Source: an uncultured Candidatus Rokubacteria bacterium
Lineage (GTDB): Bacteria > Methylomirabilota > Methylomirabilia > Rokubacteriales > CSP1-6
Assembly (NCBI GenBank): GCA_963747235.1
Contig: CAVVEU010000013.1
Location: 192,001-256,000, forward strand
Direction: 5' to 3'
DNA length: 64,000 nucleotides
Shown piece after piece: positions 1 to 64,000 of the stretch. Every line of letters begins with the position of its first letter. Within the stretch, counting starts at the first letter, position 1. A program made the position numbers and the translations under genes. The notes below the pieces were generated by a model that saw only the letters and a program-made list of their open reading frames with translations, did not search any database and was not told where the DNA came from.

Positions 1-1252
1 CGCCCGAGCGGCCCACGATCACCCCGCGCTCCTGGCAGCGGTCCACCAGCTTCTTGATCTGGGGCGCCGGCATGATCGCCTTGGACTTGCGGTCGATGAC
101 CAGCTCGACGCCCGCGTAGAGGCCCTTGCCCCGCACGTCGCCGACCCACGGGTGGCGCATCAGGGTCTTGAGCCCGTCGAGGAGATAGGCCCCGTTCTCG
201 GCCGAGCGCTGGACCAGCTTCTCCTCCAGCAGGATCTCGATGTTGCGCAGGGCCACCGCCGCGGCCACCGGATGGCCGCCGTAGGTGTTGACCTGGTTGA
301 CCTGGCGATTCTCCGACGCCTCGCCGATGAACGACTTGAAGACGGAGTTGCGCACCACGGTGGCGGCCATCGGCAGGTACGCGCTCGAGATGCCCTTGGC
401 CACCGTGACGATGTCGGGCCGGACGCCCGCGTGCTCGTGGGCGAAGAGCCGCCCGGTGCGGCCGAAGCCGTTGATGACCTCGTCCACGTGCAGGAGGATG
501 CCGTGCTGCTTGCAGAGGTCGGCCACCGCGGGCAGGTAGCCGTCCGGCGGCACCGCCACGCCGACCGCGCTCATGACCGGCTCGATCAGGATCTCGGCCA
601 CCGTCTGGGGCCCCTCACCCAGGACGGTCGTTTCCATGTTCTTCACGCAGGCCAGCTCGCAGCTCGTGGGCTCGAGGCCGAACGGGCAGCGGTAGCAATA
701 GGGCGGGGCCACGTGCACGAACTCGTTGCCGGAGAGCGGCTCGAACTTCATCTTGCGGTCGCCCATGCCGCCCGCGGCCAGCGTGGCCAGCGTGGTGCCG
801 TGGTAGCCGTAGTACCGGCTGATCGTCTTGTAGCGGTTCTGCTGCGGGTACTCGTGCCGGGCGTACTGGCGCGCGAACTTGAACGCGGCCTCGTTGGCCT
901 CCGACCCCGAGCTGACGAAGTAGACGTGGTTGTCGCCCCCCAGCAGTCCGTTCACCTTCTCGGCCAGCGCGGCCGCGGGCAGGTTCATGGCGGTGTGCGG
1001 GTAGTAGGAGAGCTGGCGCATCTGCTCGGCGGCCACGTCGGCCAGCTCGGTGCGCCCGTAGCCGATGTTCACGCACCAGAGGCCGGCCATGCCGTCGAGG
1101 TACTCGCGGCCGTCCGCGTCCACCACCGTCGAGTCCTTGGCGGACACGATGACGAGCTGCTGCTGCTCGAGCTGCTTGTGGGGCACGATCGGGTGGATGA
1201 CGTTGTCGAGGTCTTTCCGGACGACGCTGGCGCGCTGATCGGACGTGGGCAT
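1..1252 (-). CDS. Class III PLP aminotransferase (omega-amino acid type), 3' end runs off the window
   Basis: Manual translation from ATG 1252: MPTSDQRASVVRKDLDNVIHP...YLDGMAGLWCVNIGYGR...SGSEANE...DEVINGFGRTG...DIVTVAKG; RBS AGGAG upstream. Missing from the ORF track because it is truncated. Confidence 0.92.
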   Translation of the reverse strand, partial: MPTSDQRASVVRKDLDNVIHPIVPHKQLEQQQLVIVSAKDSTVVDADGREYLDGMAGLWCVNIGYGRTELADVAAEQMRQLSYYPHTAMNLPAAALAEKVNGLLGGDNHVYFVSSGSEANEAAFKFARQYARHEYPQQNRYKTISRYYGYHGTTLATLAAGGMGDRKMKFEPLSGNEFVHVAPPYCYRCPFGLEPTSCELACVKNMETTVLGEGPQTVAEILIEPVMSAVGVAVPPDGYLPAVADLCKQHGILLHVDEVINGFGRTGRLFAHEHAGVRPDIVTVAKGISSAYLPMAATVVRNSVFKSFIGEASENRQVNQVNTYGGHPVAAAVALRNIEILLEEKLVQRSAENGAYLLDGLKTLMRHPWVGDVRGKGLYAGVELVIDRKSKAIMPAPQIKKLVDRCQERGVIVGRSG

Positions 1253-1272
1253 GGGGGTCTCCTGGTTGATGC

Positions 1273-2904
1273 CTAGCTCGAGACTTCCTCGCGTCGCAGG
1301 CGGATGGGATGGAGCGCGGGCGGCTCTGCGGGGGGCCGCGGGAGGCTGGGCGCGTAGAACGAGGCCTCCTGGGCGCCGCGCAGGCACTGGCGGGTGAACT
1401 CGATCAGATGGTGGCTGACCACCGCGGCCTGGATCATCTCCTCGATCTGGCCGGCGCGCAGCGCGGGGCCGGCGACGCGCCAGAACGTCGCCCGATAGTC
1501 GCCGCGGACGCCGATCTGCCAGACGATGCGCCCGAGCAGGGCCAGGCCGGACACGATATTGGGCCAGGACGCCCGGTGCCGGCTCCGCGGGTAAGCCGGG
1601 CGCTTGGCGAAGGTGTGGACCAGGTTGTGGGCGAACCGCCGGTAGATCGCCTCCGGCGCGTAGGCCGCGGCGATGCAGCGCCGCCACATCTCGAGCACCG
1701 TCTCCTCGGGCAGCCGGAAGACCACGTTGGACTCGCGCCCGCCGTCGGCCAGAATGCGTCCTTCCTTGGCGAGCCGGTCCCACAGCGGGGTCTTGGGCAG
1801 GGCGTAGAGGATGTTGATCGTGAGCATCGGGATCTGCGAGGCCTCGATGAACTCGATGAGATGCCCCGCGGTCGCGTCGGTGTCGGTGTCGAGCCCCAGG
1901 ATGATGCCGGAGACCACCTCGAGCCCGTAGTCGTTCAGCTTGGCGACCGCGTCGAGGATCGGCATGCGGAGATTCTGGTCCTTCGACATCGAGCGGAGCG
2001 CGTCCGGCTCGGGCGTCTCGATCCCGCAGAACACCACGTTGAAGCCGGCGTCGCGCATCAGGGCGAGCACGCGCTCGTTCTTCGCGATGTTGAGCGTGGC
2101 CTCGCACGCGAACCGCACCGGGAACCGGTTGCGCCGCTGCCACTCGACCAGGTGCGGCAGCAGCTCCAGCGCGGCCTTCTGGTTCGCGATGAAGTTGTCG
2201 TCCACGAAGTAGATGGCGACCGCGCCGCCCGCCACGAGCGCGTCCAGCTCGGCCAGCACCTGCGCGGCGGACTTGAGGCGGGGATTGCGGCCGTAGAGCG
2301 CGGGGATGTCGCAGAACTCGCACGAGTAAGGGCAGCCGCTCGAGAACTGGATGCTCGAGATGAAGTACTGGCGCAGCGCGATCAGATGATAGGCGGGCAG
2401 CGGGAACTCGGTGAGCGGCAACCGGGCGTCGGTGTCGAAGCGGAGCTGCTGCGGGGGCCGGCCGGTATGCCCGTCGAGCCATTCAATGATCGCGTCGGTC
2501 GAGTCGCCCATCTCGCCCACCTGGATGAGATCCGCGTCCGGGTAGTGCTCCGGGCAGCCCGACACCGACGGGCCGCCCAGCACCACCGGCTTGCCCAGGC
2601 GGTGGACGCGCGCGATCACGTCCTCCATGAAGGGGCGCTGCACGTGCATGCCGGAGAGAAAGATCGCGTCCGCCCAGGCGAGCTCCTCCGCGGTGGCCTC
2701 GCGGTCGTTCTCGTCCACGAAGCGCACCTCCCACGACGCCGGGAGATAGGCGGCGATCACCAGCAGGCCCTGGGGCGGCATGAAGGCGCGGATGCGCCCG
2801 CCGAAGAGCGGGTAGGAGTAGTGAAACGTGCCGAAGGAGGGCGCGTAGCGCGGAGATACGCAGAGGATGCGTCGGCCGTTCCGGGGCGCGTAGCGGGTGC
2901 GCAT
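1273..2904 (-). CDS. hpnP: B12-dependent radical SAM methyltransferase, hopanoid C-2 methylase HpnP
   Basis: C-terminal 543 aa of ORF 1273..3843: RILCVSPRYAPSFGTF..SYPL..AFMPPQGLLVIAAYLP (B12-binding domain); CxxxCxxC in SSGCPYSCEFCDIPALYGRNPRLK; YFVDDNFI; CEATLNIAK; ALPKTPLWDRL. Matches HpnP as I recall it along the full length. Confidence 0.85.
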   Translation of the reverse strand: MRTRYAPRNGRRILCVSPRYAPSFGTFHYSYPLFGGRIRAFMPPQGLLVIAAYLPASWEVRFVDENDREATAEELAWADAIFLSGMHVQRPFMEDVIARVHRLGKPVVLGGPSVSGCPEHYPDADLIQVGEMGDSTDAIIEWLDGHTGRPPQQLRFDTDARLPLTEFPLPAYHLIALRQYFISSIQFSSGCPYSCEFCDIPALYGRNPRLKSAAQVLAELDALVAGGAVAIYFVDDNFIANQKAALELLPHLVEWQRRNRFPVRFACEATLNIAKNERVLALMRDAGFNVVFCGIETPEPDALRSMSKDQNLRMPILDAVAKLNDYGLEVVSGIILGLDTDTDATAGHLIEFIEASQIPMLTINILYALPKTPLWDRLAKEGRILADGGRESNVVFRLPEETVLEMWRRCIAAAYAPEAIYRRFAHNLVHTFAKRPAYPRSRHRASWPNIVSGLALLGRIVWQIGVRGDYRATFWRVAGPALRAGQIEEMIQAAVVSHHLIEFTRQCLRGAQEASFYAPSLPRPPAEPPALHPIRLRREEVSS

Positions 2905-2954
2905 CAGGCGCGGGGCGCGGGCCGGAACGGAGACTGCCAGCGGGGCCGGTCCGC

Positions 2955-3843
2955 TCAGGCGCGGCTCGGCACGCCGGCGGGCTGCTCGACGTCGAGCGTG
3001 GTGACCCGGCGGAGCTCCCGGCGGTACTTCGCGTCGTCGAACGGCCGCGCCCGGTGCATGGTGGCCCGGTTGTCCCAGATCACGAGATCGCCCACGCGCC
3101 ACTGGTGGCGGTAGACGAACTCGGGCCGGGTCGCGTGCTCGATCAGGTCGCGTAGCAGCAGGCGGCCCTCGGGCACCGGCCAGTCGATGATCCGCGAGGC
3201 ATGGGAGGCCACGTAGAGCGAGCGGCGCTTCGAGCGCGGGATCGTCCGGACCAGGGGGTGGATCGCGCCCTTGAGCGCGTCCTGCTCGCTCTCCGAGAAC
3301 TCGAAGCCGAGCGTCTGGCGGGAGTAGGCGATCGAGTGGTGCACGCGGAGGCCCTCGAGACGCGCCTTCTCTTCGTCGGGGAGCGCGTCGTAGGCCGCGC
3401 GCATGTCCGCGTACTCGGTGTCCGCGTCCACCGGCGGGACGACCTTGGCCGAGAGCATCGAGTAGCGCCCGGCCGGGTCCTGGAAGGAGGCGTCGGTGTG
3501 CCAGAGCCGGTTGCCGAGGCCGTACATGCGCCGGCGGTTGTCGGACTTCATGATCTCGCCGTTCTCGTCGAGGTTCGAGATGTCGCCGAGCGCCTCGTTG
3601 CCGAGCCGGTTCTTCTGGAGCGCGCTGATGCCGAGCTTGGTGTGGAGCGACCCCGTCCAGCCGCTGGGCGAAGTCGAGCTGCTCGGCGTCGGTGAAGGGC
3701 TGGTCACGGAAGACGAGGACCGCGTACTCGTCCATGCCCCCGCGGATGGCGGCGAGGGTCTCCGGATCGTGGACGCGACGCAGGTCCACCGGGCTGACCT
3801 CGCCGGCGAAGTGCGGGTGAAGCTTGCGGAATGTCAGGGCCAT
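2955..3843 (-). CDS. TfdA/TauD-family Fe(II)/2-oxoglutarate dioxygenase (frameshift near 3650)
   Basis: MALTFRKLHPHFAGEV... joins ...GNRLWHTDASF...IWDNRATMHRA; HxD...H facial triad; resembles the TfdA subfamily. Confidence 0.88.
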
Positions 3844-3861
3844 GCCACGCCTCCCGCCAAG

Positions 3862-3890
3862 AATCTAGGCCGACCGGGCCGGGGAGTCAA
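3862..3890 (-). promoter_or_regulatory. sigma70-type promoter for the tfdA-like/hpnP/aminotransferase unit
   Basis: Minus strand TTGACT-17 bp-TAGATT, then GGGAGG RBS before ATG 3843. Confidence 0.65.
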
Positions 3891-3959
3891 GCAAACGGTC
3901 GGGCCCGTCGACAAGCCGCGCGGGGCCGTGCCAAGATGCGCGCCGGGAGGCGACCTGAC

Positions 3960-4892
3960 ATGAACGTCGGATTCATCGGACTGGGACTGATGGGCGCCAG
4001 CATGGCGTCGAATCTACAAACGGCCGGCCACGCGCTCGCCGTGCACGACGTGCGGAAGGCGGCGGCCACCCCGCATCTGGCCGCGGGGGCGGTCTGGAAG
4101 GACACCCCGCGCGCGGTGGCCGAGGCCGCGGAGGTGGTGTTCACCTCGCTGCCCGGCCCGCCCGAGGTCGAGCAGGTGGCCACGGGCCCGGACGGCCTGC
4201 TCCACGGGGTGCGCGCGGGCTCGGCGGTCTTCGACCTCTCCACCAACGCGCCCGCGCTGGTGCGGCGGCTCGACGGCCTCTTCGCGGCGCGCGGAGCCCA
4301 CGTGCTCGACGCGCCGGTGAGCGGCGGCCCGACGGGCGCGAAGTCCCGTCGGCTCGCCATCTGGGTGGGCGGGGAGCGCAGCCTGTACGACCGGTACCGG
4401 CCGCTGCTCGAGGCGATGGGCGACCAGCCCTACTACGTGGGCCCGGTGGGCGCGGGCGCGGTGGCCAAGCTCGTGCACAACTGCGCCAGCTTCACGATCC
4501 GCGCGGTGCTGGCCGAGGTGTTCAGCATGGGCGTGAAGGCGGGCGTGGCCCCGGACCTGCTCTGGCAGGCGGTGCGCCAGGGCAACAGCGGCCGCCGGCG
4601 CACCTTCGACGTGCTGGCCGAGAAGTTCCTGCCGGGAGAATTCGAGCCGCCGTCCTTCGCGTTGAAGCTCGGCCACAAGGACGTCTCGCTGGCCACCGCG
4701 CTCGGCCGCGAGGTCGGCGTGCCGATGCGCCTGGCCAATCTCGCGCTCGAGGAGATCACGGAAGCGCTCGGGCGCGGCTGGGGCGACCGGGACTCGAGCA
4801 GCTTCATGCTGCTGGAGGAGGAGCGCGCGGGCGTCGAGATCAAGGTGCCCCGGGAGCGCCTCCAGCAGATCTTCGAGCAAGACGGGCGGTGA
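3960..4892 (+). CDS. 3-hydroxyisobutyrate dehydrogenase-family NAD(P)-dependent oxidoreductase
   Basis: MNVGFIGLGLMGASMA Rossmann motif, DAPVSGG, AKLVHN, FALKLGHKD. Confidence 0.92.
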   Translation: MNVGFIGLGLMGASMASNLQTAGHALAVHDVRKAAATPHLAAGAVWKDTPRAVAEAAEVVFTSLPGPPEVEQVATGPDGLLHGVRAGSAVFDLSTNAPALVRRLDGLFAARGAHVLDAPVSGGPTGAKSRRLAIWVGGERSLYDRYRPLLEAMGDQPYYVGPVGAGAVAKLVHNCASFTIRAVLAEVFSMGVKAGVAPDLLWQAVRQGNSGRRRTFDVLAEKFLPGEFEPPSFALKLGHKDVSLATALGREVGVPMRLANLALEEITEALGRGWGDRDSSSFMLLEEERAGVEIKVPRERLQQIFEQDGR

Positions 4893-5052
4893 CGCTCGCG
4901 CCGCTCGGCGCCTTCACGTTCCGGGTTGATGCATTGCTCGCGGAGGGCAACGGGAACGGAACCCAGTAAGGACACTCGCGTCCCCGTAGCGCGTGCGCCA
5001 TCGGGTTTTGTCCGTCTTGGCGGGCCCCGGCATGCTAGCGTTTAAGACAGAC

Positions 5053-6841
5053 ATGCAGGGCGCCCCGATCCGGAGTCGTGTGCCGATTCGGACGAGGGTC
5101 AACCTCGCCTTCGCGCTGGCCGTGGGAGTGCTGCTGGCCATCGCGGCCGCGTCCTACCAGAGCGTCACCAGCCTCGCCGAGACCGGGCAGTGGATCGGCC
5201 ACACCCACGAGGTGCTCGCCGCGATCGACGCGGTGGCGGCGGCCACCACCACCGCCGAGAGCCGGCACGCGCGGCTACGCGCTCACCGGCGAGGAGCGCT
5301 TCCTCGAGACCTACCGGTCGGGCGCCCGCGGTGCGGAGGCCTCGCTCGCCGCGCTCCGGCGGCTGACCGCGGACAACCCCGCGGAGCAGGCGGCGCGTGG
5401 ACCGGCTCGAGCCCCTCCTGCGCGAGCACCTGGCCGGGCGGCCGACACGGTGGCGATCCGCCGCGACCAGAGCGGCGCGGCGGCGGCGGAGCGGGTGCGG
5501 GCCGGGAGCAGCACCGGGCTCGCCGAGTCCATCCACGCGGCGATCGAGGAGATGCGCGTCGCCGAGCGGACGCTCCTGGCCGCGCGCGCGGCCGCGAGCG
5601 ACAGCCGCGCCGCCCGCACGCGGTGGATCATCGTGATCGGCAGCCTCGCGGTGGTCGTGGTCACGGTCGTGTCGAGCCTGCTCATCTCGCGCGAGATCGA
5701 GCGGCGGCGCGCGATCGACCGCGGGCTGCGCGCCTCCGAGGCGCGTTACCGGCTGCTCGTCGACCGCAACCTGGCCGCGATCGCGCGCACCCGCCGGGAC
5801 GGCGCGGTGCTCGAGCTGCAACGAGGCCATGGTCCGGCTCCTCGGCTGCGCGTCGCGGGAGGAAGTGCTCGCCATGAACGCGAGCCAGTTCTACGCCGAT
5901 CCGGCGGATCGCGAGCACCTCGTGTCGGGCTTCGCCCCGGGCGGCGGCGTGGTGGACCGGGAGGTGCGCTTTCGCCGGAAGGACGGCGAGCTGGTCTGGG
6001 TGTCCATGACCTTTCTCGAGTACGAGGACGAGGGGCAGCCGTTCTTCGAGGCGGTGATGCTCGACATCACGGACCGGAAGGCGACCAGCGCGCGGATCGA
6101 GGAGCTCAACGCGGCGCTGGCCCGGCAGAACCAGGACCTGGCCGCGGCCAACCAGGAGCTCGACGCCTTCAGCTACTCGATCTCCCACGACCTGCGGGCG
6201 CCGCTGCGGGCCATGCAGGGCTTCTCGGAGGCGCTGCTCGAGGACTACGGCGAGCGGCTCGACGCCACCGGCCACGACTACGCGCAGCGGATCGTGGCGG
6301 CGAGCCGGCAGATGGACACGCTGATCCAGGACCTGCTCGCCTACAGCCGGCTCGTCCGCGCCGAGGTCAGCCTGGATCCGGTGAGCCTCGAGACGGTGGT
6401 GGACGAGGTCGTGCGGCCGCTCGAGATGGAGGTCAAGGAGCGCGGCGGCGAGATCATCGTCGAGCGGCCGCTCGGGCGCGTGCTGGCCCACCGGACCGTG
6501 CTCGGCCAGATCGTGACCAATCTCCTGACCAACGCGCTCAAGTTCACGCGGCCCGACACGCCGCCCCGCGTCCGGGTCCGCAGCGAGCGAGCGGACGGGC
6601 GGGTGCGGCTCTGGGTGGAGGACAACGGCATCGGCATCGCGGCCGAGCATCGCGAGCGCATCTTCCGGGCCTTCGAGCGGCTGCACGGCGATCCAGCAGT
6701 ATCCGGGCACCGGGCATCGGCCTCGCCATCGTGCAGAAGGGGGCCACGCGGCTCGGGGGCCAGGCCGGCGTCGAGTCCGAGCCGGGCGCGGGCAGCCGGT
6801 TCTGGGTCGACCTGGCGGAAGCGGAGGCCGCGACGGCATGA
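5053..6841 (+). CDS. CHASE3-PAS sensor histidine kinase (several frameshifts)
   Basis: TM, WIGHTHEVL (CHASE3), RGYALTGEERFL, TM, PAS, H-box FSYSISHDLRAPLR, NLLTNALKF, DNGIGI, G-GLAIV. Confidence 0.88.
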
Positions 6842-7293
6842 ACGCGCAGCGCGTACCCGATCCTGCTCGTCGAGGACTCGCCGGACGACGCCCTGCTCAT
6901 CCAGCGCGCCTTCCGCAAGGCCAACCTGGCCAACCCGGTCCAGCTCGTCCGCGACGGGGAGGAGGCGGTGGCCTACCTGAGCGGGGCCGCCGCCCTACGA
7001 GCGACCGGGCCCGCTTCCCTCTGCCGGTGTTCATGCTGCTGGACCTGAAGCTGCCCCGGCGCTCGGGCCTCGAGGTCCTGGCCTGGGTGCGCCAGGAGTC
7101 GGCGGTCAAGCGCCTGCCGGTGGTGGTGCTCACCTCGTCGCGGGAGTCGGTGGACGTCAACCGCGCCTACGACCTGGGCGTCAACTCGTACCTGACCAAG
7201 CCGGTCGGGTTCGAAGCGCTGATCGAGATGGTCAAGAACGTCAATCTCTACTGGCTCGTGCTGAACGAGAACCCCGAGCTGCGGCGAGGCTGA
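6838..7293 (+). CDS. Single-domain response regulator (Rcp1-like; frameshifted)
   Basis: [10 protein letters not shown]...[15 protein letters not shown]...VVLTSS...[13 protein letters not shown]; ATGA overlap with the kinase. Confidence 0.88.
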
Positions 7294-7297
7294 GCGC

Positions 7298-9211
7298 GTG
7301 GACGACCGGTTCCGCATCCTGCTGGTGGACGACAATCCGGACGACCGGATCCTCATCCGGCGGGCCCTCGTGCCGCGAGTTCCCGGAGCTGGAGATCACC
7401 GAGGTCGGCGATCCGGACGACCCTCGCGCGCGCCCTCGAGGACGGGCCCTTCGACCTGGTCATCACCGACTACGGGCTCGGCTTCACGGACGGCCTCGCG
7501 CTCCTCGACACGGCTGAAGGCCCAGTGGCCGGAGTGCCCGGTCATCCTCTGCACCGGGACCCTGAGCGAGGAGATCGCGGTGGAGGCCCTGCGGAAAGGC
7601 CTCGACGACTACGTGCTGAAGGACCCGCGCCGCTTCATGCGGCTGCCCGCCGCGGTCCGGAGCGCGGTCGACCACGCCCGGCAGCGCGCGGCGGCCCGGG
7701 CCGCCGAGCTGCGCTACCACGAGCTCTTCGACGGCGCGCCGGTCGGCCTCATCCGCTGCCTGCCCGACGGCCGCGATCCTCGCCGCCAACGCGGCGGCCG
7801 CCCGCATCACGGGCTACCCGAGCGTGGCCGCGCTGCTCGACGCGAGCGTGGCGGATCTCTACGCGGACGACGGCGACCGGGCCCGGGTGATCGCCGGCCC
7901 TCGAGCGGGGCGAGACGCTGCAGGACGTCGAGATCCAGGGACGGCGCCGGGACGGGGTGCTGATCTGGGTCACCGTGAACGTGCGGCCGGTGAAGGACGC
8001 GGCCGGCGCACGCTGCACTACGAGTGGAGCCTCGCCGACATCACCGAGCGGCGGCAGCTCGAGGCCCAGCTCCGGCAGGCCCAGAAGATGGAGGCGGTCG
8101 GGCAGCTCGCGGGCGGGGTGGCCCACGACTTCAACAACCTGCTCACCGTGATCGGCGGGCGCTGCTACCTGATGCTGGCCAAGCTCGGCCCGGACGACGC
8201 CCTGCCGCCGCGAGGTCGAGCTGGTGCGCGGCGCGGCGGAGCGGGCGGCCCGCCTGACCCACCAGCTCCTGGCCTTCAGCCGCAAGCAGGTGCTCGAGCC
8301 GCGCGTGCTCGACCTCAACGAGACGGTGACCGGCATCGAGCCGCTGCTGCGGCGGCTGATCGGCGAGGACATCGAGCTCACGGTGACGCGCGGCTCCGAG
8401 CTCGGCCGGGTCAAGGCCGACCCGGGCCAGCTCGAGCAGGTGATCCTGAACCTGGCGGTCAACGCCCGCGACGCGATGCCGCAGGGCGGCCGGCTCACCC
8501 TCGAGACCGCCAACGTCACCGTGGACGAGCGGGCCGCGCGCCGCGCCCACGATCTGGCGCCGGGCCGCTACGTCGTGCTGTCGGTGACGGACACCGGGCA
8601 CGGCATGGACGCGGCGACGCGGGCCCAGATCTTCGAGCCGTTCTTCACCACCAAGGAGGTGGGGAAGGGCACCGGGCTCGGGCTGGCGACGGTGTACGGC
8701 ATCGTCAAGCAGAGCGGCGGCTTCATCGAGGTGGAGAGCGAGCCCGGCCGGGGCGCGACCTTCAAGGTCTACCTGCCGCGGGTCGAGGAGGCGGTGGCGG
8801 TCCCCGAGCCGGCCCGGGCGTCCGGGACCCGGCTGCGCGGCTCGGAGACGGTGCTCCTGGTGGAGGACGACGAGAGCCTGCGCACGCTCGCCCGCGAGAT
8901 CCTGACCGTGCAGGGCTACACGGTGCTCGAGGCCGCGGCCCCGAGCGACGCGCTCCGGATCCACCAGAGCTCACCCGGGCCGGATCGACCTCCTGCTCAC
9001 CGACGTGGTGATGCCCGAGATGAACGGCCGGCAGCTCGCGGACCGCCTCAAGGTCGCACGCCCGGACATGGCGGTGCTCTTCATGTCGGGCTATACCGGG
9101 GCGGCGCTCGGCGAGCGCGGCGAGGTGGCCGAGTTCAGCGGGCAGCTCCTGCAGAAGCCCTTCACGCCGGACGGACTGAACCGCCGCGTCCGCGAGGTCC
9201 TGGACGCCTAG
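7298..9211 (+). CDS. Hybrid REC-PAS-HisKA-HATPase-REC histidine kinase (frameshifted)
   Basis: [10 protein letters not shown]; [24 protein letters not shown]; [10 protein letters not shown]; [18 protein letters not shown]; C-terminal receiver DVVMPEMNG...QKPF. Confidence 0.9.
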
Positions 9212-10072
9212 CCCTTGAGGCCGCTCAGGCGCACGCCCTCGACGATGCGCCGGTTGGCGACCACGAACACTACCAACAGCGGCACCGCGCTCAGCGCGGC
9301 GCCCGCCATGATCGGCCCGTAGGACTCCGAGCTGTAGGCGCTGCGGAGCAGGGCGAGGGCGACCGGCAGCGGGAACATCTCCGGCTTGTTCACCGCGATC
9401 AGCGGCCACAGGAAGTCGTTCCACGCCGAGCGGAAGGCGAAGATGGCCAGCGCGGCGAGCACCGGCTGCGAGAGCGGGACGATGATCCGCGCAGAAGACC
9501 TGCCAGGGGCCCGCGCCGTCGATGCAGGGCGGCGTCCTCGAGCTCACGCGGCATCGTCGACGAAGAACTGGCGGAGCAGGAAGACCCCGAAGGCGAAGAT
9601 CATGGCCGCCTCCGGCACGATCAGGCCCTGGTAGGTGCTGAGCCAGCCGAGCCGCTGGGTGAGCACGTACTGCGGGACCAGCAGGACCGCGTTCGGGATC
9701 ATCAGGCTGCCCACCAGCAGGACGAAGACCAGATCGCGGCCCGGGAAGCGCATGCGGGCCAGCGGGTAGGCGGCCATCGCGCTGGTGGCGAGCACCAGGA
9801 TCACGCGAGCCCAGTGGCCACGACGAGGCTGTTGACGAAGGCGCGGCCGATGCGCGCGGTGCGGGAGCTGCCGAGCAGCACCTCGTGGTAGTGGACGCCG
9901 CGTCGGCGGCCACGGGATCCACTCGGGAGGCAGCCGGATGATGTCGGGCGCTGGCTTGAGCGAGGTCACCACCACCCACGCGATCGGCGAGAGCCAGAGC
10001 ACCGCCAGGGCGAGCAGGGCCACCGTGAGGGCCACGCTCGAGCGGTCGAGCGGTCCGGACGCCGCGGGGCAC
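9208..10072 (-). CDS. Carbohydrate ABC transporter permease (MalG-like; frameshifted)
   Basis: [22 protein letters not shown]-like loop, [10 protein letters not shown]. Confidence 0.88.
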
Positions 10073-10075
10073 CGC

Positions 10076-10944
10076 TCAGTACTCCGTGTGGCCGCGCAGC
10101 AGGCGGAACTGGAGCACCGAGAAGGCGAGGATGACCGCGAACAGCACCCAGGCCATCGCGGAGGCGGCGCCGAACTGGAAGAAGTTCTGGAAGGCGGTCT
10201 CGTAGAGGTGCTGGACCACGGTGCGGGTGGCGTCGCCCGGCCCGCCGCCGGTGAGCACGAAGACCTGGCCGAAGAGCTGGAACGAGCCGATGACGTGGGT
10301 GACCACCACGAAGAGCAGCACCGGACGGAGCAGGGGCAGCGTGATCGGCCCAGAAGCTGCGCCAGCCGGAGGCGCCGTCGAGCGCGGCCGCCTCGTAGAG
10401 ATCGCGCGGGATGTCCTGCAGCCCGGCCAGGTAGATCACGAGGTAGTAGCCGGTCACCCACCAGACGGTGGTGAGGATGATCGTCCACATCGCGGTCTGC
10501 GGATCCGCGAGCCACGAGCGCGCCGGCACGCCCAGGCTCGCGCAGGTAGTAGTTGAAGGGGCCGACCACCGGATCGAGGAGCCAGAGCCACGCGAGCCCG
10601 ACCGTGACGACCGAGAGCGTGAACGGGAAGAAGAAGACGCTGCGGAGCAGGGTCCGCAGGCGGCCGCGGTTGAGCGCGAGCGCCAGGGCGAGCGGCACCG
10701 CCAGGATCGGGAGCGTGCTGGCCACCGTGTAGAACGCGGTGTTCCAGAGGCTCACGTGGAAGCGGTCGTCCTCGAGGAGCCGCGTGTAGTTGGCGAGGCC
10801 GATCCACTGCTCGGTCGCGCGGCCGAGGCGCGCGTTGGTGAAGGACAGGCGCAGCCCTTCGAGCAGCGGATAGAGGCGGTAGACCGCGAAGAGCAGGAGG
10901 CCCGGCGCCAGGAAGGCGTACGCGACGCGCGTCTGGCGCGACAC
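10076..10944 (-). CDS. Carbohydrate ABC transporter permease (MalF-like; frameshifted)
   Basis: [44 protein letters not shown]. Confidence 0.9.
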
Positions 10945-10947
10945 GCC

Positions 10948-12242
10948 CTAGTCCGGCAGCGCGTTGATCTGGCGCGCCAGATCCTCCATCGCGGCCTTGG
11001 CCGGCTTCTGCCCCGTGTAGACCGCCTCGATCACCGGTCGGGTCACGTTCTCGGCCGCGACCCACTTGGGCGTGGGCTGCCCGACCTGCCAGTTGCGGCG
11101 CCTGGCCGAGCAGGGCGCGCAGGACCGGGTCGCCGGTGATGCGCGGGTCCGCGTGGCTCTTGCGGCTGGCCGAGACCTGCCCGGCCTTGAGCGTCCACTC
11201 GGCCACGTTGTCGGTCATCCAGCGCACGTGCGCCCAGGCCGCGTCGCGCTTGGCGCGATCGGCCGCCCCCTTCGGCTTCGGGAAGGTGTACTGGTGCGGC
11301 ATCGCCCAGACCACCGCCTGCTTGAACAGGCGCGGCACCGGCACCGCCACGAAGTCGACCTTGGCCTCGCGCAGGCCGGCGAAGTTCCAGGAGCCCGCGA
11401 TCCACATGCCGAGCCGGCCCGCGATGAAGGCGTCGCGGCAGTTGGTATTGGCGGGCGGGGCGACCTTGTGCTGGTTCGGCGAGCGCCTCCCAGAACTCGG
11501 CGACTTCGAGCGCGGCGGGATCGGTGACGCCCGCGCGCTTGAGATCGGCCGCGTAGATGTTGGCGCCGTTCTGCCAGAGCAGGTTGTGGAAGCCCCAGGT
11601 GTAGCGGCCCGGGGTTGACGGTGCCGATGGCGACGCCGAAGGTGTCGGCCTTGGTGATCCGCTTGGCCATGGTGACGAGCTCGTCGCGGCGTCGCCCGGC
11701 ACGCGCGGGCGGCCGTCGGCGCCGACCAGCCCGGCGTCCTTCATCACCTTCACGTTGAGGTACATGATGTGCTGCGGGACGTCGAGCGGCAGCGAGTAGC
11801 GCTTGCCCTGGAAGGTGCCGCCCTGCCAGGTGGCGGGCAGGTAGTCCTCGCCGCGGAAGCCCTTCGCGCCGATCGGTGGCGTCGTCGATGGCCTCGAGCA
11901 CGCCGTCGCTCGCGAAGTGGGGAACCTCCACGGTGTGGATCAGGGCCAGATCGGGGCCTTCGCCCGCGGGCACCGCGACCTGGAGCTTGGCGTAGAGGTC
12001 GACCCAGGGCAGGCGCTGCTGCTCGATGCCGGATGCCGGTCTCGCGGGTGAAGCGATCGATCAGCTCGTCCATCACCTTGCCGTCGGCGCCGGTGAGGCC
12101 GTTCCAGTAGGTGATGGTGGCCTTCGGCTGCGCGGCGGCGCGGCCGGCCCACGCGGCCACGCCGACGCTCGCGGCGCCCGCGACGAAGGCCCGGCGGCTC
12201 GCCACGTCGCTTGCGCTCGACCGACGTTGTCGGACTGTCCAT
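10948..12242 (-). CDS. Carbohydrate ABC solute-binding protein with Tat signal (frameshifted)
   Basis: SRRAFVAG...AAAQP twin-arginine leader; TITYWNGLTGADG; GPDLA; MWIAGSW; ends ...QINALPD*. Confidence 0.85.
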
Positions 12243-12260
12243 GGGGTTCCTCCGCGCGCC

Positions 12261-12320
12261 ACTCTACGGCTCCGCGCGGCGTGATGTCAAATTGACAGCC
12301 CGGGACGGACTTCTTAGACT
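12261..12320. promoter_or_regulatory. Back-to-back divergent sigma70 promoters (ABC operon and GH51)
   Basis: Plus: TTGACA(12292)-17-TAGACT(12315-12320), ATG at 12327. Minus: TTGACA(12290-12285)-18-TAGAGT(12266-12261). The two -35 boxes form the palindrome TGTCAAATTGACA. Confidence 0.75.
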
Positions 12321-12326
12321 CTGCCG

Positions 12327-13830
12327 ATGACCACGCACATCGGGATCGATCTGCGACGACGCCTCGGCACGGTGGACCGCCGCATCTTCAGCCAGTTCAT
12401 CGAGCACCTCGGCCGCTGCATCTACGGCGGCATCTACGAGGAGGGCTCGCCGCTCTCCGACGCCCGCGGGTTCCGGCGCGACGTCCTGGAGGCGGCGCGG
12501 CCGCTCGCGTTCCCGATCCTTCGCTGGCCCGGCGGCAACTTCGTGAGCGGCTACCACTGGCTCGACGGGGTCGGGCCCGAAGGACGAGCGGCCGCGGCGC
12601 AGCGAGCTCGCCTGGTACGCGGAGGAGTCGAACCGCTTCGGCACCAACGAGTTCATCGAGTACTGCCGGGAGATCGGGACCGAGCCCTTCATCTGCGTGA
12701 ACATGGGCTCCGGCACCATGGACGAGGCGCAGGCGTGGCTCGAGTACTGCAACGGCACCGGCAACACCTCGTGGGCGAACCTGCGGCGCCGGCACGGCTA
12801 CGCCGAGCCGCACCGGGTGCGCTACTGGGGCCTCGGCAACGAGATGTACGGGGGCTGGCAGATCGGCAACCTGGAGGCGCGCGACTACGTCAAGCGCGCC
12901 CGCGCGTTCGCGATGGTGATGAAGCGCACCGATCCGACCATCCAGCTCGTGGGCTGCGGGCAGACCGGCTGGAGCGAGTGGGACGAGGTGGTGCTGGGCG
13001 GGCTCGCCGAGTTCGTGGACTTCCACTCGATCCATCTCTACACCGGCAGCGCCGACCACTACACCACCGTGATGCAGTCGCACCAGGCCGAGCGGGCGGT
13101 GCGGATCTGCGCCGCGCTGATCGAGCGCGTGCGGCACATGCAGCAGATCGGCCACCCGATCCACATCGCCTTCGACGAGTGGAACGTGTGGTACCGCACG
13201 CGGAGCCACGCGGACCGGGTGGGCGGGGTGGAGGAGCGCTACACGCTGACCGACGCCCTCGCGGTGGCCTCCTACCTGAACGGCTTCATCCGGCAGTGCC
13301 GGGTGGTGCGCATGGCCAACTTCGCCCAGCTCGTCAACGCGATCGCCCCGATCTTCACGAGCCAGCAGGGGCTGTTCCTCCAGACCATCTACCACCCGCT
13401 CCGGCTCTACGCCGAGCACACCCTGGCGCACGGGCTCGACGTGCACGTGGACGGGGAGCGCTACACCCTCGACCCGTCGCAGGAGACCGACGCGGGGGGC
13501 GGGCGGGTGCACCACGTGGCCGACCTGGGGCCGTTCCTGCTGATCGACGCGGCGGCCAGCACGGACGACGCGGGGCGGGAGATCTCGGTGGCCCTCGTCA
13601 ATCGCGATCGCGACCGGGACCTGACCGCGACGGTGGAGGTGGTGGGCGCGGACGTGGCGGGGCCGGTGCGGGTCTGGGAGGTGAACGGACCCGAGGTCGG
13701 CGCGATGAACTCGTTCGAGCAGCCGCGCCGCGTGGACGTGCGCGAGCGCCGGGCCACCGCGCGGAGCGGCGGGCTCGACTACGTCTGCCCCGCGCACTCC
13801 ATCACGATCCTGCGCCTGACCGCCCGCTGA
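12327..13830 (+). CDS. abfA: alpha-L-arabinofuranosidase, GH51 (frameshift near 12580)
   Basis: [69 protein letters not shown]. Confidence 0.92.
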
Positions 13831-13833
13831 CCG

Positions 13834-15060
13834 TCAGCCCTCGGCCGCGACGGTCTTGAAGGCGCGCTCCGCGGCCTCCAGCGTGCGCGCCACGTCCTCT
13901 TCGGTGTGGGCCGCCGACACGAACCAGTTGTGGGTGGGGTGCGCGTAGGCGCCCCCCGCGGTCACCAGCCCACACCAGCGGCGGGTGCGCCGGCGCTCGG
14001 GATCGTCGGCGAAGCGGATCACCGGCATGGCGGGCTGGCCCACCGGCATCAGCGGGACGCCGTGGCGGCGCGCCTGCTCGGCGAGGCCGTCGCACAGGAG
14101 CCCGCCGGTCCGCTGGATGCGCGCGATCGCGTCGGTGCGCGCGAGGACGTCCAGGGTGGCCAGCGCGGCCGCGAAGGCGCCGCTCGCGAAGAAGAACGAG
14201 CCCGTGAAGTAGATGCGCTCGGCCGCCGGGCGGAGCGCCTCGCGCGCGAGCCCGGCCGAGAGGGCGTGGCCGTTGGCGATGGCCTTGGAGTAGCAGATCA
14301 GGTCGGGCGCGGCCCCGAAGTGCTCGCAGGAGCCGCCCAGGTTGAAGCGGAAGCCCGCGCGCACGTCGTCCATCGCGAAGAGCGCGCCGTGCGCGTCGCA
14401 GAGCGCGCGCAGGCCCGGGAAGAAGCCGGGGGCGGGGGCCGCGCCGGTCAGGTGGTCGAACGGGGCGGTCATGACCACCGCGATCTCGCCCGGGTGCGCG
14501 GCGAAGAGGGCGCGCAGCTCGTCGAGGTCGTTCCAGGCGAACTCGAGCAGGTCGTCGCGATAGTGGGCGGGCACGCCGGGCAGGTGGGGGAGGGCCCAGG
14601 GCCGCGCGGCGTGATACGCGCCCCGCACCCGGGCGATGCGCGGCCGGCCGGTGTGCGCGCGCGCCACGTCCACCGCCCAGCTCGTCGCGTCCGCGCCGTT
14701 CTTGCCGAAGACCGCGAAGTCCGCGCGCGGGGTGAGGGCCACCAGCCGCTCGGCCAGCTCGACCATGCGCGGGCCCGGCAAGGGGAGGCAGTCGCCGCCC
14801 GCGAGCTGCTCGGCCACCGCGGCCTCGACCGCCGGGTGGCCGTAGCCCAGGATCATCGGCCCGTAGGCGCACATCCAGTCCACGTACTCGTTGCCGTCCA
14901 CGTCCCAGACGCGGGAGCGCTCCGCGCGCGCGAGGAAGCGGGGATGGCCGTCGCCGAGGGCGGCGCCGTTCTGGTGGCCGTAGACGCCACCCGGCATGAC
15001 TCGACGGGCGCGCTCCCAGAGCGCGTGACTCGCGGCGAGGCGCGGGGGCGGGGTCTCCAT
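13834..15060 (-). CDS. Class III aminotransferase, glutamate-1-semialdehyde aminotransferase-like
   Basis: [58 protein letters not shown]. Confidence 0.88.
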
Positions 15061-15098
15061 GGCCGGGCATGATAGCACCCGGCCGCGGGCTCAGGCGG

Positions 15099-15488
15099 CT
15101 AGCGCTGCTCGAGGCCGAGCGCCATCACGGTTGCCGGATCCGGCCGGCCGGTGACCCGGAGCCCCTGGCGCCGCTGGAACGATCGCAGCGCCTCCGCGGT
15201 GTGCGAGTTCATGATCGCGTCGGTCGGGCCCGCGGGATAGCCCCGCTCCTTGAGCGCGGCGCGCACCGCCCGCAGGCGCTCCTCGTACCGGGTCACGAGG
15301 ACCGTCGGCTGGTGCTCGCGGTAGTACTCCATCCGGCGCATCAGGTCGCGCTCCCAGCGGCCGGTCATCGCGAGCCCGATCTCGATGACCCCGTACACCG
15401 AGAGCACCGCGAGGCCCGCGACGAGCGGGAAGAAGACCACCGGTCGAATGATGTGCTGCCGCAGCGGGCCGATCAGTCGCTCGAGCAT
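15099..15488 (-). CDS. Small membrane-anchored peptidoglycan-binding domain protein
   Basis: N-terminal hydrophobic helix; C-terminal PGBD AALKERGYPAGPTDAIMNSHTAEALRSFQRRQGLRVTGRPDPATVMALG. Confidence 0.8.
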   Translation of the reverse strand: MLERLIGPLRQHIIRPVVFFPLVAGLAVLSVYGVIEIGLAMTGRWERDLMRRMEYYREHQPTVLVTRYEERLRAVRAALKERGYPAGPTDAIMNSHTAEALRSFQRRQGLRVTGRPDPATVMALGLEQR

Positions 15489-15500
15489 GTCGCACGGAAC

Positions 15501-15516
15501 TGCAACCGGTGTGCCG
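15501..15516 (-). promoter_or_regulatory. sigma54 (-24/-12) promoter
   Basis: Minus strand CGGCAC-ACCGG-TTGCA, 12 nt before ATG 15488. Confidence 0.7.
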
Positions 15517-15620
15517 CGCACGGAAGCAGCGGAATTCGCGGAAATTCCGCAGCCGGCGCGCCGCGCGGAGCGTCCCGCCGGAAGAAACTACCGAGGACGG
15601 AATGACCGAGCGGGCGAGCT

Positions 15621-16508
15621 CTACAGGTGCGGGAGAACGGTGGAGGCGAAGAGCCAGGTGCCTTCGGGCCGGGGCACGTCGGCGAAGTTCACGGTGAGAC
15701 GCCGGGCGCCCTGCTTGATGATGCCGAGCATGGTCTCGGTCACCTGCGCCGGGGTGCCGACGATCTGGATGTCGTTCAGCGAGCGGGTCCCCGGCGCCTT
15801 CTTCAGGCGCTCGATCTCGCGCTCGTTCTCCGCGATCAGGATGCCGACGCGGACCACCTGCTCGATCGTGTCGTAGTCGCGGCCCACGTCGCGGCAGTGG
15901 GCCTTGAGCACCTCCTGCTTGTGGGCGTAGGCCTCGGGGCCCTTCCAGACGTAGTTCCACCAGTCGGCGTGCCTGGCGACCACCCGCAGCAGGTACTTCT
16001 CGCCGGAGCCGCCCACCATGACCGGCGGCACCGGATCGGGCCGCGGCTCGCAGTAGGCGCCCGCGATCTGATAGTGCTCGCCGCGGTACTCGGCCGGCGC
16101 CCCCGTCCACATGGCCCGGATCAGCTCGATGGCCTCCGCGAGCTGGGCGATGCGCACCCTGGCGGGCGGGTAGGGGAAGCCGTAGGTCCGGTACTCCTCC
16201 TCGTTCCAGCCCGCGCCGATGCCCAGGATGACCCGGCCGCCCGAGAGCGCCTGCGCGGTCGCCGCCATCTTGGCCAGGTGCGCCGGGTTGCGGAAGCTGT
16301 TGCAGAGCACCTCGTGGCCGCAGCGCTTGTCGGGATAGCGGGCCAGCGCCCAGGTGAGCAGCGTCCAGCCCTCCGCCACCTTGTTGGCGCCGTACTGCAG
16401 GTGGTCCGGCATCCACAGGATGTCGAAGGGGGCGACGGTCTGGTCGAAGTAGGGGAAGGTGTCCTCGACCAGCCGCGACCAGATGTTGAGCCCGACGGGA
16501 ACGGCCAT
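15621..16508 (-). CDS. LLM-class flavin-dependent oxidoreductase
   Basis: ILWMPDHL, CNSFRNPAHLAKMAAT, GRVILGIGAGWNEEEY, PPVMVGGSGEK, VARHADWWN. Confidence 0.9.
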   Translation of the reverse strand: MAVPVGLNIWSRLVEDTFPYFDQTVAPFDILWMPDHLQYGANKVAEGWTLLTWALARYPDKRCGHEVLCNSFRNPAHLAKMAATAQALSGGRVILGIGAGWNEEEYRTYGFPYPPARVRIAQLAEAIELIRAMWTGAPAEYRGEHYQIAGAYCEPRPDPVPPVMVGGSGEKYLLRVVARHADWWNYVWKGPEAYAHKQEVLKAHCRDVGRDYDTIEQVVRVGILIAENEREIERLKKAPGTRSLNDIQIVGTPAQVTETMLGIIKQGARRLTVNFADVPRPEGTWLFASTVLPHL

Positions 16509-16519
16509 GGCGCGAGCCC

Positions 16520-17476
16520 CTAGCCGCGGAAGTGGCGGCGGTCGCCCGCGCGGAGCCAGAGGCGCACGAGATGCCGGCGGTCTTCGGGACGCTCGGCGTC
16601 CTCGTACGGCGTGCGGCCGTGCACGATCACGCGGTTGTTCAGCACCTGGATCTGGCCGCGCTCGACCCAGAGGTCGAGGCGATGGGCCGGGTCGCTCAGG
16701 AACGCGTCCATCAGGCGCACCGCCTCCGCGCCGTCGGCGTCGAGCGCGCGGCCGGTCTTCTCGTAGCCGCGCACGATGTGCCGGGCGTTGAAGCGCGTGC
16801 GCAGGCCGCCGTCCCACGCGAAGACGGGCCGGAAGTTGGTCGCGGCCGCGTCGGCCGCCTGGTACTCCTGGTGATCGCGGTAGAAGACCTCGTAGAGGCG
16901 GCGCAGCAGCGCGGGGTGCTCGGTCAGGAAGTGATTGTGCGCGGCGGCCGCGCTCGACACGATGCTCATGCCCCCGGCCCGGGCGGGCCGCAGGCAGAAG
17001 AGGCTCACGTAGTTCGGCGGCGCCTCGCCCATGCTGCTGTCGGTGTGCATCTCGAGCCCTTCCGGAGTCAGCGCCGCCCGCGTGTCCTGCGTGTACTCCT
17101 GGCCGTCGTGGCGCACGTCGTAGATGACGGTGCCCTTCCACTCCTGCGCGACCGGGGGCTCGAGGAAGCTCATCAGGAGCCAGTAGAGCGCGATCGCCTC
17201 GTCGCGGCTCATGGCGTCCACCGGGAGCCGGTCGAGCATCACGAAGCCCGGGCCCTCGTCGAGCTGGCGGCGCACCTCGCGCATCCACCGCGCGGTGGCC
17301 GCGAGCGGGAAGTGCTCGGGCAGCAGCAGGAGGGTCGGCACCGGCGCCCGGCGCAGCTCGGCGAGGGCGCCCTCGAGCTCGCTCAGCACGGGGGCGGGGA
17401 TCGGGATCAGGTAGCGGTCGGCGGCCAGCGTCGGGCCGTGCCAGGCCGCGGACTCCGGAATGACGGTGGAGAGCAT
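16520..17476 (-). CDS. TauD/TfdA-family (clavaminate synthase-like) dioxygenase
   Basis: LDEGPGFV, EMHTDSS, VLNNRVIVHGRT, RRHLVRLWL. Confidence 0.88.
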   Translation of the reverse strand: MLSTVIPESAAWHGPTLAADRYLIPIPAPVLSELEGALAELRRAPVPTLLLLPEHFPLAATARWMREVRRQLDEGPGFVMLDRLPVDAMSRDEAIALYWLLMSFLEPPVAQEWKGTVIYDVRHDGQEYTQDTRAALTPEGLEMHTDSSMGEAPPNYVSLFCLRPARAGGMSIVSSAAAAHNHFLTEHPALLRRLYEVFYRDHQEYQAADAAATNFRPVFAWDGGLRTRFNARHIVRGYEKTGRALDADGAEAVRLMDAFLSDPAHRLDLWVERGQIQVLNNRVIVHGRTPYEDAERPEDRRHLVRLWLRAGDRRHFRG

Positions 17477-17630
17477 GGCGGGATTCTAGCAGCCCGCGCT
17501 GCCGCGCTGGGCCTTTACGTGGCCCGGGCCCGGCGGTAGCATGGCGCCCGCGAAGGGGCGGACCGAGTGAGTCCGCTGGAGAAGAACCCCGCAGCACCCA
17601 GGGTCCAGAGGACCCAAGGGGAGGATCGCC

Positions 17631-18888
17631 ATGACAGGAGCCTCGACGACGCGGCGGATCGCCTGGCTGATCGTCGCCGTCACCGGCCTCGCGCTCGTCG
17701 CGTGGCCGGCCATTGCCCAGCAGACCACCCCGCCGGCGGCCGAGCCTCCGAAGCAGGAGGAGGTGCCGTTCTGGGCGATCGGCCGACCCAAGGACGGGCC
17801 GGGCGCGCAGATGGCGCCGGTGCCCGCGTTCCCGATCCCGACGGCCGCCGACAAGCTGCCGATCGCCAAGATGAAGGTCCCGCCCGGGTTCAAGGTCGAG
17901 CTCTTCGCGTCCGACGTCTTCGACGCGCGCGGGCTGCGGCAGGGCGACAAGGGCACCGTCTTCGTCAGCTCGCTGTTCGGGGCCGGCAAGATCTACGCGC
18001 TCGTCGACAAGGGGGGCAAGCGCGAGGTCAAGGTGATCGCCGAGAAGCTGATGCTCCCGAACGGGATCGAGTTCCACAAGGGCTCGCTCTACGTGGCGAC
18101 GCCGAAGGACATCACCCGTTACGACGACATCGAGGCCAAGCTCGACAATCCGCCCGCGCCGGTGAAGGTCTACGACCAGCTCCCGGGCGACGTGCCGCAC
18201 GGCTGGAAGTTCATCAAGATCGGGCCCGACGGCAAGCTCTACGTGCCGGTGGGCGCGCCCTGCAACATCTGCGAGCCCGACCCGGAGAAGTACGCGCAGA
18301 TCCGCCGCATCAACCTCGACGGCAGCGGCATGGAGATCGTGGCGCGCGGCGTGCGCAACACGGTGGGCTTCGACTTCCATCCGAAGACCGGCGAGCTCTG
18401 GTTCACCGACAACCAGCGCGACTGGCTCTCGGAGGACCTGCCCAACGACGAGCTGAACCGGGTCACCAAGCCGGGCCAGCACTTCGGCTTCCCGTACTGC
18501 CACCAGGGCGACTTCGCCGACCCGCAGTTCGGCTGGGGCAAGGCCTGCGACGACTTCGTGAAGCCGGCGCTGCTGCTGGGCCCGCACTCGGCCCCGCTCG
18601 GCATGCGCTTCTACACCGGCAAGATGTTCCCGGAGAAGTACCAGAACGCCATCTTCATCGCGCGCCACGGGCCGTGGAACCGCACCAAGAAGTACGCGGC
18701 CGACGTGGTGGCGGTGTTCCTCAATCCCAACGGCACCGTGAAGTCCGATGGAGCCCTTCCTCACCGGTCTCGTCGAGAACAACGCCTATCTCGGCCGGCC
18801 GGTGGACGTGCTCGTGCTCAAGGACGGCTCGATGCTCGTCTCGGACGACCACGCGGGCGCGGTCTACCGGATCAGCTACAAGAAGTGA
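17631..18888 (+). CDS. Sorbosone/PQQ-dependent sugar dehydrogenase-family protein (frameshift near 18745)
   Basis: Signal peptide; PPGFKVELFA, HGWKFIKIGPDGKLYVPVGAPCNIC, GVRNTVGFDF, DELN, HSAPLGMRFY; shifted end GRPVDVLVLKDGSMLVSDD...YRISYKK*. Confidence 0.9.
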
Positions 18889-18914
18889 CGGGAGCGGGCG
18901 GGCCGGGGGCGGTG

Positions 18915-19533
18915 ATGCCGCCGCTCTCGGCCCGCGTCGTCTTCCTGGCCGCGCTGCGTCGCGGCCGCCCTGCTGCCCGCCGTGCCCGCCACGCGGCCCA
19001 GTCCCCCGCCGCCCAGTCGGTGGACGAGCGCTTCACGGTCTGCCTCGCCTGCCACGGCGCGGACGGGCAGTCCCGCATCCCCGAGACCCCGTCACTCGGC
19101 GGGCAGCCGTCGTTCTTCGTGGTGGCCCAGCTCTTCCTGTTCCGCGAGGGCCGGCGGGACAACGCGGCCATGGTCGCGGCGGCCAAGGGGCTCACCAACA
19201 GCGACCTGACCGCCTTCGCCGAGCGCGTGACCAAGCTGCCGCCGCCTCCGCCGCCCGAGGACCCGGCTCGATCCCGCCCGCTTCGCGCGGGGCCGGACCC
19301 TGACCCTGCGGCACCCCTGCGGGGTCTGCCACAACCCGGACTTCTCGGGCCGCGAGCAGATGCCGCGGCTGGCCAACCAGCGCGAGGACTACCTGCTCAA
19401 GTCCATGCGCGAGTACAAGAGCGGGGCGCGGCTCGGCTATGGCGGGGCCATGTCACAGGAGCTGGCCGGGCTCACCGACCAGGACCTGATCGACCTCGCC
19501 CACTTTCTCTCGCACCAGCACGCAAGGCCTTGA
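18915..19533 (+). CDS. Diheme cytochrome c4/c553 (frameshifted; start approximate)
   Basis: CLACH and CGVCH heme motifs; PSLGGQ and PRLANQREDYL; axial Met regions. Confidence 0.85.
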
Positions 19534-19543
19534 AACAGCGGCG

Positions 19544-20124
19544 CTAGAGCAATAGATCGGCGATGGGGATCCGCCGGCCTGGCAGGGCGAGCGGAGAGGC
19601 AGAGGCCCCGCGCGCGAGCACCGTGACCGATCCGGTAGCGCCAGCCGAACGGCGCGGCCGGGTCGGGCTCGGGGTCGCGGTAGACCTCGAGGGCGCGCTC
19701 CGGGAGATTCACGATCCAGTAGTCGGCGAGCCCGGCGCGGGCGTAGAGGCTGCCCTTGTGCTCGCGGTCCAGCGCGAGGCTCGACTCGCTCACCTCGACC
19801 ACCAGCACGGGGCGCGAGGGGTGGCCGGTCTGGTAGTCGCGAAAGCTCCCGGGCACGACGGCCAGGTCGGGCTCCGGCTCGGAGTCCTCATCCAGGGCGA
19901 GCGGACCCTGGCCGCGGACTTCCCAGCCGCGCCCGAACGCGGCCCGCAGCGCTTCCTCCGCGGCCCGGACGGCGGCGAAGTGGCCGCTACCCTGCGGCTC
20001 GGCGACGATGAGGTGACCGCCCAGCAGCTCGATGGGATCGCCGGGCCGGAAGAAGCCCGAGCTCGATCAGGCGGTCGTACTCGACCCGCTTCCAGCGCCG
20101 CGTCTTCGTCTCCGGCTCACTCAT
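19544..20124 (-). CDS. Uma2-family (DUF820) putative endonuclease (frameshifted)
   Basis: RRWKRVEYDRLIE, IELLGG, SEPEPDLAVV, LVVEVSESSL, KGSLYARAGLADYWIVNL. Confidence 0.88.
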
Positions 20125-20155
20125 GCCCCGAGCCTAGCGACCCGGGTGGGGCCGG

Positions 20156-22513
20156 TCAATGTCCCGGTCTGGAGACACCCGCGTGGAGCGCGGCCCACAC
20201 GCGCGCCGGCGACATCGGCATGTCGAGCTCGCGCACCCCGCGGCCGGCGAGCGCGTCGAGCACCGCGTTGACCGCGGACGGCAGCGCGCCCGCCACGCCC
20301 GATTCGCCCGCGCCCTTCACGCCCAGGGGATTGGTGGTGCAGGGGACGCCGTGGTGGCCGACGCGCAGGGCGGGCAGGTCGTCGGCGCGCGGCAGCATGT
20401 AGTCCATGAACGAGGCGGTGAGGAGCTGGCCGTGCTCGTCGTAGACCACGTGCTCGCCCAGCACCTGGCCCAGGCCCTGGGCGATGCCGCCGTGGATCTG
20501 CCCCTCCACGATGGTCTCGTGCACCATGCGCCCCACGTCGTCCACCGCCGCGTAGCCCACCACGGCCACCGCGCCGGTCTCCGGATCGATCTCGACCTCG
20601 GTGACGTGGCAGCCGTTGGGGAAGCTCATCTGGGGCGAGACGAACTTGGCGGTGCTGTCGAGCCCGCCGGCCAGCTCGGGCGGCAGGTTCGGCAGCGCGC
20701 GGGCGCGAGCGGCCAGGTCGAGCAGCCCGATCGCGCGATCGGTGCCCTTCACGCGGAAGCGGCCCGCGGCGAATTCCACGTCGGGGTGGGCGGCCTCGAA
20801 GTAATGCGCCGCCACGCGGCGCCCGTTCTCGATGGACGCGTCGCAGGCCATCGAGGCCGCGCTGCCCGCCATCATCATGGAGCGCGAGGCGACGCTGGGC
20901 GTGCCCGCCGGGACCAGGTCGCTGTCGCCCTGGACGAGCCGCACCGCGCCGGGATCGACGCCGAGGCGCGCCGCGATCAGGAAGGGAAAGGTCGAGAGAT
21001 GGCCCTGGCCCATGGGCTGGGCCCCGGTGTGGAGCGCCACCGTGCCGTCGTCGGCGAAGCGCAGCTCCACCACCTCGTCGAGGATGCCGCCCGCCACCTC
21101 CAGGAAGCAGGCGAGCCCGATGCCGCGCAGCCGTCCGGCCCGCTCCGAGGCCGCGCGGCGCCGCGGGAAGCCCTGCCAGTCGGCCAGGGCCAGCGCCTGG
21201 TCCATGATCGTCTCGAACTCGCCGCTGTCGTAGACCGGGCCGTTCGGCGTGCGGTAGGGCATGGCGGCGGCCGGGATCAGGTTGCGCCGGCGGAGCTCCA
21301 CGCGGTCCATGCCGGTGTCCAGCGGCCGCCTGGTCGATCAGGCGCTCGATGAGGTAGAGCGCCTCCGGCCGCCCGGCCCCGCGATAGGGCCCGAGCGGCG
21401 CCGCGTTGGTGAACGCCAAGCGTGACGTCGATGGCGATGGCCGGGATGCGGTACACGCTCGACAGGCAGTTCTTGGTGTTGTTGGTCCCGAACACCGCCG
21501 CGAACGCGGTGACGTACGCGCCGATGCCGACCCGCGTGCGCACCCGCAGGGCCAGGAAGCGGCCGGTCGCGTCGAGGGCCAGCTCCCCCTCGAGCATGCC
21601 GTCGCGGCCGTGGGTGTCGGCCAGGAAGCTCTCGACGCGGGTCGCGCGCCACTTGACGGGCCGGCCCACGCGACGGGCCGCGAAGAGCAGCGCCGCGTAC
21701 TCCGGGTAGGCCTGCACCTTCATGCCGAAGCCGCCGCCCACGTCGGGGGTGACCACGCGGAGCTGCTGGGGCGGGATCTTGAACACGCCTTCCGCGAGGA
21801 GCCGGCGCACCACCGCGACGCCCTGGGTGGAGGCGGTCAGGGTGTAGCGCTGACTGGCCTCGTCCCACTGGCCGATGGCCGCGCGCGGCTCGAGGGCGGA
21901 GGGCGCCAGCCGCGTGTCGTGCAGGCGCACCCGCGCCACGTGCGCGGCTCCCCGGATCGCCGCGTCCACCGCGGCGGCGTCCCCGTCGGTCCAGTCGAAG
22001 GCGACGTTGCCCGCCGCGTCGGGCCAGATCGGGTGCGCGCCGGCGGCCAGCGCGCGGTCCACGTCGGCGGCCGCGGGCAGCGGGTCGAGGTCGAGGCTCA
22101 CGAGGGCGGCGGCGTCGACGGCCTGGGCCGGCGTCTCGGCGACCACGATGGCGACCGACTCGCCCACGTAGCGCACGCGGTCCACCGCGAGCGGGGGAAT
22201 CGGCGCGACCGCCAGGAGCTTGCCGCCGCGGCCGGGGAAGGAGGCGGCGGGCGGGATCGCGCCCAGTCCCGCCGCGACCGCGTCACGCCCGGTCAGCACC
22301 GCGAGCACGCCGGGCATGGCGAGCGCCCGGCGTCGTGTCCACGGAGCGGATGATGCCGTGGGCCGCCGTGGAGCGGGCGAACGCGGCGTGGGCCTGGCCG
22401 GGCAGGTCCACGTCGTCGGTGAAGCGGCCGCGGCCGGTGAGGAGCGGACCGTCCTCGCTGCGCCGCCCGCCGGCCGCGGAGCCGAAGCGCAGCGAGGACT
22501 CCGGAGCGGTCAA
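20156..22513 (-). CDS. Xanthine dehydrogenase-family molybdopterin-binding large subunit (CoxL-like, not form I; frameshifted)
   Basis: RSEDGPLLTGRGRFTDD, DVGGGFGMK, PYRGAGRPEA, EGQIHGGIAQG, TASFMDY, NPLGVKGAGE. Confidence 0.9.
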
Positions 22514-22522
22514 TTCCGCCAG

Positions 22523-23302
22523 TCAATTCCGGAACGACGAGTCCGTGCGGTCCAGCCGGCGCAGGAGGCCCGGCCACACCAGCTTGCCCTGGCCGCCGTT
22601 GCGGCGCTGGTTGGCCACCGCGTTGGCGTAGCCCTTGTCCATGACCTCCTTGGGCACCGAGATCAGCTCGCCGCCGCCCGACTGGGCGCGCACCTGGATC
22701 TGGCAGGAGGCCTCGAGGTAGTACATGTTCACGAAGGCATCCGCCACCGTCTCGCCCACCGTCAGCAGCCCGTGGTTGCGCAGGATCAGGCAGCGGTTGT
22801 CGCCCAGGTCCGCCACCAGGCGCGGCTTCTCGTCCGCGTCGAGCGCGGGGCCCTCGAAGTCGTGATAGCCCACGCTGTTGAGCACGAACAGCGAGTGCTG
22901 CGAGATCGGCAGCAGCCCGGCCCGCTGGGTCGCGACCGCGACGCCGTTCGCGGTGTGGGTGTGGAGCACGCACTTGGCGTCGTGGCGGGCGCCGTGGATC
23001 GCGCTGTGGATGATGAACCCGGCCGCGTTCACGTTGAACGGCGAGTCCCCGACCTTGTTGCCGTCCTGGTCGATCTTGACCAGGCTGGACGCGGTGATCT
23101 CGTCGAAGAAGAGGCCGTAGGGGTTGATCAGGAACTGGTCCTCGGTGCCCGGGACGCGCGCCGAGATGTGGGTGAAGACGAGGTCCTCCCAGCCGTAGCG
23201 CGACACCAGGCGGTAGGCGGCGGCCAGGTCCACCCGGACGGCCCACTCCTCCTCCGATACCTTTCCCTTGAGCGACGGAATCTCGAGCGCGGTGGCAGTC
23301 AT
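22523..23302 (-). CDS. Class II aldolase/adducin-family protein
   Basis: RVDLAAAYRL, THISAR, NAAGFIIHSAIH, VLHTHT, ILRNHGLL. Confidence 0.93.
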   Translation of the reverse strand: MTATALEIPSLKGKVSEEEWAVRVDLAAAYRLVSRYGWEDLVFTHISARVPGTEDQFLINPYGLFFDEITASSLVKIDQDGNKVGDSPFNVNAAGFIIHSAIHGARHDAKCVLHTHTANGVAVATQRAGLLPISQHSLFVLNSVGYHDFEGPALDADEKPRLVADLGDNRCLILRNHGLLTVGETVADAFVNMYYLEASCQIQVRAQSGGGELISVPKEVMDKGYANAVANQRRNGGQGKLVWPGLLRRLDRTDSSFRN

Positions 23303-23315
23303 GGGGTCCTTTCGC

Positions 23316-24466
23316 TCAGCGGAGGTTGTAGAGCTTGACCACGTTGTCGTAGGTGATCTTCTTCTGCACGCGCTCGGGCAGGTTGCCGAGGTTCTTCTCG
23401 AGGTGCCGGCGCGAGTCGGGCCAGACGCAGTCCGGGTGCGGGTAGTCGGCGCCCCAGATGATGTTGTCCTCGCCCACCAGCGGGATGATCGGCTCGAGGA
23501 ACTGGTCTTGCTGATAGGTCACGTAGCCCTGGCGCTTGAAGTAGTCGCTCGGCTTCATCGAGAAGCCGAGGCCGCGGGCGCGGTCCTCGTACTCGGTGTC
23601 GAAGCGATCGAAGACGTAGGGCAGCCAGGTCACGCCCGACTCGCCCAGCACGAACTTGAAGTCGGGATACTTCTCGCACGCGCCCGGAGGTGATGATCGA
23701 GACCAGCACCTCCATGGTGTCGAGCTGGAAGAGCGAGGAGCGCACCAGCCGCCACTGCAGCATGTACTGCTGCTCCAGGGCGGGGGAATCGGGCGCGCGC
23801 ACCGCCTTGAAGCCGGTCGAGTGGAACGCGATCGGGAAGTGGCACTCGGCGGCCGCCTCCCAGAGCGGATACCAGTCGTGCTGGTAGAGCGGGATGCTCA
23901 TGCGACTTGAAGCCGAGGTCGCCGCCCTTGAGGCCCATCTTGGCGCAGCGGCGCACCTCCGCCGCGGCCGCCTGGGGATCGTGGTTGGGCACGATCGCGA
24001 GCGGGTAGATCCGGTTCGGGTCCGACTTCTTCGCGAAGTCGGCGGCCCAGTCATTGTAGATCGCGTTGGCCCAGCCGCGGCGCTCGCCGCTCGCGATCAT
24101 GTCGTTGATCATCAGGCAGCCGTAGACCACCTCGGCGTCGAGCCCGTCGCGGTCCAGGTCGGCGAGCCGCAGCTCGGGCGTGGTGGGCCGGGGCTTGGCG
24201 CCGGCGCGGTGGTCCCACTCGAAGCCGCACGAGGCCATCTCGTCGATGCGGGCGAAGGTGCCGGGCGTCCGCTTGAGGAAGCCGGGGCCCACGCCGTTCC
24301 ACATCCCCTTGTCCTGCGCCTCCACGAACCAGTGGCAGCCGTCCTCCAGCTCCTCCACGCGCGGCACCAGCAGCTTCCACTTCGACGGCGCCTGGCTGGA
24401 CCAGAGATCGGGCGGGCAATAGGTGAGGTCGATGTGGTTGTCGCCGGAGATGAGCCGCTCTAGCAT
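23316..24466 (-). CDS. Amidohydrolase_2-family metallohydrolase/decarboxylase (frameshifted)
   Basis: ISGDNHI, RLADLDRDGLDAEVVY, YNDWAADF, ESGVTWLPY, IWGADYPHPD. Confidence 0.87.
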
Positions 24467-24592
24467 GACGCCCTCCTTGGCCGGGTGGGGGAGCTGCCTC
24501 GTGGCGCGATCCTACTCCTGAACCCCGCGCCAGGACAAGGGATTGCCCGGAAGGGCCGGATGCCCCCCGGGGCGGCGGTGGCCGTACTCGCC

Positions 24593-25297
24593 CTAGCGAG
24601 GGGTGGCGGGGCGGCGGGTCAGCAGCTCGAAGTAGGTCTTGTCGCGCCGATTCCGCACGAGGTCGAGCGGGCTCCGGCCGTCCCGGCTCCTGATGGTCGG
24701 GTCTGCCCCGTGACGGAGGAGCATCTCGACGTGTCGGCGGTCGCTGTTCTTCTTGAGGACCAGGTGGAGGGCGGTCAGACCCTTCGAATTCTGGAAGTTC
24801 ACGTTGGCCCCGTGGCGCAGGAGCCGCTCGGCCCCCACGAAGCGGCTCCACTTGATCGCGCCCAGGAACGGGGTCTCGTCCTCGGCGACCGGGTCCAGCT
24901 GGGCCCCACTCCGGACCAGCAGGTCGATGGCTTCCACGTTCTCCGCGAAGGCGGCCGCCCAGAGAGCGTTCTCCGGCGTCGAGCCGTGCTTCAGGAGGAG
25001 CCGAGCGAGCGGGAGGTTCTGGCCCCGCGAGATCGAGTACCAGAGCGGGGTCGCCTGGAAGGCGCCCTCGACGAACGCGGGGGCATTGACGTCGAGGCCG
25101 GCCTCGAGAAGGCGACGCGCCAGCGTGAGCGCCCGGCCGGAGGTCTTCGGGTCGGCGGACAGGCTGCACAGCAAGTGCAGCGGGTTGCGGTGACGATCGT
25201 CGATGGTGCGGATCAGGTCGGGGTTCTTCTCGAGGAGGGTCGTCACCGCCGGGACGTCGAGCGCCTTGATGGACTGGAAGAGCCGCGTCTTGCTCAT
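24593..25297 (-). CDS. Ankyrin-repeat protein
   Basis: MSKTRLFQSIK..., RNPLHLL, ATPLWYS, ETPFL, GANVNFQNSKGLTALH, GADPTIRSRDGRSPLD. Confidence 0.85.
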   Translation of the reverse strand: MSKTRLFQSIKALDVPAVTTLLEKNPDLIRTIDDRHRNPLHLLCSLSADPKTSGRALTLARRLLEAGLDVNAPAFVEGAFQATPLWYSISRGQNLPLARLLLKHGSTPENALWAAAFAENVEAIDLLVRSGAQLDPVAEDETPFLGAIKWSRFVGAERLLRHGANVNFQNSKGLTALHLVLKKNSDRRHVEMLLRHGADPTIRSRDGRSPLDLVRNRRDKTYFELLTRRPATPR

Positions 25298-25299
25298 GA

Positions 25300-28016
25300 T
25301 CAGCCGGTATTGCGGAGAGCCGGCGGCGATGCCGTTGATGGTGACCACGATGATCTCGCGGTACCGCGCGGCGTCGTCGCCGTCCTGGTCCGCCAGCGAG
25401 CGCAGCCGGCGAAGCATCTCCACCTGGAGGTAGTTCAGCGGGTCCACGTACGGGTTCCGCAGGTCCACGGAGCGCTGGATCACCGGGTCGCCGTCCATCA
25501 GCTCGGCGTGGCCGGTGGCGCGCAGGATGGACTCCCGCGTGCGCACGAACTCGTTGCCGATGCGGGTGAACACCGCGGTGGCCAGCGCCCGGCTCGGGAC
25601 CAGCTCGGAGTAGAGCGCGGCGATGCCCATGTCGGCCTTGAGCAGGGACATCTCCGCATTGTCCAGGATGGCCCGGAAGAAGGGCCAGCCCGCGTACATC
25701 TCCCGCAGCCGGCCCGCGTCCGCCCGCGCCAGCGCGGTGCCGAGGCCGTACCAGCCGGGGAGGTTGAAGCGGCTCTGCATCCAGGAGAAGACCCACGGGA
25801 TCGCGCGCACCGCGCTCCGCGTGAGGCCGCCCGCGCGGCGCACCGCGGGCCGCGAGCCCAGGCGCAGGCGCGAGAGCTCCTCGATCGGGGTGGCCGCGCG
25901 CCAGTACTCGAGGAAGCCGGGCGTGCGCTCGACGAGGTCGTGATAGGTCTCGCGCGCCGCGCCGGCCATGAGGTCCAGGGCCTCGCGCCAGCCGGGATCG
26001 AGCGGCGCCGCCGCGTCCGCGTCGTCCGCGGAGGCCAGGAGCACCGCGCTGACGATCTGCTCCACGTGGCGATGGGCGAGCGCGGGGTCGGCGTAGCGCG
26101 AGGCGATGGTCTCGCCCTGCTCGGTCACGCGGAAGCGGCCCTGGACGGTGCCGGGCGGCTGCGCGCGGATCGCGCGCCCCGCGGGCCCGCCGCCCCGCGC
26201 CACCGTCCCCCCGCGCCCGTGGAAGAGCGTGAGCCCGACGGCGTGCTCCCGGCACACGCGCGCGATGGATTCCTGGGCCCGATAGAGGGCCCAGTTGGCG
26301 GCCAGGTAGCCGCCGTCCTTGTTGGAGTCGGAGTAGCCGATCATCACCATCTGCTCGCCGTCGCAGGACGTCGAGGTGCGCGCGGTAGACCGGCAGCGCG
26401 AAGAGCGCCTCGAGGGTGCGCGGCGCCGCGTCGAGATCGCCCAGCGTCTCGAAGAGCGGCACGATCTGCATGCCGGCCGCGCCGCCCGCCCAGCGGGCCA
26501 GCAGCAGCACGGTGAGGAGATCCGCCGGCCCGCGGGTCATCGAGATGATGAAGGGCCCGAGCGACGCCCGGCCGTAGATGGCCTGGGCGCGGGCCAGGAG
26601 GCGGAACAGGCGCCACGTCTCGGCCGGCAGCTCGTCGAGCGCGAGCGCGGTGATCTCCGAGGCCTTGGGCGCTTGATCGGCGAGGAGCCGGAGGAGCACC
26701 GCGGCGCGGGCCGGCTCGTCGCGCTCGGCGAAGCCGGTCTCGAGGCCGAGGCGGGCCAGGATGTCGCCGAGCGTGGCGGCGAGGCGCGCGGAGTCTTCCC
26801 GGATGTCGAGGCGGGCCGCGTGCAGGCCGAAGGTCTCGAGCTGATGCTCGAGCGCGCGGATCCGGTCGCCGGCGAGCGCGGGCGGGACGCCCGGGCGACC
26901 AGGTCCACGACCTTGCGGACCTCGGCGGCGGAGATGCGTGCGGCGTGCGGGGCCTCGTCGAGCAGGCGCGCCCTCATGTCCTCGCGCGAGGCCGCCTCCA
27001 GGTCGGCGGCCAGCAGGGACAGGGCCAGGCGATAGGGCTCGCCCGCGTAGCGCTGCTCGAGATAGGCCACGTGCGCGGGCAGGGGACGGCGCGCGTCGAG
27101 CCAGGCGGTGAGCGCCTCGGGCGGCGGGCAGCGCCGGCCGCTCACGCTCAGGCGCCGGGCCAGGTCCTGCACGGAGCGCCGGTGCCGCTCCACCGCGAGG
27201 CCGCGATGCAGGCGCAGGGTCTCGGCGGTCAGCTCGGTCACCACCGACGGGTTGCCGTCGCGGTCGCCGCCGATCCACGAGGCCACCGTGAGCCACGCGG
27301 GGGGCGGGGCCAGACCGGGGTAGTGGCGCGACACCGCGGCCTCGAGATCGGCGTCGATGCGCGGCACGAGATCCCAGAAGACCTCGTCCACGAAGTAGAG
27401 GCCGGTGCGCACCTCGTCGGTGACCGCGGGCCGCGTCGTCCGCGCGCGGTCGGTCAGCCAGAGCGCGGTGATCTCCGCCTGGAGCCCGGCCAGCAGCTCC
27501 ATCCGCTCGCGCGGCAGCAGGTCTGCGTCCTGGAGGTGGCGCAGCAGATCGCTGATCCGCTGGAGCTTCGAGAGCACGGTGCGGCGCTTGGCCTCGGTCG
27601 GATGCGCGGTCAGCACGAGCTCGATGCGCAGCTCGCGCAGGAGGTCCGCCATCCGCTCGGCGGTGACGCCGCCGGGCCTGCAGGCGCGCGATCGCCTCGC
27701 CGATGGACTCGCCGATCGGCGCGGGGTGCTGTGCGCGCTCGCGGGCCCGCAGGGCCTGGATGCGGTGGACCTCCTCGGCGAGATTGATCAGGTCGAAGTA
27801 CACCGCGAAGGCGGAGGCGGTGGCGCGCGCGGCGTCCACCGGGAGATCGGCCACCGCCAGGGGCAGGCGGACGGCCGCGTCCATCTCGCCGGCGCGGCGC
27901 GCCTTGGCGAGCGCGCGGATGTGCTCCTCGGTCTCGAAGAGCGCGACGGATTCCTGGGCGCGCAGGACCTCGCCGAGCGCTTCGCCCAGCAGGTGAATGG
28001 TGGCCGAGAGGTCCAC
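25300..28016 (-). CDS. ppc: Phosphoenolpyruvate carboxylase (several frameshifts)
   Basis: VLTAHPTEAKRR, SWIGGDRDGNP, VPLFET, VMIGYSDSNKDGG, FHGRGGTVARGG, VTEQGE, RAIPWVFSW, RNPYVDPLN, GIAAG(LRNTG)*. Confidence 0.95.
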
Positions 28017-28049
28017 AGCGGAGCCCTCCCCGTGGCTCGCGTCCGGCGA

Positions 28050-29291
28050 TCAGGGGCTCTTGTGGAGCGCGCCGTCCTTCATGATCATGCGGAGCGCGTC
28101 GCGGTCCTGCAGGATCGCGATGTCGGCGAGCGGATCGCCGTCCACCAGGAGGAGATCGGCGAGGGCGCCCGCCTTGACGACCCCCAGCTCGCCGGGCAGG
28201 CCCATGATCTCGCCGCCCAGCTTGGTGGCGGCCACGAGGGTCTCCATCGGCGAGTAGCCGAGGATCTTCACGAAGAGCCAGAGATCGCGCGCGTAGGTGC
28301 CGTGGGGCGTGTACACGAAGCCGTAGTCGCCGCCCGGCAGCACGCGGATGCCGCGCTTGCGCATGCGGGCGATGGTCTCCACGGTGGCGGCCAGCTCCCG
28401 CTCGAAGCCCCGCGCGCGCTCCGGGGTCACGCCCCATTGCCCATTGGCCTGGGTCAGGTTGTAGGTGATGCCGAGCGCGGGCGCCACGAAGACCCGATCG
28501 CGCGCGCCTTCCAGCGCGTCGAGCGCGGCCTCGTCGCAGTAGTTGGCGTGGTAGATCACCTCGATGCCGTGCTTGACCGCCAGGCGCACCGAGTCGCCGC
28601 TGCGGCAGTGGGCGCACACGCGGAGCCCGCGCCGCGCGGGCCACCTCCATGGCCGCGGCCACCTCGGCCTCGGTCATCGGCGTCAGCTCCGACGTCCACG
28701 CCGACGTGCCGAGATCGCCCGAGAGGTTGAGCTTGAGCAGGTCCACGCCCTCGCGGGCGAGCAGCCGGCAGACGCGGCGGATCGCGTCGGGGCCGTCGGC
28801 GACCCAGCAGAAGGTCGGCGTCTCGTGGTACGGCAGGTGGAGCAGGTTGCTGTCGCCGAGCCCGCCGGTCACCGTGATCTCGGGCCCGTTGGCGAGCAGG
28901 CGCGGGCCCGGGAAGCGGCCCGCCTCGATCTCCCGCTTGACCACCACGTCGAGGCGCGGCTTGGCCGCCGCGGCGGAGAGCGCGCTGGTGTAGCCCGCGT
29001 CGAGCATGGTGCGCGCGTTGCGAAGCGTGGCGAGCAGGTGCTCTTCCAGCGGCAGGCGCGTCATCTCGTACGAGGTGATGTCGGCGAAGCTCAGGTGGGC
29101 GTGCGGCTCGATCAGGCCGGGCATCAGCGTGGCGCCCCGGCCGTCGATGACGCGCTCGCCGGGGCGCGGCGTCAGGCCGGAGCCGTCGCGACATCCGCGA
29201 TCCGGTTGCCCTCCACGCGCACCGCGCCCGTGAACGGCGCGCGGCCGGTGCCGTCCAGGATGCGCACGTTGGTGATCAGGTGGCCGGTCAT
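28050..29291 (-). CDS. Amidohydrolase-family protein (Xaa-Pro dipeptidase/imidazolonepropionase-like; frameshifted)
   Basis: ITNVRILDGTG, TLMPGLIEPHAH, GPRLLANG, PGGDYGF, LGVVKAGALADLLLVDGDP. Confidence 0.88.
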
Positions 29292-29330
29292 CTGGGCGGG
29301 GATTCTAGCACCACGACGCCACGCGGGCGA

Positions 29331-29346
29331 TGGCATCCCTCTTGCT
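29331..29346 (+). promoter_or_regulatory. sigma54 (-24/-12) promoter
   Basis: TGGCAT-CCCTC-TTGCT, followed by RBS AGGAGGAG and ATG 29377. Confidence 0.75.
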
Positions 29347-29376
29347 CCCCGTCTCTGGACCCAGGAGGAGGGACCG

Positions 29377-29550
29377 ATGCCGACCTACCTGATGAGCTGC
29401 ACCCATTGCGGCTACGAAGTGGCGTTTCGGACGGAGCCGGATGCGAAAACTGAAGGAGTTCGCCACCTTCTGCAGTTCCCGGCCCACGGGGTCAAGGTGA
29501 CGCCCAGTGAGGACGCCATGATCCGGGATGAGGAAAGAGTTACCGCGTAA
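29377..29550 (+). CDS. 57-aa small protein with putative C2H2-type zinc-binding motif
   Basis: MPTYLMSCTHCGYEVAFRTEPDAKTEGVRHLLQFPAHGVKVTPSEDAMIRDEERVTA*; strong RBS; upstream sigma54 box. Confidence 0.75.
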   Translation: MPTYLMSCTHCGYEVAFRTEPDAKTEGVRHLLQFPAHGVKVTPSEDAMIRDEERVTA

Positions 29551-29559
29551 TCCCGAAAA

Positions 29560-30051
29560 TTACAGGTACTGGCCGGGCTCCCGGGGGGGCCCGTCGGCAG
29601 GGCCCGGGGGCAGCCCGCGGCGCCGGCGCATCTCCTCGATCTCGGCCCGCGCCTGCATGTGCTGGCTCCAGAGCGCGGCCTGGATCCCCTGGAACAGGCC
29701 CTCGAGCCAGCCCACGAGCTGGGCCTGGGCCAGCCGGATCTCGGACTCGCTCGAGCTGCCGTCGAGCGGGATCGTGAGCGTATCCAGCTCGTCCTGCAGC
29801 TCCTTCGACACGCCCTCCTTCAATCCCGTGAGCGCCCGCTCGTACACCTCGCGGAGCCGCCGCCGGCCGGGCTCGTCCGGCTTGGACTGGCGCACGTCCT
29901 CCAGCATCTCGCGAATCATCGCCGCGATGCGGATCAGCTTGGCCGGCTGCTCGATCGCCGGCCCCTGCGGCACCTGGGCCGGGAGAACCTCTGGATGCTG
30001 GTCCGGATGCGCGTCGTCGATGGGCGGCTCGGCTCCCGGGTTGGTCGGCAT
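29560..30051 (-). CDS. bpa: Bacterial proteasome activator Bpa/PafE
   Basis: EQPAKLIRIAAMIREMLEDVR, SESEIRLAQAQLVGWLEGLFQGIQAAL, C-terminal GQYL proteasome-docking motif. Confidence 0.92.
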   Translation of the reverse strand: MPTNPGAEPPIDDAHPDQHPEVLPAQVPQGPAIEQPAKLIRIAAMIREMLEDVRQSKPDEPGRRRLREVYERALTGLKEGVSKELQDELDTLTIPLDGSSSESEIRLAQAQLVGWLEGLFQGIQAALWSQHMQARAEIEEMRRRRGLPPGPADGPPREPGQYL

Positions 30052-30188
30052 GGTGTCGATGCTACCACGCGCCCACGGAGTAAGCAGGTCCGCGGACCGG
30101 TCGATTCAACGCGGTAAGGCCTTCCGCTCCGATCGGGTGCGGTCGCGGAGTCGCGCGACAAGCGGTCGATCTCGTGCGCTTCGCGCGC

Positions 30189-30204
30189 GGGCACGACCCT
30201 TGCG
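30189..30204 (+). promoter_or_regulatory. sigma54 (-24/-12) promoter
   Basis: GGGCAC-GACCC-TTGCG, upstream of RBS GAGGAGG (30242) and ATG 30256. Confidence 0.65.
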
Positions 30205-30255
30205 GTATCTCGGGCGCTAGACGCGGGCAAGACGCGGCACCGAGGAGGCGTGACG

Positions 30256-30600
30256 ATGGCTCGACGGGGGATGGCGGGGCTGGGGATGGGTGCGGTGATG
30301 CTGGGAGCGGTGATCGGGCCGGCCGCGCCGGCACTCGCGGCGATGGCCGCGATCACCACGGTGGCGCCGGTCGAAGACGGCGCGACGGAAGACGGCGTGA
30401 AGGCGGCGGCCGCGAGCGCGCTGGGGCGCGCGGTGCGCGGCGCTCAGGCGATGGGGCTCGGCGAGGTCACGCTCAAGAGCATCCGGATGGTGCCGGGCAC
30501 CGGCGTGGTGGTGGAGATCCTCGCGACCGATTCCGAGCCGTCGCTGGACGAGTCGGCCGCGCCGGAGCCGCTCGCGCGGTCGGGCGCTCCGCGGATCTAG
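30256..30600 (+). CDS. Small secreted hypothetical protein
   Basis: RBS GAGGAGG; MARRG + hydrophobic stretch + A-L-A signal peptide; no recognised domain. Confidence 0.7.
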   Translation: MARRGMAGLGMGAVMLGAVIGPAAPALAAMAAITTVAPVEDGATEDGVKAAAASALGRAVRGAQAMGLGEVTLKSIRMVPGTGVVVEILATDSEPSLDESAAPEPLARSGAPRI

Positions 30601-31004
30601 GCCTTCTTGGTGGGCTTCTCCGCGACCGGGTAGCCCTTCTTCTTCCACTCCGCGAAGCCGCCGGCCATCTCGACGACGGCCTCGAGGCCCATCTGCTGGG
30701 CCACGTCGGTGGCCAGGGCCGAGCGCCACGCGCCGTTGCAGTAGAAGACGAACTCCTTGTCGGCCGCGAACACGTCCTTGTGGTACGGGCTGTCGGGATC
30801 CACCCAGAACTCGAGCATGCCGCGCGGGCAGTGGAAGGCGCCGGGGATCATGCCCTCGCGCTCCAGCTCGCGGACGTCACGGAGATCCACGAATACGACG
30901 CGGTCGCTGCCGAGACGGCCCTTGGCCTCCTCGAGGCTGATGGTCTTGATGCGCGACTTGGCCTCGTCCACCATCTGCTGAAATCCCTTGCGCGGGCTCT
31001 TCAT
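30597..31004 (-). CDS. Rhodanese-like domain protein
   Basis: VDLRDVRE, GMIPGAFHCPRGMLEF, active-site loop FYCNGAWRSAL. Confidence 0.92.
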   Translation of the reverse strand: MKSPRKGFQQMVDEAKSRIKTISLEEAKGRLGSDRVVFVDLRDVRELEREGMIPGAFHCPRGMLEFWVDPDSPYHKDVFAADKEFVFYCNGAWRSALATDVAQQMGLEAVVEMAGGFAEWKKKGYPVAEKPTKKA

Positions 31005-31017
31005 GGTCGCTCCTCGG

Positions 31018-31713
31018 TCAGACTTCCAGGTTCTCTCTTCGCACCGCCGCGTTGGCGGCCAGGTCGGCGGGCGTCCCATCGAAGACGATACGCCCGTGGC
31101 CCATCACGTACACGCGATGCGAGATCTTGAGCGCGATCGTCAGCTTCTGCTCCACCAGGAGGATCGAGACCCCGCGGCTCGCGATCTCGTCGAGGAAGCG
31201 GCCCACCTGGGTGACCAGCATCGGGGCGAGCCCCTCGGTGGGCTCGTCGATGATGACCAGCTCGGGGTCGCCCATGAGGGTGCGGCCCATCGTCAGCATC
31301 TGCTGCTCGCCGCCCGACAGCACGCCGGCCAGGTTGTCCTGCCGCTCGCGCAGGAGCGGGAAGAGCGCGAACATGTCGTCGAACGACCAGCGGCCGAAGC
31401 GCCCCGCGCGCTTCTGGCCCAGCTCGAGGTTCTGGCGCACGGTCAGGGTGGGGAAGACCTGCCGGTCCTCGGGCACGTACCCGATGCCCGCGTGGGCGAT
31501 CTGGTCGGGGCGCAGCCCGACCAGGCTCTTGCCCTTCCAGAGGACCTCGCCGACCGGCTCGACCAGCCCCATGATCGCCTTGCAGGTGGTGGAGCGGCCG
31601 ACCCCGTTGCGGCCGAGCAGGCTCACGATCTCGCCCGCGCGCACCTCGAGGTTCACGCCCTGGAGGATGTGGCTCTTGCCGTAGTAGGCGTGGAGATCGC
31701 GGACCTCAAGCAT
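31018..31713 (-). CDS. Branched-chain amino acid ABC transporter ATP-binding protein (LivF-like)
   Basis: GRNGVGRST, LSGGEQQML, IIDEPTEGLAP, LLVEQ. Confidence 0.92.
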   Translation of the reverse strand: MLEVRDLHAYYGKSHILQGVNLEVRAGEIVSLLGRNGVGRSTTCKAIMGLVEPVGEVLWKGKSLVGLRPDQIAHAGIGYVPEDRQVFPTLTVRQNLELGQKRAGRFGRWSFDDMFALFPLLRERQDNLAGVLSGGEQQMLTMGRTLMGDPELVIIDEPTEGLAPMLVTQVGRFLDEIASRGVSILLVEQKLTIALKISHRVYVMGHGRIVFDGTPADLAANAAVRRENLEV

Positions 31714-32484
31714 CAGGCGCTCTCCGCCGGGACCCCGAGATAGGCTTCCTGCACCGCGCGGCTGGCCCGGATCTCCGCCGGGCGGTCCGGAGGCGATGAC
31801 CTGCCCGTACACCAGCACGGTCACCACGTCGGCCACGTCGAAGACGACGCTCATGTCGTGCTCGACCATCACCAGCGTCTTGCCCGCGGTCACGCGCCGG
31901 ATCAGCGCGACCGCGTGGTCGGCCTCGCTGCGGCTCATCCCCGCGGTGGGCTCGTCGAGCAGGATGGTGTCGGCCCCGCCCGCGATCGTGATCCCGATCT
32001 CGAGCGCGCGCTGCTCGGCGTAGGAGAGGAGCCCCGCGGGCACGTCCCGCCGCGACTCCAGGCCGACGTCGGCGAGCAGGCGGGCGGCGGCCTCGTTCAG
32101 GGCGCGCTCGCCGCCCAGCAGGTGCCAGAACGAGTAGCGGTAGCCCCGCGACCACAGGAGCCCGCACCGGATGTTCTCGAACACGGTCATGCGCGCGAAG
32201 ATCGAGGTGACCTGGAAGCTGCGCGAGAGGCCGCGCCGGTTGATCTCGTGCGGCGCCAGGCCGTCGAGGCGCTGGCCGCCGAGCTCGATGCGGCCCGAGG
32301 AGACCGGGAAGCGCCCGCTGATCAGGTTGAACAGCGTGGTCTTGCCCGCGCCGTTGGGGCCGATGATGGCGTGGCGCGAGCCGCGGGCCACGTCGAGGCT
32401 CACGCCCATGATGACCGCGGTCGGCCCGAAGCTCTTGTGCACGTCGGTCAGGCGGAGGCCGGGCGCGGCTTCGGTGGCGCTCAC
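31713..32484 (-). CDS. Branched-chain amino acid ABC transporter ATP-binding protein (LivG-like; frameshift near 3' end)
   Basis: GPNGAGKTT, LSYAEQRALE, LLDEPTAGM, VEHDM. Confidence 0.92.
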
Positions 32485-33812
32485 CCCCGCCTCCCCATCG
32501 CCTTGATCTCCTCGGTGACCGCGCCCCAGGCCGCGCCGATGTGGCGCATCTCCATGCGCAGCCAGAGGCCGCCGGCGGCCAGGAGCAGCGCCGCCGCGAT
32601 CCAGGGCGTGCCGCCGCGAGGGTTCACGGTGACTCCGGCGAGGGTCAGGCTCTTGCCCTGGGCGGCCCCGATGGTGAGGAAGGAGCAGAGCTCGATCGTC
32701 AGGACGAAGCCGACCACCACCAGGAGCGAGGGGACGACCAGGCGGGCGTAGGGACCGGCCAGGCGGCCGAGGCGGCCCGCGCGCCAGATCGGCTGGTGCA
32801 TCATCACGAGGCCCGCGATCCCGCCGGGGGCGAAGGTCACCATCATGATGAACAGCACGCCCGCGTAGACCAGCCACGAGTTGGAGAGCAGGCTCACCCA
32901 GCTCTGGAGCAGCACGATGAGGATCGCGCCGATCACCGGCCCCGCGAAGGCCCCGACGCCGCCGATGTAGGTCATGAGCAGCGCGTTGGCGGACATGGCC
33001 CCGCCCACCGTGTCGTAGGTGACGATCTCGTAGGTGAGGGTGTAGAGCGCGCCCGCGATGCCCGCGAAGAAGCCGGAGAGAGAGAACTGGACGAAGCGCA
33101 CCATGCGCGGGTCGTAGCCCACGAACTGGGCGCGCTCGAAGTTGTCCCGGCACGCGTTCGCCATGCGCCCGAGCGGGGTGCGGGTCAGCAGCAGCATCAG
33201 GGCCACCGCGATCGCGGTCCAGGCCACGATCAGGTAGTAGACCTGCAGCGGCTGCGCGTAGCCCACCCCGAAGAAGCTACGTCCGATCATCCGGTTGGTG
33301 CTCACGCCGCCCTCGCCCCCGAAGAAGGTCTGGAACATGAGGGCGCACGAGGTGACGAGCTCGCCGATGCCGAGGGTGATCATGGCGAAGGCGGTGGCGC
33401 GCTGCTTGGTCGCGAAGTAGCCGAAGAGGATCGCGAAGACGAGGCCGCCGAGGCCGCCCGCGAGCGGCGTCAGCTCGAGCGGCAGCCAGAGCGCGCCCGC
33501 CTTGACCGCGTTCAGGGTGTGCGCGGTGACGTACCCGCCCAGTCCCAGGAAGACGGCGTGGCCGAAGGAGAGCAGCCCGGTCTGGCCCATCTGCATGTTG
33601 TAGCTGAGCGCGAAGATGATCATGATGCCCATCTGGCTCAGCATGGACACCATGAAGCCGGAGTGCCGCCCGGTGCTCCAGTCGTAGGAGAGCCACGGCA
33701 CGAGCAGCGCCACCGCGAGCGCGACGAGCCACGGCCAGTGTCGGCCGAGGAAGCCGACGGTCGGCGAAGCGCCGAGCGTGCGGGTGGCGGGCTGCGCGAT
33801 CTGCTCGCTCAT
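32481..33812 (-). CDS. Branched-chain amino acid ABC permease (LivM-like)
   Basis: GQTGLLSFGHAVF, FAMITL, GGEGG, TPLGR...RDN, IGGVGAFAGPVIG. Confidence 0.92.
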   Translation of the reverse strand: MSEQIAQPATRTLGASPTVGFLGRHWPWLVALAVALLVPWLSYDWSTGRHSGFMVSMLSQMGIMIIFALSYNMQMGQTGLLSFGHAVFLGLGGYVTAHTLNAVKAGALWLPLELTPLAGGLGGLVFAILFGYFATKQRATAFAMITLGIGELVTSCALMFQTFFGGEGGVSTNRMIGRSFFGVGYAQPLQVYYLIVAWTAIAVALMLLLTRTPLGRMANACRDNFERAQFVGYDPRMVRFVQFSLSGFFAGIAGALYTLTYEIVTYDTVGGAMSANALLMTYIGGVGAFAGPVIGAILIVLLQSWVSLLSNSWLVYAGVLFIMMVTFAPGGIAGLVMMHQPIWRAGRLGRLAGPYARLVVPSLLVVVGFVLTIELCSFLTIGAAQGKSLTLAGVTVNPRGGTPWIAAALLLAAGGLWLRMEMRHIGAAWGAVTEEIKAMGRRG

Positions 33813-34756
33813 GTGTCGCGGGTGCCCATGAGCCCGCGCGGCTTCACCAGCAGCACGAGGATCAGCATGAGGTAGGGCAGGAGCGCGCCCACGCGGGGCA
33901 GCGGAATCGTCAGGAACTCGGCCAGGGGCGTGGCGGAGGTCACGGGGAGGCCGAGGCGCGCGAGGAGATCCGCGAACGACACGTCGAGCACCACCGCGAA
34001 GGTCTGCACGAGGCCCATGATCAGCGAGGCGATGAAGCAGCCCGCGAGCGAGCCGAGGCCGCCGAACACCACCACCACGAACACGATCGGGCCCATGGTG
34101 ATGGCCATGGACGGCTCGGTCACGAGGTAGTTGCCGCCGATCACCCCGGCCAGCCCGGCCAGGGCGGAGCCGCCCGCGAACACGATCGTGAACACGCGGG
34201 GCACGTTGTGGCCGAGGGCGCCGACCATCTCGGGGTGCGTGAGGGCGGCCTGGATGACGAGGCCGATGCGGGTGCGGGTGAGCAGGAGCCAGATGGCCAC
34301 GAACATCAGCGCCGAGATCAGCAGCATGAAGCCGCGATAGGCGTGGAAGTTCGAGCCGTAGATCTGGAAGAGCGGATGGTCCAGGACCGCGGGCACGCGG
34401 TAGGGCACCGGAAGGAGCCCCCAGGCCATCTGCACGCCCTTCTCGATGATGAAGGCCAGGCCGAAGGTGAAGAGCAGCTCGGCGATGTGGCCGTTCTTGT
34501 GGACCCGGCGGAGCGCGTACATCTCGATGAGCGCGCCCACGAGGCCGCAGATGGCGGGGGCCAGGACCAGGGCGGGCCAGAAGCCGATGAGCCGGCTCAC
34601 CGAGAAGGCGAAGTAGGCGCCCAGCATGTACATGCTGGCGTGGGCGAAGTTGAGCACGCCCATCATCGAGAAGATGAGGGTGAGGCCGCTCGCCAGCATG
34701 AAGAGCAGCATGCCGTAGACGAGGCCGTTGAGCAGCGAGACGAGCAGGACTTCCAT
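33809..34756 (-). CDS. Branched-chain amino acid ABC permease (LivH-like)
   Basis: LNGLVYG, GLTLIFSMMGVLNFAH, VVFGGLGS, KPRGLMG. Confidence 0.93.
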   Translation of the reverse strand: MEVLLVSLLNGLVYGMLLFMLASGLTLIFSMMGVLNFAHASMYMLGAYFAFSVSRLIGFWPALVLAPAICGLVGALIEMYALRRVHKNGHIAELLFTFGLAFIIEKGVQMAWGLLPVPYRVPAVLDHPLFQIYGSNFHAYRGFMLLISALMFVAIWLLLTRTRIGLVIQAALTHPEMVGALGHNVPRVFTIVFAGGSALAGLAGVIGGNYLVTEPSMAITMGPIVFVVVVFGGLGSLAGCFIASLIMGLVQTFAVVLDVSFADLLARLGLPVTSATPLAEFLTIPLPRVGALLPYLMLILVLLVKPRGLMGTRDT

Positions 34757-34786
34757 GTGAGAGAGCCGTCTCACACCTGCTCCCTC

Positions 34787-34856
34787 GCCCCCTCACCCTG
34801 CCCTCTCCCCGGAGGGGAGAGGGTCGGGTGAGAGGGGAGAGGGTGGGGTGAGGGGC
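34787..34856. repeat. REP-like palindromic element (CCCTCTCCCC/GGGGAGAGGG type) with duplicated right arm
   Basis: CCCCTCACCCTGCCCTCTCCCC-GGA-GGGGAGAGGGTCGGGTGAG-AGGGGAGAGGGTGGGGTGAGGGG, between the livK-like and livH-like genes. Confidence 0.75.
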
Positions 34857-34867
34857 TGCCTTTCCGT

Positions 34868-36115
34868 CTACGACGTCGGGCGCTTCATGTTGCAGGTATT
34901 GGGCTGGTCCAGGTCCTTGGGCAGGACGGTGGTCTCCGTCTTCCAGCCGAGCCCGGTCTTCTCCGAGTCGTACTTCACGCCCTTGGTGAAGACCCCCACG
35001 AAGTACTCGCTCAGGATCTGGTGGTCGGCCTTTCGCATCGTCACCTGGTGGCCGAGCATGTCGGTGATGGTGAGGCCCTCGAGGGCCGCCGAGAACTTGA
35101 TCGGATCGGCGGAGCCCGCCTTGTTCATGGCGGCCTGGAGGAACTCGAAGATGGTCCGGAAGCCGGCCGCGTAGAAATCGTAGTCGTGCGTGGACCGGAA
35201 CTGCTTGGTCCAGCCCTCGGTGTCGGTCTTGCCGGTCTCGACCGCGATGTTCTCGTGGAACGCCATGACCGAGCGCACCTTGCCGTTGCCGGCGGGGCCG
35301 ATGGCGGTGGCGCCGCCGCCCAGGTGCGCGTACATCGTGTAGTAGCGGATGTCGAGGCCCGAGTCCATGCCGCCCTTGATCAGGAGCGTCATGTCGGGTC
35401 CCCAGTTGCCCGTGATCAGGGCCTGCGCGCCCGAGGCCTTGATCTTGGTGATGTAGGGCGAGAAGTCCTTGACCTTGCCGAGCGGGATCAGCTCGTCGCC
35501 CACCACCTTCACGTCGGGCCGGACCTTGCCCAGGAAGGTCTTGATGTCGCGCTGCACCGACTGCCCGAAGAGGTAGTCCTGGTTGAGCAGGTAGACCTTG
35601 GTCACGTCCTTGGGCAGGGCGCGGACCATGGTCTCGGCCTTCATGCCCACGTGCGCGTCCATGCGGAAGTGCCAGTAGCTGCACTTCTCGTTGGTCAGCT
35701 CGGTGGCCACCGCCCCGCAGTTGATGTAGACGATCCGGTTGGTCGGGTTCCGCTCGTTGTGCTTGTCCACGCCCTCGATGAGGGCGGCCGCGATGTTGGA
35801 CCCCGAGCACTGCATGATCACCGGGATGTTCTGGTCGGTGGCCGACTTCAGCGCGAGCAGCGCCTCGGAGGGCTGCGACTTGTTGTCGAAGGAGACCAGC
35901 TCGAACTTCTTCCCCAGGGCCCCGCCGCGGCCGTTGATGTAGTCGATGATGTACTTGAACTGCTGCAGGTTCTGGTCGCCCACCTGCGCGAAGGGCCCCG
36001 ACAGGGGATCGGTGTACATGACCTTGATCGTGTTCTGGGCCTGGGCCGTCCCGGTGGTGAGAACGAAGCCGATGGCCAGTAGGGTTGATGTGATCCGCTT
36101 GAGCCAGTCGCGCAT
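34868..36115 (-). CDS. Branched-chain amino acid ABC substrate-binding protein (LivK-like)
   Basis: Cleavable signal (AQA-QN), DPLSGPFA, INGRGG, NQDYLFGQ, DFSPYITKIKASGA. Confidence 0.92.
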   Translation of the reverse strand: MRDWLKRITSTLLAIGFVLTTGTAQAQNTIKVMYTDPLSGPFAQVGDQNLQQFKYIIDYINGRGGALGKKFELVSFDNKSQPSEALLALKSATDQNIPVIMQCSGSNIAAALIEGVDKHNERNPTNRIVYINCGAVATELTNEKCSYWHFRMDAHVGMKAETMVRALPKDVTKVYLLNQDYLFGQSVQRDIKTFLGKVRPDVKVVGDELIPLGKVKDFSPYITKIKASGAQALITGNWGPDMTLLIKGGMDSGLDIRYYTMYAHLGGGATAIGPAGNGKVRSVMAFHENIAVETGKTDTEGWTKQFRSTHDYDFYAAGFRTIFEFLQAAMNKAGSADPIKFSAALEGLTITDMLGHQVTMRKADHQILSEYFVGVFTKGVKYDSEKTGLGWKTETTVLPKDLDQPNTCNMKRPTS

Positions 36116-36223
36116 GGGGCCTCCTCTTTGAGTGGCGCGGGTTGCGCCGCCGTCCATGATTCGAGCAGGGCGAGGGTATCCCTCTCCGTGGCGCAAGTCA
36201 AAGAAGATAGTAGGATAGCGGCC

Positions 36224-37226
36224 ATGCTCAATGTCCTCGTGACCATGCGCTTCGATCAGAGACCAGCTCGACCGCCTGCGGGCGGTCTCCCCCGAGATCC
36301 GGGTGTCGCAGGCGGATCCGGAAACCGCGGATTATGGCAAGACCGACGTGCTCTACGCGGGCGCGCCGCCGCGCGAGCTCGGCCGGGCGCCCGCGCTGCG
36401 CTGGGTGCAGCTCCACATGGCGGGCGTGAACGCCCTCGCGGACCATCCGCTCTACACGAAGACCGCGATCCCGCTCACGACCTCGAGCGGCGTGCACGCC
36501 GCCACCATCGCGGAGTACGCGGTGACGATGCTGCTGGCCCTGGCCCACCGGGTCCCGCGCATGGTGGAGTGGCAGGGGCGCGGCGGCTGGCCGCCGGACG
36601 AGCAGCGCTGGCCGCTCTTCGTGCCCGCCGAGGTGCGGGGCGCGACGCTCGGCATCATCGGCTACGGGAGCATCGGCCGCGAGCTGGCGCGCATCGCCAA
36701 GTCCGCCTTCGCGATGACGGTGCTGGCGTGCAAGCGCGATCCCGCGCGCCGCGCCGACGACGGCTACACGCTGCCCGGCACCGGCGATCCGGACGGGATG
36801 CTGCCCGACGAGTGGCTCGGGCACGCGCAGCTCGACTCCCTGCTGGCGCGGTCGGACGTGGTGGTGCTCTGCGCGCCGCTCACGGCCGAGACGCGCGGCC
36901 TGATCGGCGCGAAGGCCCTCGCCCGCATGAAGCCGTCCGCGTTCTTCATCAACGTGGGGCGGGGCGCCAGCGTGGACGAGGCGGCGCTGGCCCGCGCGCT
37001 CCGCGAGCGGCAGATCGCGGGCGCGGCGGTGGACGTCTTCGACCGGGAGCCGCCGCCGGCCGGCCACCCGCTCTACACGGTGGACAACGTCATCGTCTCC
37101 CCGCACGTCTCCGGGTTCCTGCCGAGCTACGACGAGAAGTGCTCGGTGCTCTTCGCGGAGAACCTGCGGCGCTTCCTGGCCGGCGCGCCGCTGCTGAACC
37201 TGGTGGATCGGGCGCGCGGCTACTAG
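36224..37226 (+). CDS. D-2-hydroxyacid dehydrogenase (frameshift near 5' end)
   Basis: LRWVQ..AGVN, GIIGYGSIG, FINVGRG, DVFDREP, SPHVSG. Confidence 0.9.
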
Positions 37227-39248
37227 CCGAGCGTGCCGGAGTGGACGGCGCGCAGCTCCACGAGCCCGCCGCCGTCCAGGCCGAGCATGGCGAGCGCGCC
37301 GGGCGCGATCTCGCCGCGCGGCCCGTCGCCGGGCATGAGCGAGTCCACCCACGCCCGCAGCGGGGCGCCGCGCGGGTTCACCAGCTCCACGATGGCGCCC
37401 GTTCCAATGCCCAGGCGCGCGGCGGTGTGGCTGTCGAGGCGCACGAGGCGGCCCCGGTCCGCGTCCAGATCCGCCACCGGGGTGAAGCGCACGCGGAGCC
37501 GGCCGGCCAGGAGCGTCGCGCGCGTCGCCGCGGTCGCGGCGGCGTCCACCGCGCCGGCGCGCCAGATCACGCCGTAGTCGCGCGCCGCCGCCGGCGGCGT
37601 GACATAGCCCTCGGCGATGTCCGCGGCCACCGCGGCCGGATCGCGGGCGAGCGGGTCGCCGAAGCCGCCGCCGCCCGAGCTCTCCATCAGGAGCACGTCG
37701 TCGGGCAGGAGCGGGAAGCCGCCGACCTTGCCCGGCAGCGGGGAGGGCTGGATCGGCTGCTCGCCGCGGCGCACCCAGAAGCGGTTGGTCGCGCCGGACC
37801 CGCCGCCGCAGACGCCGAAGGGCGGGAGCACCGCCTTCTCCGCCAGCACCGAGAGCCGGCTCGACGGGCACCAGGATGCGGACTTCCCGCGTGAGCCCGA
37901 GGCCGCCGCGCCACTGGCCCGCCCCGCCCGAGTCTTCACGCAGCGACGTCCGCTCGATGCGCACCGGATAGAGCTGCTCCACCGCCTCGATGGGCTGGAG
38001 CGTGGTCATGTCGCTCTCGGTCCACGTGCGGACGGTGTTGCTGCCGTCGCCGCCGTGGAAGCCGCCGGTGCCGCCGGCCGGGTACTCGTAGAAGATGAAG
38101 GTCTCGCCGGTCCGCGGATCGGGCCCGCCGACGTAGCAGTGGTTGCCGCCCCCCTTGAGGTCGCCGGCCACCCGACCGTCGAGGGCCTGGGCCAGCGCGC
38201 CCATCACCGCGGTCTCCACGCAGTACTTCACCTCGACCATGCCGCCGCACGGCGCGGGAGGATTCGCGTTGACGACGGTCCCGGGCGGGGTAATCACGGT
38301 GAGCGGCCGGAACGCGCCGGAGTTCACGTCGGTGCCGGGATCGAGGAAGGACTTGATGATGGTGAAGGCGCCGGTGGGGGCCATGGCCGGGCCGACGTTG
38401 GTGGGCGCCGCGGTCTGGGGCGAGGTCCCGGTGAGATCCACCGTGATCGTCTCGCCCGCGACGACGACGCGCGCGCGGATGCTCAACGGCTCCAGGCGCA
38501 CGCGCCCGCTCTCGAGATGCGCCTCGTAGGAGTACTGACCATCCGGCAGCGCGCCGATCGCCCGCCGCATGCGCAGCTCGGCGCGGTCCATCAGCTCCAC
38601 CACCGCGGCCCGGACCACGGAGGCGCCATAGCGCGCGGCCAGGGCCTCGACGCGCTCGGCCGCCTTGCGGCAGGTGCCGATCATGGCGTCGAAGTCGCCC
38701 TTGCGCTCCCGGGGCCCGCGCATGTTGTGGAAGATGAGATCGAGCGCGGCCTGGTTGGGCGTGCCGCGGTCCACGATGCGGATGGGCGGGATGCGGACGC
38801 CTTCCTGGAAGATCTCGGTGGCGTCGCCGGAGAGGCTGCCCGGGCTCATGCCGCCCACGTCGCCCCAGTGCGCGCGCACCACCGGGAAGACGAAGAGCCG
38901 CCCGTCCGCGAAGATCGGGTAGATCATGGCCACGTCGTTCAGGTGGGTGCCGCCGGTGTAGGGGTCGTTGTGCAGGAAGATGTCGCCCGGGTGGATGTCG
39001 TCCCCGAACTTCTCCTTCACCGACTTCATGGACCAGCTGATCGGCACGATGTGGAGCGGATGGTCCTGCCCCTTGGACATCGCGACGAGCTGGGCGTCGC
39101 CGTCCATGAGCACGCAGGAGAAGTCCTCGCCCTCGTAGAGGATCGAGGAGTACGCGGTGCGCACCAGGGTGACCCGCATCTCGCGCACGATCGACGAGAA
39201 GGTCTCGCGCAGGACTTCCAGCGTGATGGGATCGACGGCGGCGCTCAC
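37223..39248 (-). CDS. Hydantoinase B/oxoprolinase-family protein with C-terminal extension (frameshift near 37865)
   Basis: DPITLEV, RTAYSSIL, PGDIFLHNDPYTGGTHLND, HWGDVGG, DSGGAGQWRGG, GGGGFGDP. Confidence 0.92.
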
Positions 39249-41284
39249 GCGCGGGCCTCCCGCTCGAAGCGGAGATTGCCGTGGGGATCCATCGCGCCGC
39301 GCCAGCCGGGCGGCACCACGGTGGTGGCCCCGAACTCCTCCACGATGGCGGGCCCGTGGAGCTCGGCTCCCTCCGGCAGGCGGTCGCGGTCCCAGACCGG
39401 GCAGTCGTGCGCCCGGCCCTCGAACCAGACCGGCCGGCGCTCGTCGAGCGCGCTCGCGAGCTCCGCGCCCGGCGCGATGTGCCGCGCCGCGACCGGCTTG
39501 GGCACGAGGCCGTAGGCGGTGAGGCGCGCGTTGACCAGCTCGATGGCGGCCTGCGGATTGGCATGACCGTAGGTGTCGCGATGCTGGCGGTGGAAGTCGC
39601 TCTCGATCCGGTCGAGCTGGAGGTCGGTGTCGGCGGCCGGGATGTTGAGCTCGAAGGCCTGGCCGCGGTAGCGGAGATCCAGCGAGCGCAGGAGCTTCTG
39701 CTGCTCGGGCGCGAAGCCTTCCCGCTCGAGCTGCTGGCGCGCGGCGGCCTCCATCTCCGCGAAGGCCTGGCGCAGGGCAGGGAGGCGGTCGCGGAGCGGG
39801 CCCACGCGCGTGCGGACGTCATCGTGCTTGATGTCGGCGGCCAGCAGGCCCAGCGCCGAGAAGTTGCCCGGATGCCGCGGGACGAGGACGCGCGGGATGC
39901 CGATCTCGTCGGCCATCGCGAGGGCGTGCATCGGTCCCGCGCCGCCGAAGGCGATCAGGGTGAAGTCGCGCGGATCGTGGCCGCGCTGGATGGAGATCTC
40001 GCGGATCGCGGAGGTCATGCGGGCGACCGCGATGGTGACGATGCCCTCGGCGAGCGCCTCGACGCCCAGCGGCCGGTCCATCCGGCGCGCGAGCTCCTCC
40101 ACCGCGCGACGGGCGCGCGCGGGATCGATGCCGATGCTCCCGCCCAGGCGCCGCCGCGCGCCGATGCGCCCGAGGACGACATTGGCGTCGGTGACCGCGG
40201 GCTCGGTGCCGCCGAGGCCGTAGGCGGCCGGGCCCGGCGCGGCGCCCGCGCTGCGCGGGCCGACCTGGAGGCTGCCGTCCACGTCGAGCCAGGCGATGGA
40301 GCCGCCGCCCGCGCCCACCGTGTGCATGTCGATCTGCGAGACCTTCACCGGGAACGCGCCCACCATGGAGTCGGCGGTCATGAGGGGCTGCAGATCGCGC
40401 ACGAGGCAGACGTCGGTGGAGGTGCCGCCCATGTCGTAGGTGATGAAGTCGCGGATGCCCGCCGCCGCGCCCACGAAGCAGGCCTGGCTCACGCCGCCCG
40501 CCGGCCCCGAGAAGATGGTCTTGATGGGCAGGCGGCGCGCGGTGTCGGTGGTCATCATGCCGCCGCTCGAGGCGACCGTGAGCACGCCGTACGCGTAGCC
40601 GGTGGCGAGGAGGCGCTCCTCCAGGGAGGTGAGATAGCCCTCCATCAGCGGCTGGAGGTAGGCGTTGAGCACGGTGGTCGAGAAGCGCTCGAACTCGCGG
40701 TACTCGGCCACCACGTCGGCCGAGCAGGAGACGGGCAGGCCGGGGGCGCGGCCCTTGGCCGCGTCGGCCACGAGGCGCTCGTGCGCGGGGTTGAGGTAGG
40801 CGTGGAGAAAGCACACCGCCACCGCCTCCGCATCGGCGGCGAGGGCGCCGTCGAGCGCGCGCTCGATGGAGGCCGGGTCGAGCGGGATCAGCACCGCGCC
40901 GTCGGGGCCGAGCCGCTCGGTCACCTCGAAGCGATGCTTACGCTCCACCACCGGCTTCGGCCGCACGAAGGTCGGGATGAACAGCGCCGGGATATTGCGC
41001 TTGGTGCGGCCGATCTCGATGAGGTCGCGGAAGCCGGCGGTGGTCAGCAGCGCGACCCGGGCCCCGCGCCGCTCGAGCACCGCGTTGGTGCCCACGGTGG
41101 TGCCGTGCACCAGGCGGCGCACGTCCGCGCTGGCGATGCCGAGCGCCTGGAGCCCGGCCAGCACCGCTTCCGCCTCGTGGCGGGGGCGCGACGGCACCTT
41201 GGTGACGACCACACGCCCGGTCTCCGCATCCACCGCGGTGAGATCCGTGAAGGTCCCGCCGACGTCGATCCCGACGATGTACAT
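39245..41284 (-). CDS. Hydantoinase A/oxoprolinase-family protein
   Basis: GIDVGGTFTD, HGTTVGTNA, SGPAGG, DMGGTSTD, GAGGGSIA, AFGGAGPMHA. Confidence 0.94.
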   Translation of the reverse strand: MYIVGIDVGGTFTDLTAVDAETGRVVVTKVPSRPRHEAEAVLAGLQALGIASADVRRLVHGTTVGTNAVLERRGARVALLTTAGFRDLIEIGRTKRNIPALFIPTFVRPKPVVERKHRFEVTERLGPDGAVLIPLDPASIERALDGALAADAEAVAVCFLHAYLNPAHERLVADAAKGRAPGLPVSCSADVVAEYREFERFSTTVLNAYLQPLMEGYLTSLEERLLATGYAYGVLTVASSGGMMTTDTARRLPIKTIFSGPAGGVSQACFVGAAAGIRDFITYDMGGTSTDVCLVRDLQPLMTADSMVGAFPVKVSQIDMHTVGAGGGSIAWLDVDGSLQVGPRSAGAAPGPAAYGLGGTEPAVTDANVVLGRIGARRRLGGSIGIDPARARRAVEELARRMDRPLGVEALAEGIVTIAVARMTSAIREISIQRGHDPRDFTLIAFGGAGPMHALAMADEIGIPRVLVPRHPGNFSALGLLAADIKHDDVRTRVGPLRDRLPALRQAFAEMEAAARQQLEREGFAPEQQKLLRSLDLRYRGQAFELNIPAADTDLQLDRIESDFHRQHRDTYGHANPQAAIELVNARLTAYGLVPKPVAARHIAPGAELASALDERRPVWFEGRAHDCPVWDRDRLPEGAELHGPAIVEEFGATTVVPPGWRGAMDPHGNLRFEREARA

Positions 41285-41287
41285 GGC

Positions 41288-42388
41288 TCAGAGCCCCGCG
41301 GTGTCGAGCACCACGTTCGCGGCGCGCACGAGGCACGGGGCCCGGTCGGCGATGTGGGCCATGCGGATGTCGGTGGACTCGCCACGCGCCCAGCGGCGGT
41401 GGAGCTGGACGACCACGACCACCGTCTTCCAGAGCGCAAACGCCTCCCACCAGCTCACCGCGCCGGGATCGGCGCCGGTCCGCGCGATGTAGCGCGCGGT
41501 GATCTCCGCGCGCGTGGGCAGGCCCATGCGGGCCAGGCCCGGCCGCGTCCCGCGCTGGGTCGCCTCGGTGTCCATGGGGTCGGGCCAGTAGTTGAGCAGG
41601 GTGCCGAGGTCCACCAGCGGGTCGCCGAGGGTTGTCATGTCCCAGTCGAAGATGGAGGTCACGCGGTCGGGGTTCTCCGGGGCGAACTGGCAGTTGTCGA
41701 GCTTGAGATCGTTGTGGACGATGGATGCGCGGCGGGGCGTCGGACGGCGGGCGGCCAGGCGCGCGTGGATCCGCTCCATGTCGTTCCTCGCGTCGTCCGG
41801 GCGGGCGAGGGCCCAGCGCTTCGCCCAGCCGTCGAGCTGGCGGTCTACGAAGCCGTCGGGCCGGCCGAGGTCGCCGAGCCCGCACGCCGCGGGCGCGAGC
41901 GCGTGGAGATCGGCCATCGCCTCGACCAGGGCGAAGGCGAGCCGGCGGCCCGCGTCGGGATGCGCGCGCAGGGCGGGCGGCATCGTGTCGCGTACGACCT
42001 CGCCGCGGCGGCGCTCCATCACGAAGAAGTCGGCGCCGAGGACGGCGGGGTCGTCGCAAAAGAGGTAGCCGCGCGGCGCCCGGTCGAAATGCGACCAGAG
42101 CCGCGAGAGCACCTTGAACTCGCGCTTCATGTCGTGGGCGCCCGGGGCGATCTCGCCGAACGGCGGCCGGCGCAGGACCAGCTCGTGCGGGCCGACGCGG
42201 AGCAGGTAGGTGAGGTTGGCCGAGCCGTTCGGGAACTGGAGGACCTCGAGGGGGCCGCGCGCGGCCGGTAGCGCGTCGGCGAGGCGCGGGGCCAGCCACG
42301 CCTCGAGCGAGGCCCAGTCGAGCTGCTCGCCGGGACGGACCGGCGCGACCTCCGCCGGCGGCTCGGCCGCGGACGGGAGCGCCGTCAG
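41288..42388 (-). CDS. Aminoglycoside phosphotransferase (APH)-family protein (start uncertain, possibly CTG)
   Basis: In-frame upstream extension of ORF 41288..42130: QFPNGSANLTY, VLRRPP, AHDMKREF; also VHNDLKLDN, FDWDMTTLGDP. Confidence 0.88.
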   Translation of the reverse strand: MTALPSAAEPPAEVAPVRPGEQLDWASLEAWLAPRLADALPAARGPLEVLQFPNGSANLTYLLRVGPHELVLRRPPFGEIAPGAHDMKREFKVLSRLWSHFDRAPRGYLFCDDPAVLGADFFVMERRRGEVVRDTMPPALRAHPDAGRRLAFALVEAMADLHALAPAACGLGDLGRPDGFVDRQLDGWAKRWALARPDDARNDMERIHARLAARRPTPRRASIVHNDLKLDNCQFAPENPDRVTSIFDWDMTTLGDPLVDLGTLLNYWPDPMDTEATQRGTRPGLARMGLPTRAEITARYIARTGADPGAVSWWEAFALWKTVVVVVQLHRRWARGESTDIRMAHIADRAPCLVRAANVVLDTAGL

Positions 42389-43146
42389 GCGACTCCTCCG
42401 TGAATGCCGAGCACCGCGCCGGTGGTGAAGCTGGAGGCGCTCGAGGCGAAGTAGAGCGCGGCGCCGACGACCTCCTCCGGCTCGCCCCCACGGCCGAGCG
42501 CCATCGTGGTCTTGGCGCGCTCGCGGAAGGCCTCGAGGTCCCAGGCCTTGGAGATGTCGGTGAGGAAGGGTCCCGGCATGATGCAGTTCACCCGCACGGT
42601 GGGGCCGAAGGCGCGCGCGAAGCCCTCGGTCATCGCGTTCACCGCGGCCTTGGCCGCCGCGTAGGGGATCACGTTGGCGGTGGGCCGGATCGCGGAGGTG
42701 CTCGACACCATGATGATGGAGCCGCCCGCGCCCGCCGCCATCCGCGCGCCGACCATCGCGGTGAGCCGGAACGGGCCCTTCAGGTTCACGTCGAGCACCT
42801 TGTCCCAGAGATCCTCGGTCACGTTCTCGATGCGGTCGTAGAGCGGCGACATGCCCGCGTTGTTGACCAGCACGTCCACGCGGCCGAACTCCTTGTAGGC
42901 GGTCTCCGCGAGTGCCTCCACCTGGCCCCAGTGGCCGACGTGGCAGGCGACGGGGAGCGCGCGACGCCCGGTGGCCTGGCGCACCTCCGCCGCGGTGGCC
43001 TCGCAGGACGCGAGCTTGCGGCTCGCGATGATCACGTCGGCGCCGGCGTGGGCGAAGGCCAGCACCATGGCGCGCCCGAGCCCGCGGCTGCCGCCGGTGA
43101 CGAGCGCGACCTTGCCGGTCAGATCGAAGAGGCCGGCGGCGGCCAT
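42385..43146 (-). CDS. Short-chain dehydrogenase/reductase
   Basis: TGGSRGLG, NNAG, YAAAK. Confidence 0.93.
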   Translation of the reverse strand: MAAAGLFDLTGKVALVTGGSRGLGRAMVLAFAHAGADVIIASRKLASCEATAAEVRQATGRRALPVACHVGHWGQVEALAETAYKEFGRVDVLVNNAGMSPLYDRIENVTEDLWDKVLDVNLKGPFRLTAMVGARMAAGAGGSIIMVSSTSAIRPTANVIPYAAAKAAVNAMTEGFARAFGPTVRVNCIMPGPFLTDISKAWDLEAFRERAKTTMALGRGGEPEEVVGAALYFASSASSFTTGAVLGIHGGVA

Positions 43147-43150
43147 GCGA

Positions 43151-43867
43151 TCAGCAGCCGAGCTTCTCGGCGAGCTCCACGAAGTCGCCCGCCACCACGT
43201 CGAACGGCTGGCCCGGCTCGGGCTGGGATCCCGGGCGGCCGGGGCCGAACTCGAGCGGGCGCGGCACGAAGGCGGTGCGCAGGCCGCAGCGCGCCGCCGC
43301 GGCCAGATCGGCCGGGTGCGCGGCCACCATCAGGCACTGCTCGGGCCGGAGGCCGAGGGCCTCCGCGCTGCGCAGGTAGGCCTCGGGGGTGGGCTTGTAG
43401 GCGCGCGCGACCTCGGCGCCGAGAATCGCGTCCCACGGCAGGCCCGCGCGCTTGGCCATGTCCACCATGAGCCCGATGTTGCCGTTCGAGAGCGTGGCCA
43501 GCGTGAAGCGCCGCTTGAGGCGGGTGAGGCCGGGGACCGCGTCGGGCCACGGATCCAGCCGGTGCCACGCGTAGTTCAGGTGATCGATCTCGGCCGGGGA
43601 GACACCGGTGATGCCGAAGTCGCCGAGCAGCCGCACGAGGCTCTCGCGGTGGAGATCGTCCAGCTTCGTCCACGCGCGGCGCCCGCTCCGGACCTCTTCC
43701 ATCGCGGGCTGGTAGAGCCCGCGCCAGGAATCGGCGAACTTGGCCCAGTCCACCGAGAGCTTGCGGGGCTTGCCGAACGCTTCGCCTTCACGGGTGACGC
43801 TGGTGCGCCAGTCCACGACGGTGCCGAAGACGTCGAACGTGAGCGCGCTGATCGAGGATTCGTCCAT
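43151..43867 (-). CDS. Haloacid dehalogenase type II (HAD family)
   Basis: FDVFGTVVDW, TLSNGN, YKP, MVAAHPADL. Confidence 0.92.
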   Translation of the reverse strand: MDESSISALTFDVFGTVVDWRTSVTREGEAFGKPRKLSVDWAKFADSWRGLYQPAMEEVRSGRRAWTKLDDLHRESLVRLLGDFGITGVSPAEIDHLNYAWHRLDPWPDAVPGLTRLKRRFTLATLSNGNIGLMVDMAKRAGLPWDAILGAEVARAYKPTPEAYLRSAEALGLRPEQCLMVAAHPADLAAAARCGLRTAFVPRPLEFGPGRPGSQPEPGQPFDVVAGDFVELAEKLGC

Positions 43868-43995
43868 GGTGGGTGTCTCCCGTGAGGTCTCGTCGGGGAT
43901 GCTACGACGGCCGGATGGTCAAGGCAAGCCGCCCGGCCGGCCGGCGCCCGTGATAATGTCGGCGGCGACTCACCAACTCGAACAGGGAGGCGACC

Positions 43996-44313
43996 ATGCT
44001 CGCGATCTGGGTGAAGGTGAAGATCAAGGCGGCGATGCGCGACAAGTTCCTGAAGGCCATCGAGGCCGACGCGCTCGGCTCGGAAAAGGACGAGCCGGGC
44101 TGCCTGCGCTTCAACGTGCTGCAGGACGAGAAGGACGAGAACGTGTACTACTTCTTCGAGGTCTACAAGGACCAAGCCGCGCTGGAGGCGCACCGCAACA
44201 CGCCGCACTACGCGATCTGGCGCGGGGTGGCCGACGTCCTCGAGGGCCCGACCGAGCCCACCCGCTGCAAGCCCGTGTTCCCGGCCGCCCGCGCCTACTG
44301 GGGCAAGGTGTAG
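43996..44313 (+). CDS. Antibiotic biosynthesis monooxygenase (ABM/LsrG-like) protein
   Basis: EPGCLRFNV, FFEVYKD, AHRNTPHY; RBS GGGAGG. Confidence 0.9.
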   Translation: MLAIWVKVKIKAAMRDKFLKAIEADALGSEKDEPGCLRFNVLQDEKDENVYYFFEVYKDQAALEAHRNTPHYAIWRGVADVLEGPTEPTRCKPVFPAARAYWGKV

Positions 44314-44316
44314 CGG

Positions 44317-44871
44317 CTACCGCTGACCCTTCGCGCGGTTGGCGACCTCCACGGTCTGCTTCTCGACGTCGAAGCGGTGGGTCTCCTTGGTCTCCACGTC
44401 GCCGCCGGTGACGCGGATGAAGAAGGTGTCGTCGCCGAACTCGATGGAGTGGATGTCGCCCACCGCGAAGGCGGCGGCGTGGCCGGGCTCGTTCATGAAC
44501 TCGCGCTGGAGCGTGAGCTCGGCGTGGCCCGGCCGGCTGCCGTCGTCGAGGCGGCGCCAGCGGCGCATGCGGGTGGCGTTCTGGTAGTTGCCGTAGACCA
44601 CCCAGCACGGCCCGTGGTCGTGCACCGAGGACTTGCTGGCCTTCGGCCGCGCGTGGACGAGCACGTGCACGTCGGTCTCGGGATCGTGGCCGATGGTGGC
44701 GCGCTCGACGTACGGCACCGGATCGCCCAGGTGCTTCGTGAGCAGCTCCGGATTGTGCAGGAGCTTCTCCAGGTGATCGCGGATCTCGGCCAGTCCGGCC
44801 GGGATGCCCTTCGTCTGGATGGTGGTGCGCGTGTCGGCGAGGAACTGGTCGAGGGAGTAGGTCGTGTCCAT
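44317..44871 (-). CDS. Cysteine dioxygenase-like cupin
   Basis: VHDHGPCWVVYG...GDIHSI (three-His metal site); RBS AAGGAGG. Confidence 0.78.
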   Translation of the reverse strand: MDTTYSLDQFLADTRTTIQTKGIPAGLAEIRDHLEKLLHNPELLTKHLGDPVPYVERATIGHDPETDVHVLVHARPKASKSSVHDHGPCWVVYGNYQNATRMRRWRRLDDGSRPGHAELTLQREFMNEPGHAAAFAVGDIHSIEFGDDTFFIRVTGGDVETKETHRFDVEKQTVEVANRAKGQR

Positions 44872-44930
44872 GGCCGCCCTCCTTGGGTGACGGCCGGATC
44901 ATAGCAGAACGTCGTGTACAATAGGAGCCC

Positions 44931-46163
44931 GTGCCCGCTCCCACCGATCGTCCCGGTTTTCGTAATGATGTTCGCGTCATCGGCGATATCCGTATCATCA
45001 GCCTCGTGGCCTCCGCCCATTTCTTCAGCCATTTCTTCCAGCTCACGCTGCCCCCGCTCTTCCCGCTGCTGAAGGAGATCTGGGGGGTGCCGTACGTGGC
45101 GCTGGGCCTGGCCATGAGCGTGTTCTACGGGGCGTCGGGCATCGGCCAGCCCGTCTCCGGCTTCCTGGTGGACCGGGTCGGGGCGCACCGCGTGCTCCTG
45201 GGCGGGATGGCGCTCTTCTCCGCGTCGATCGCGCTGGCCGGCCTCGTGCCGACCTACTGGCTGTTGCTGCCGGTGGCGCTGCTGGCCGGGCTCGGCAATA
45301 GCGTCTTTCATCCCGCCGACTATTCGATCCTGAACGCGTCGGTGAATCCGCGGCGGATCGGACGCGGCTACAGCGTGCACGCGATCTCCGGCAATCTCGG
45401 CTGGGCGGTGGCGCCCAGCGTGGTGGTGGGTCTCACCGCGCACTTCGGCTGGCGCGTGGCGCTGGTGACGGTGGGCGCGGCCGGGCTGGCCGTCGTCTCC
45501 GTGCTGGCGACGCAGCTTCGCGCCTTCGTGGGCGGCCGGGCGGTCGAGCGGCCGAAGACTACGGCCGGGCGCGAAGTGCGCCTGCTGCTGACCGCGCCGA
45601 TCCTGTCCGCGTTCGCTTACTTCGCGCTGATCGCCACCGCGCTGATCGGCCTGCAGACCTTCGGCGTCACCACGCTGATGCGCGTGTACGACACGCCGCT
45701 GTCGCTGGCCACCGGCGCGCTGACCGCGTTCCTGGTGGGCGGGGCCATCGGGATCCTGACGGGCGGTCTCCTGGCCGATCGCACGCACCGGCACGACGTC
45801 GTGGCGGTCGCGGGGCTGGTCACGGCCGCGGGGTTCATGATGCTGCTGGCCACCGGCGCGCTGGCGGCGACCCTGTTGCCGATCGTGCTCGGCGTCACCG
45901 GTTTCTGTCACGGGGCGACCGGCCCCTCACGCGACATGCTGGTGCGCGCGGCCACGCCGCCCGGCGCATCCGGCAAGGTGTTCGGCTTCGTCTACTCGGG
46001 GCTCGACCTGGGCTCCTGCCTCACCCCGCTCGCCTTCGGCTGGCTCCTCGACCACGGCGACCCGCGCATGCTCTTCGTCGCGGTCGGCATCCTCATGCTC
46101 TGCACCATCGCCACGGTGGTCCAGGTTCGCCGCAGCGCTGGCGTCGTCCCCGCCAGCGCCTAG
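44931..46163 (+). CDS. MFS transporter (Fsr-like)
   Basis: AHFFSHFF, GFLVDRVG, GNSVFHPA; about 12 hydrophobic segments. Confidence 0.9.
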   Translation: MPAPTDRPGFRNDVRVIGDIRIISLVASAHFFSHFFQLTLPPLFPLLKEIWGVPYVALGLAMSVFYGASGIGQPVSGFLVDRVGAHRVLLGGMALFSASIALAGLVPTYWLLLPVALLAGLGNSVFHPADYSILNASVNPRRIGRGYSVHAISGNLGWAVAPSVVVGLTAHFGWRVALVTVGAAGLAVVSVLATQLRAFVGGRAVERPKTTAGREVRLLLTAPILSAFAYFALIATALIGLQTFGVTTLMRVYDTPLSLATGALTAFLVGGAIGILTGGLLADRTHRHDVVAVAGLVTAAGFMMLLATGALAATLLPIVLGVTGFCHGATGPSRDMLVRAATPPGASGKVFGFVYSGLDLGSCLTPLAFGWLLDHGDPRMLFVAVGILMLCTIATVVQVRRSAGVVPASA

Positions 46164-46182
46164 CCTGGGCGCCTGACCCCGC

Positions 46183-47148
46183 CTAGAACCACCTCGACTT
46201 GTCCACCACGTTGCGTAGCGGCTGGCCGGCGAGGAAGCGGCGGCAGTTGTCGAGGAGGATCTCGCAGCGGCGATCGTCCAGATAGGGGCCGTAGCCCGCG
46301 GTGTGCGGGGTGATCAGCACGTTGGGCGTCGTCCAGAGCGGGTGATCGGCGGGCAGGGGCTCCTGCTCGAAGACGTCGAGGGCGGCGCCCGCGATCTCCC
46401 CGGCCCGGAGCGCGGCCACCAGGTCGTCGAGCCGCGTGGTCAGGCCCCGCCCGATGTTGATGAAGAACGCGCTCCGCTTCATGCGCTGAAAGCGCGCGCG
46501 ATGCATGAAGCCCTGGGTCTCGGGCGTGTGCGGGACCGTGAGGATGACGAAGTCGGCCTCCGGGAGGAGCGTGTCGAGCGCGTCCGGCCCGTCGAGCTTG
46601 GAGACACCGGGCGGCGCCTCCCGCCGCCGCGCGTCGATCCCGATCACCCGCATGCCGAAGGCCTCCGCGAGCCGCGCCGCCTCGCTGCCGATGCCGCCCA
46701 CGCCCACGATCAGCGCGGTGGCCTCGGGCAGGTGTACCACGCCGGTGTCGGACGGCGCCGGCCGCCACTCGCGCCGGAGCTGGAGCGGCAGGTAGTGGTG
46801 GAGGCCGCGCGCGAACGCCAGCACGAAGGCCATGATGTGCGCGCCGATGTGGTCGTTGTAGATCTCGCGGAAGTTGGTGACCACCACCGGATGCGCGATC
46901 AGCGCGTCGTGATAGTAGCCGGCGGGGGGCGCGGCCTGCGGGGCCTGCAGCCAGCGAAGCCGGCCGGCCTGGCCCAGTAGCGCGGGCGACGGTGTACCGA
47001 AGGCGGCCTCGGCGCGGCCGATCTCGCGCGCGGCCTGCGCCTCGTCCTCCGCGACGACCACCGTCAGCTCGGGCACGGCGGCGGCCACGCGCGCGGCCCA
47101 CGCGCGGGTGGTGGGGGTCTGGGGCGGTAGGATCAGGAGGGTGGTCAT
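46183..47148 (-). CDS. D-2-hydroxyacid dehydrogenase
   Basis: GVGGIG, FINIGRG, LDVFEQEPLP, TPHTAG. Confidence 0.92.
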   Translation of the reverse strand: MTTLLILPPQTPTTRAWAARVAAAVPELTVVVAEDEAQAAREIGRAEAAFGTPSPALLGQAGRLRWLQAPQAAPPAGYYHDALIAHPVVVTNFREIYNDHIGAHIMAFVLAFARGLHHYLPLQLRREWRPAPSDTGVVHLPEATALIVGVGGIGSEAARLAEAFGMRVIGIDARRREAPPGVSKLDGPDALDTLLPEADFVILTVPHTPETQGFMHRARFQRMKRSAFFINIGRGLTTRLDDLVAALRAGEIAGAALDVFEQEPLPADHPLWTTPNVLITPHTAGYGPYLDDRRCEILLDNCRRFLAGQPLRNVVDKSRWF

Positions 47149-47216
47149 GGCCCCACACCATACCACCGGCGGCGGATTTGGAGACGGGGTGCCCGGGGGG
47201 CTACGATCGAAGCACG

Positions 47217-48304
47217 ATGGCGAGCCGGATCGGCGTCCTCGGCTGGGTCACCGGCGTGCTCTCGGCGGTCCTGGGCACGCTCGCCTTCGGCGCCGTGCTC
47301 TGCCTCTGGTTCCCCGCCGTGCTGACCACGCCGGCGCTGCGCGACGTCTATCCGATGGAGATCGTCCGGACCACGATCAAGGTCACGCTGGGGGTGGCCT
47401 TTGTCCTCGGCGCTGCTCAGCGTCTTCCTCAAGCGCCGGAAGGCGCTCGGCCTCACCGGGGCCGGGCTCGCGCTGCTGGCCACGCTCATGGGCGGCTCCG
47501 AGGTGGCGGTGGCCACGCCGGTGGCGCGCGGGAGCCACGTGGGCCTCGACTGGTTCCTGCTCGACCTCTTCCTGCTCTCCGCGATCTTCGTGCCGATCGA
47601 GCTGCTCTTCGGCCGGCTCCGTCAGCAGCCGATCTTCCGGCCCGAATGGCGCACGGACCTCTGGCACTTCGGGGTGAGCCATCTCCTCGTGCAGCTCACC
47701 GTGTTCCTGACCATGGCCCCCGCGGCGATCTTCTTCCGCTGGGCAGTGGCGCCGGAGCTCCAGGCCGCGGTGGCCGCGCAGCCGCTGGTCCTCCAGTTCG
47801 TCGAGGTCCTCGTGGTCGCCGATCTCACCCAGTACACCGTGCACCGCCTCTTCCACCAGGTGCCCTGGCTCTGGCCCTTCCACGCGATCCATCACTCGAG
47901 CCGGCAGATGGACTGGCTGGCCGGCTCGCGCCTGCACCTGGTGGACATCGTGGTGACGCGCGGGCTCTCCTTCGTGCCGCTGTACGTGCTGGGCTTCGCG
48001 GCAGGGCGCGGTCTTCGCATACGTGCTGTTCGTGTCGTTCCAGGCCGTGCTGATCCACGCCAACGTGAGCTGGCGCTTCGGCCCGGTCCGCCACCTCCTG
48101 GCCACGCCGCAGTACCATCACTGGCACCACGCGGTGGAGCCGGTGGACGTGAACTTCGCGGTGCACCTGCCGGTGATCGATCGCGTCTTCGGCACGCAGT
48201 ACCTGCCGCGCGATCGCTGGCCCGAGGCGTATGGCCTCGCGGGCCCGCCGGTGCCGCCCGACTACTGGAGCCAGCTCGCGTACCCGTTCCGTCGCGGGCG
48301 CTGA
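47217..48304 (+). CDS. Sterol desaturase/fatty acid hydroxylase-family membrane protein (frameshifted)
   Basis: His boxes HRLFH, HAIHHS, IHAN, HHWHH. Confidence 0.9.
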
Positions 48305-48317
48305 CGGCTCCGCGCGG

Positions 48318-49517
48318 CTAGAAGCGGCCCGCGCGATACGTCTCGGGCGCGAAGCGGCCGAAGAGCAGCGCCATCGCGACCAGCAGGACCGCGGTGCCGG
48401 CCAGCGTCGCGTCGATGCCCGCCAGATCGGCGCCAAGGCCGAGCGCGATCGGACCCACCACGTAGCCCAGGTCCGCCAGCATCCGATAGCTGCTGACCGC
48501 CGCTGCGTTCATGCCGGGCGGCGCGGTGTCGGCCGCGTAGGCGGCGGGGGCCGCACCGCTGATGCCCATCGCGATGCTCCACGCCGCGCAGGCGGCGAGG
48601 AACCAGGCGTAGGTCGGCGCGAGCAGGAAGAGGACGAGCGAGAGGCCGGACAGGATCGTCGCGGGGACGATGATGATCTTGCGGCCGTAGCGGTCCACGA
48701 GGACGCCGGTCGGATAGGCCACGATGAGGCCCACGATGCTCGCCAGCGCCAGGCCGAAGCCGATGCGGTCCGGGTGGAGCGCGAGCCGGTCGCGGGCCAG
48801 GATCGGGACGATGTTGAACAGCGCGCCGGTGCGGGCCACCGCGTTCACGAAGGCGAGGCAGCTCACGAGCATGAAGCCGCGATGCGCGGTGAGCAGGCGG
48901 AGCTGGGCGCGGTAGGGCACGTGGGCGGGCTCGGGCTCGTCGACGGGGCGGACCGCGCGCGTCTCGGGGATCGCGAGCCAGGCCACCGCGGAGGCCACGA
49001 GCGAGGTCGCCGCGTAGGCGAGGAACGGGGCGGCGAGGCCCCAGTGGGTGGCGAGCAGCCCGCCCGGCAGCGGGCCGATGCCGACCGCGAAGATGAACGC
49101 GCCCTGATAGGCCGACATCATGCGCCCGCGGTTGGACGGCGTCGAGATGTCCGCGATGACGATCAGGCCGGTGGTGAGCACGAGGGCCGCGCCCGCGCCC
49201 GCCACGAAGCGCGCGCCGACGAAGGCGGGGTAGCTCGGCGCGAGCGCGCAGAGCACGTTGCCGAAGGCGGAGAGGACGCCGCCGATCGCCAGCGTGTTGC
49301 GGCGGCCGAGGCGGTCCGCGAGCTGGCCCGCCGGCACCGCGACCAGGAAGCGGGCGAGCCCGTAGATCGCGATGGCGAGGCCGATGGCGGACTGGGTGAC
49401 GTCGAAGGAGCGCGCGTAGAGGGCCAGCGCGGGGATGATGCTGCCGAAGCCGAGCTGGTTGACGGCGATGAGCACGCACATCCAGACGAGGATGCGGATG
49501 CCCGCGGGCTCTCGCAT
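48318..49517 (-). CDS. MFS transporter
   Basis: GQLADRLGRR, GVLVDRYGRK; 12-TM pattern. Confidence 0.9.
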   Translation of the reverse strand: MREPAGIRILVWMCVLIAVNQLGFGSIIPALALYARSFDVTQSAIGLAIAIYGLARFLVAVPAGQLADRLGRRNTLAIGGVLSAFGNVLCALAPSYPAFVGARFVAGAGAALVLTTGLIVIADISTPSNRGRMMSAYQGAFIFAVGIGPLPGGLLATHWGLAAPFLAYAATSLVASAVAWLAIPETRAVRPVDEPEPAHVPYRAQLRLLTAHRGFMLVSCLAFVNAVARTGALFNIVPILARDRLALHPDRIGFGLALASIVGLIVAYPTGVLVDRYGRKIIIVPATILSGLSLVLFLLAPTYAWFLAACAAWSIAMGISGAAPAAYAADTAPPGMNAAAVSSYRMLADLGYVVGPIALGLGADLAGIDATLAGTAVLLVAMALLFGRFAPETYRAGRF

Positions 49518-49603
49518 GACCGTCTGGGTGTATCCCGTTATGCCGTGGAGCGCAAGCCCGCCGAGGCGTATGATCGGGCGCACACCACGCACAGGAGGCG
49601 GTC

Positions 49604-50386
49604 ATGGCGACCAGCACGGCAAAGGGATTCGCGGTATTCGCGGGCGTGTCACCGGAGATCATCCGCGCCTCGGCGCGCGAGGCCGAAGCGCTCGGCTACC
49701 GCTCGTTCTGGGTGAATCATCCGGGCCCGGTGGACGGTCTCGGATCGCTCGCGCACGCGGCGGGGGAGACCCGTCGGATGGACCTGGGCGTGGGGGTCAT
49801 CCCGCTGCACACGCGCGGGCCGGAGGCCATCGCGGACGGGGTGCGCGGGCACGGGCTCGCGCCGGAGCGCCTGCTGCTGGGCGTGGGCAGCCCGAATCCC
49901 GAGGCACTCAAGCGCGTGCGCGACGGCGTGGCCACGCTGCGGGCCAAGCTGACCACGCGGATCATCGTGGCCGCGCTCGGGCCGAAGATGTGCCAGCTGG
50001 CCGGCGAGGTCGCCGACGGCGTGCTGTTCAACTGGCTCACGCCGGAGTACGCGCGCCGCTCCGCCGAGCTGGTCCGCGCGGGCGCGGACGCCGCGAAGCG
50101 CCCGATGCCGCGGCTCTACGCCTACGTGCGGGTGGCGCTGGGGCCCGCCGCGGCCGAGCGGCTGGCCGACGAGGGCGGGCGCTACGACGCCATCGCCGCG
50201 TACCACGCCCACTTCGTCCGCATGGGCGTGAAGCCGGTGGACACCGCCATCGCGGCCACCTCCGCCGACGGCATCAAGCGCGCGCTCGCGGCCTGGGACG
50301 GCGCGGTGGACGAGGTCGTCCTCCGCGCCATCACCGCCAAGGACACCGTCGAGGACCACCTCACCCTGGTGCGCGCCGCCGGCTAG
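49604..50386 (+). CDS. LLM-class flavin/F420-dependent oxidoreductase
   Basis: AEALGYRSFWVN, LGVGVIP, VAALGPKMCQLAGEVADGVLFNW. Confidence 0.85.
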   Translation: MATSTAKGFAVFAGVSPEIIRASAREAEALGYRSFWVNHPGPVDGLGSLAHAAGETRRMDLGVGVIPLHTRGPEAIADGVRGHGLAPERLLLGVGSPNPEALKRVRDGVATLRAKLTTRIIVAALGPKMCQLAGEVADGVLFNWLTPEYARRSAELVRAGADAAKRPMPRLYAYVRVALGPAAAERLADEGGRYDAIAAYHAHFVRMGVKPVDTAIAATSADGIKRALAAWDGAVDEVVLRAITAKDTVEDHLTLVRAAG

Positions 50387-51405
50387 AGCTCGCGGCGGAC
50401 CAGGCGGGCGCCCTCGACGAGGGCGGCCATCTTGAGGCGGGTGGCCCAGCGGGGGGTTTCCCAGAAGCCGCAGTCGGGGTTGAGCCAGAGCTTGTCGGGG
50501 GCGACATAGCGGAGGAGGGCGCGGATGCGCTCGGCGACCTCCTCGGCGGTCTCGGCCTTGAAGGCCTTCACGTCGATCACGCCGGCGCCCAGCTCCTTGT
50601 CCGTCGGGAACTCCTTCCAGAGGGCGAGGTCGTCCATGCCGCGGTTCGCGTACTCGAGGACGACCTGGGACGCGGTCAGCTCGTGGATCGCGGGGTACAC
50701 GTTGCGATAGCTGCGCACCGGCTGGAATGGGCGGCCGTACAGGTTGCCGAAGCAGACGTGGACCGCGATCTTGGCCCGCACGCCCTCCACCGCGCGGTTG
50801 ACGCCGTGGGCGAAGTTGGGCGCGGCGCCCGCGTACATGCCGCTGTGCGGCTCGTCGATCTGGATGAAGTCGGCGCCCGCCGCCACGAGCGCGCGGCACT
50901 CCGCGTTGACGATGCCCACCAGGTCGGCCAGCAGCGTGTCGCGATCGCGGTAGCCGCCGCCGAGCCGCAGCGGGAACATCAGCGTGTACGGCCCGGGCAC
51001 GGTGGCCTTGAGCGGCCTGCCGGTCAGCGATCGCGCCAGCTTGAACTCCTCCACGATGCCGAGACCGGCCGGCGCGGTGATGCGCTCCACGACCTCGAAC
51101 GGGGTGTTGGTGTCCCAGTGCGGCTGGCCCAGCTTGCGCGGCTCCTCCATGGTGCGGATGCCCTGGAGATGATCGTAGAAGCCGATGATGAAGCGGACGC
51201 GGCCCATCTCGCCGGTGGTCAGCACGTCGATGCCGGCCCGCTCCTGGTCGAGCAGCGCGACCTGGGTGGCGTCCTCCATCAGCTCGCGGACGTCGGTGGC
51301 GCCCAGGCGCCCGGCCACGAGCGCCTCGCGGGCGAGCCAGACCCAGCCGGGCAGCCCGTGGCTGCCGATGACCGAGGTGGGCAGGAGCGTGGCGGGACTG
51401 GTCAT
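50383..51405 (-). CDS. Core (catalytic-domain-only) cobalamin-independent methionine synthase-like Zn thiol alkyltransferase
   Basis: TSVIGSH, QERAGIDVLTTGE, IQIDEP; Zn ligands in HVCFGN, VLEYAN and NPDCGF; about 340 aa with no N-terminal folate barrel. Confidence 0.88.
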   Translation of the reverse strand: MTSPATLLPTSVIGSHGLPGWVWLAREALVAGRLGATDVRELMEDATQVALLDQERAGIDVLTTGEMGRVRFIIGFYDHLQGIRTMEEPRKLGQPHWDTNTPFEVVERITAPAGLGIVEEFKLARSLTGRPLKATVPGPYTLMFPLRLGGGYRDRDTLLADLVGIVNAECRALVAAGADFIQIDEPHSGMYAGAAPNFAHGVNRAVEGVRAKIAVHVCFGNLYGRPFQPVRSYRNVYPAIHELTASQVVLEYANRGMDDLALWKEFPTDKELGAGVIDVKAFKAETAEEVAERIRALLRYVAPDKLWLNPDCGFWETPRWATRLKMAALVEGARLVRREL

Positions 51406-52163
51406 CGCGCGGGTCCTTTCCGTCGCTGGCGGATCTCGTCCATGGCGGCGCGGTGCTCGGCGGAGTCGAGGCAGAGGCGGAAGCCCGCTTCCATCTCGCG
51501 GCGGAAGGCGTCGAACGGGAGATCGAAGGCGCGCGCCAGGAGGACCTTGCTCACGCCCACGGCGGTCGCGGGGAGCGCGAGGAACCGCCCGATGCACTTG
51601 TCGAGCGCCTGGGGGAACTCGGATGCCGGGACGACCTGATTGACGAGCCCGTAGTCCGCGGCCCGCTCCGCCGAGATCGGCTCGCCGGTGAGGATCATCT
51701 CGCGCGCCCGTGCCGCCCCGATCAGCCGCGGCAGCCGGTAGAGCGCCATGGACGGGATCAGGCACTCCTTCACCGCGGGCAGGCCGATGACCGCGTCGGC
51801 CGCGGCCAGCCGGTAGTCGCAGACCAGCGCGAGCTGGAGCCCGCCGCCCAGGCAGTGGCCGTTGATGGCCGCGATGAACGGGATCGGCATGCGCTCGATC
51901 GCGGTCATCGCGTCCTCCCAGGCCACGAAGTGCGGCAGGGTCATCTCGCTCGCGGCGAGGGATCGGAGATCCACGCCGGTCGAGAAGGCGCGGCCGGCTC
52001 CGGTGATCACCGCGACGCGGAGCTCGCGGAGGGAGCCCACGCGCGCCACGACCTCGACCAGCTCGGCCACCCAGCCGGGATCGCCCGCGTTCAGCACCTC
52101 GGGCCGGTTCAGGGTGATGCGGGCGACGGGCCCGTCGAGCTCGAGTTGGACGGAGGGCGTCAC
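51402..52163 (-). CDS. Enoyl-CoA hydratase/isomerase (crotonase) family, atypical active site
   Basis: ITLNRPEVLNA, TGAGRAFSTGVDL, IAAINGHCLGGGLQLALVCD, GLPAVKECLIP. Confidence 0.9.
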   Translation of the reverse strand: MTPSVQLELDGPVARITLNRPEVLNAGDPGWVAELVEVVARVGSLRELRVAVITGAGRAFSTGVDLRSLAASEMTLPHFVAWEDAMTAIERMPIPFIAAINGHCLGGGLQLALVCDYRLAAADAVIGLPAVKECLIPSMALYRLPRLIGAARAREMILTGEPISAERAADYGLVNQVVPASEFPQALDKCIGRFLALPATAVGVSKVLLARAFDLPFDAFRREMEAGFRLCLDSAEHRAAMDEIRQRRKGPAR

Positions 52164-52268
52164 GGTCGGTCATCCTCCGGGAGGCCGCCCGCGTTGTCAA
52201 CTTGGCGACCCGGTGGCTGGCGACCCACCCGGGGCGCGTGCTAACCTTCCGCGCAGGAGGGCTTTGCG

Positions 52269-53594
52269 ATGCTGAGCCGCGAGGACAACGAGCTCCTGAC
52301 CAGGACCGGGCCGGGCACCGCGATGGGCGACCTGATCCGCCGGTACTGGATCCCGGTGGTGGAATCGAAGGAGCTCGAGCCGGGCGGGCGGGTGAAGCGC
52401 GTGATGCTGCTCGGCGAGCGGCTCATCGTCTTCCGCGGCCGGAGCGGCCGGACCGGCCTCATCGGGGAGTTCTGCCCGCATCGCGGGGCCTCGTTCTACT
52501 ACGGGCGCGTCGAGGAGAACGGGATGCGCTGCGCCTATCACGGCTGGAAGTTCGGCCTCGACGGCCAGTGCCAGGAGATGCCGAGCGAGCCGCCCGAGTC
52601 GAGCTTCGCGGGCAAGGTGAAGCACGCCGCGTACCCGTGCCAGGAGAAGGGCGGGGTGGTCTGGGCCTACATGGGGCCGGCCAGCCCGGCCCCGCCGCTG
52701 CCCGAGCTCGAGTTCACGCTGCTGCCCGCGGGCCACACGTTCATCTCGCGCCGCGTGCAGGACTGCAACTGGTTCCAGGCCATGGAGGGCGGCATCGACT
52801 CGAGCCACATCTCGTTCCTCCACGCGCCGATCGACCACCGCAACAGCGAGGTCACTCAGGACATGGACCGGGTGAGCTTCGGGGTGGGCGCGGCGGTCTC
52901 GACGGGCGACCGCGCGCCGCGCTTCGAGGTGGCCGACACGGATTATGGTGTCGTCATCGGCGCGCGCCGGGCGAATCCGGACGGCCGCTGGTACTGGCGC
53001 ATCACCCAGTTCCTGCTGCCGTTCTACACGATGCCGCCCACCGACCTCGACGAGCGCATCGTGCAGTCGCACATCTGGGTGCCGATGGACGACACGCACT
53101 CGGTCAACTGGATGGTGACGTGGCATCCCGACCGCAAGCTGACCGGCGAGGAGATCCGGCTCAACATCGAGGGCAAGGGCGCGCACGTCTGCGACTACGC
53201 GCCGGCCACCTCGGAGCCCTACGGCGACGTGCGCACCGCGGCCAACCGGGACAACGACTACTTCATGGACTGGGAGATCCACCGCACGCGGATGTACTGC
53301 GGCATCCCGGGCTTCGGCGTCCAGGACCAGGCCGTGCAGGAGAGCCAGGGCGACATCGTGGACCGCAGCCAGGAGCGCCTGGGCTCGAGCGATACCGCGA
53401 TCATCCAGGTGCGCCGGCGCATGATGACGGCGGCCCGCGCGCTGCGCGATCACGGCACCCCCGCGCCCGGCGCCAACCCGGGCTCCTTCCTCGTCCGGTC
53501 CACCTCCGTCGTGCTGGCTCCGGGCGAGAGCTGGATCGAGGGCGCCATGGCGAAGATGGTGGTGAGGGCGGGCGACCAGCTCACGCTCGCCTGA
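52269..53594 (+). CDS. Rieske non-heme iron oxygenase alpha subunit (phthalate 4,5-dioxygenase/LigX-like)
   Basis: CPHRG...CAYHG Rieske motif; [13 protein letters not shown]; QDQAVQES. Confidence 0.92.
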
Positions 53595-54373
53595 TGCCGG
53601 GCCGGATGGCCGGCCGCGTGGCCCTCGTCACCGGCGGCGGCGGAGGTATCGGAGAGGCGACCGGCCGGCTGTTCGCGGAGGAAGGCGCCGCGGTCGCATT
53701 GCTCGACACGGACGCGGCCGCGGTGGAGGCGGCCGGCCGCGGGGATCCAGGCCGCGGTACCGGGCGCGCGGGTCGATGGCCCTCACCGGTGACGTCACCC
53801 GGGAGAGCGGAGGCCCGGCGGATCGTCGACGAGACGGTGGCCCGCTGGGGCGCGCTCCACACCCTGGTCAACGTCGCGGGCGTGCGCGTCTACGCGCCGC
53901 TGGCCGACGCGGACGCGACGGACTGGGAGCGCATCATCGGGGTCAACGTGCTCGGCACCGCCCACTGCTGCAAGGCCGCGCTGCCGCGGCTGCGCGCGTC
54001 GGGGCGCGGCACCATCGTCAACGTCTCGTCGGTCTACGGGGTCATGGGCCGGATCGGCATGGGCCAGTACGACACCACCAAGGCGGCGGTGCTCGGCTTC
54101 ACGCGCGCTCTGGCGGTGGAGGAAGCCCCGCACCGCATCCGGGTCAACGCGGTGTGCCCGGGCGGCACCATCACGCCCTATCACATCCGCCGCGCGGCGG
54201 CGCGCGGAGTCTCCGAGGCGGAGATGCGCACCCAGCGCGCGGGCGACAACCTGCTCGGCCGCTGGGCGGAGCCGCGCGAGGTGGCGTACCCGATCCTGTT
54301 CCTCGCCGGGGACGAATCGTCCTTCGTCACGGGCGCCACCCTGATGGTGGACGCCGGCCGCTCCATCTTGTGA
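53594..54373 (+). CDS. Short-chain dehydrogenase/reductase (local frameshifts)
   Basis: [26 protein letters not shown]. Confidence 0.9.
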
Positions 54374-55519
54374 CGTCGCCCGGCGCGGCGGCGCGCCTGC
54401 TCTCGGTGGACGCGCTGCGCGGGCTCACGGTGGCCGCGATGGTGCTGGTGAACAATCCGGGCACGTGGAGCGCGGTGTACGCGCCGCTGCAGCACGCGGC
54501 CTGGCACGGGTGGACGCCGACCGACATGGTCTTCCCGTTCTTCCTCTTCGTGGTCGGCGTCTCCATCCCGCTGGCCCTGGGCCCGCCGCTCGAGCGCGGG
54601 GCGGGGGGCTGTCCGTGCGCGTCGTCCGGCGTGCCGCGGTGATCTTCGCGCTGGGCCTGCTGCTCCACGCGCTGCCCTTCTTTCCGCTCGCCGAGCTCCG
54701 CATCCCGGGGGTGCTCCAGCGCATCGCGGTCTGCTACCTGCTGGCCGCGCTGCTCGTCCTGGCCACCGGCGGCGCGCGGGGCTGGCGGGCCCAGGGGATC
54801 GTCGCGGGCGCGCTGCTGGTGGGCTACTGGCTCGTGATGACGCGGGTCGCCGCGCCCGGCCACGTGGCCGGCGATCTGAGCCCCGAGGGCAATCTCTCCG
54901 GCTACGTGGATCGGCTCGTCCTCGGGACGCGGCACATCTGGCAGGCCACGCGGGTCTACGATCCCGAGGGGATGCTCAGCACGCTGCCCGCCACCGCGAC
55001 CACGCTCCTGGGCGTGCTGGCCGGCCACTGGCTGCGCGCCGGGCAATCGGGCGACCCGGCCTGGCGCGCGGCCCAGCATATCGATCGTCGGCGGGCTCGC
55101 CGTGGCGCGGGCTCGCCGCGACGGCGCTCGGCTGGCTCTGGGGCCTCTCGTTCCCGGTGAACAAGCCCCTGTGGACCAGCTCGTACGCGCTGCTGATGGC
55201 GGGGCTGGCCGCGCTCGCGCTGGCCGCCTGCCACTGGACGATCGAGGTGCGCGGGCGGCGCGGCTGGGCCGGGCCCTTCGCGGTGCTGGGCGTGCACGCG
55301 CTCACGCTGTTCTTCCTGTCGAGCCTGATGGCGAAGCTCCTGTTCATCGTCCGGGTGGGCGCCGGCGGCCCGCGACTCCAGACGTGGCTCTTCGAGCACG
55401 TCTTCGCGCCCTGGGCCGCGCCCGTCAACGCGTCGCTGGCCTACGCGCTGGTGTACGTGCTGCTGTGGTGGGCGCTCATGTGGGCGCTCGACCGGAGCGG
55501 GCTGCGCCTGCGGGTCTGA
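54370..55519 (+). CDS. Heparan-alpha-glucosaminide N-acetyltransferase/NagX-like membrane protein (frameshifted)
   Basis: [57 protein letters not shown]. Confidence 0.9.
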
Positions 55520-56123
55520 CGAGCGGCGGCCGGGCGCGGCTCACGAACGGGTTGCCGCGCAGCCAGAAGCGCCACGGCCGCGCGACCCAGTCCTCCGCGT
55601 AGTCGATGCCGACGCGCGGGCCGGCCGCGATCGCGGCCGGCGAGACGCGGCGGCCCGCCTCGAGCCAGATCCGGTCGCCCAGCAGGTCGGCGCGGTCGAG
55701 GCGGCGGTCGATGCCGAGCGCGATGCAGAGCTTGCCCGGGCCGCTGGTGAGCTCGCCGGGCGCCACGCCGCCGCGCCGGCGGCGCATCAGGTCCACGCCC
55801 TCGACCGGCTCCAGCGCGCGCACCAGCACCGCGTGGGGCACGTCCGCGACATTGGTCACCACGTTGAACTGGTGGTACATGCCGTACACGAAGTAGACGT
55901 ACGCGGTTCCGCCGCGCGCGTACATCGTCTCGGTGCGGCGGGTGCGCCGGCCGCCGTAGGCGTGGGAGGCGCGGTCCTCCGGGCCCCGGTAGGCCTCGGT
56001 CTCCACGATGATCCCGGACACGCGCCGCCCGCCGCGCGTGCGGGCCACCAGGAGCGTGCCCAGAAGTCGCCGGGCGACCGCCACCACGTCGGCGCGCGTG
56101 TAGAACGCGCGCGCCAGCTTCAC
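55476..56123 (-). CDS. mpg: DNA-3-methyladenine glycosylase (MPG/AAG family)
   Basis: GIIVETEAY, DRASHA, AYVYFVYGMY, AVLVRALEP, GPGKLC, GPRVGI, PWRF. Confidence 0.93.
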   Translation of the reverse strand: MKLARAFYTRADVVAVARRLLGTLLVARTRGGRRVSGIIVETEAYRGPEDRASHAYGGRRTRRTETMYARGGTAYVYFVYGMYHQFNVVTNVADVPHAVLVRALEPVEGVDLMRRRRGGVAPGELTSGPGKLCIALGIDRRLDRADLLGDRIWLEAGRRVSPAAIAAGPRVGIDYAEDWVARPWRFWLRGNPFVSRARPPLVRPAGAARSGRAPT

Positions 56124-58132
56124 GGCTTCCGCGCGGAGCGGGCCGCGCCCGCCGCGATCGGGAAGAGACGGTTCTCGCGCATGAGGCGGTCGGTGGTCTC
56201 GTAGAGCGCGAGGAACTCGCGGGTGAGCCGGCTCGCGACCTCCGGGTGCTCGCGGGAGAGATCGGCGGGCGGCATCGCGTCGCCGTCCACCGCGAGCAGC
56301 TCGCCCTGGCCCGCGTTCAGCCGGTAGCGCAGCGCGAAGCCGTCCTTGAAGTAGAACGTCTCCTTCGTGTCGCCGCTGATGATCCCGGCGGTGACCGGGG
56401 GCTCGAAGAGGCTCCGCCCCATGCCCGCGTAGGCGCGGTCGCCCTCGAGCAGCGAGGCGATCGTGGGCAGCACGTCCACCTCGCTCGCGGTCCGGTCCGG
56501 GAGCGCGGGCCAGCGGGCGCGCGCCCGCGCGATCGGGGGCCCCGCCAGGATCAGCGGGAGGCGGAGCCGCTCGAGCCGCTGGGTGCCGAACGTGGGCCCG
56601 GTGTGATCGCCGATGACGACCAGCAGGGTCTGATCGAAGTCGGGCCGCGTCGCCCGCAGCCGGTCCACGAACGCGCGAATGCTGTCGTCGGTGTAGCGGA
56701 AGGTGCCGAGCGGGCCATCGCCGAGCGGCATGGGCGCCTCGGGGGGCACGTGCCACGGCGAATGGCTCGTCCCGGTCATCACGTAGAGGCTGAAGGGCCC
56801 CGGGCTCGCGGTCACCACCCGCGCCGCCTCCAGGAGCAGCGGGCCGTCGTTGATGCCCAGCGGCCCCATCGCGGCCGGTCCGAGCGGCGCCTCGAGCGCG
56901 TCGAAGCCGGCGGCGCGGAAGCCCAGGTTGCGCAGGAAGCTCGTGATCTCGGCGGTGCGGTGGCGGAAGCCGGAGAAGGCGTAGTGCCGGGTTCCGGGCG
57001 CGTTCAGCAGGCGCGGCAGGGAGGCGAAGTAGGTGCCCATGACCGACTGGGAGAGCCGCACGCCGCTGCCGCCCAGGGCGTGGGTCCAGTGCAGGCTGGT
57101 GAGCGTCGCGAAGACCGCGCCGTCCGTGGACGGGAAGCTCTGGTACACCCGCGGGAAGTAGAGGCCCTCGGCCGCGAGCGAGCGGAGGAACGGCAGGACC
57201 GGCCCCTGCGGCTCGTCGTGCTCGAGGAGCGTGGCGCCGAGTCCCTCGACCTGGATCACCACCACGTTCCGGATCCCGAGGCCGCCGGTCCCGCGCAGCG
57301 TGCGCAGGAGCGGATACGGCCGATCGCCCTCGGGGATGCCGAGCAGCCGCTGGGCGAGCGGGAGGGCGTCCGCGGTCTCGAGCCGGTACGGCGGGCGCCC
57401 GCCCGCCATCGCCACCGGCAGGTACTCGCGGATCAGGTCCCAGAGCGGGTTGACCACGGCCTGGTTGAGCACGTAGTCGTCCAGCGCCATCTGGTGGCGG
57501 CTCGCGATCCACGCCATCTCGGTCTTGGCCCGGCCGCCCACCTGCTTGACCGTGATCGGCTGCGCCATCGCGAGCGCGCACAGCGTGAGGGCGCCCAGCG
57601 CGAGGGCGGGGACGTACCAGGGGCGCCAGAGATCGTAGCGGTGAGCGCCGAGCCGCCGGACGTGGCGGGCCGCGAGCGTGACGAAGCTCGCCAGGACGAG
57701 GATCACCAGGGCGACCAGCAGGGGATGCTCCCGGAGGAAGGGACGCAGCGCGATCCAGATGTCGCGGGGCTCGGCCAGGTACGCGAAGAGCATCTCCCAG
57801 AGGTGCTGGTTGCGCTCGCGGACGAAGAGGAGATTGACCGCCGCCACGGTCGCGTTGATCGTGGTGATCACCCAGAGGCCCCCGACCACGGCGCGGCCGC
57901 GCGCGTGCCGCGTGAGCAGCGTGAGGCCGCCGAGGACGAGCAGCTCGAGGCCCAGGAGCGCCAGGTCCAGGCGGAGCCCATGGAGCAGCACGGTGGGCAC
58001 CTCGCCCCACGCGGCGCGCCGGGCGAACCAGGCCACGAACAGGAGGCGGTAGGCGGCCAGGAGGACGAGGTTGAGCGCGACCAGGCCGAGGGCGTGGGCG
58101 GCCAGCCGGCCGGCGCGGGACCCGTCGCTCAT
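56120..58132 (-). CDS. LTA synthase/OpgB-type membrane phosphoglycerol-transferase (sulfatase fold)
   Basis: About 5 N-terminal TM helices, then NVVVIQVEGL (metal Glu), FPSTDG (Thr nucleophile), GTSHSPW, FRYTD, VIGDH, SEVDVLPTI, GMGRSL. Confidence 0.85.
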   Translation of the reverse strand: MSDGSRAGRLAAHALGLVALNLVLLAAYRLLFVAWFARRAAWGEVPTVLLHGLRLDLALLGLELLVLGGLTLLTRHARGRAVVGGLWVITTINATVAAVNLLFVRERNQHLWEMLFAYLAEPRDIWIALRPFLREHPLLVALVILVLASFVTLAARHVRRLGAHRYDLWRPWYVPALALGALTLCALAMAQPITVKQVGGRAKTEMAWIASRHQMALDDYVLNQAVVNPLWDLIREYLPVAMAGGRPPYRLETADALPLAQRLLGIPEGDRPYPLLRTLRGTGGLGIRNVVVIQVEGLGATLLEHDEPQGPVLPFLRSLAAEGLYFPRVYQSFPSTDGAVFATLTSLHWTHALGGSGVRLSQSVMGTYFASLPRLLNAPGTRHYAFSGFRHRTAEITSFLRNLGFRAAGFDALEAPLGPAAMGPLGINDGPLLLEAARVVTASPGPFSLYVMTGTSHSPWHVPPEAPMPLGDGPLGTFRYTDDSIRAFVDRLRATRPDFDQTLLVVIGDHTGPTFGTQRLERLRLPLILAGPPIARARARWPALPDRTASEVDVLPTIASLLEGDRAYAGMGRSLFEPPVTAGIISGDTKETFYFKDGFALRYRLNAGQGELLAVDGDAMPPADLSREHPEVASRLTREFLALYETTDRLMRENRLFPIAAGAARSARKP

Positions 58133-59520
58133 CGAACGCCGAAGAGGGACAGGAAGAACTCCACCCGCTGCCCGAAGGTGGCGGCACTCGCGTCCGCCCA
58201 GATGCTGATCAAGGCGAAGAAGGTCCACACGCCGGCGATCTGCCGGGTCCGCGTCGGCATCGAGACGGGCGTGGCCGCTGCCGCGGCGCCCCGCCGCTGC
58301 TGCTCGCGCCGCATCGAGACGTAGATGCCCAGGCTCAGCAGCAGGCAGTAGAACGAGCGGGCCTCCAGCCAGGGGCGGAGCCCGGCCAGGTCGAGGGTCA
58401 GCAGGAAGGTGTCGTTGAACACGATGTGGTAGTAGAGGTTGCCGAGCCCGGCGGCGGCGAGGGTCGCGGCCAGCATGCGCAGGGCAGGCCGTCCGCGGAA
58501 GCAACGCACGTACGTCGGGAAGAAGAAGAAGTCCACCAGCATCTCCTTGAAATAGTAGTAGTAGCGATTCCAGAACTCGACCAGCGACGGCGCCAGGAGC
58601 GGCTTGTAGGTGTTCCGGAAGACGTTGAAGCCGAAGAGCCGGAGGACGCCCACGACCTCGTGGCCCCGCGCGGCCAGCTTCAGCACGTCCCACACGAGCC
58701 CGGCGTAGAGCGCGCTCCACGCCGCGGCCCACGGGGCCCGCGCGCCCGCGGGCAGGAGCGCTTCGACGCGCGGCACTCCGAGCCCGTACACGCTCCAGGC
58801 CCCCCGCGGCTCCGCGTAGACCAGCCCGGCCATCAGCGCGAGGAGACCGTGGTAGATCGCGGCCAGGGCCAGGAGCTTGAGGCCGGCGAGCTGCGAGCGA
58901 GCGAGGGCCTCCTCGCTCGTGGCCTCGTGCCGCGCCAGATGATCGAGCCCCTTGCCGTAGGGCACGCCGGTGCCGCCGTAGGCGGGATAGAGGTAGAGCA
59001 GATGATCGGAGAAACGGGTGCCCGCCATGCGCCCACGCTGGCCGGAGAGAAGGAGATAGCCCATCCGCCAGAGCAGGAAGGCCAGCGCCAGCACCAGGCC
59101 CGAGAGCGTGAGGGCGACCACGCCTGCACCGTCGGGGACGAGCCAACCCAGGACCACGATCGCCCAGAAGCCGCCGTGCAGCCAGAGCTGGGGCCGGCCG
59201 CGCACGATCGCGGGTAGCGAGGCGAAGCGGCGCGCGGCCAGGTAGACGGCCGCGACCACGACGAGGCAGAGCAGCACGACCAGGGCGCCGGCGAGCGGGC
59301 CGGCCGGGGCCCGCACATCCACCGCGGGAGCCATCTCCTTGAGGGGGCGCCGCACCACCACGTAGAGGGCGCCCAGGGCGAGCAGAGCACGGCGCCGCGG
59401 GGGCGTCAGGCGGGAGAGCAGCGGCCCGGTCCAGGCCTGCCAGCGCGCGACGACGGCGGGGTCCTCGTGGAGTTGCCTCAGTCGTCGCGCCGTTCCCGAG
59501 AAGCCCGCCGCGAGACTCAC
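58129..59520 (-). CDS. MBOAT-family membrane-bound O-acyltransferase (DltB/AlgI-like, divergent)
   Basis: Multi-TM; LRLFGFNVFRNTYKPLLAPSLVEFWNRYYYYFKE (MBOAT GxxxxxNxxxPxxAxSxxEFWxR motif); candidate catalytic His in GNLYYH. Confidence 0.78.
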   Translation of the reverse strand: MSLAAGFSGTARRLRQLHEDPAVVARWQAWTGPLLSRLTPPRRRALLALGALYVVVRRPLKEMAPAVDVRAPAGPLAGALVVLLCLVVVAAVYLAARRFASLPAIVRGRPQLWLHGGFWAIVVLGWLVPDGAGVVALTLSGLVLALAFLLWRMGYLLLSGQRGRMAGTRFSDHLLYLYPAYGGTGVPYGKGLDHLARHEATSEEALARSQLAGLKLLALAAIYHGLLALMAGLVYAEPRGAWSVYGLGVPRVEALLPAGARAPWAAAWSALYAGLVWDVLKLAARGHEVVGVLRLFGFNVFRNTYKPLLAPSLVEFWNRYYYYFKEMLVDFFFFPTYVRCFRGRPALRMLAATLAAAGLGNLYYHIVFNDTFLLTLDLAGLRPWLEARSFYCLLLSLGIYVSMRREQQRRGAAAAATPVSMPTRTRQIAGVWTFFALISIWADASAATFGQRVEFFLSLFGVR

Positions 59521-59768
59521 CCGGCCTCCCGCTCGATCAGGTCGAGGATGCCGCTCACCGAGGTGAGCTGCTCCGGCTCGAGCCCGATGGCCGCGAAGTC
59601 GATCCGGTACTGCTCCTCGAGAAAGGCCACGATCTCGAGCAGGGCCAGGGAATCGATCAGCCCGCTCTCCACGAGGCTGTCGGTCTCCGCGACCGTGTCG
59701 AGCGGCCGGTCGGGCTTCTGGATGGTGCGCAGGAACTCGAGCACGCGCTCCCGGTGGCGCTGGCGCAC
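59517..59768 (-). CDS. Acyl carrier protein (DltC-like)
   Basis: 83 aa, acidic; phosphopantetheine site in SGLIDSLALLEIVAFLEEQYRI. Confidence 0.88.
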   Translation of the reverse strand: MRQRHRERVLEFLRTIQKPDRPLDTVAETDSLVESGLIDSLALLEIVAFLEEQYRIDFAAIGLEPEQLTSVSGILDLIEREAG

Positions 59769-61289
59769 TCAGCGCCCCTGCAGGATGCGGGTGAGATCGA
59801 GCGGCGGGCGGCCCGCGCAGGCCTCCCGCACCGCCTCGCGGCTCACCTTGCCGCGCTCGGAGCGCGGGATCGCGTCCACCAGCCACCACCGCGCGGGCAG
59901 CTTGCCCTCGGCGAGCCGCTCGCGGATCCAGCCGTAGACCTCGCGCACCGCCGCGTCGTCGGGCTCCGTGAGCGCCACCGCGAGGCCCACGTTCTGGCCG
60001 TAGAGCGGATCGTCCACCGCGAAGGCGCAGACGTCGGCGACGCGTCGGCAGCCCTCGGCGGCCGCGTCCACCTCGGCGGGGGAGATCTTGAGGCCGCCCT
60101 TGTTGATCTCGTCGCGCTCGCGGCCGCGCAGATGGAGCCAGCCGCGCTCGTCGAGCAGGCCCAGGTCCCCGGTGGCGAAGCGGCCGTGCTGGATCGCCCG
60201 CCGCGTCAGCTCGTCCTGCCCGAGGTAGCCGCGCATGAGCGCCGGGCTCTCGATCCACACCTGGCCGACCTCGCCCGCCGCGCACGGCGTCGCGTCGGCG
60301 CGCCGCACGTGCAGGATCGCGCCCCACGGCGGGCCGATGAGCCCGTCCGCCGGCGTGAACGGGCCGTCCGAGGTGCCGGCCACCCAGCTCCCGGTCTCGG
60401 TGAGCCCGTAGGTGTTGAAGACCTCCGGCGTGCCCGCCCAGCCGCGGACGCTCTCCCACAGGGTGGCGGGCAGGGGCGCCGAGCCGCAGTGGACGCGCCG
60501 GAGCGTGCCGCCGCGCGGCGGGCGGGCCACCCGGAGCGCGAGCCGCCACATCGCGGGGACCGAGGAGAGGAAGGTGATCCGGTGCTCGTCGATGATCGCG
60601 CCCAGGCGGAGCAGCAGATCGGGCCGGAAGGGCGGCGTGATGAAGAGATCCTGGCCGGCGAGCCAGGGGAAGAGGCTGTTGCAGATGAGCCCGTGGCCGA
60701 AGTGGGTCGGCAGCAGGCACAGCGTGCGGGCGTAGGCCGCGAGGCCGAGCTCGCGCCGCAGCGCGCTCCACCGGGCGGCCAGCGAGGCGTGGGTGTGCAC
60801 GACGCCCTTGGGCACGCCGCTCGAGCCGGAGGTGAAGAGCACGAGGGCGTCGGACGCAGGGCGCGCCGCGTCCTCCGGCAGATCGGCATGCCGATCGGCG
60901 GGCGGGAGCGGCTCGGTCGCGTCGAGCACCGTCGCCCCGGGCGGGAGCGCCCGGGCGATCGCGCCGGCGGTGGCGTCGTCCACCACCGAGAAGCGGGGCG
61001 CGACGGTCTCCACGAGGCGCTCGAGCTCGACGCGGGTCAGCGTCCCGTCCACCGGCACCGCGACGGCGCCCGATCGCCAGAGGGCCAGGAGCTCGGCGAA
61101 GAACTCGAGCCGGTTGCCGAAGTGCAGCAGCACCCGGTCACCGGGGCGGAGCCCGCGACGCCGGTAGCGGGCGGCCCGGGCCGAGACCTCGCGCGTCACG
61201 GCCGGCGCATCCCAGTGCCGACCGGTCAACGGCTCGGTGAGCTGGCCGACGGTCAGCAGGACGCGTGCCTCTTCATGACCGTTTCGCAT
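59769..61289 (-). CDS. Class I adenylate-forming enzyme (acyl-CoA/acyl-ACP ligase)
   Basis: A3 LFTSGSSGVPKG, A4 LPTHFGHG, A5 YGLTETG, A7 TGDLG, A8 GRERDEINKGG, A10 PRSERGK. Confidence 0.92.
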   Translation of the reverse strand: MRNGHEEARVLLTVGQLTEPLTGRHWDAPAVTREVSARAARYRRRGLRPGDRVLLHFGNRLEFFAELLALWRSGAVAVPVDGTLTRVELERLVETVAPRFSVVDDATAGAIARALPPGATVLDATEPLPPADRHADLPEDAARPASDALVLFTSGSSGVPKGVVHTHASLAARWSALRRELGLAAYARTLCLLPTHFGHGLICNSLFPWLAGQDLFITPPFRPDLLLRLGAIIDEHRITFLSSVPAMWRLALRVARPPRGGTLRRVHCGSAPLPATLWESVRGWAGTPEVFNTYGLTETGSWVAGTSDGPFTPADGLIGPPWGAILHVRRADATPCAAGEVGQVWIESPALMRGYLGQDELTRRAIQHGRFATGDLGLLDERGWLHLRGRERDEINKGGLKISPAEVDAAAEGCRRVADVCAFAVDDPLYGQNVGLAVALTEPDDAAVREVYGWIRERLAEGKLPARWWLVDAIPRSERGKVSREAVREACAGRPPLDLTRILQGR

Positions 61290-61405
61290 GATACCGCGAG
61301 GGGCGCGCTGGGGGAAAACACCACGGGCGCGGCCGAGAAGGGGCCGCGCCCGTGATCGACGCCGGCAGAGCTACCCGGCGCCGGCTGCCGCGTCAGGCCG
61401 CCGCG

Positions 61406-61627
61406 CTAGCGTCGCGCTCCCACCACGAGCAGGACCACCCCGCCGGCCAGCGCCAGCCCGCCCAGGATCGGCGGAAGCGGGATCGTGTGCTTCTTGTCGG
61501 CGGTCGCCTTGATGGGGCCGAGATCGATGATCTTCTCCCGCGTGGTGTAGGTGATCCCCTGGTAGGCCAGGGACACCACCCCGATGGCGATCAGCACGAT
61601 GGCGATGATGAGCACTCCGCTCTTCAT
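61406..61627 (-). CDS. Small two-TM membrane protein (DUF3185-like)
   Basis: TM-YQGITYTTREKIIDLGPIKAT...TIPLPP-TM; RBS GAGGA. Confidence 0.8.
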   Translation of the reverse strand: MKSGVLIIAIVLIAIGVVSLAYQGITYTTREKIIDLGPIKATADKKHTIPLPPILGGLALAGGVVLLVVGARR

Positions 61628-61640
61628 ACGATGTCCTCTC

Positions 61641-62243
61641 TCAGAAGCGGGCGGTGAAGCGCCCGGCTTTGCTGTCCTTGTGGCGCTGCTCGACGACTTC
61701 CCAGTTCACGTTCTCGAGGAAGGCCTCGATGTAGTCCTCCCGGCCTCCCGCCCCGTGGTCCACCATGAAGGCGTGCTCGAAGACGTCGAGCACGACGACC
61801 GGATTGAAGCCGGCCGGGTGGCCCTGCTCGTGGCTCGACACCCACCAGTTGAAGAGGCCGCCGGTGGCGGGATCGCGGTAGAGGATCGCCCAGCCGACGC
61901 CGCGCATGCCGCCGGTCTTGGCGAAGTCCTCGCGCCAGGCGCCCACCGAGCCCCAGGCGGCGCCCAGGTCCACCGAGAGATCGCTGCCCGGAGAGAGCTT
62001 GGAGCCCCCGGCGAGGTTGCCGAAGTAGTACTCGTGCAGCACCATGCCGTCGACCTCGAAGCCGAGCCGCCGCTTCAGCTCGGCCCACACCGGGGTGCCG
62101 GGCTCGGCCTTCGCGGCGCCGTCGAGGAGGCCGTTCGCGTTCTTGACGTAGCCCTCGTAGAGCTTCCAGTGCTGGTCGATCTGATCGTCGGAGATGCCCG
62201 TGAGCGCCCTCGGCTTGAGATGATCCTGGACTTTATAGTTCAT
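61641..62243 (-). CDS. Fe/Mn superoxide dismutase family (ChrC-like)
   Basis: QHWKLYEGYV, LHEYYFGNL, GVGWAIL, LDVFEHAF, YIEAFLENVNW. Confidence 0.9.
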   Translation of the reverse strand: MNYKVQDHLKPRALTGISDDQIDQHWKLYEGYVKNANGLLDGAAKAEPGTPVWAELKRRLGFEVDGMVLHEYYFGNLAGGSKLSPGSDLSVDLGAAWGSVGAWREDFAKTGGMRGVGWAILYRDPATGGLFNWWVSSHEQGHPAGFNPVVVLDVFEHAFMVDHGAGGREDYIEAFLENVNWEVVEQRHKDSKAGRFTARF

Positions 62244-62258
62244 GGCGGCGCTCCGTCG

Positions 62259-62408
62259 CTAGATCGGCCGTCGACCCTGGATGACCCGGATCAGGACCAC
62301 CGCGATGGCGATCAGCAGCAAGAGGTGGATGAAGCCGCCGAGCGTGTAAGAAGTGACCAGGCCCACCGCCCAGAGCACCAGCAGGATCACGAAGATCGTC
62401 CACAGCAT
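62259..62408 (-). CDS. lmo0937-family small membrane protein (49 aa)
   Basis: MLWTIFVILLVLWAVGLVTSYTLGGFIHLLLLIAIAVVLIRVIQGRRPI*; RBS GGGAGG; below the ORF-track cutoff. Confidence 0.9.
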   Translation of the reverse strand: MLWTIFVILLVLWAVGLVTSYTLGGFIHLLLLIAIAVVLIRVIQGRRPI

Positions 62409-62472
62409 GTGAGTCGCCCTCCCATGTACCGCGAGTAGGAATTCTCGAGTTCAGTTCGTGCGCGTCTCATAC

Positions 62473-62487
62473 GCACGCCACGTGCCA
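62473..62487 (-). promoter_or_regulatory. sigma54-like promoter for the lmo0937/SOD unit
   Basis: Minus strand TGGCAC-GTGGC-GTGC (GG-N10-GC; -12 element imperfect). Confidence 0.55.
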
Positions 62488-62626
62488 CCGGGGTCGGCGT
62501 GGCCGAAGTGCGCGATTCCGCGATGGAGAAGTCGCGCTGATGCGGCGCGCGTGGGGACGCGGCGACGCGGGGGCGGGTCAAGATTACCGAGTAGAACGGT
62601 TCCGATCGCGGGCGATCGCGCGCACG

Positions 62627-62641
62627 TGGCATGTCACTTGC
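62627..62641 (+). promoter_or_regulatory. sigma54 (-24/-12) promoter
   Basis: TGGCAT-GTCAC-TTGC, 15 nt before ATG 62657. Confidence 0.62.
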
Positions 62642-62656
62642 GACATTTCAGGCGTC

Positions 62657-62876
62657 ATGAGAACTCCACGCCCGTTGCAGATGGAGAATCTGATCCCGAT
62701 GGCGGCGCGAGCGACGATAGGATTCGACCCGCGCGATGACGACGGCGCTGGGCGCCCTGGTCCTCGTGACGAGCCTGGTGCCGGTGTTCGCGGTGTGCAT
62801 GGCCGCGCTCGGCGCGCGGCAGCCCGACCGCGGGCGACTCAGGCGCTCGTCGGCGTCCGCCCGAGAATCCGCCTGA
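62657..62876 (+). CDS. Putative small single-TM protein (probable frameshift near 62730)
   Basis: MRTPRPLQMENLIPMAARATIGFDP then, in another frame, MTTALGALVLVTSLVPVFAVCMAALGARQPDRGRLRRSSASARESA*; downstream of a sigma54 box. Confidence 0.4.
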
Positions 62877-64000
62877 TCCCGGCCAGCGGGATCGCGACCC
62901 AGTCGGGGCGGTTGTCGAGCTCGTAGCGGAGCTCGTAGGCCGCCTTCTGCAGCTCGAACGGGGCGCACCGCCGAGAGCAGCGCGCCGGCGGTCGCCGGGA
63001 CGAGCGGCGTCGGGCTCCGGGTCACCTCGCGCGAGATACCCGGCCAGGAAGGCGTCGCGGGCCTGCGCCTCCCAGGCGGTGAGGGCCACGAGGGCCGCCG
63101 CCCGCTCGGGTTCCGGCCGGCGGAAGGCGACCGCGTGCGCCGCGTAGTCCAGGGAGCGCAGCATGCCCGCCACGTCGCGCAGGGCCGGCTGCTTCCGGCG
63201 GCGCTCGGCCAGCGGCCGGGCCGGCTCGCCCTCGAAGTCGATGATCACGAAGCCGTCGGCGGTCTTGAGCACCTGGCCGAGATGGTAGTCGCCGTGGACG
63301 CGGATCTTCGCGGTCGCCCCCGCGAGCCGGTCGAGCATCGCGAGCGCCCGGGCCACCGCGTCCGTCATGTGCGCGGCGTCGCCCGTGAGCTGCGCGCCGA
63401 GCACGGGGGCCGCCAGCTCGCGCGCGATCTCGCCGGCCCACCCCGCGACGTCGTCGCGGCCGACGGGCTCGGGGCGGAAGTCGGCGTCGCGGTCGTCGGA
63501 GGCCAGCGCGGCGTGCAGGCCCCCGGTGATCGCGCCCAGGCGGCGCACGTCTTCCACGAGCGGATCCGGCACGAGCGGATCGGGCCGGCGCGCGATGTCC
63601 GCGCCGCGTCCCGCGAGCGTCGAGACCACGTGGGTCCATCCGTCCCCGGTATTCGGCACGAACTCCTGGAGCACCGCGAGCGTCGCGGGCTCGCCCGCCC
63701 CGGCGTACTCCACCCAGCCCGCGAGCCGCGGCACGTGGCGGAAGGCGGTGCGGGTGGTGAGGAAGCGCGTGATCTCGAGATCGGGGTTCAGGCCGGGCTG
63801 GGGCCGGCGCAGCGACTTCAGCACGAGATCGCCGACCACGACGGAGGTATTGCTCTGCTCGCCGGTGAGGCGCCGCGCGGCCAGCGCGTCCGGATCGGCC
63901 GGAAACGCCCAGCCCGTGGTGGGCCGGAAGGCGAAGCGGCCGTGGCGGCCGTCGGCCGAGCGGCCGGCGGCGATGGCGGCGAGCACGCGGCGGCCGAAGC
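62839..64000 (-). CDS. Maltokinase (Mak/Pep2)-like kinase, 5' end outside the window, frameshifted near the 3' end
   Basis: GEQSNTSV, NPDLEITRFL, IRVHGDYHLGQVL, IIDFEGEP, RDVAGMLRSLDYA, KAAYELRYELDNRPDW. Confidence 0.9.

Follow-up and report, generated by a model that had tools for sequence, protein, structure and literature searches.

A four-gene cassette at positions 56120-61289 of the window (the whole 64,000-nucleotide stretch of DNA that was analyzed), carried by a soil bacterium with an outer membrane, probably encodes a real variant of carrier-protein-dependent envelope acylation that decorates the cell envelope in an undescribed way. Our literature search found no description of this cassette family. 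As to the mechanism, we see about an even chance that the cassette provides a carrier-protein-dependent acyl route across the membrane and that this lineage couples the route to a phospholipid head-group transferase. The features of the locus are as follows.

59769..61289, minus strand: ligase gene, open frame of 506 amino acids; adenylate-forming (ANL) carboxylic acid ligase, class I of the cassette family, motif LPTHFGHGLICN
59517..59768, minus strand: carrier protein gene, open frame of 83 amino acids; small acyl carrier protein with the phosphopantetheine-site serine, Ser40, in GLIDSL
58129..59520, minus strand: MBOAT-like gene (P0003), open frame of 463 amino acids; unannotated membrane protein with a predicted MBOAT fold, structurally nearest to DltB
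56120..58132, minus strand: LtaS-type gene (P0004), open frame of 670 amino acids; LtaS-type membrane transferase with an alkaline-phosphatase/sulfatase fold (PF00884 at 5.8e-22)
61320..61356, minus strand: 15-bp, GC-rich hairpin followed by GUGUUUU (RNA fold of 61290-61405, z = -2.0)

As the first-pass annotation had described, the four genes are co-oriented and intact. The ligase TGA directly abuts the carrier GTG, the carrier and MBOAT-like genes overlap by GTGA (59517-59520), and the MBOAT-like and LtaS-type genes overlap by ATGA (58129-58132). The motifs it had quoted were also located: the ligase contains LPTHFGHG, the membrane protein FWNRYYYYF, and the transferase QVEG, PSTD, SHSP, and GDH. 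The next gene, encoding 3-methyladenine DNA glycosylase, overlaps the LtaS-type stop by GTGA (56120-56123); since this unrelated gene is joined in the same way, a 4-base overlap alone is no sign of functional partnership in this genome. Comparison with a 90%-identical relative (L003) revealed only two indels in the cassette, one of 12 nt at 60892 and one of 3 nt at 58279, neither of which shifts the frame, and several 1-nt indels in its flanks. The cassette genes are under purifying selection, with pairwise dN/dS values of 0.05-0.34 across the four genes, similar to those of the flanking glycosylase (0.19-0.31).

Conservation was counted over 71 loci fetched around homologues of the MBOAT-like gene. 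A ligase gene neighbored the MBOAT-like gene in 53 of these loci and a carrier gene in 50. The ligase-carrier-MBOAT trio, in a gene order that varies between loci, recurs over many diderm phyla, and the taxa that carry it include Methylomirabilota, Binatia, Alpha-, Beta-, Gamma-, and Deltaproteobacteria, Myxococcota, and others; L027 belongs to a cultured Rheinheimera lineage.

The third protein of the cassette can confidently be assigned an MBOAT fold on the basis of structure modelling. Pfam gave no match for P0003, none of its 62 relatives matched MBOAT (0/62), and the Pfam and TIGR DltB models missed the protein; similarity to DltB was weak and at the motif level (NCBIfam E 0.004; 6BUG E 0.0018). 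A Foldseek search with the AF2 model (pLDDT 94.3) placed DltB at the top (8JEM/6BUG; E 3e-6 to 1e-5, TM 0.49-0.62), followed by HHAT, PORCN, LPCAT3, and DGAT1, with ACAT also matched. The family profile aligned by hhalign to the host genome's own canonical MBOAT with an E value of 3.8e-6. His365, the candidate catalytic residue, is retained in 61 of the 62 relatives, and GH287, R294, RNT302-304, FWNR316-319, Y323-F-K-E326, and GN360-361 are conserved along with it; a Tyr stands at the first His of the DltB motif FWxRWH. The hhalign comparison did not single out one canonical histidine as the counterpart of His365. These results bear out the earlier proposal of a ligase-carrier-MBOAT logic.

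PMC12148441 describes a C-terminal FXYXXF as the acyl-tyrosine shuttle of bacterial MBOAT-SGNH pairs. The host genome carries one canonical MBOAT that ends in FLYFQF, and the canonical MBOATs taken from related genomes all have F-[LIV]-Y-x-x-F at the C-terminus (12/12). The MBOAT-like family lacks this ending; its C-terminus carries a conserved F-x-L-S-L-F-G without tyrosine. With regard to a DltX-type FXYXXF tyrosine motif, small ORFs ending in F.Y..F occurred only at a chance-like level. DltD had no match in the 88%-complete host genome, and none of the 104 flanking ORFs of related loci matched DltD or the SGNH/GDSL family, in agreement with the absence of such a partner noted at first.

For the carrier, PF00550 scored 19.4 bits, slightly under the cut-off of 20.8, and NCBIfam gave weak matches to several ACPs and DltC, none reaching cut-off. 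Ser40, Asp39, and Leu41 are invariant in all 51 carriers that neighbor an MBOAT-like gene (51/51). Stand-alone ligase-carrier pairs are frequent in natural-product clusters, and the best NCBIfam matches of the carrier, below cut-off as they are, are biosynthetic ACPs; the two proteins might thus start a cytoplasmic secondary-metabolite or lipid pathway, with the membrane protein being no envelope acyltransferase. We regard this as very unlikely because no condensation, ketosynthase, or thioesterase genes were found among the scanned flanking ORFs, and the MBOAT-fold protein is the sole invariant partner of ligase and carrier.

The ligase, which is predicted to load the carrier protein, scored 204 bits with PF00501 and 35 bits with PF13193. 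Among solved chains, malonyl-CoA synthetase (4GXQ/4FUQ) and oxalate-CoA ligase (5IE0) come closest to it. Gly198 occupies the position of the amino-binding Asp of NRPS/DltA enzymes, which upholds the non-amino-acid chemistry suggested earlier. Of 46 aligned ligases, 39 have the pocket motif and 45 the A10 residue Lys481; NRPS-type F-D-x-S and YGPTE motifs were found in six (6/46), all from divergent cassettes of this family. Where AtAAE3 has its oxalate-specific His319, the ligase has Ser301, and the aligned acyl pocket is lined by the small residues G198, G269, and G295. Judging from its family, the substrate is probably a small, possibly dicarboxylic, acid without an alpha-amino group. On the other hand, the families best matched by name are fatty-acid ligases, all under the NCBIfam cut-off (e.g., FadD7 family, 247 vs 650 bits), so that the substrate may still be fatty acyl.

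If so, the MBOAT-like protein could use a carrier-delivered fatty or medium-chain acid to acylate a membrane lipid directly, such as a lysolipid or the diacylglycerol that LtaS/EptA-type enzymes release, which would be lipid remodelling and not polymer decoration. The fatty-acid ligase names, the small pocket residues, the lipid-acylating eukaryotic MBOATs among the fold matches (LPCAT3, DGAT1, and ACAT), the lack of a tyrosine shuttle motif or SGNH partner in the scans above, and a diacylglycerol kinase gene beside the cassette in one locus (L029) are consistent with this idea. However, it appears improbable to us, as the best structural match is DltB and not the lipid MBOATs, the closest solved ligases are malonate and oxalate enzymes, and a lyase of the ICL/PEP-mutase family, which makes or cleaves small acids, is encoded after the carrier gene in 20 of the 71 loci, which share the ligase pocket motif.

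P0004 has five N-terminal helices followed by an extracytoplasmic domain. Its model (pLDDT 87.1) best matched 3LXQ and LtaS (4UOR/2W8D/2W5Q) among solved structures, then PbgA/YejM, and close relatives are annotated at the source as 'LTA synthase family protein' or 'MdoB-like'. The predicted site comprises the metal ligands E296 and D509/H510, the nucleophile T336, and H457; over 27 sequences, E296, H457, D509, and H510 do not vary and T336 hardly does. From this fold and these residues, we infer that the protein may transfer phosphoglycerol.

The LtaS-type gene is less regularly associated with the cassette. It adjoins the cassette in 19 of the 71 loci, in three arrangements and several phyla, and is missing from 52, many of which are incomplete; of the 31 tabulated loci (L002-L005 left out) that extend 5 kb or more to each side, only seven have it. 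CptA/EptA-type transferases adjoin the cassette in 6 of the 71 loci, and further neighbors include heptosyltransferase, PAP2, and ArnT-like PMT_2 proteins. Together with the lyase in 20 loci, these counts indicate that the LtaS-type enzyme is a recurrent optional partner and no general substitute for DltD. Of the four-gene set that the first-pass annotation had proposed, the trio is thus conserved, whereas the LtaS-type gene accompanies it in a minority of loci.

In the host genus, the cassette lies at a single chromosomal site and is in the process of loss by independent deletions; it is accessory, being patchy within the phylum and under deletion in congeners. The LtaS-type gene directly follows the MBOAT-like gene in all four cassette-bearing genomes of the genus (the host and three congeners). 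In another case, congener G127, deletion has removed the carrier and MBOAT genes and left the ligase and LtaS-type genes intact, with dN/dS values of 0.18 and 0.28, respectively. Survival of the LtaS-type gene after this loss indicates that it has a function of its own for which the MBOAT protein is not needed.

These data bear on whether the trio is a Dlt-like acylation module to which the LtaS-type gene is a mere operon neighbor, with an independent envelope function and no common target. The 52 loci without the gene, its retention in G127, and the glycosylase with the same overlap style point in this direction. So does sequence identity: P0004 is only 18-24% identical to the LtaS-type partners of other phyla, compared with 43-50% for the MBOAT-like protein, and these partners may therefore have been recruited independently. 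Nevertheless, we consider a mere neighborhood rather unlikely. The LtaS-type gene recurs beside the MBOAT-like gene in three gene orders and several phyla, the pair is adjacent in every cassette-bearing genome of the genus, and CptA/EptA-type transferases fill a similar position in six further loci. Moreover, MBOAT-LtaS pairs stand without a nearby ligase or carrier in L020 and L040, and in these genomes the ligase and carrier genes accompany a second MBOAT-like gene (L044 and L041, respectively).

It had also been proposed that the sulfatase-fold protein takes the place of DltD as outer acyl relay; it would then carry the acyl group on Thr336 before passing it to the acceptor. Its operon position directly after the MBOAT-like gene and the failure to find DltD/SGNH would suit such a role, but the metal ligands, Thr, and His of the LtaS phosphotransfer site are all conserved, which fits phospho-head-group chemistry, the gene is missing from most related cassettes, and G127 has it without the MBOAT gene. 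The sulfatase fold is not known to act as an acyl relay. We therefore find the proposal scarcely credible.

In the coupled route that we favor, the ligase, as its family suggests, would adenylate a non-amino carboxylic acid and thioesterify it to the phosphopantetheine arm at Ser40 of the carrier. The loaded carrier would dock at the cytoplasmic face of the MBOAT-fold protein, where, as suggested by the fold and the conserved His, His365 would act as catalytic base and the acyl group would cross the inner membrane through the MBOAT pore and reach a nucleophile on the outer side of that membrane. Because no cis tyrosine shuttle, DltX-like microprotein, or SGNH/DltD protein was found in the genome and loci scanned, we propose that, as in eukaryotic MBOATs, the acyl group goes directly to an acceptor embedded in or close to the membrane. 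The LtaS-type enzyme, in view of its fold, residues, and neighborhood, would act through Thr336 and the metal site and transfer a phospho-head group to the same envelope molecule. The head group would most likely be phosphatidylglycerol-derived glycerol phosphate, and the most plausible envelope molecule would be LPS or another glycolipid. This modification may create or accompany the acylation site, comparable to D-alanine on the glycerol phosphate of lipoteichoic acid. LpxC is present in the host genome, indicating a diderm as had been supposed, and OpgG was not found there, which makes OPG-type glucans an unlikely acceptor in this host.

The Dlt pathway of Firmicutes (DltA, DltC, DltB, DltX, and DltD) D-alanylates lipoteichoic acid made by LtaS. 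Similar to that pathway, the cassette groups genes for an adenylating enzyme, a small phosphopantetheinyl carrier, and an MBOAT membrane protein, and the LtaS-type enzyme encoded alongside recalls the LtaS-then-Dlt logic. Unlike Dlt, the cassette has a ligase similar to malonate/oxalate enzymes and devoid of the amino-binding Asp, an MBOAT-like protein outside the Pfam/TIGR DltB models with Tyr at the first His of FWxRWH, no DltX motif or DltD in the scans, and a diderm host with LpxC. AlmEFG of Vibrio cholerae, which adds glycine to lipid A, likewise uses a DltA-like ligase and a carrier protein to modify a Gram-negative envelope, but the acyl group there is an amino acid, and AlmG belongs to the LpxL-type acyltransferases of the cytoplasmic face and not to the MBOATs. 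The bacterial MBOAT-SGNH acetylation pairs (PatA/PatB; AlgI, WssH, and related proteins) share the MBOAT fold, the conserved histidine, an extracytoplasmic target, and a diderm host with the cassette, whereas their donor is acyl-CoA and not a carrier protein, and the cassette MBOAT has neither their C-terminal tyrosine motif nor a detected SGNH partner. P0004 resembles the LtaS/LtaP lipoteichoic acid synthases, the OpgB (MdoB) phosphoglycerol transferases, and the PbgA/YejM architecture in its five N-terminal membrane helices, its extracytoplasmic alkaline-phosphatase-fold domain, and its conserved Thr nucleophile and metal ligands. It differs from LtaS in falling far below the equivalog cut-off (25 vs 970 bits), and from the OpgB setting in the lack of a detectable OpgG gene.

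The hairpin at 61320..61356 received no call in a simple terminator scan. It separates the small membrane-protein gene upstream from the ligase gene, whose ATG follows after about 30 nt, and is a possible terminator of the upstream unit.

The G+C content of the window was 72%, and close protein relatives were found in Methylomirabilota/Rokubacteria assemblies. The four genes of the cassette, the adjoining glycosylase gene, and a hairpin close to the ligase start are listed below.

Features of the cassette region (window coordinates, strand, description)
59769-61289, minus strand, ligase, 506 aa, open reading frame without stops
59517-59768, minus strand, carrier protein, 83 aa, open reading frame without stops
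58129-59520, minus strand, MBOAT-like membrane protein, 463 aa, open reading frame without stops
56120-58132, minus strand, LtaS-type transferase, 670 aa, open reading frame without stops
55476-56123, minus strand, 3-methyladenine DNA glycosylase (fifth gene), TIGR00567, 218 bits
61320-61356, minus strand, 15-bp GC-rich hairpin then GUGUUUU, upstream of the ligase ATG by only some 30 nt

The gene junctions were as read in the first-pass annotation: the ligase TGA abuts the carrier GTG (59769/59768), and the following genes overlap by GTGA (59517-59520) and ATGA (58129-58132). The GTG start of the glycosylase gene and the LtaS-type gene's TGA also overlap (GTGA, 56120-56123), and the glycosylase gene is therefore probably co-transcribed with the cassette. 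Since the same 4-base overlap occurs here, such overlaps represent a local style and are no proof of partnership. In the database protein P0382, PF02245 is fused to a sulfatase domain, probably by a gene-call merge. The hairpin is a possible terminator of the superoxide dismutase/small-membrane-protein unit. The promoter of the cassette was not located, with a scan for sigma-70 promoters and terminators giving nothing useful, and an Rfam search of 55000-62700 for riboswitches or other RNA motifs gave no match at E up to 1.

The cassette had also been described as free of frameshifts in an indel-rich window. Comparison with L003, a related locus 90% identical to it, agreed with this description: the cassette contained only two in-frame indels, whereas the flanks contained several single-nucleotide indels (window 62966 and 63030, 53734-53810, and 55107). 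One of the flanking genes affected is a maltokinase-like ORF (62655-63986), in which the C-terminal 130 residues appear to be in the wrong frame. Pairwise dN/dS values of the four cassette genes were 0.05-0.34. All four are real genes that evolve under purifying selection.

The MBOAT-like protein did not reach the PF03062 gathering score and has no Pfam family, and none of its 62 aligned relatives matched MBOAT. Its weak motif matches were to DltB, with the DltB equivalog TIGR04091 giving 16.4 bits against a cut-off of 375. An AlphaFold2 model built from the 62 sequences had a mean pLDDT of 94.3, and the Foldseek matches listed for it (ranks 1-25 without 20) were all MBOAT entries. DltB came first (8JEM and 6BUG; E 3e-6 to 1e-5, TM 0.49-0.62), followed by HHAT, PORCN, LPCAT3, MBOAT7, DGAT1, and ACAT. 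By hhalign, the protein was aligned with the one canonical MBOAT of the host genome (E 3.8e-6, 71 columns), pairing GH287..R294..G297..N303..P307..FWNR319 with the canonical DFSGYSD..R..G..N..P..FWRR, and a global alignment with 12 canonical MBOATs of related genomes extended over 401 columns (E 4e-6). The model and the profile comparisons thus support the MBOAT fold that had been assigned at first reading. An ESM Atlas cluster without a Pfam family (feature score 0.98) is auto-named "MBOAT family protein", indicating that some pipelines already guess this fold. In the family, Tyr321 replaces the first His of FWxRWH, and Y323, K325, and E326 show no variation. Retained in 61 of the 62 sequences, His365 has the expected spacing, 44 residues past FWNRYY compared with 40 in the canonical MBOAT of the host; its match to either of the two canonical MBOAT histidines was ambiguous in hhalign.

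The ligase is an ANL enzyme (PF00501, 204 bits) with an AMP-binding domain, a P-loop, and an A10 lysine, and no NCBIfam model matched it at its cut-off. Its closest solved relatives were malonyl-CoA synthetase (4GXQ and 4FUQ), oxalate-CoA ligase (5IE0), and FadD13. For comparison, we aligned the 46 ligases adjoining relatives of the membrane protein; TSGS(S/T)GxPKG was conserved in these enzymes, and the A10 lysine, Lys481, was kept in 45 of them. The A4 segment of the window ligase reads T195-H-F-G198-H-G, and Gly198, which is paired with Val215 of AtAAE3 in the alignment, presumably occupies the position of the amino-binding Asp in NRPS and DltA enzymes. The ligase is accordingly not of the DltA type, as the claim that it lacks this Asp had anticipated. 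The motif LPTHFGHGLICN was common to 39 of the 46 ligases across phyla, including that of the window, and THFGHG occurred at A4 in 39 of 46. The NRPS-type signature F-D-x-S with YGPTE was found in six (L010, L042, L058, L061, L067, and L071), all adjoining divergent members of the MBOAT-like family, and one ligase was MatB-like and located beside malonyl-CoA decarboxylase. The split of 39 and 6 suggests that the cassette family comes in two versions, an amino-acid-type one (aminoacyl, more Dlt-like) and a non-amino-acid-type one, the window cassette apparently belonging to the latter. Oxalate was rejected as a candidate substrate: the oxalate-specific residue of AtAAE3, described as His319 (PMC8905533), aligns with Ser301, and there was no support for an oxalyl-CoA-synthetase-type pocket.

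The 83-aa protein scored narrowly below the Pfam PP-binding cut-off, and its phosphopantetheine serine, Ser40 in GLIDSL, was invariant (51/51). Judged from its sequence, it appears to be a carrier protein; the DltC model, at 19.8 bits against a cut-off of 68, does not mark it as a DltC orthologue. Its identity with the OlsH/OlsI ornithine-lipid ACP was also rejected (NCBIfam, 30.9 bits vs 130); that pathway is described as relying on a GH3-like enzyme (PMC12493201).

Surface charge, resistance to antimicrobial peptides, and recognition by host or phage are set by the acylation of envelope polymers, for which two solutions are understood: one combines an MBOAT, a tyrosine shuttle, and an SGNH enzyme, and the other is AT3-SGNH. 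In bacterial MBOAT pathways as outlined in PMC12148441, the acyl group is passed to the invariant Tyr of a C-terminal FXYXXF motif, which is part of either the MBOAT or the microprotein DltX, and is then received by an SGNH protein. All 12 canonical MBOATs of the host and related genomes ended in F-[LIV]-Y-x-x-F. FXYXXF was not present C-terminally in the MBOAT-like family, which ends R-x-x-F-x-L-S-L-F-G (62 sequences); the corresponding place holds Leu, Phe, or Ala, and Tyr is outside the five commonest residues at column 457. In this respect, the family differs from MBOAT-SGNH systems of the PatA/AlgI type, whose MBOAT carries a C-terminal FXYXXF. The C-terminal F-x-L-x-L-F-G was considered as a homologue of FXYXXF and rejected, since global hhalign places the C-terminus of the family upstream of the canonical motif.

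A separate DltX was sought in 18,574 open segments: those of the 71 loci around MBOAT-like relatives and of the window region, together with the control locus L073. The positive control was recovered, and no DltX-type FXYXXF ORF was found in the window region or the 71 loci, the only five matches among the segments being chance-like. DltD (PF04914) had no match in the host genome (88% complete), in which the controls were recovered, and 0 of 104 flanking ORFs of related loci matched the DltD or SGNH/GDSL families, in line with the lack of DltD/SGNH noted in the first-pass annotation. The Dlt pathway includes DltB, DltX, DltD, and an Asp-bearing DltA, and the cassette differed from it on each of these in the searches made. 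At L073 (G000:C24:442745-446395), the canonical MBOAT of the host (PF03062, 469 aa, ending FLYFQF) is preceded by a fatty-acid desaturase gene and followed by an ORF of about 400 aa without a Pfam match, which may be its SGNH-like partner.

The transferase matched PF00884 (5.8e-22), and its close relatives are named "LTA synthase family protein" or "MdoB-like" in public sources. In 27 sequences, E296, H457, D509, and H510 were invariant and T336 was nearly invariant; by motif, we take E296, D509, and H510 to be the LtaS metal ligands and T336 the Thr nucleophile. The model (pLDDT 87.1) contained helices at 6-36, 39-73, 79-107, 122-160, and 173-188 and, behind them, an alpha/beta domain, and thus predicts the LtaS/OpgB architecture of five N-terminal membrane helices and an extracytoplasmic alkaline-phosphatase-fold domain. 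The best PDB matches were 3LXQ, LtaS of Listeria, Bacillus, and Staphylococcus, LtaP, and then PbgA/YejM, the target-normalised TM being 0.64-0.81 for 3LXQ and LtaS. The LtaS equivalog NF053595 gave 25.3 bits against a cut-off of 970, and the OpgB models PRK12363 and PRK03776 gave no match. By predicted fold and active site the enzyme is LtaS-type, although it falls far short of the equivalog cut-off for LtaS. When the MBOAT-like protein was modelled as a complex with transferase residues 165-670, the score was 0.00, which was counted neither way. OPG glucans were rejected as the acceptor, as a search of the genome (88% complete) for OpgG/MdoG gave no match. LpxC was present in the host genome.

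A phmmer search of 1.84 billion representatives recovered 692 relatives of the MBOAT-like protein (50% identity level, E up to 0.001). Neighbors were counted by ORF clustering in 71 loci from species genomes, many of them cut by contig ends.

Genes in 71 loci around MBOAT-like relatives (number of loci)
MBOAT-like gene itself, 68/71
Ligase beside the MBOAT-like gene, 53/71
Carrier protein beside the MBOAT-like gene, 50/71
ICL/PEP-mutase-family gene (PF13714; PrpB-like, below cut-off) beside the MBOAT-like gene, 20/71
LtaS-type gene beside the MBOAT-like gene, 19/71
CptA/EptA-type phosphoethanolamine transferase beside the MBOAT-like gene, 6/71

Of the co-conservation proposed for all four genes, the part concerning the ligase and carrier stood, whereas the LtaS-type gene recurred in only 19 of the 71 loci. 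In the 31 tabulated loci that extend at least 5 kb to each side, L002-L005 being left out of the table, the ligase was found in 27, the carrier in 26, the lyase in 12, and the LtaS-type gene in 7. The LtaS-type gene occurred in three orders: ligase-carrier-MBOAT-LtaS, in the window and in loci labelled Binatia and Deltaproteobacteria; MBOAT-ligase-carrier-LtaS, in Gammaproteobacteria; and MBOAT-LtaS by itself, in assemblies where another MBOAT locus has the ligase and carrier (L020/L044 and L040/L041). Other neighbors were heptosyltransferase and diacylglycerol kinase (L029), PAP2 (L033 and L069), and ArnT-like PMT_2 (L011 and L047). These neighbors point to, without proving, the periplasmic face and LPS-type acceptors.

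Aconitase B genes flank the cassette in the Betaproteobacteria-labelled loci L039, L043, L044, L046, and L068, and an isocitrate/isopropylmalate dehydrogenase gene does so in L037. Together with the ICL/PEPM-family lyase, they give a hint of a link to a di- or tricarboxylic acid, which is weak because the loci are closely related. A cassette-type lyase was rejected for the host: the best match in its genome had 31% identity and lay on another contig, and the window variant has no lyase gene. Several Betaproteobacteria-labelled assemblies had two MBOAT-like paralogues each (L024/L034, L026/L046, L038/L043, and L039/L065), one with the ligase and carrier and the other alone beside an MFS transporter. 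In the Deltaproteobacteria-labelled L010 (4885-10823), four tandem MBOAT-like paralogues lie between the F-D-x-S ligase with its carrier and an LtaS-type gene. L053, with a Bifidobacterium label, contains MBOAT-like, ligase, carrier, lyase, and LtaS-type genes plus a GT87 glycosyltransferase gene, and would make a monoderm exception, provided that it was binned correctly.

These observations suggest a pathway in which the MBOAT, fed by the carrier protein, would export a non-amino acyl group and probably transfer it directly to a membrane-proximal acceptor; the phospho-head-group transferase teamed with it here would share its envelope target. Fold, residues, and the conservation of neighboring genes give good support to the general part of this pathway, carrier-fed MBOAT acylation. 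A coupling of the LtaS-type enzyme to the cassette is plausible, though optional, and we infer the acid, the acceptor, and the step order. We consider it rather unlikely that the cassette represents a third class, by mechanism, of acylation across bacterial membranes, in which a carrier-fed MBOAT without an acyl-tyrosine shuttle or SGNH transferase would work with LtaS-, CptA-, or EptA-type head-group transferases to equip LPS, or a different outer-envelope glycolipid of diderms, with an acylated phospho-head group, the acyl group being a small dicarboxylic half-ester of the succinyl, malonyl, or oxalyl kind. If true, this would mean teichoic-acid-like decoration in Gram-negative lineages. No description of the cassette family was found in the literature searched. 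The family is widespread, escapes Pfam, and combines a carrier-protein donor with an MBOAT without either downstream relay element. Knowing the acid and acceptor would reveal a new envelope modification in many environmental diderms, and would also show how an MBOAT can complete transfer unaided. Accumulibacter and methylotroph lineages, relevant to wastewater and soil, are among the bearers.

Within the phylum, the MBOAT-like protein was found in 4 of 151 genomes, all of one genus. The site in this genus lies between the superoxide dismutase and small membrane-protein genes and the glycosylase gene, and has at least four states.

States of the cassette site in genomes of the host genus (window coordinates)
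G000 (host genome), G019, G033, and G123, full cassette, LtaS-type gene directly after
G127, deletion of 58207-59767
G070, deletion of 56246-61234, scar of about 55 nt of the ligase gene and about 125 nt of the transferase gene
G082, deletion of 56125-61398

The deletion in G127 takes the carrier gene and the MBOAT-like gene except its last 26 codons, leaving the ligase and transferase genes intact. Given these states, the cassette was ancestral at this site, is now disappearing through independent deletions, and is accessory. The natural deletion alleles offer ready comparisons of genomes with and without the cassette. In comparisons with the related loci L004 and L005, the dS of the MBOAT-like gene was 0.66-0.68 and those of the ligase, carrier, and transferase genes were 0.28-0.44. 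This synonymous divergence, about twice that of its cassette neighbors, hints at allele replacement or recombination inside the cassette.
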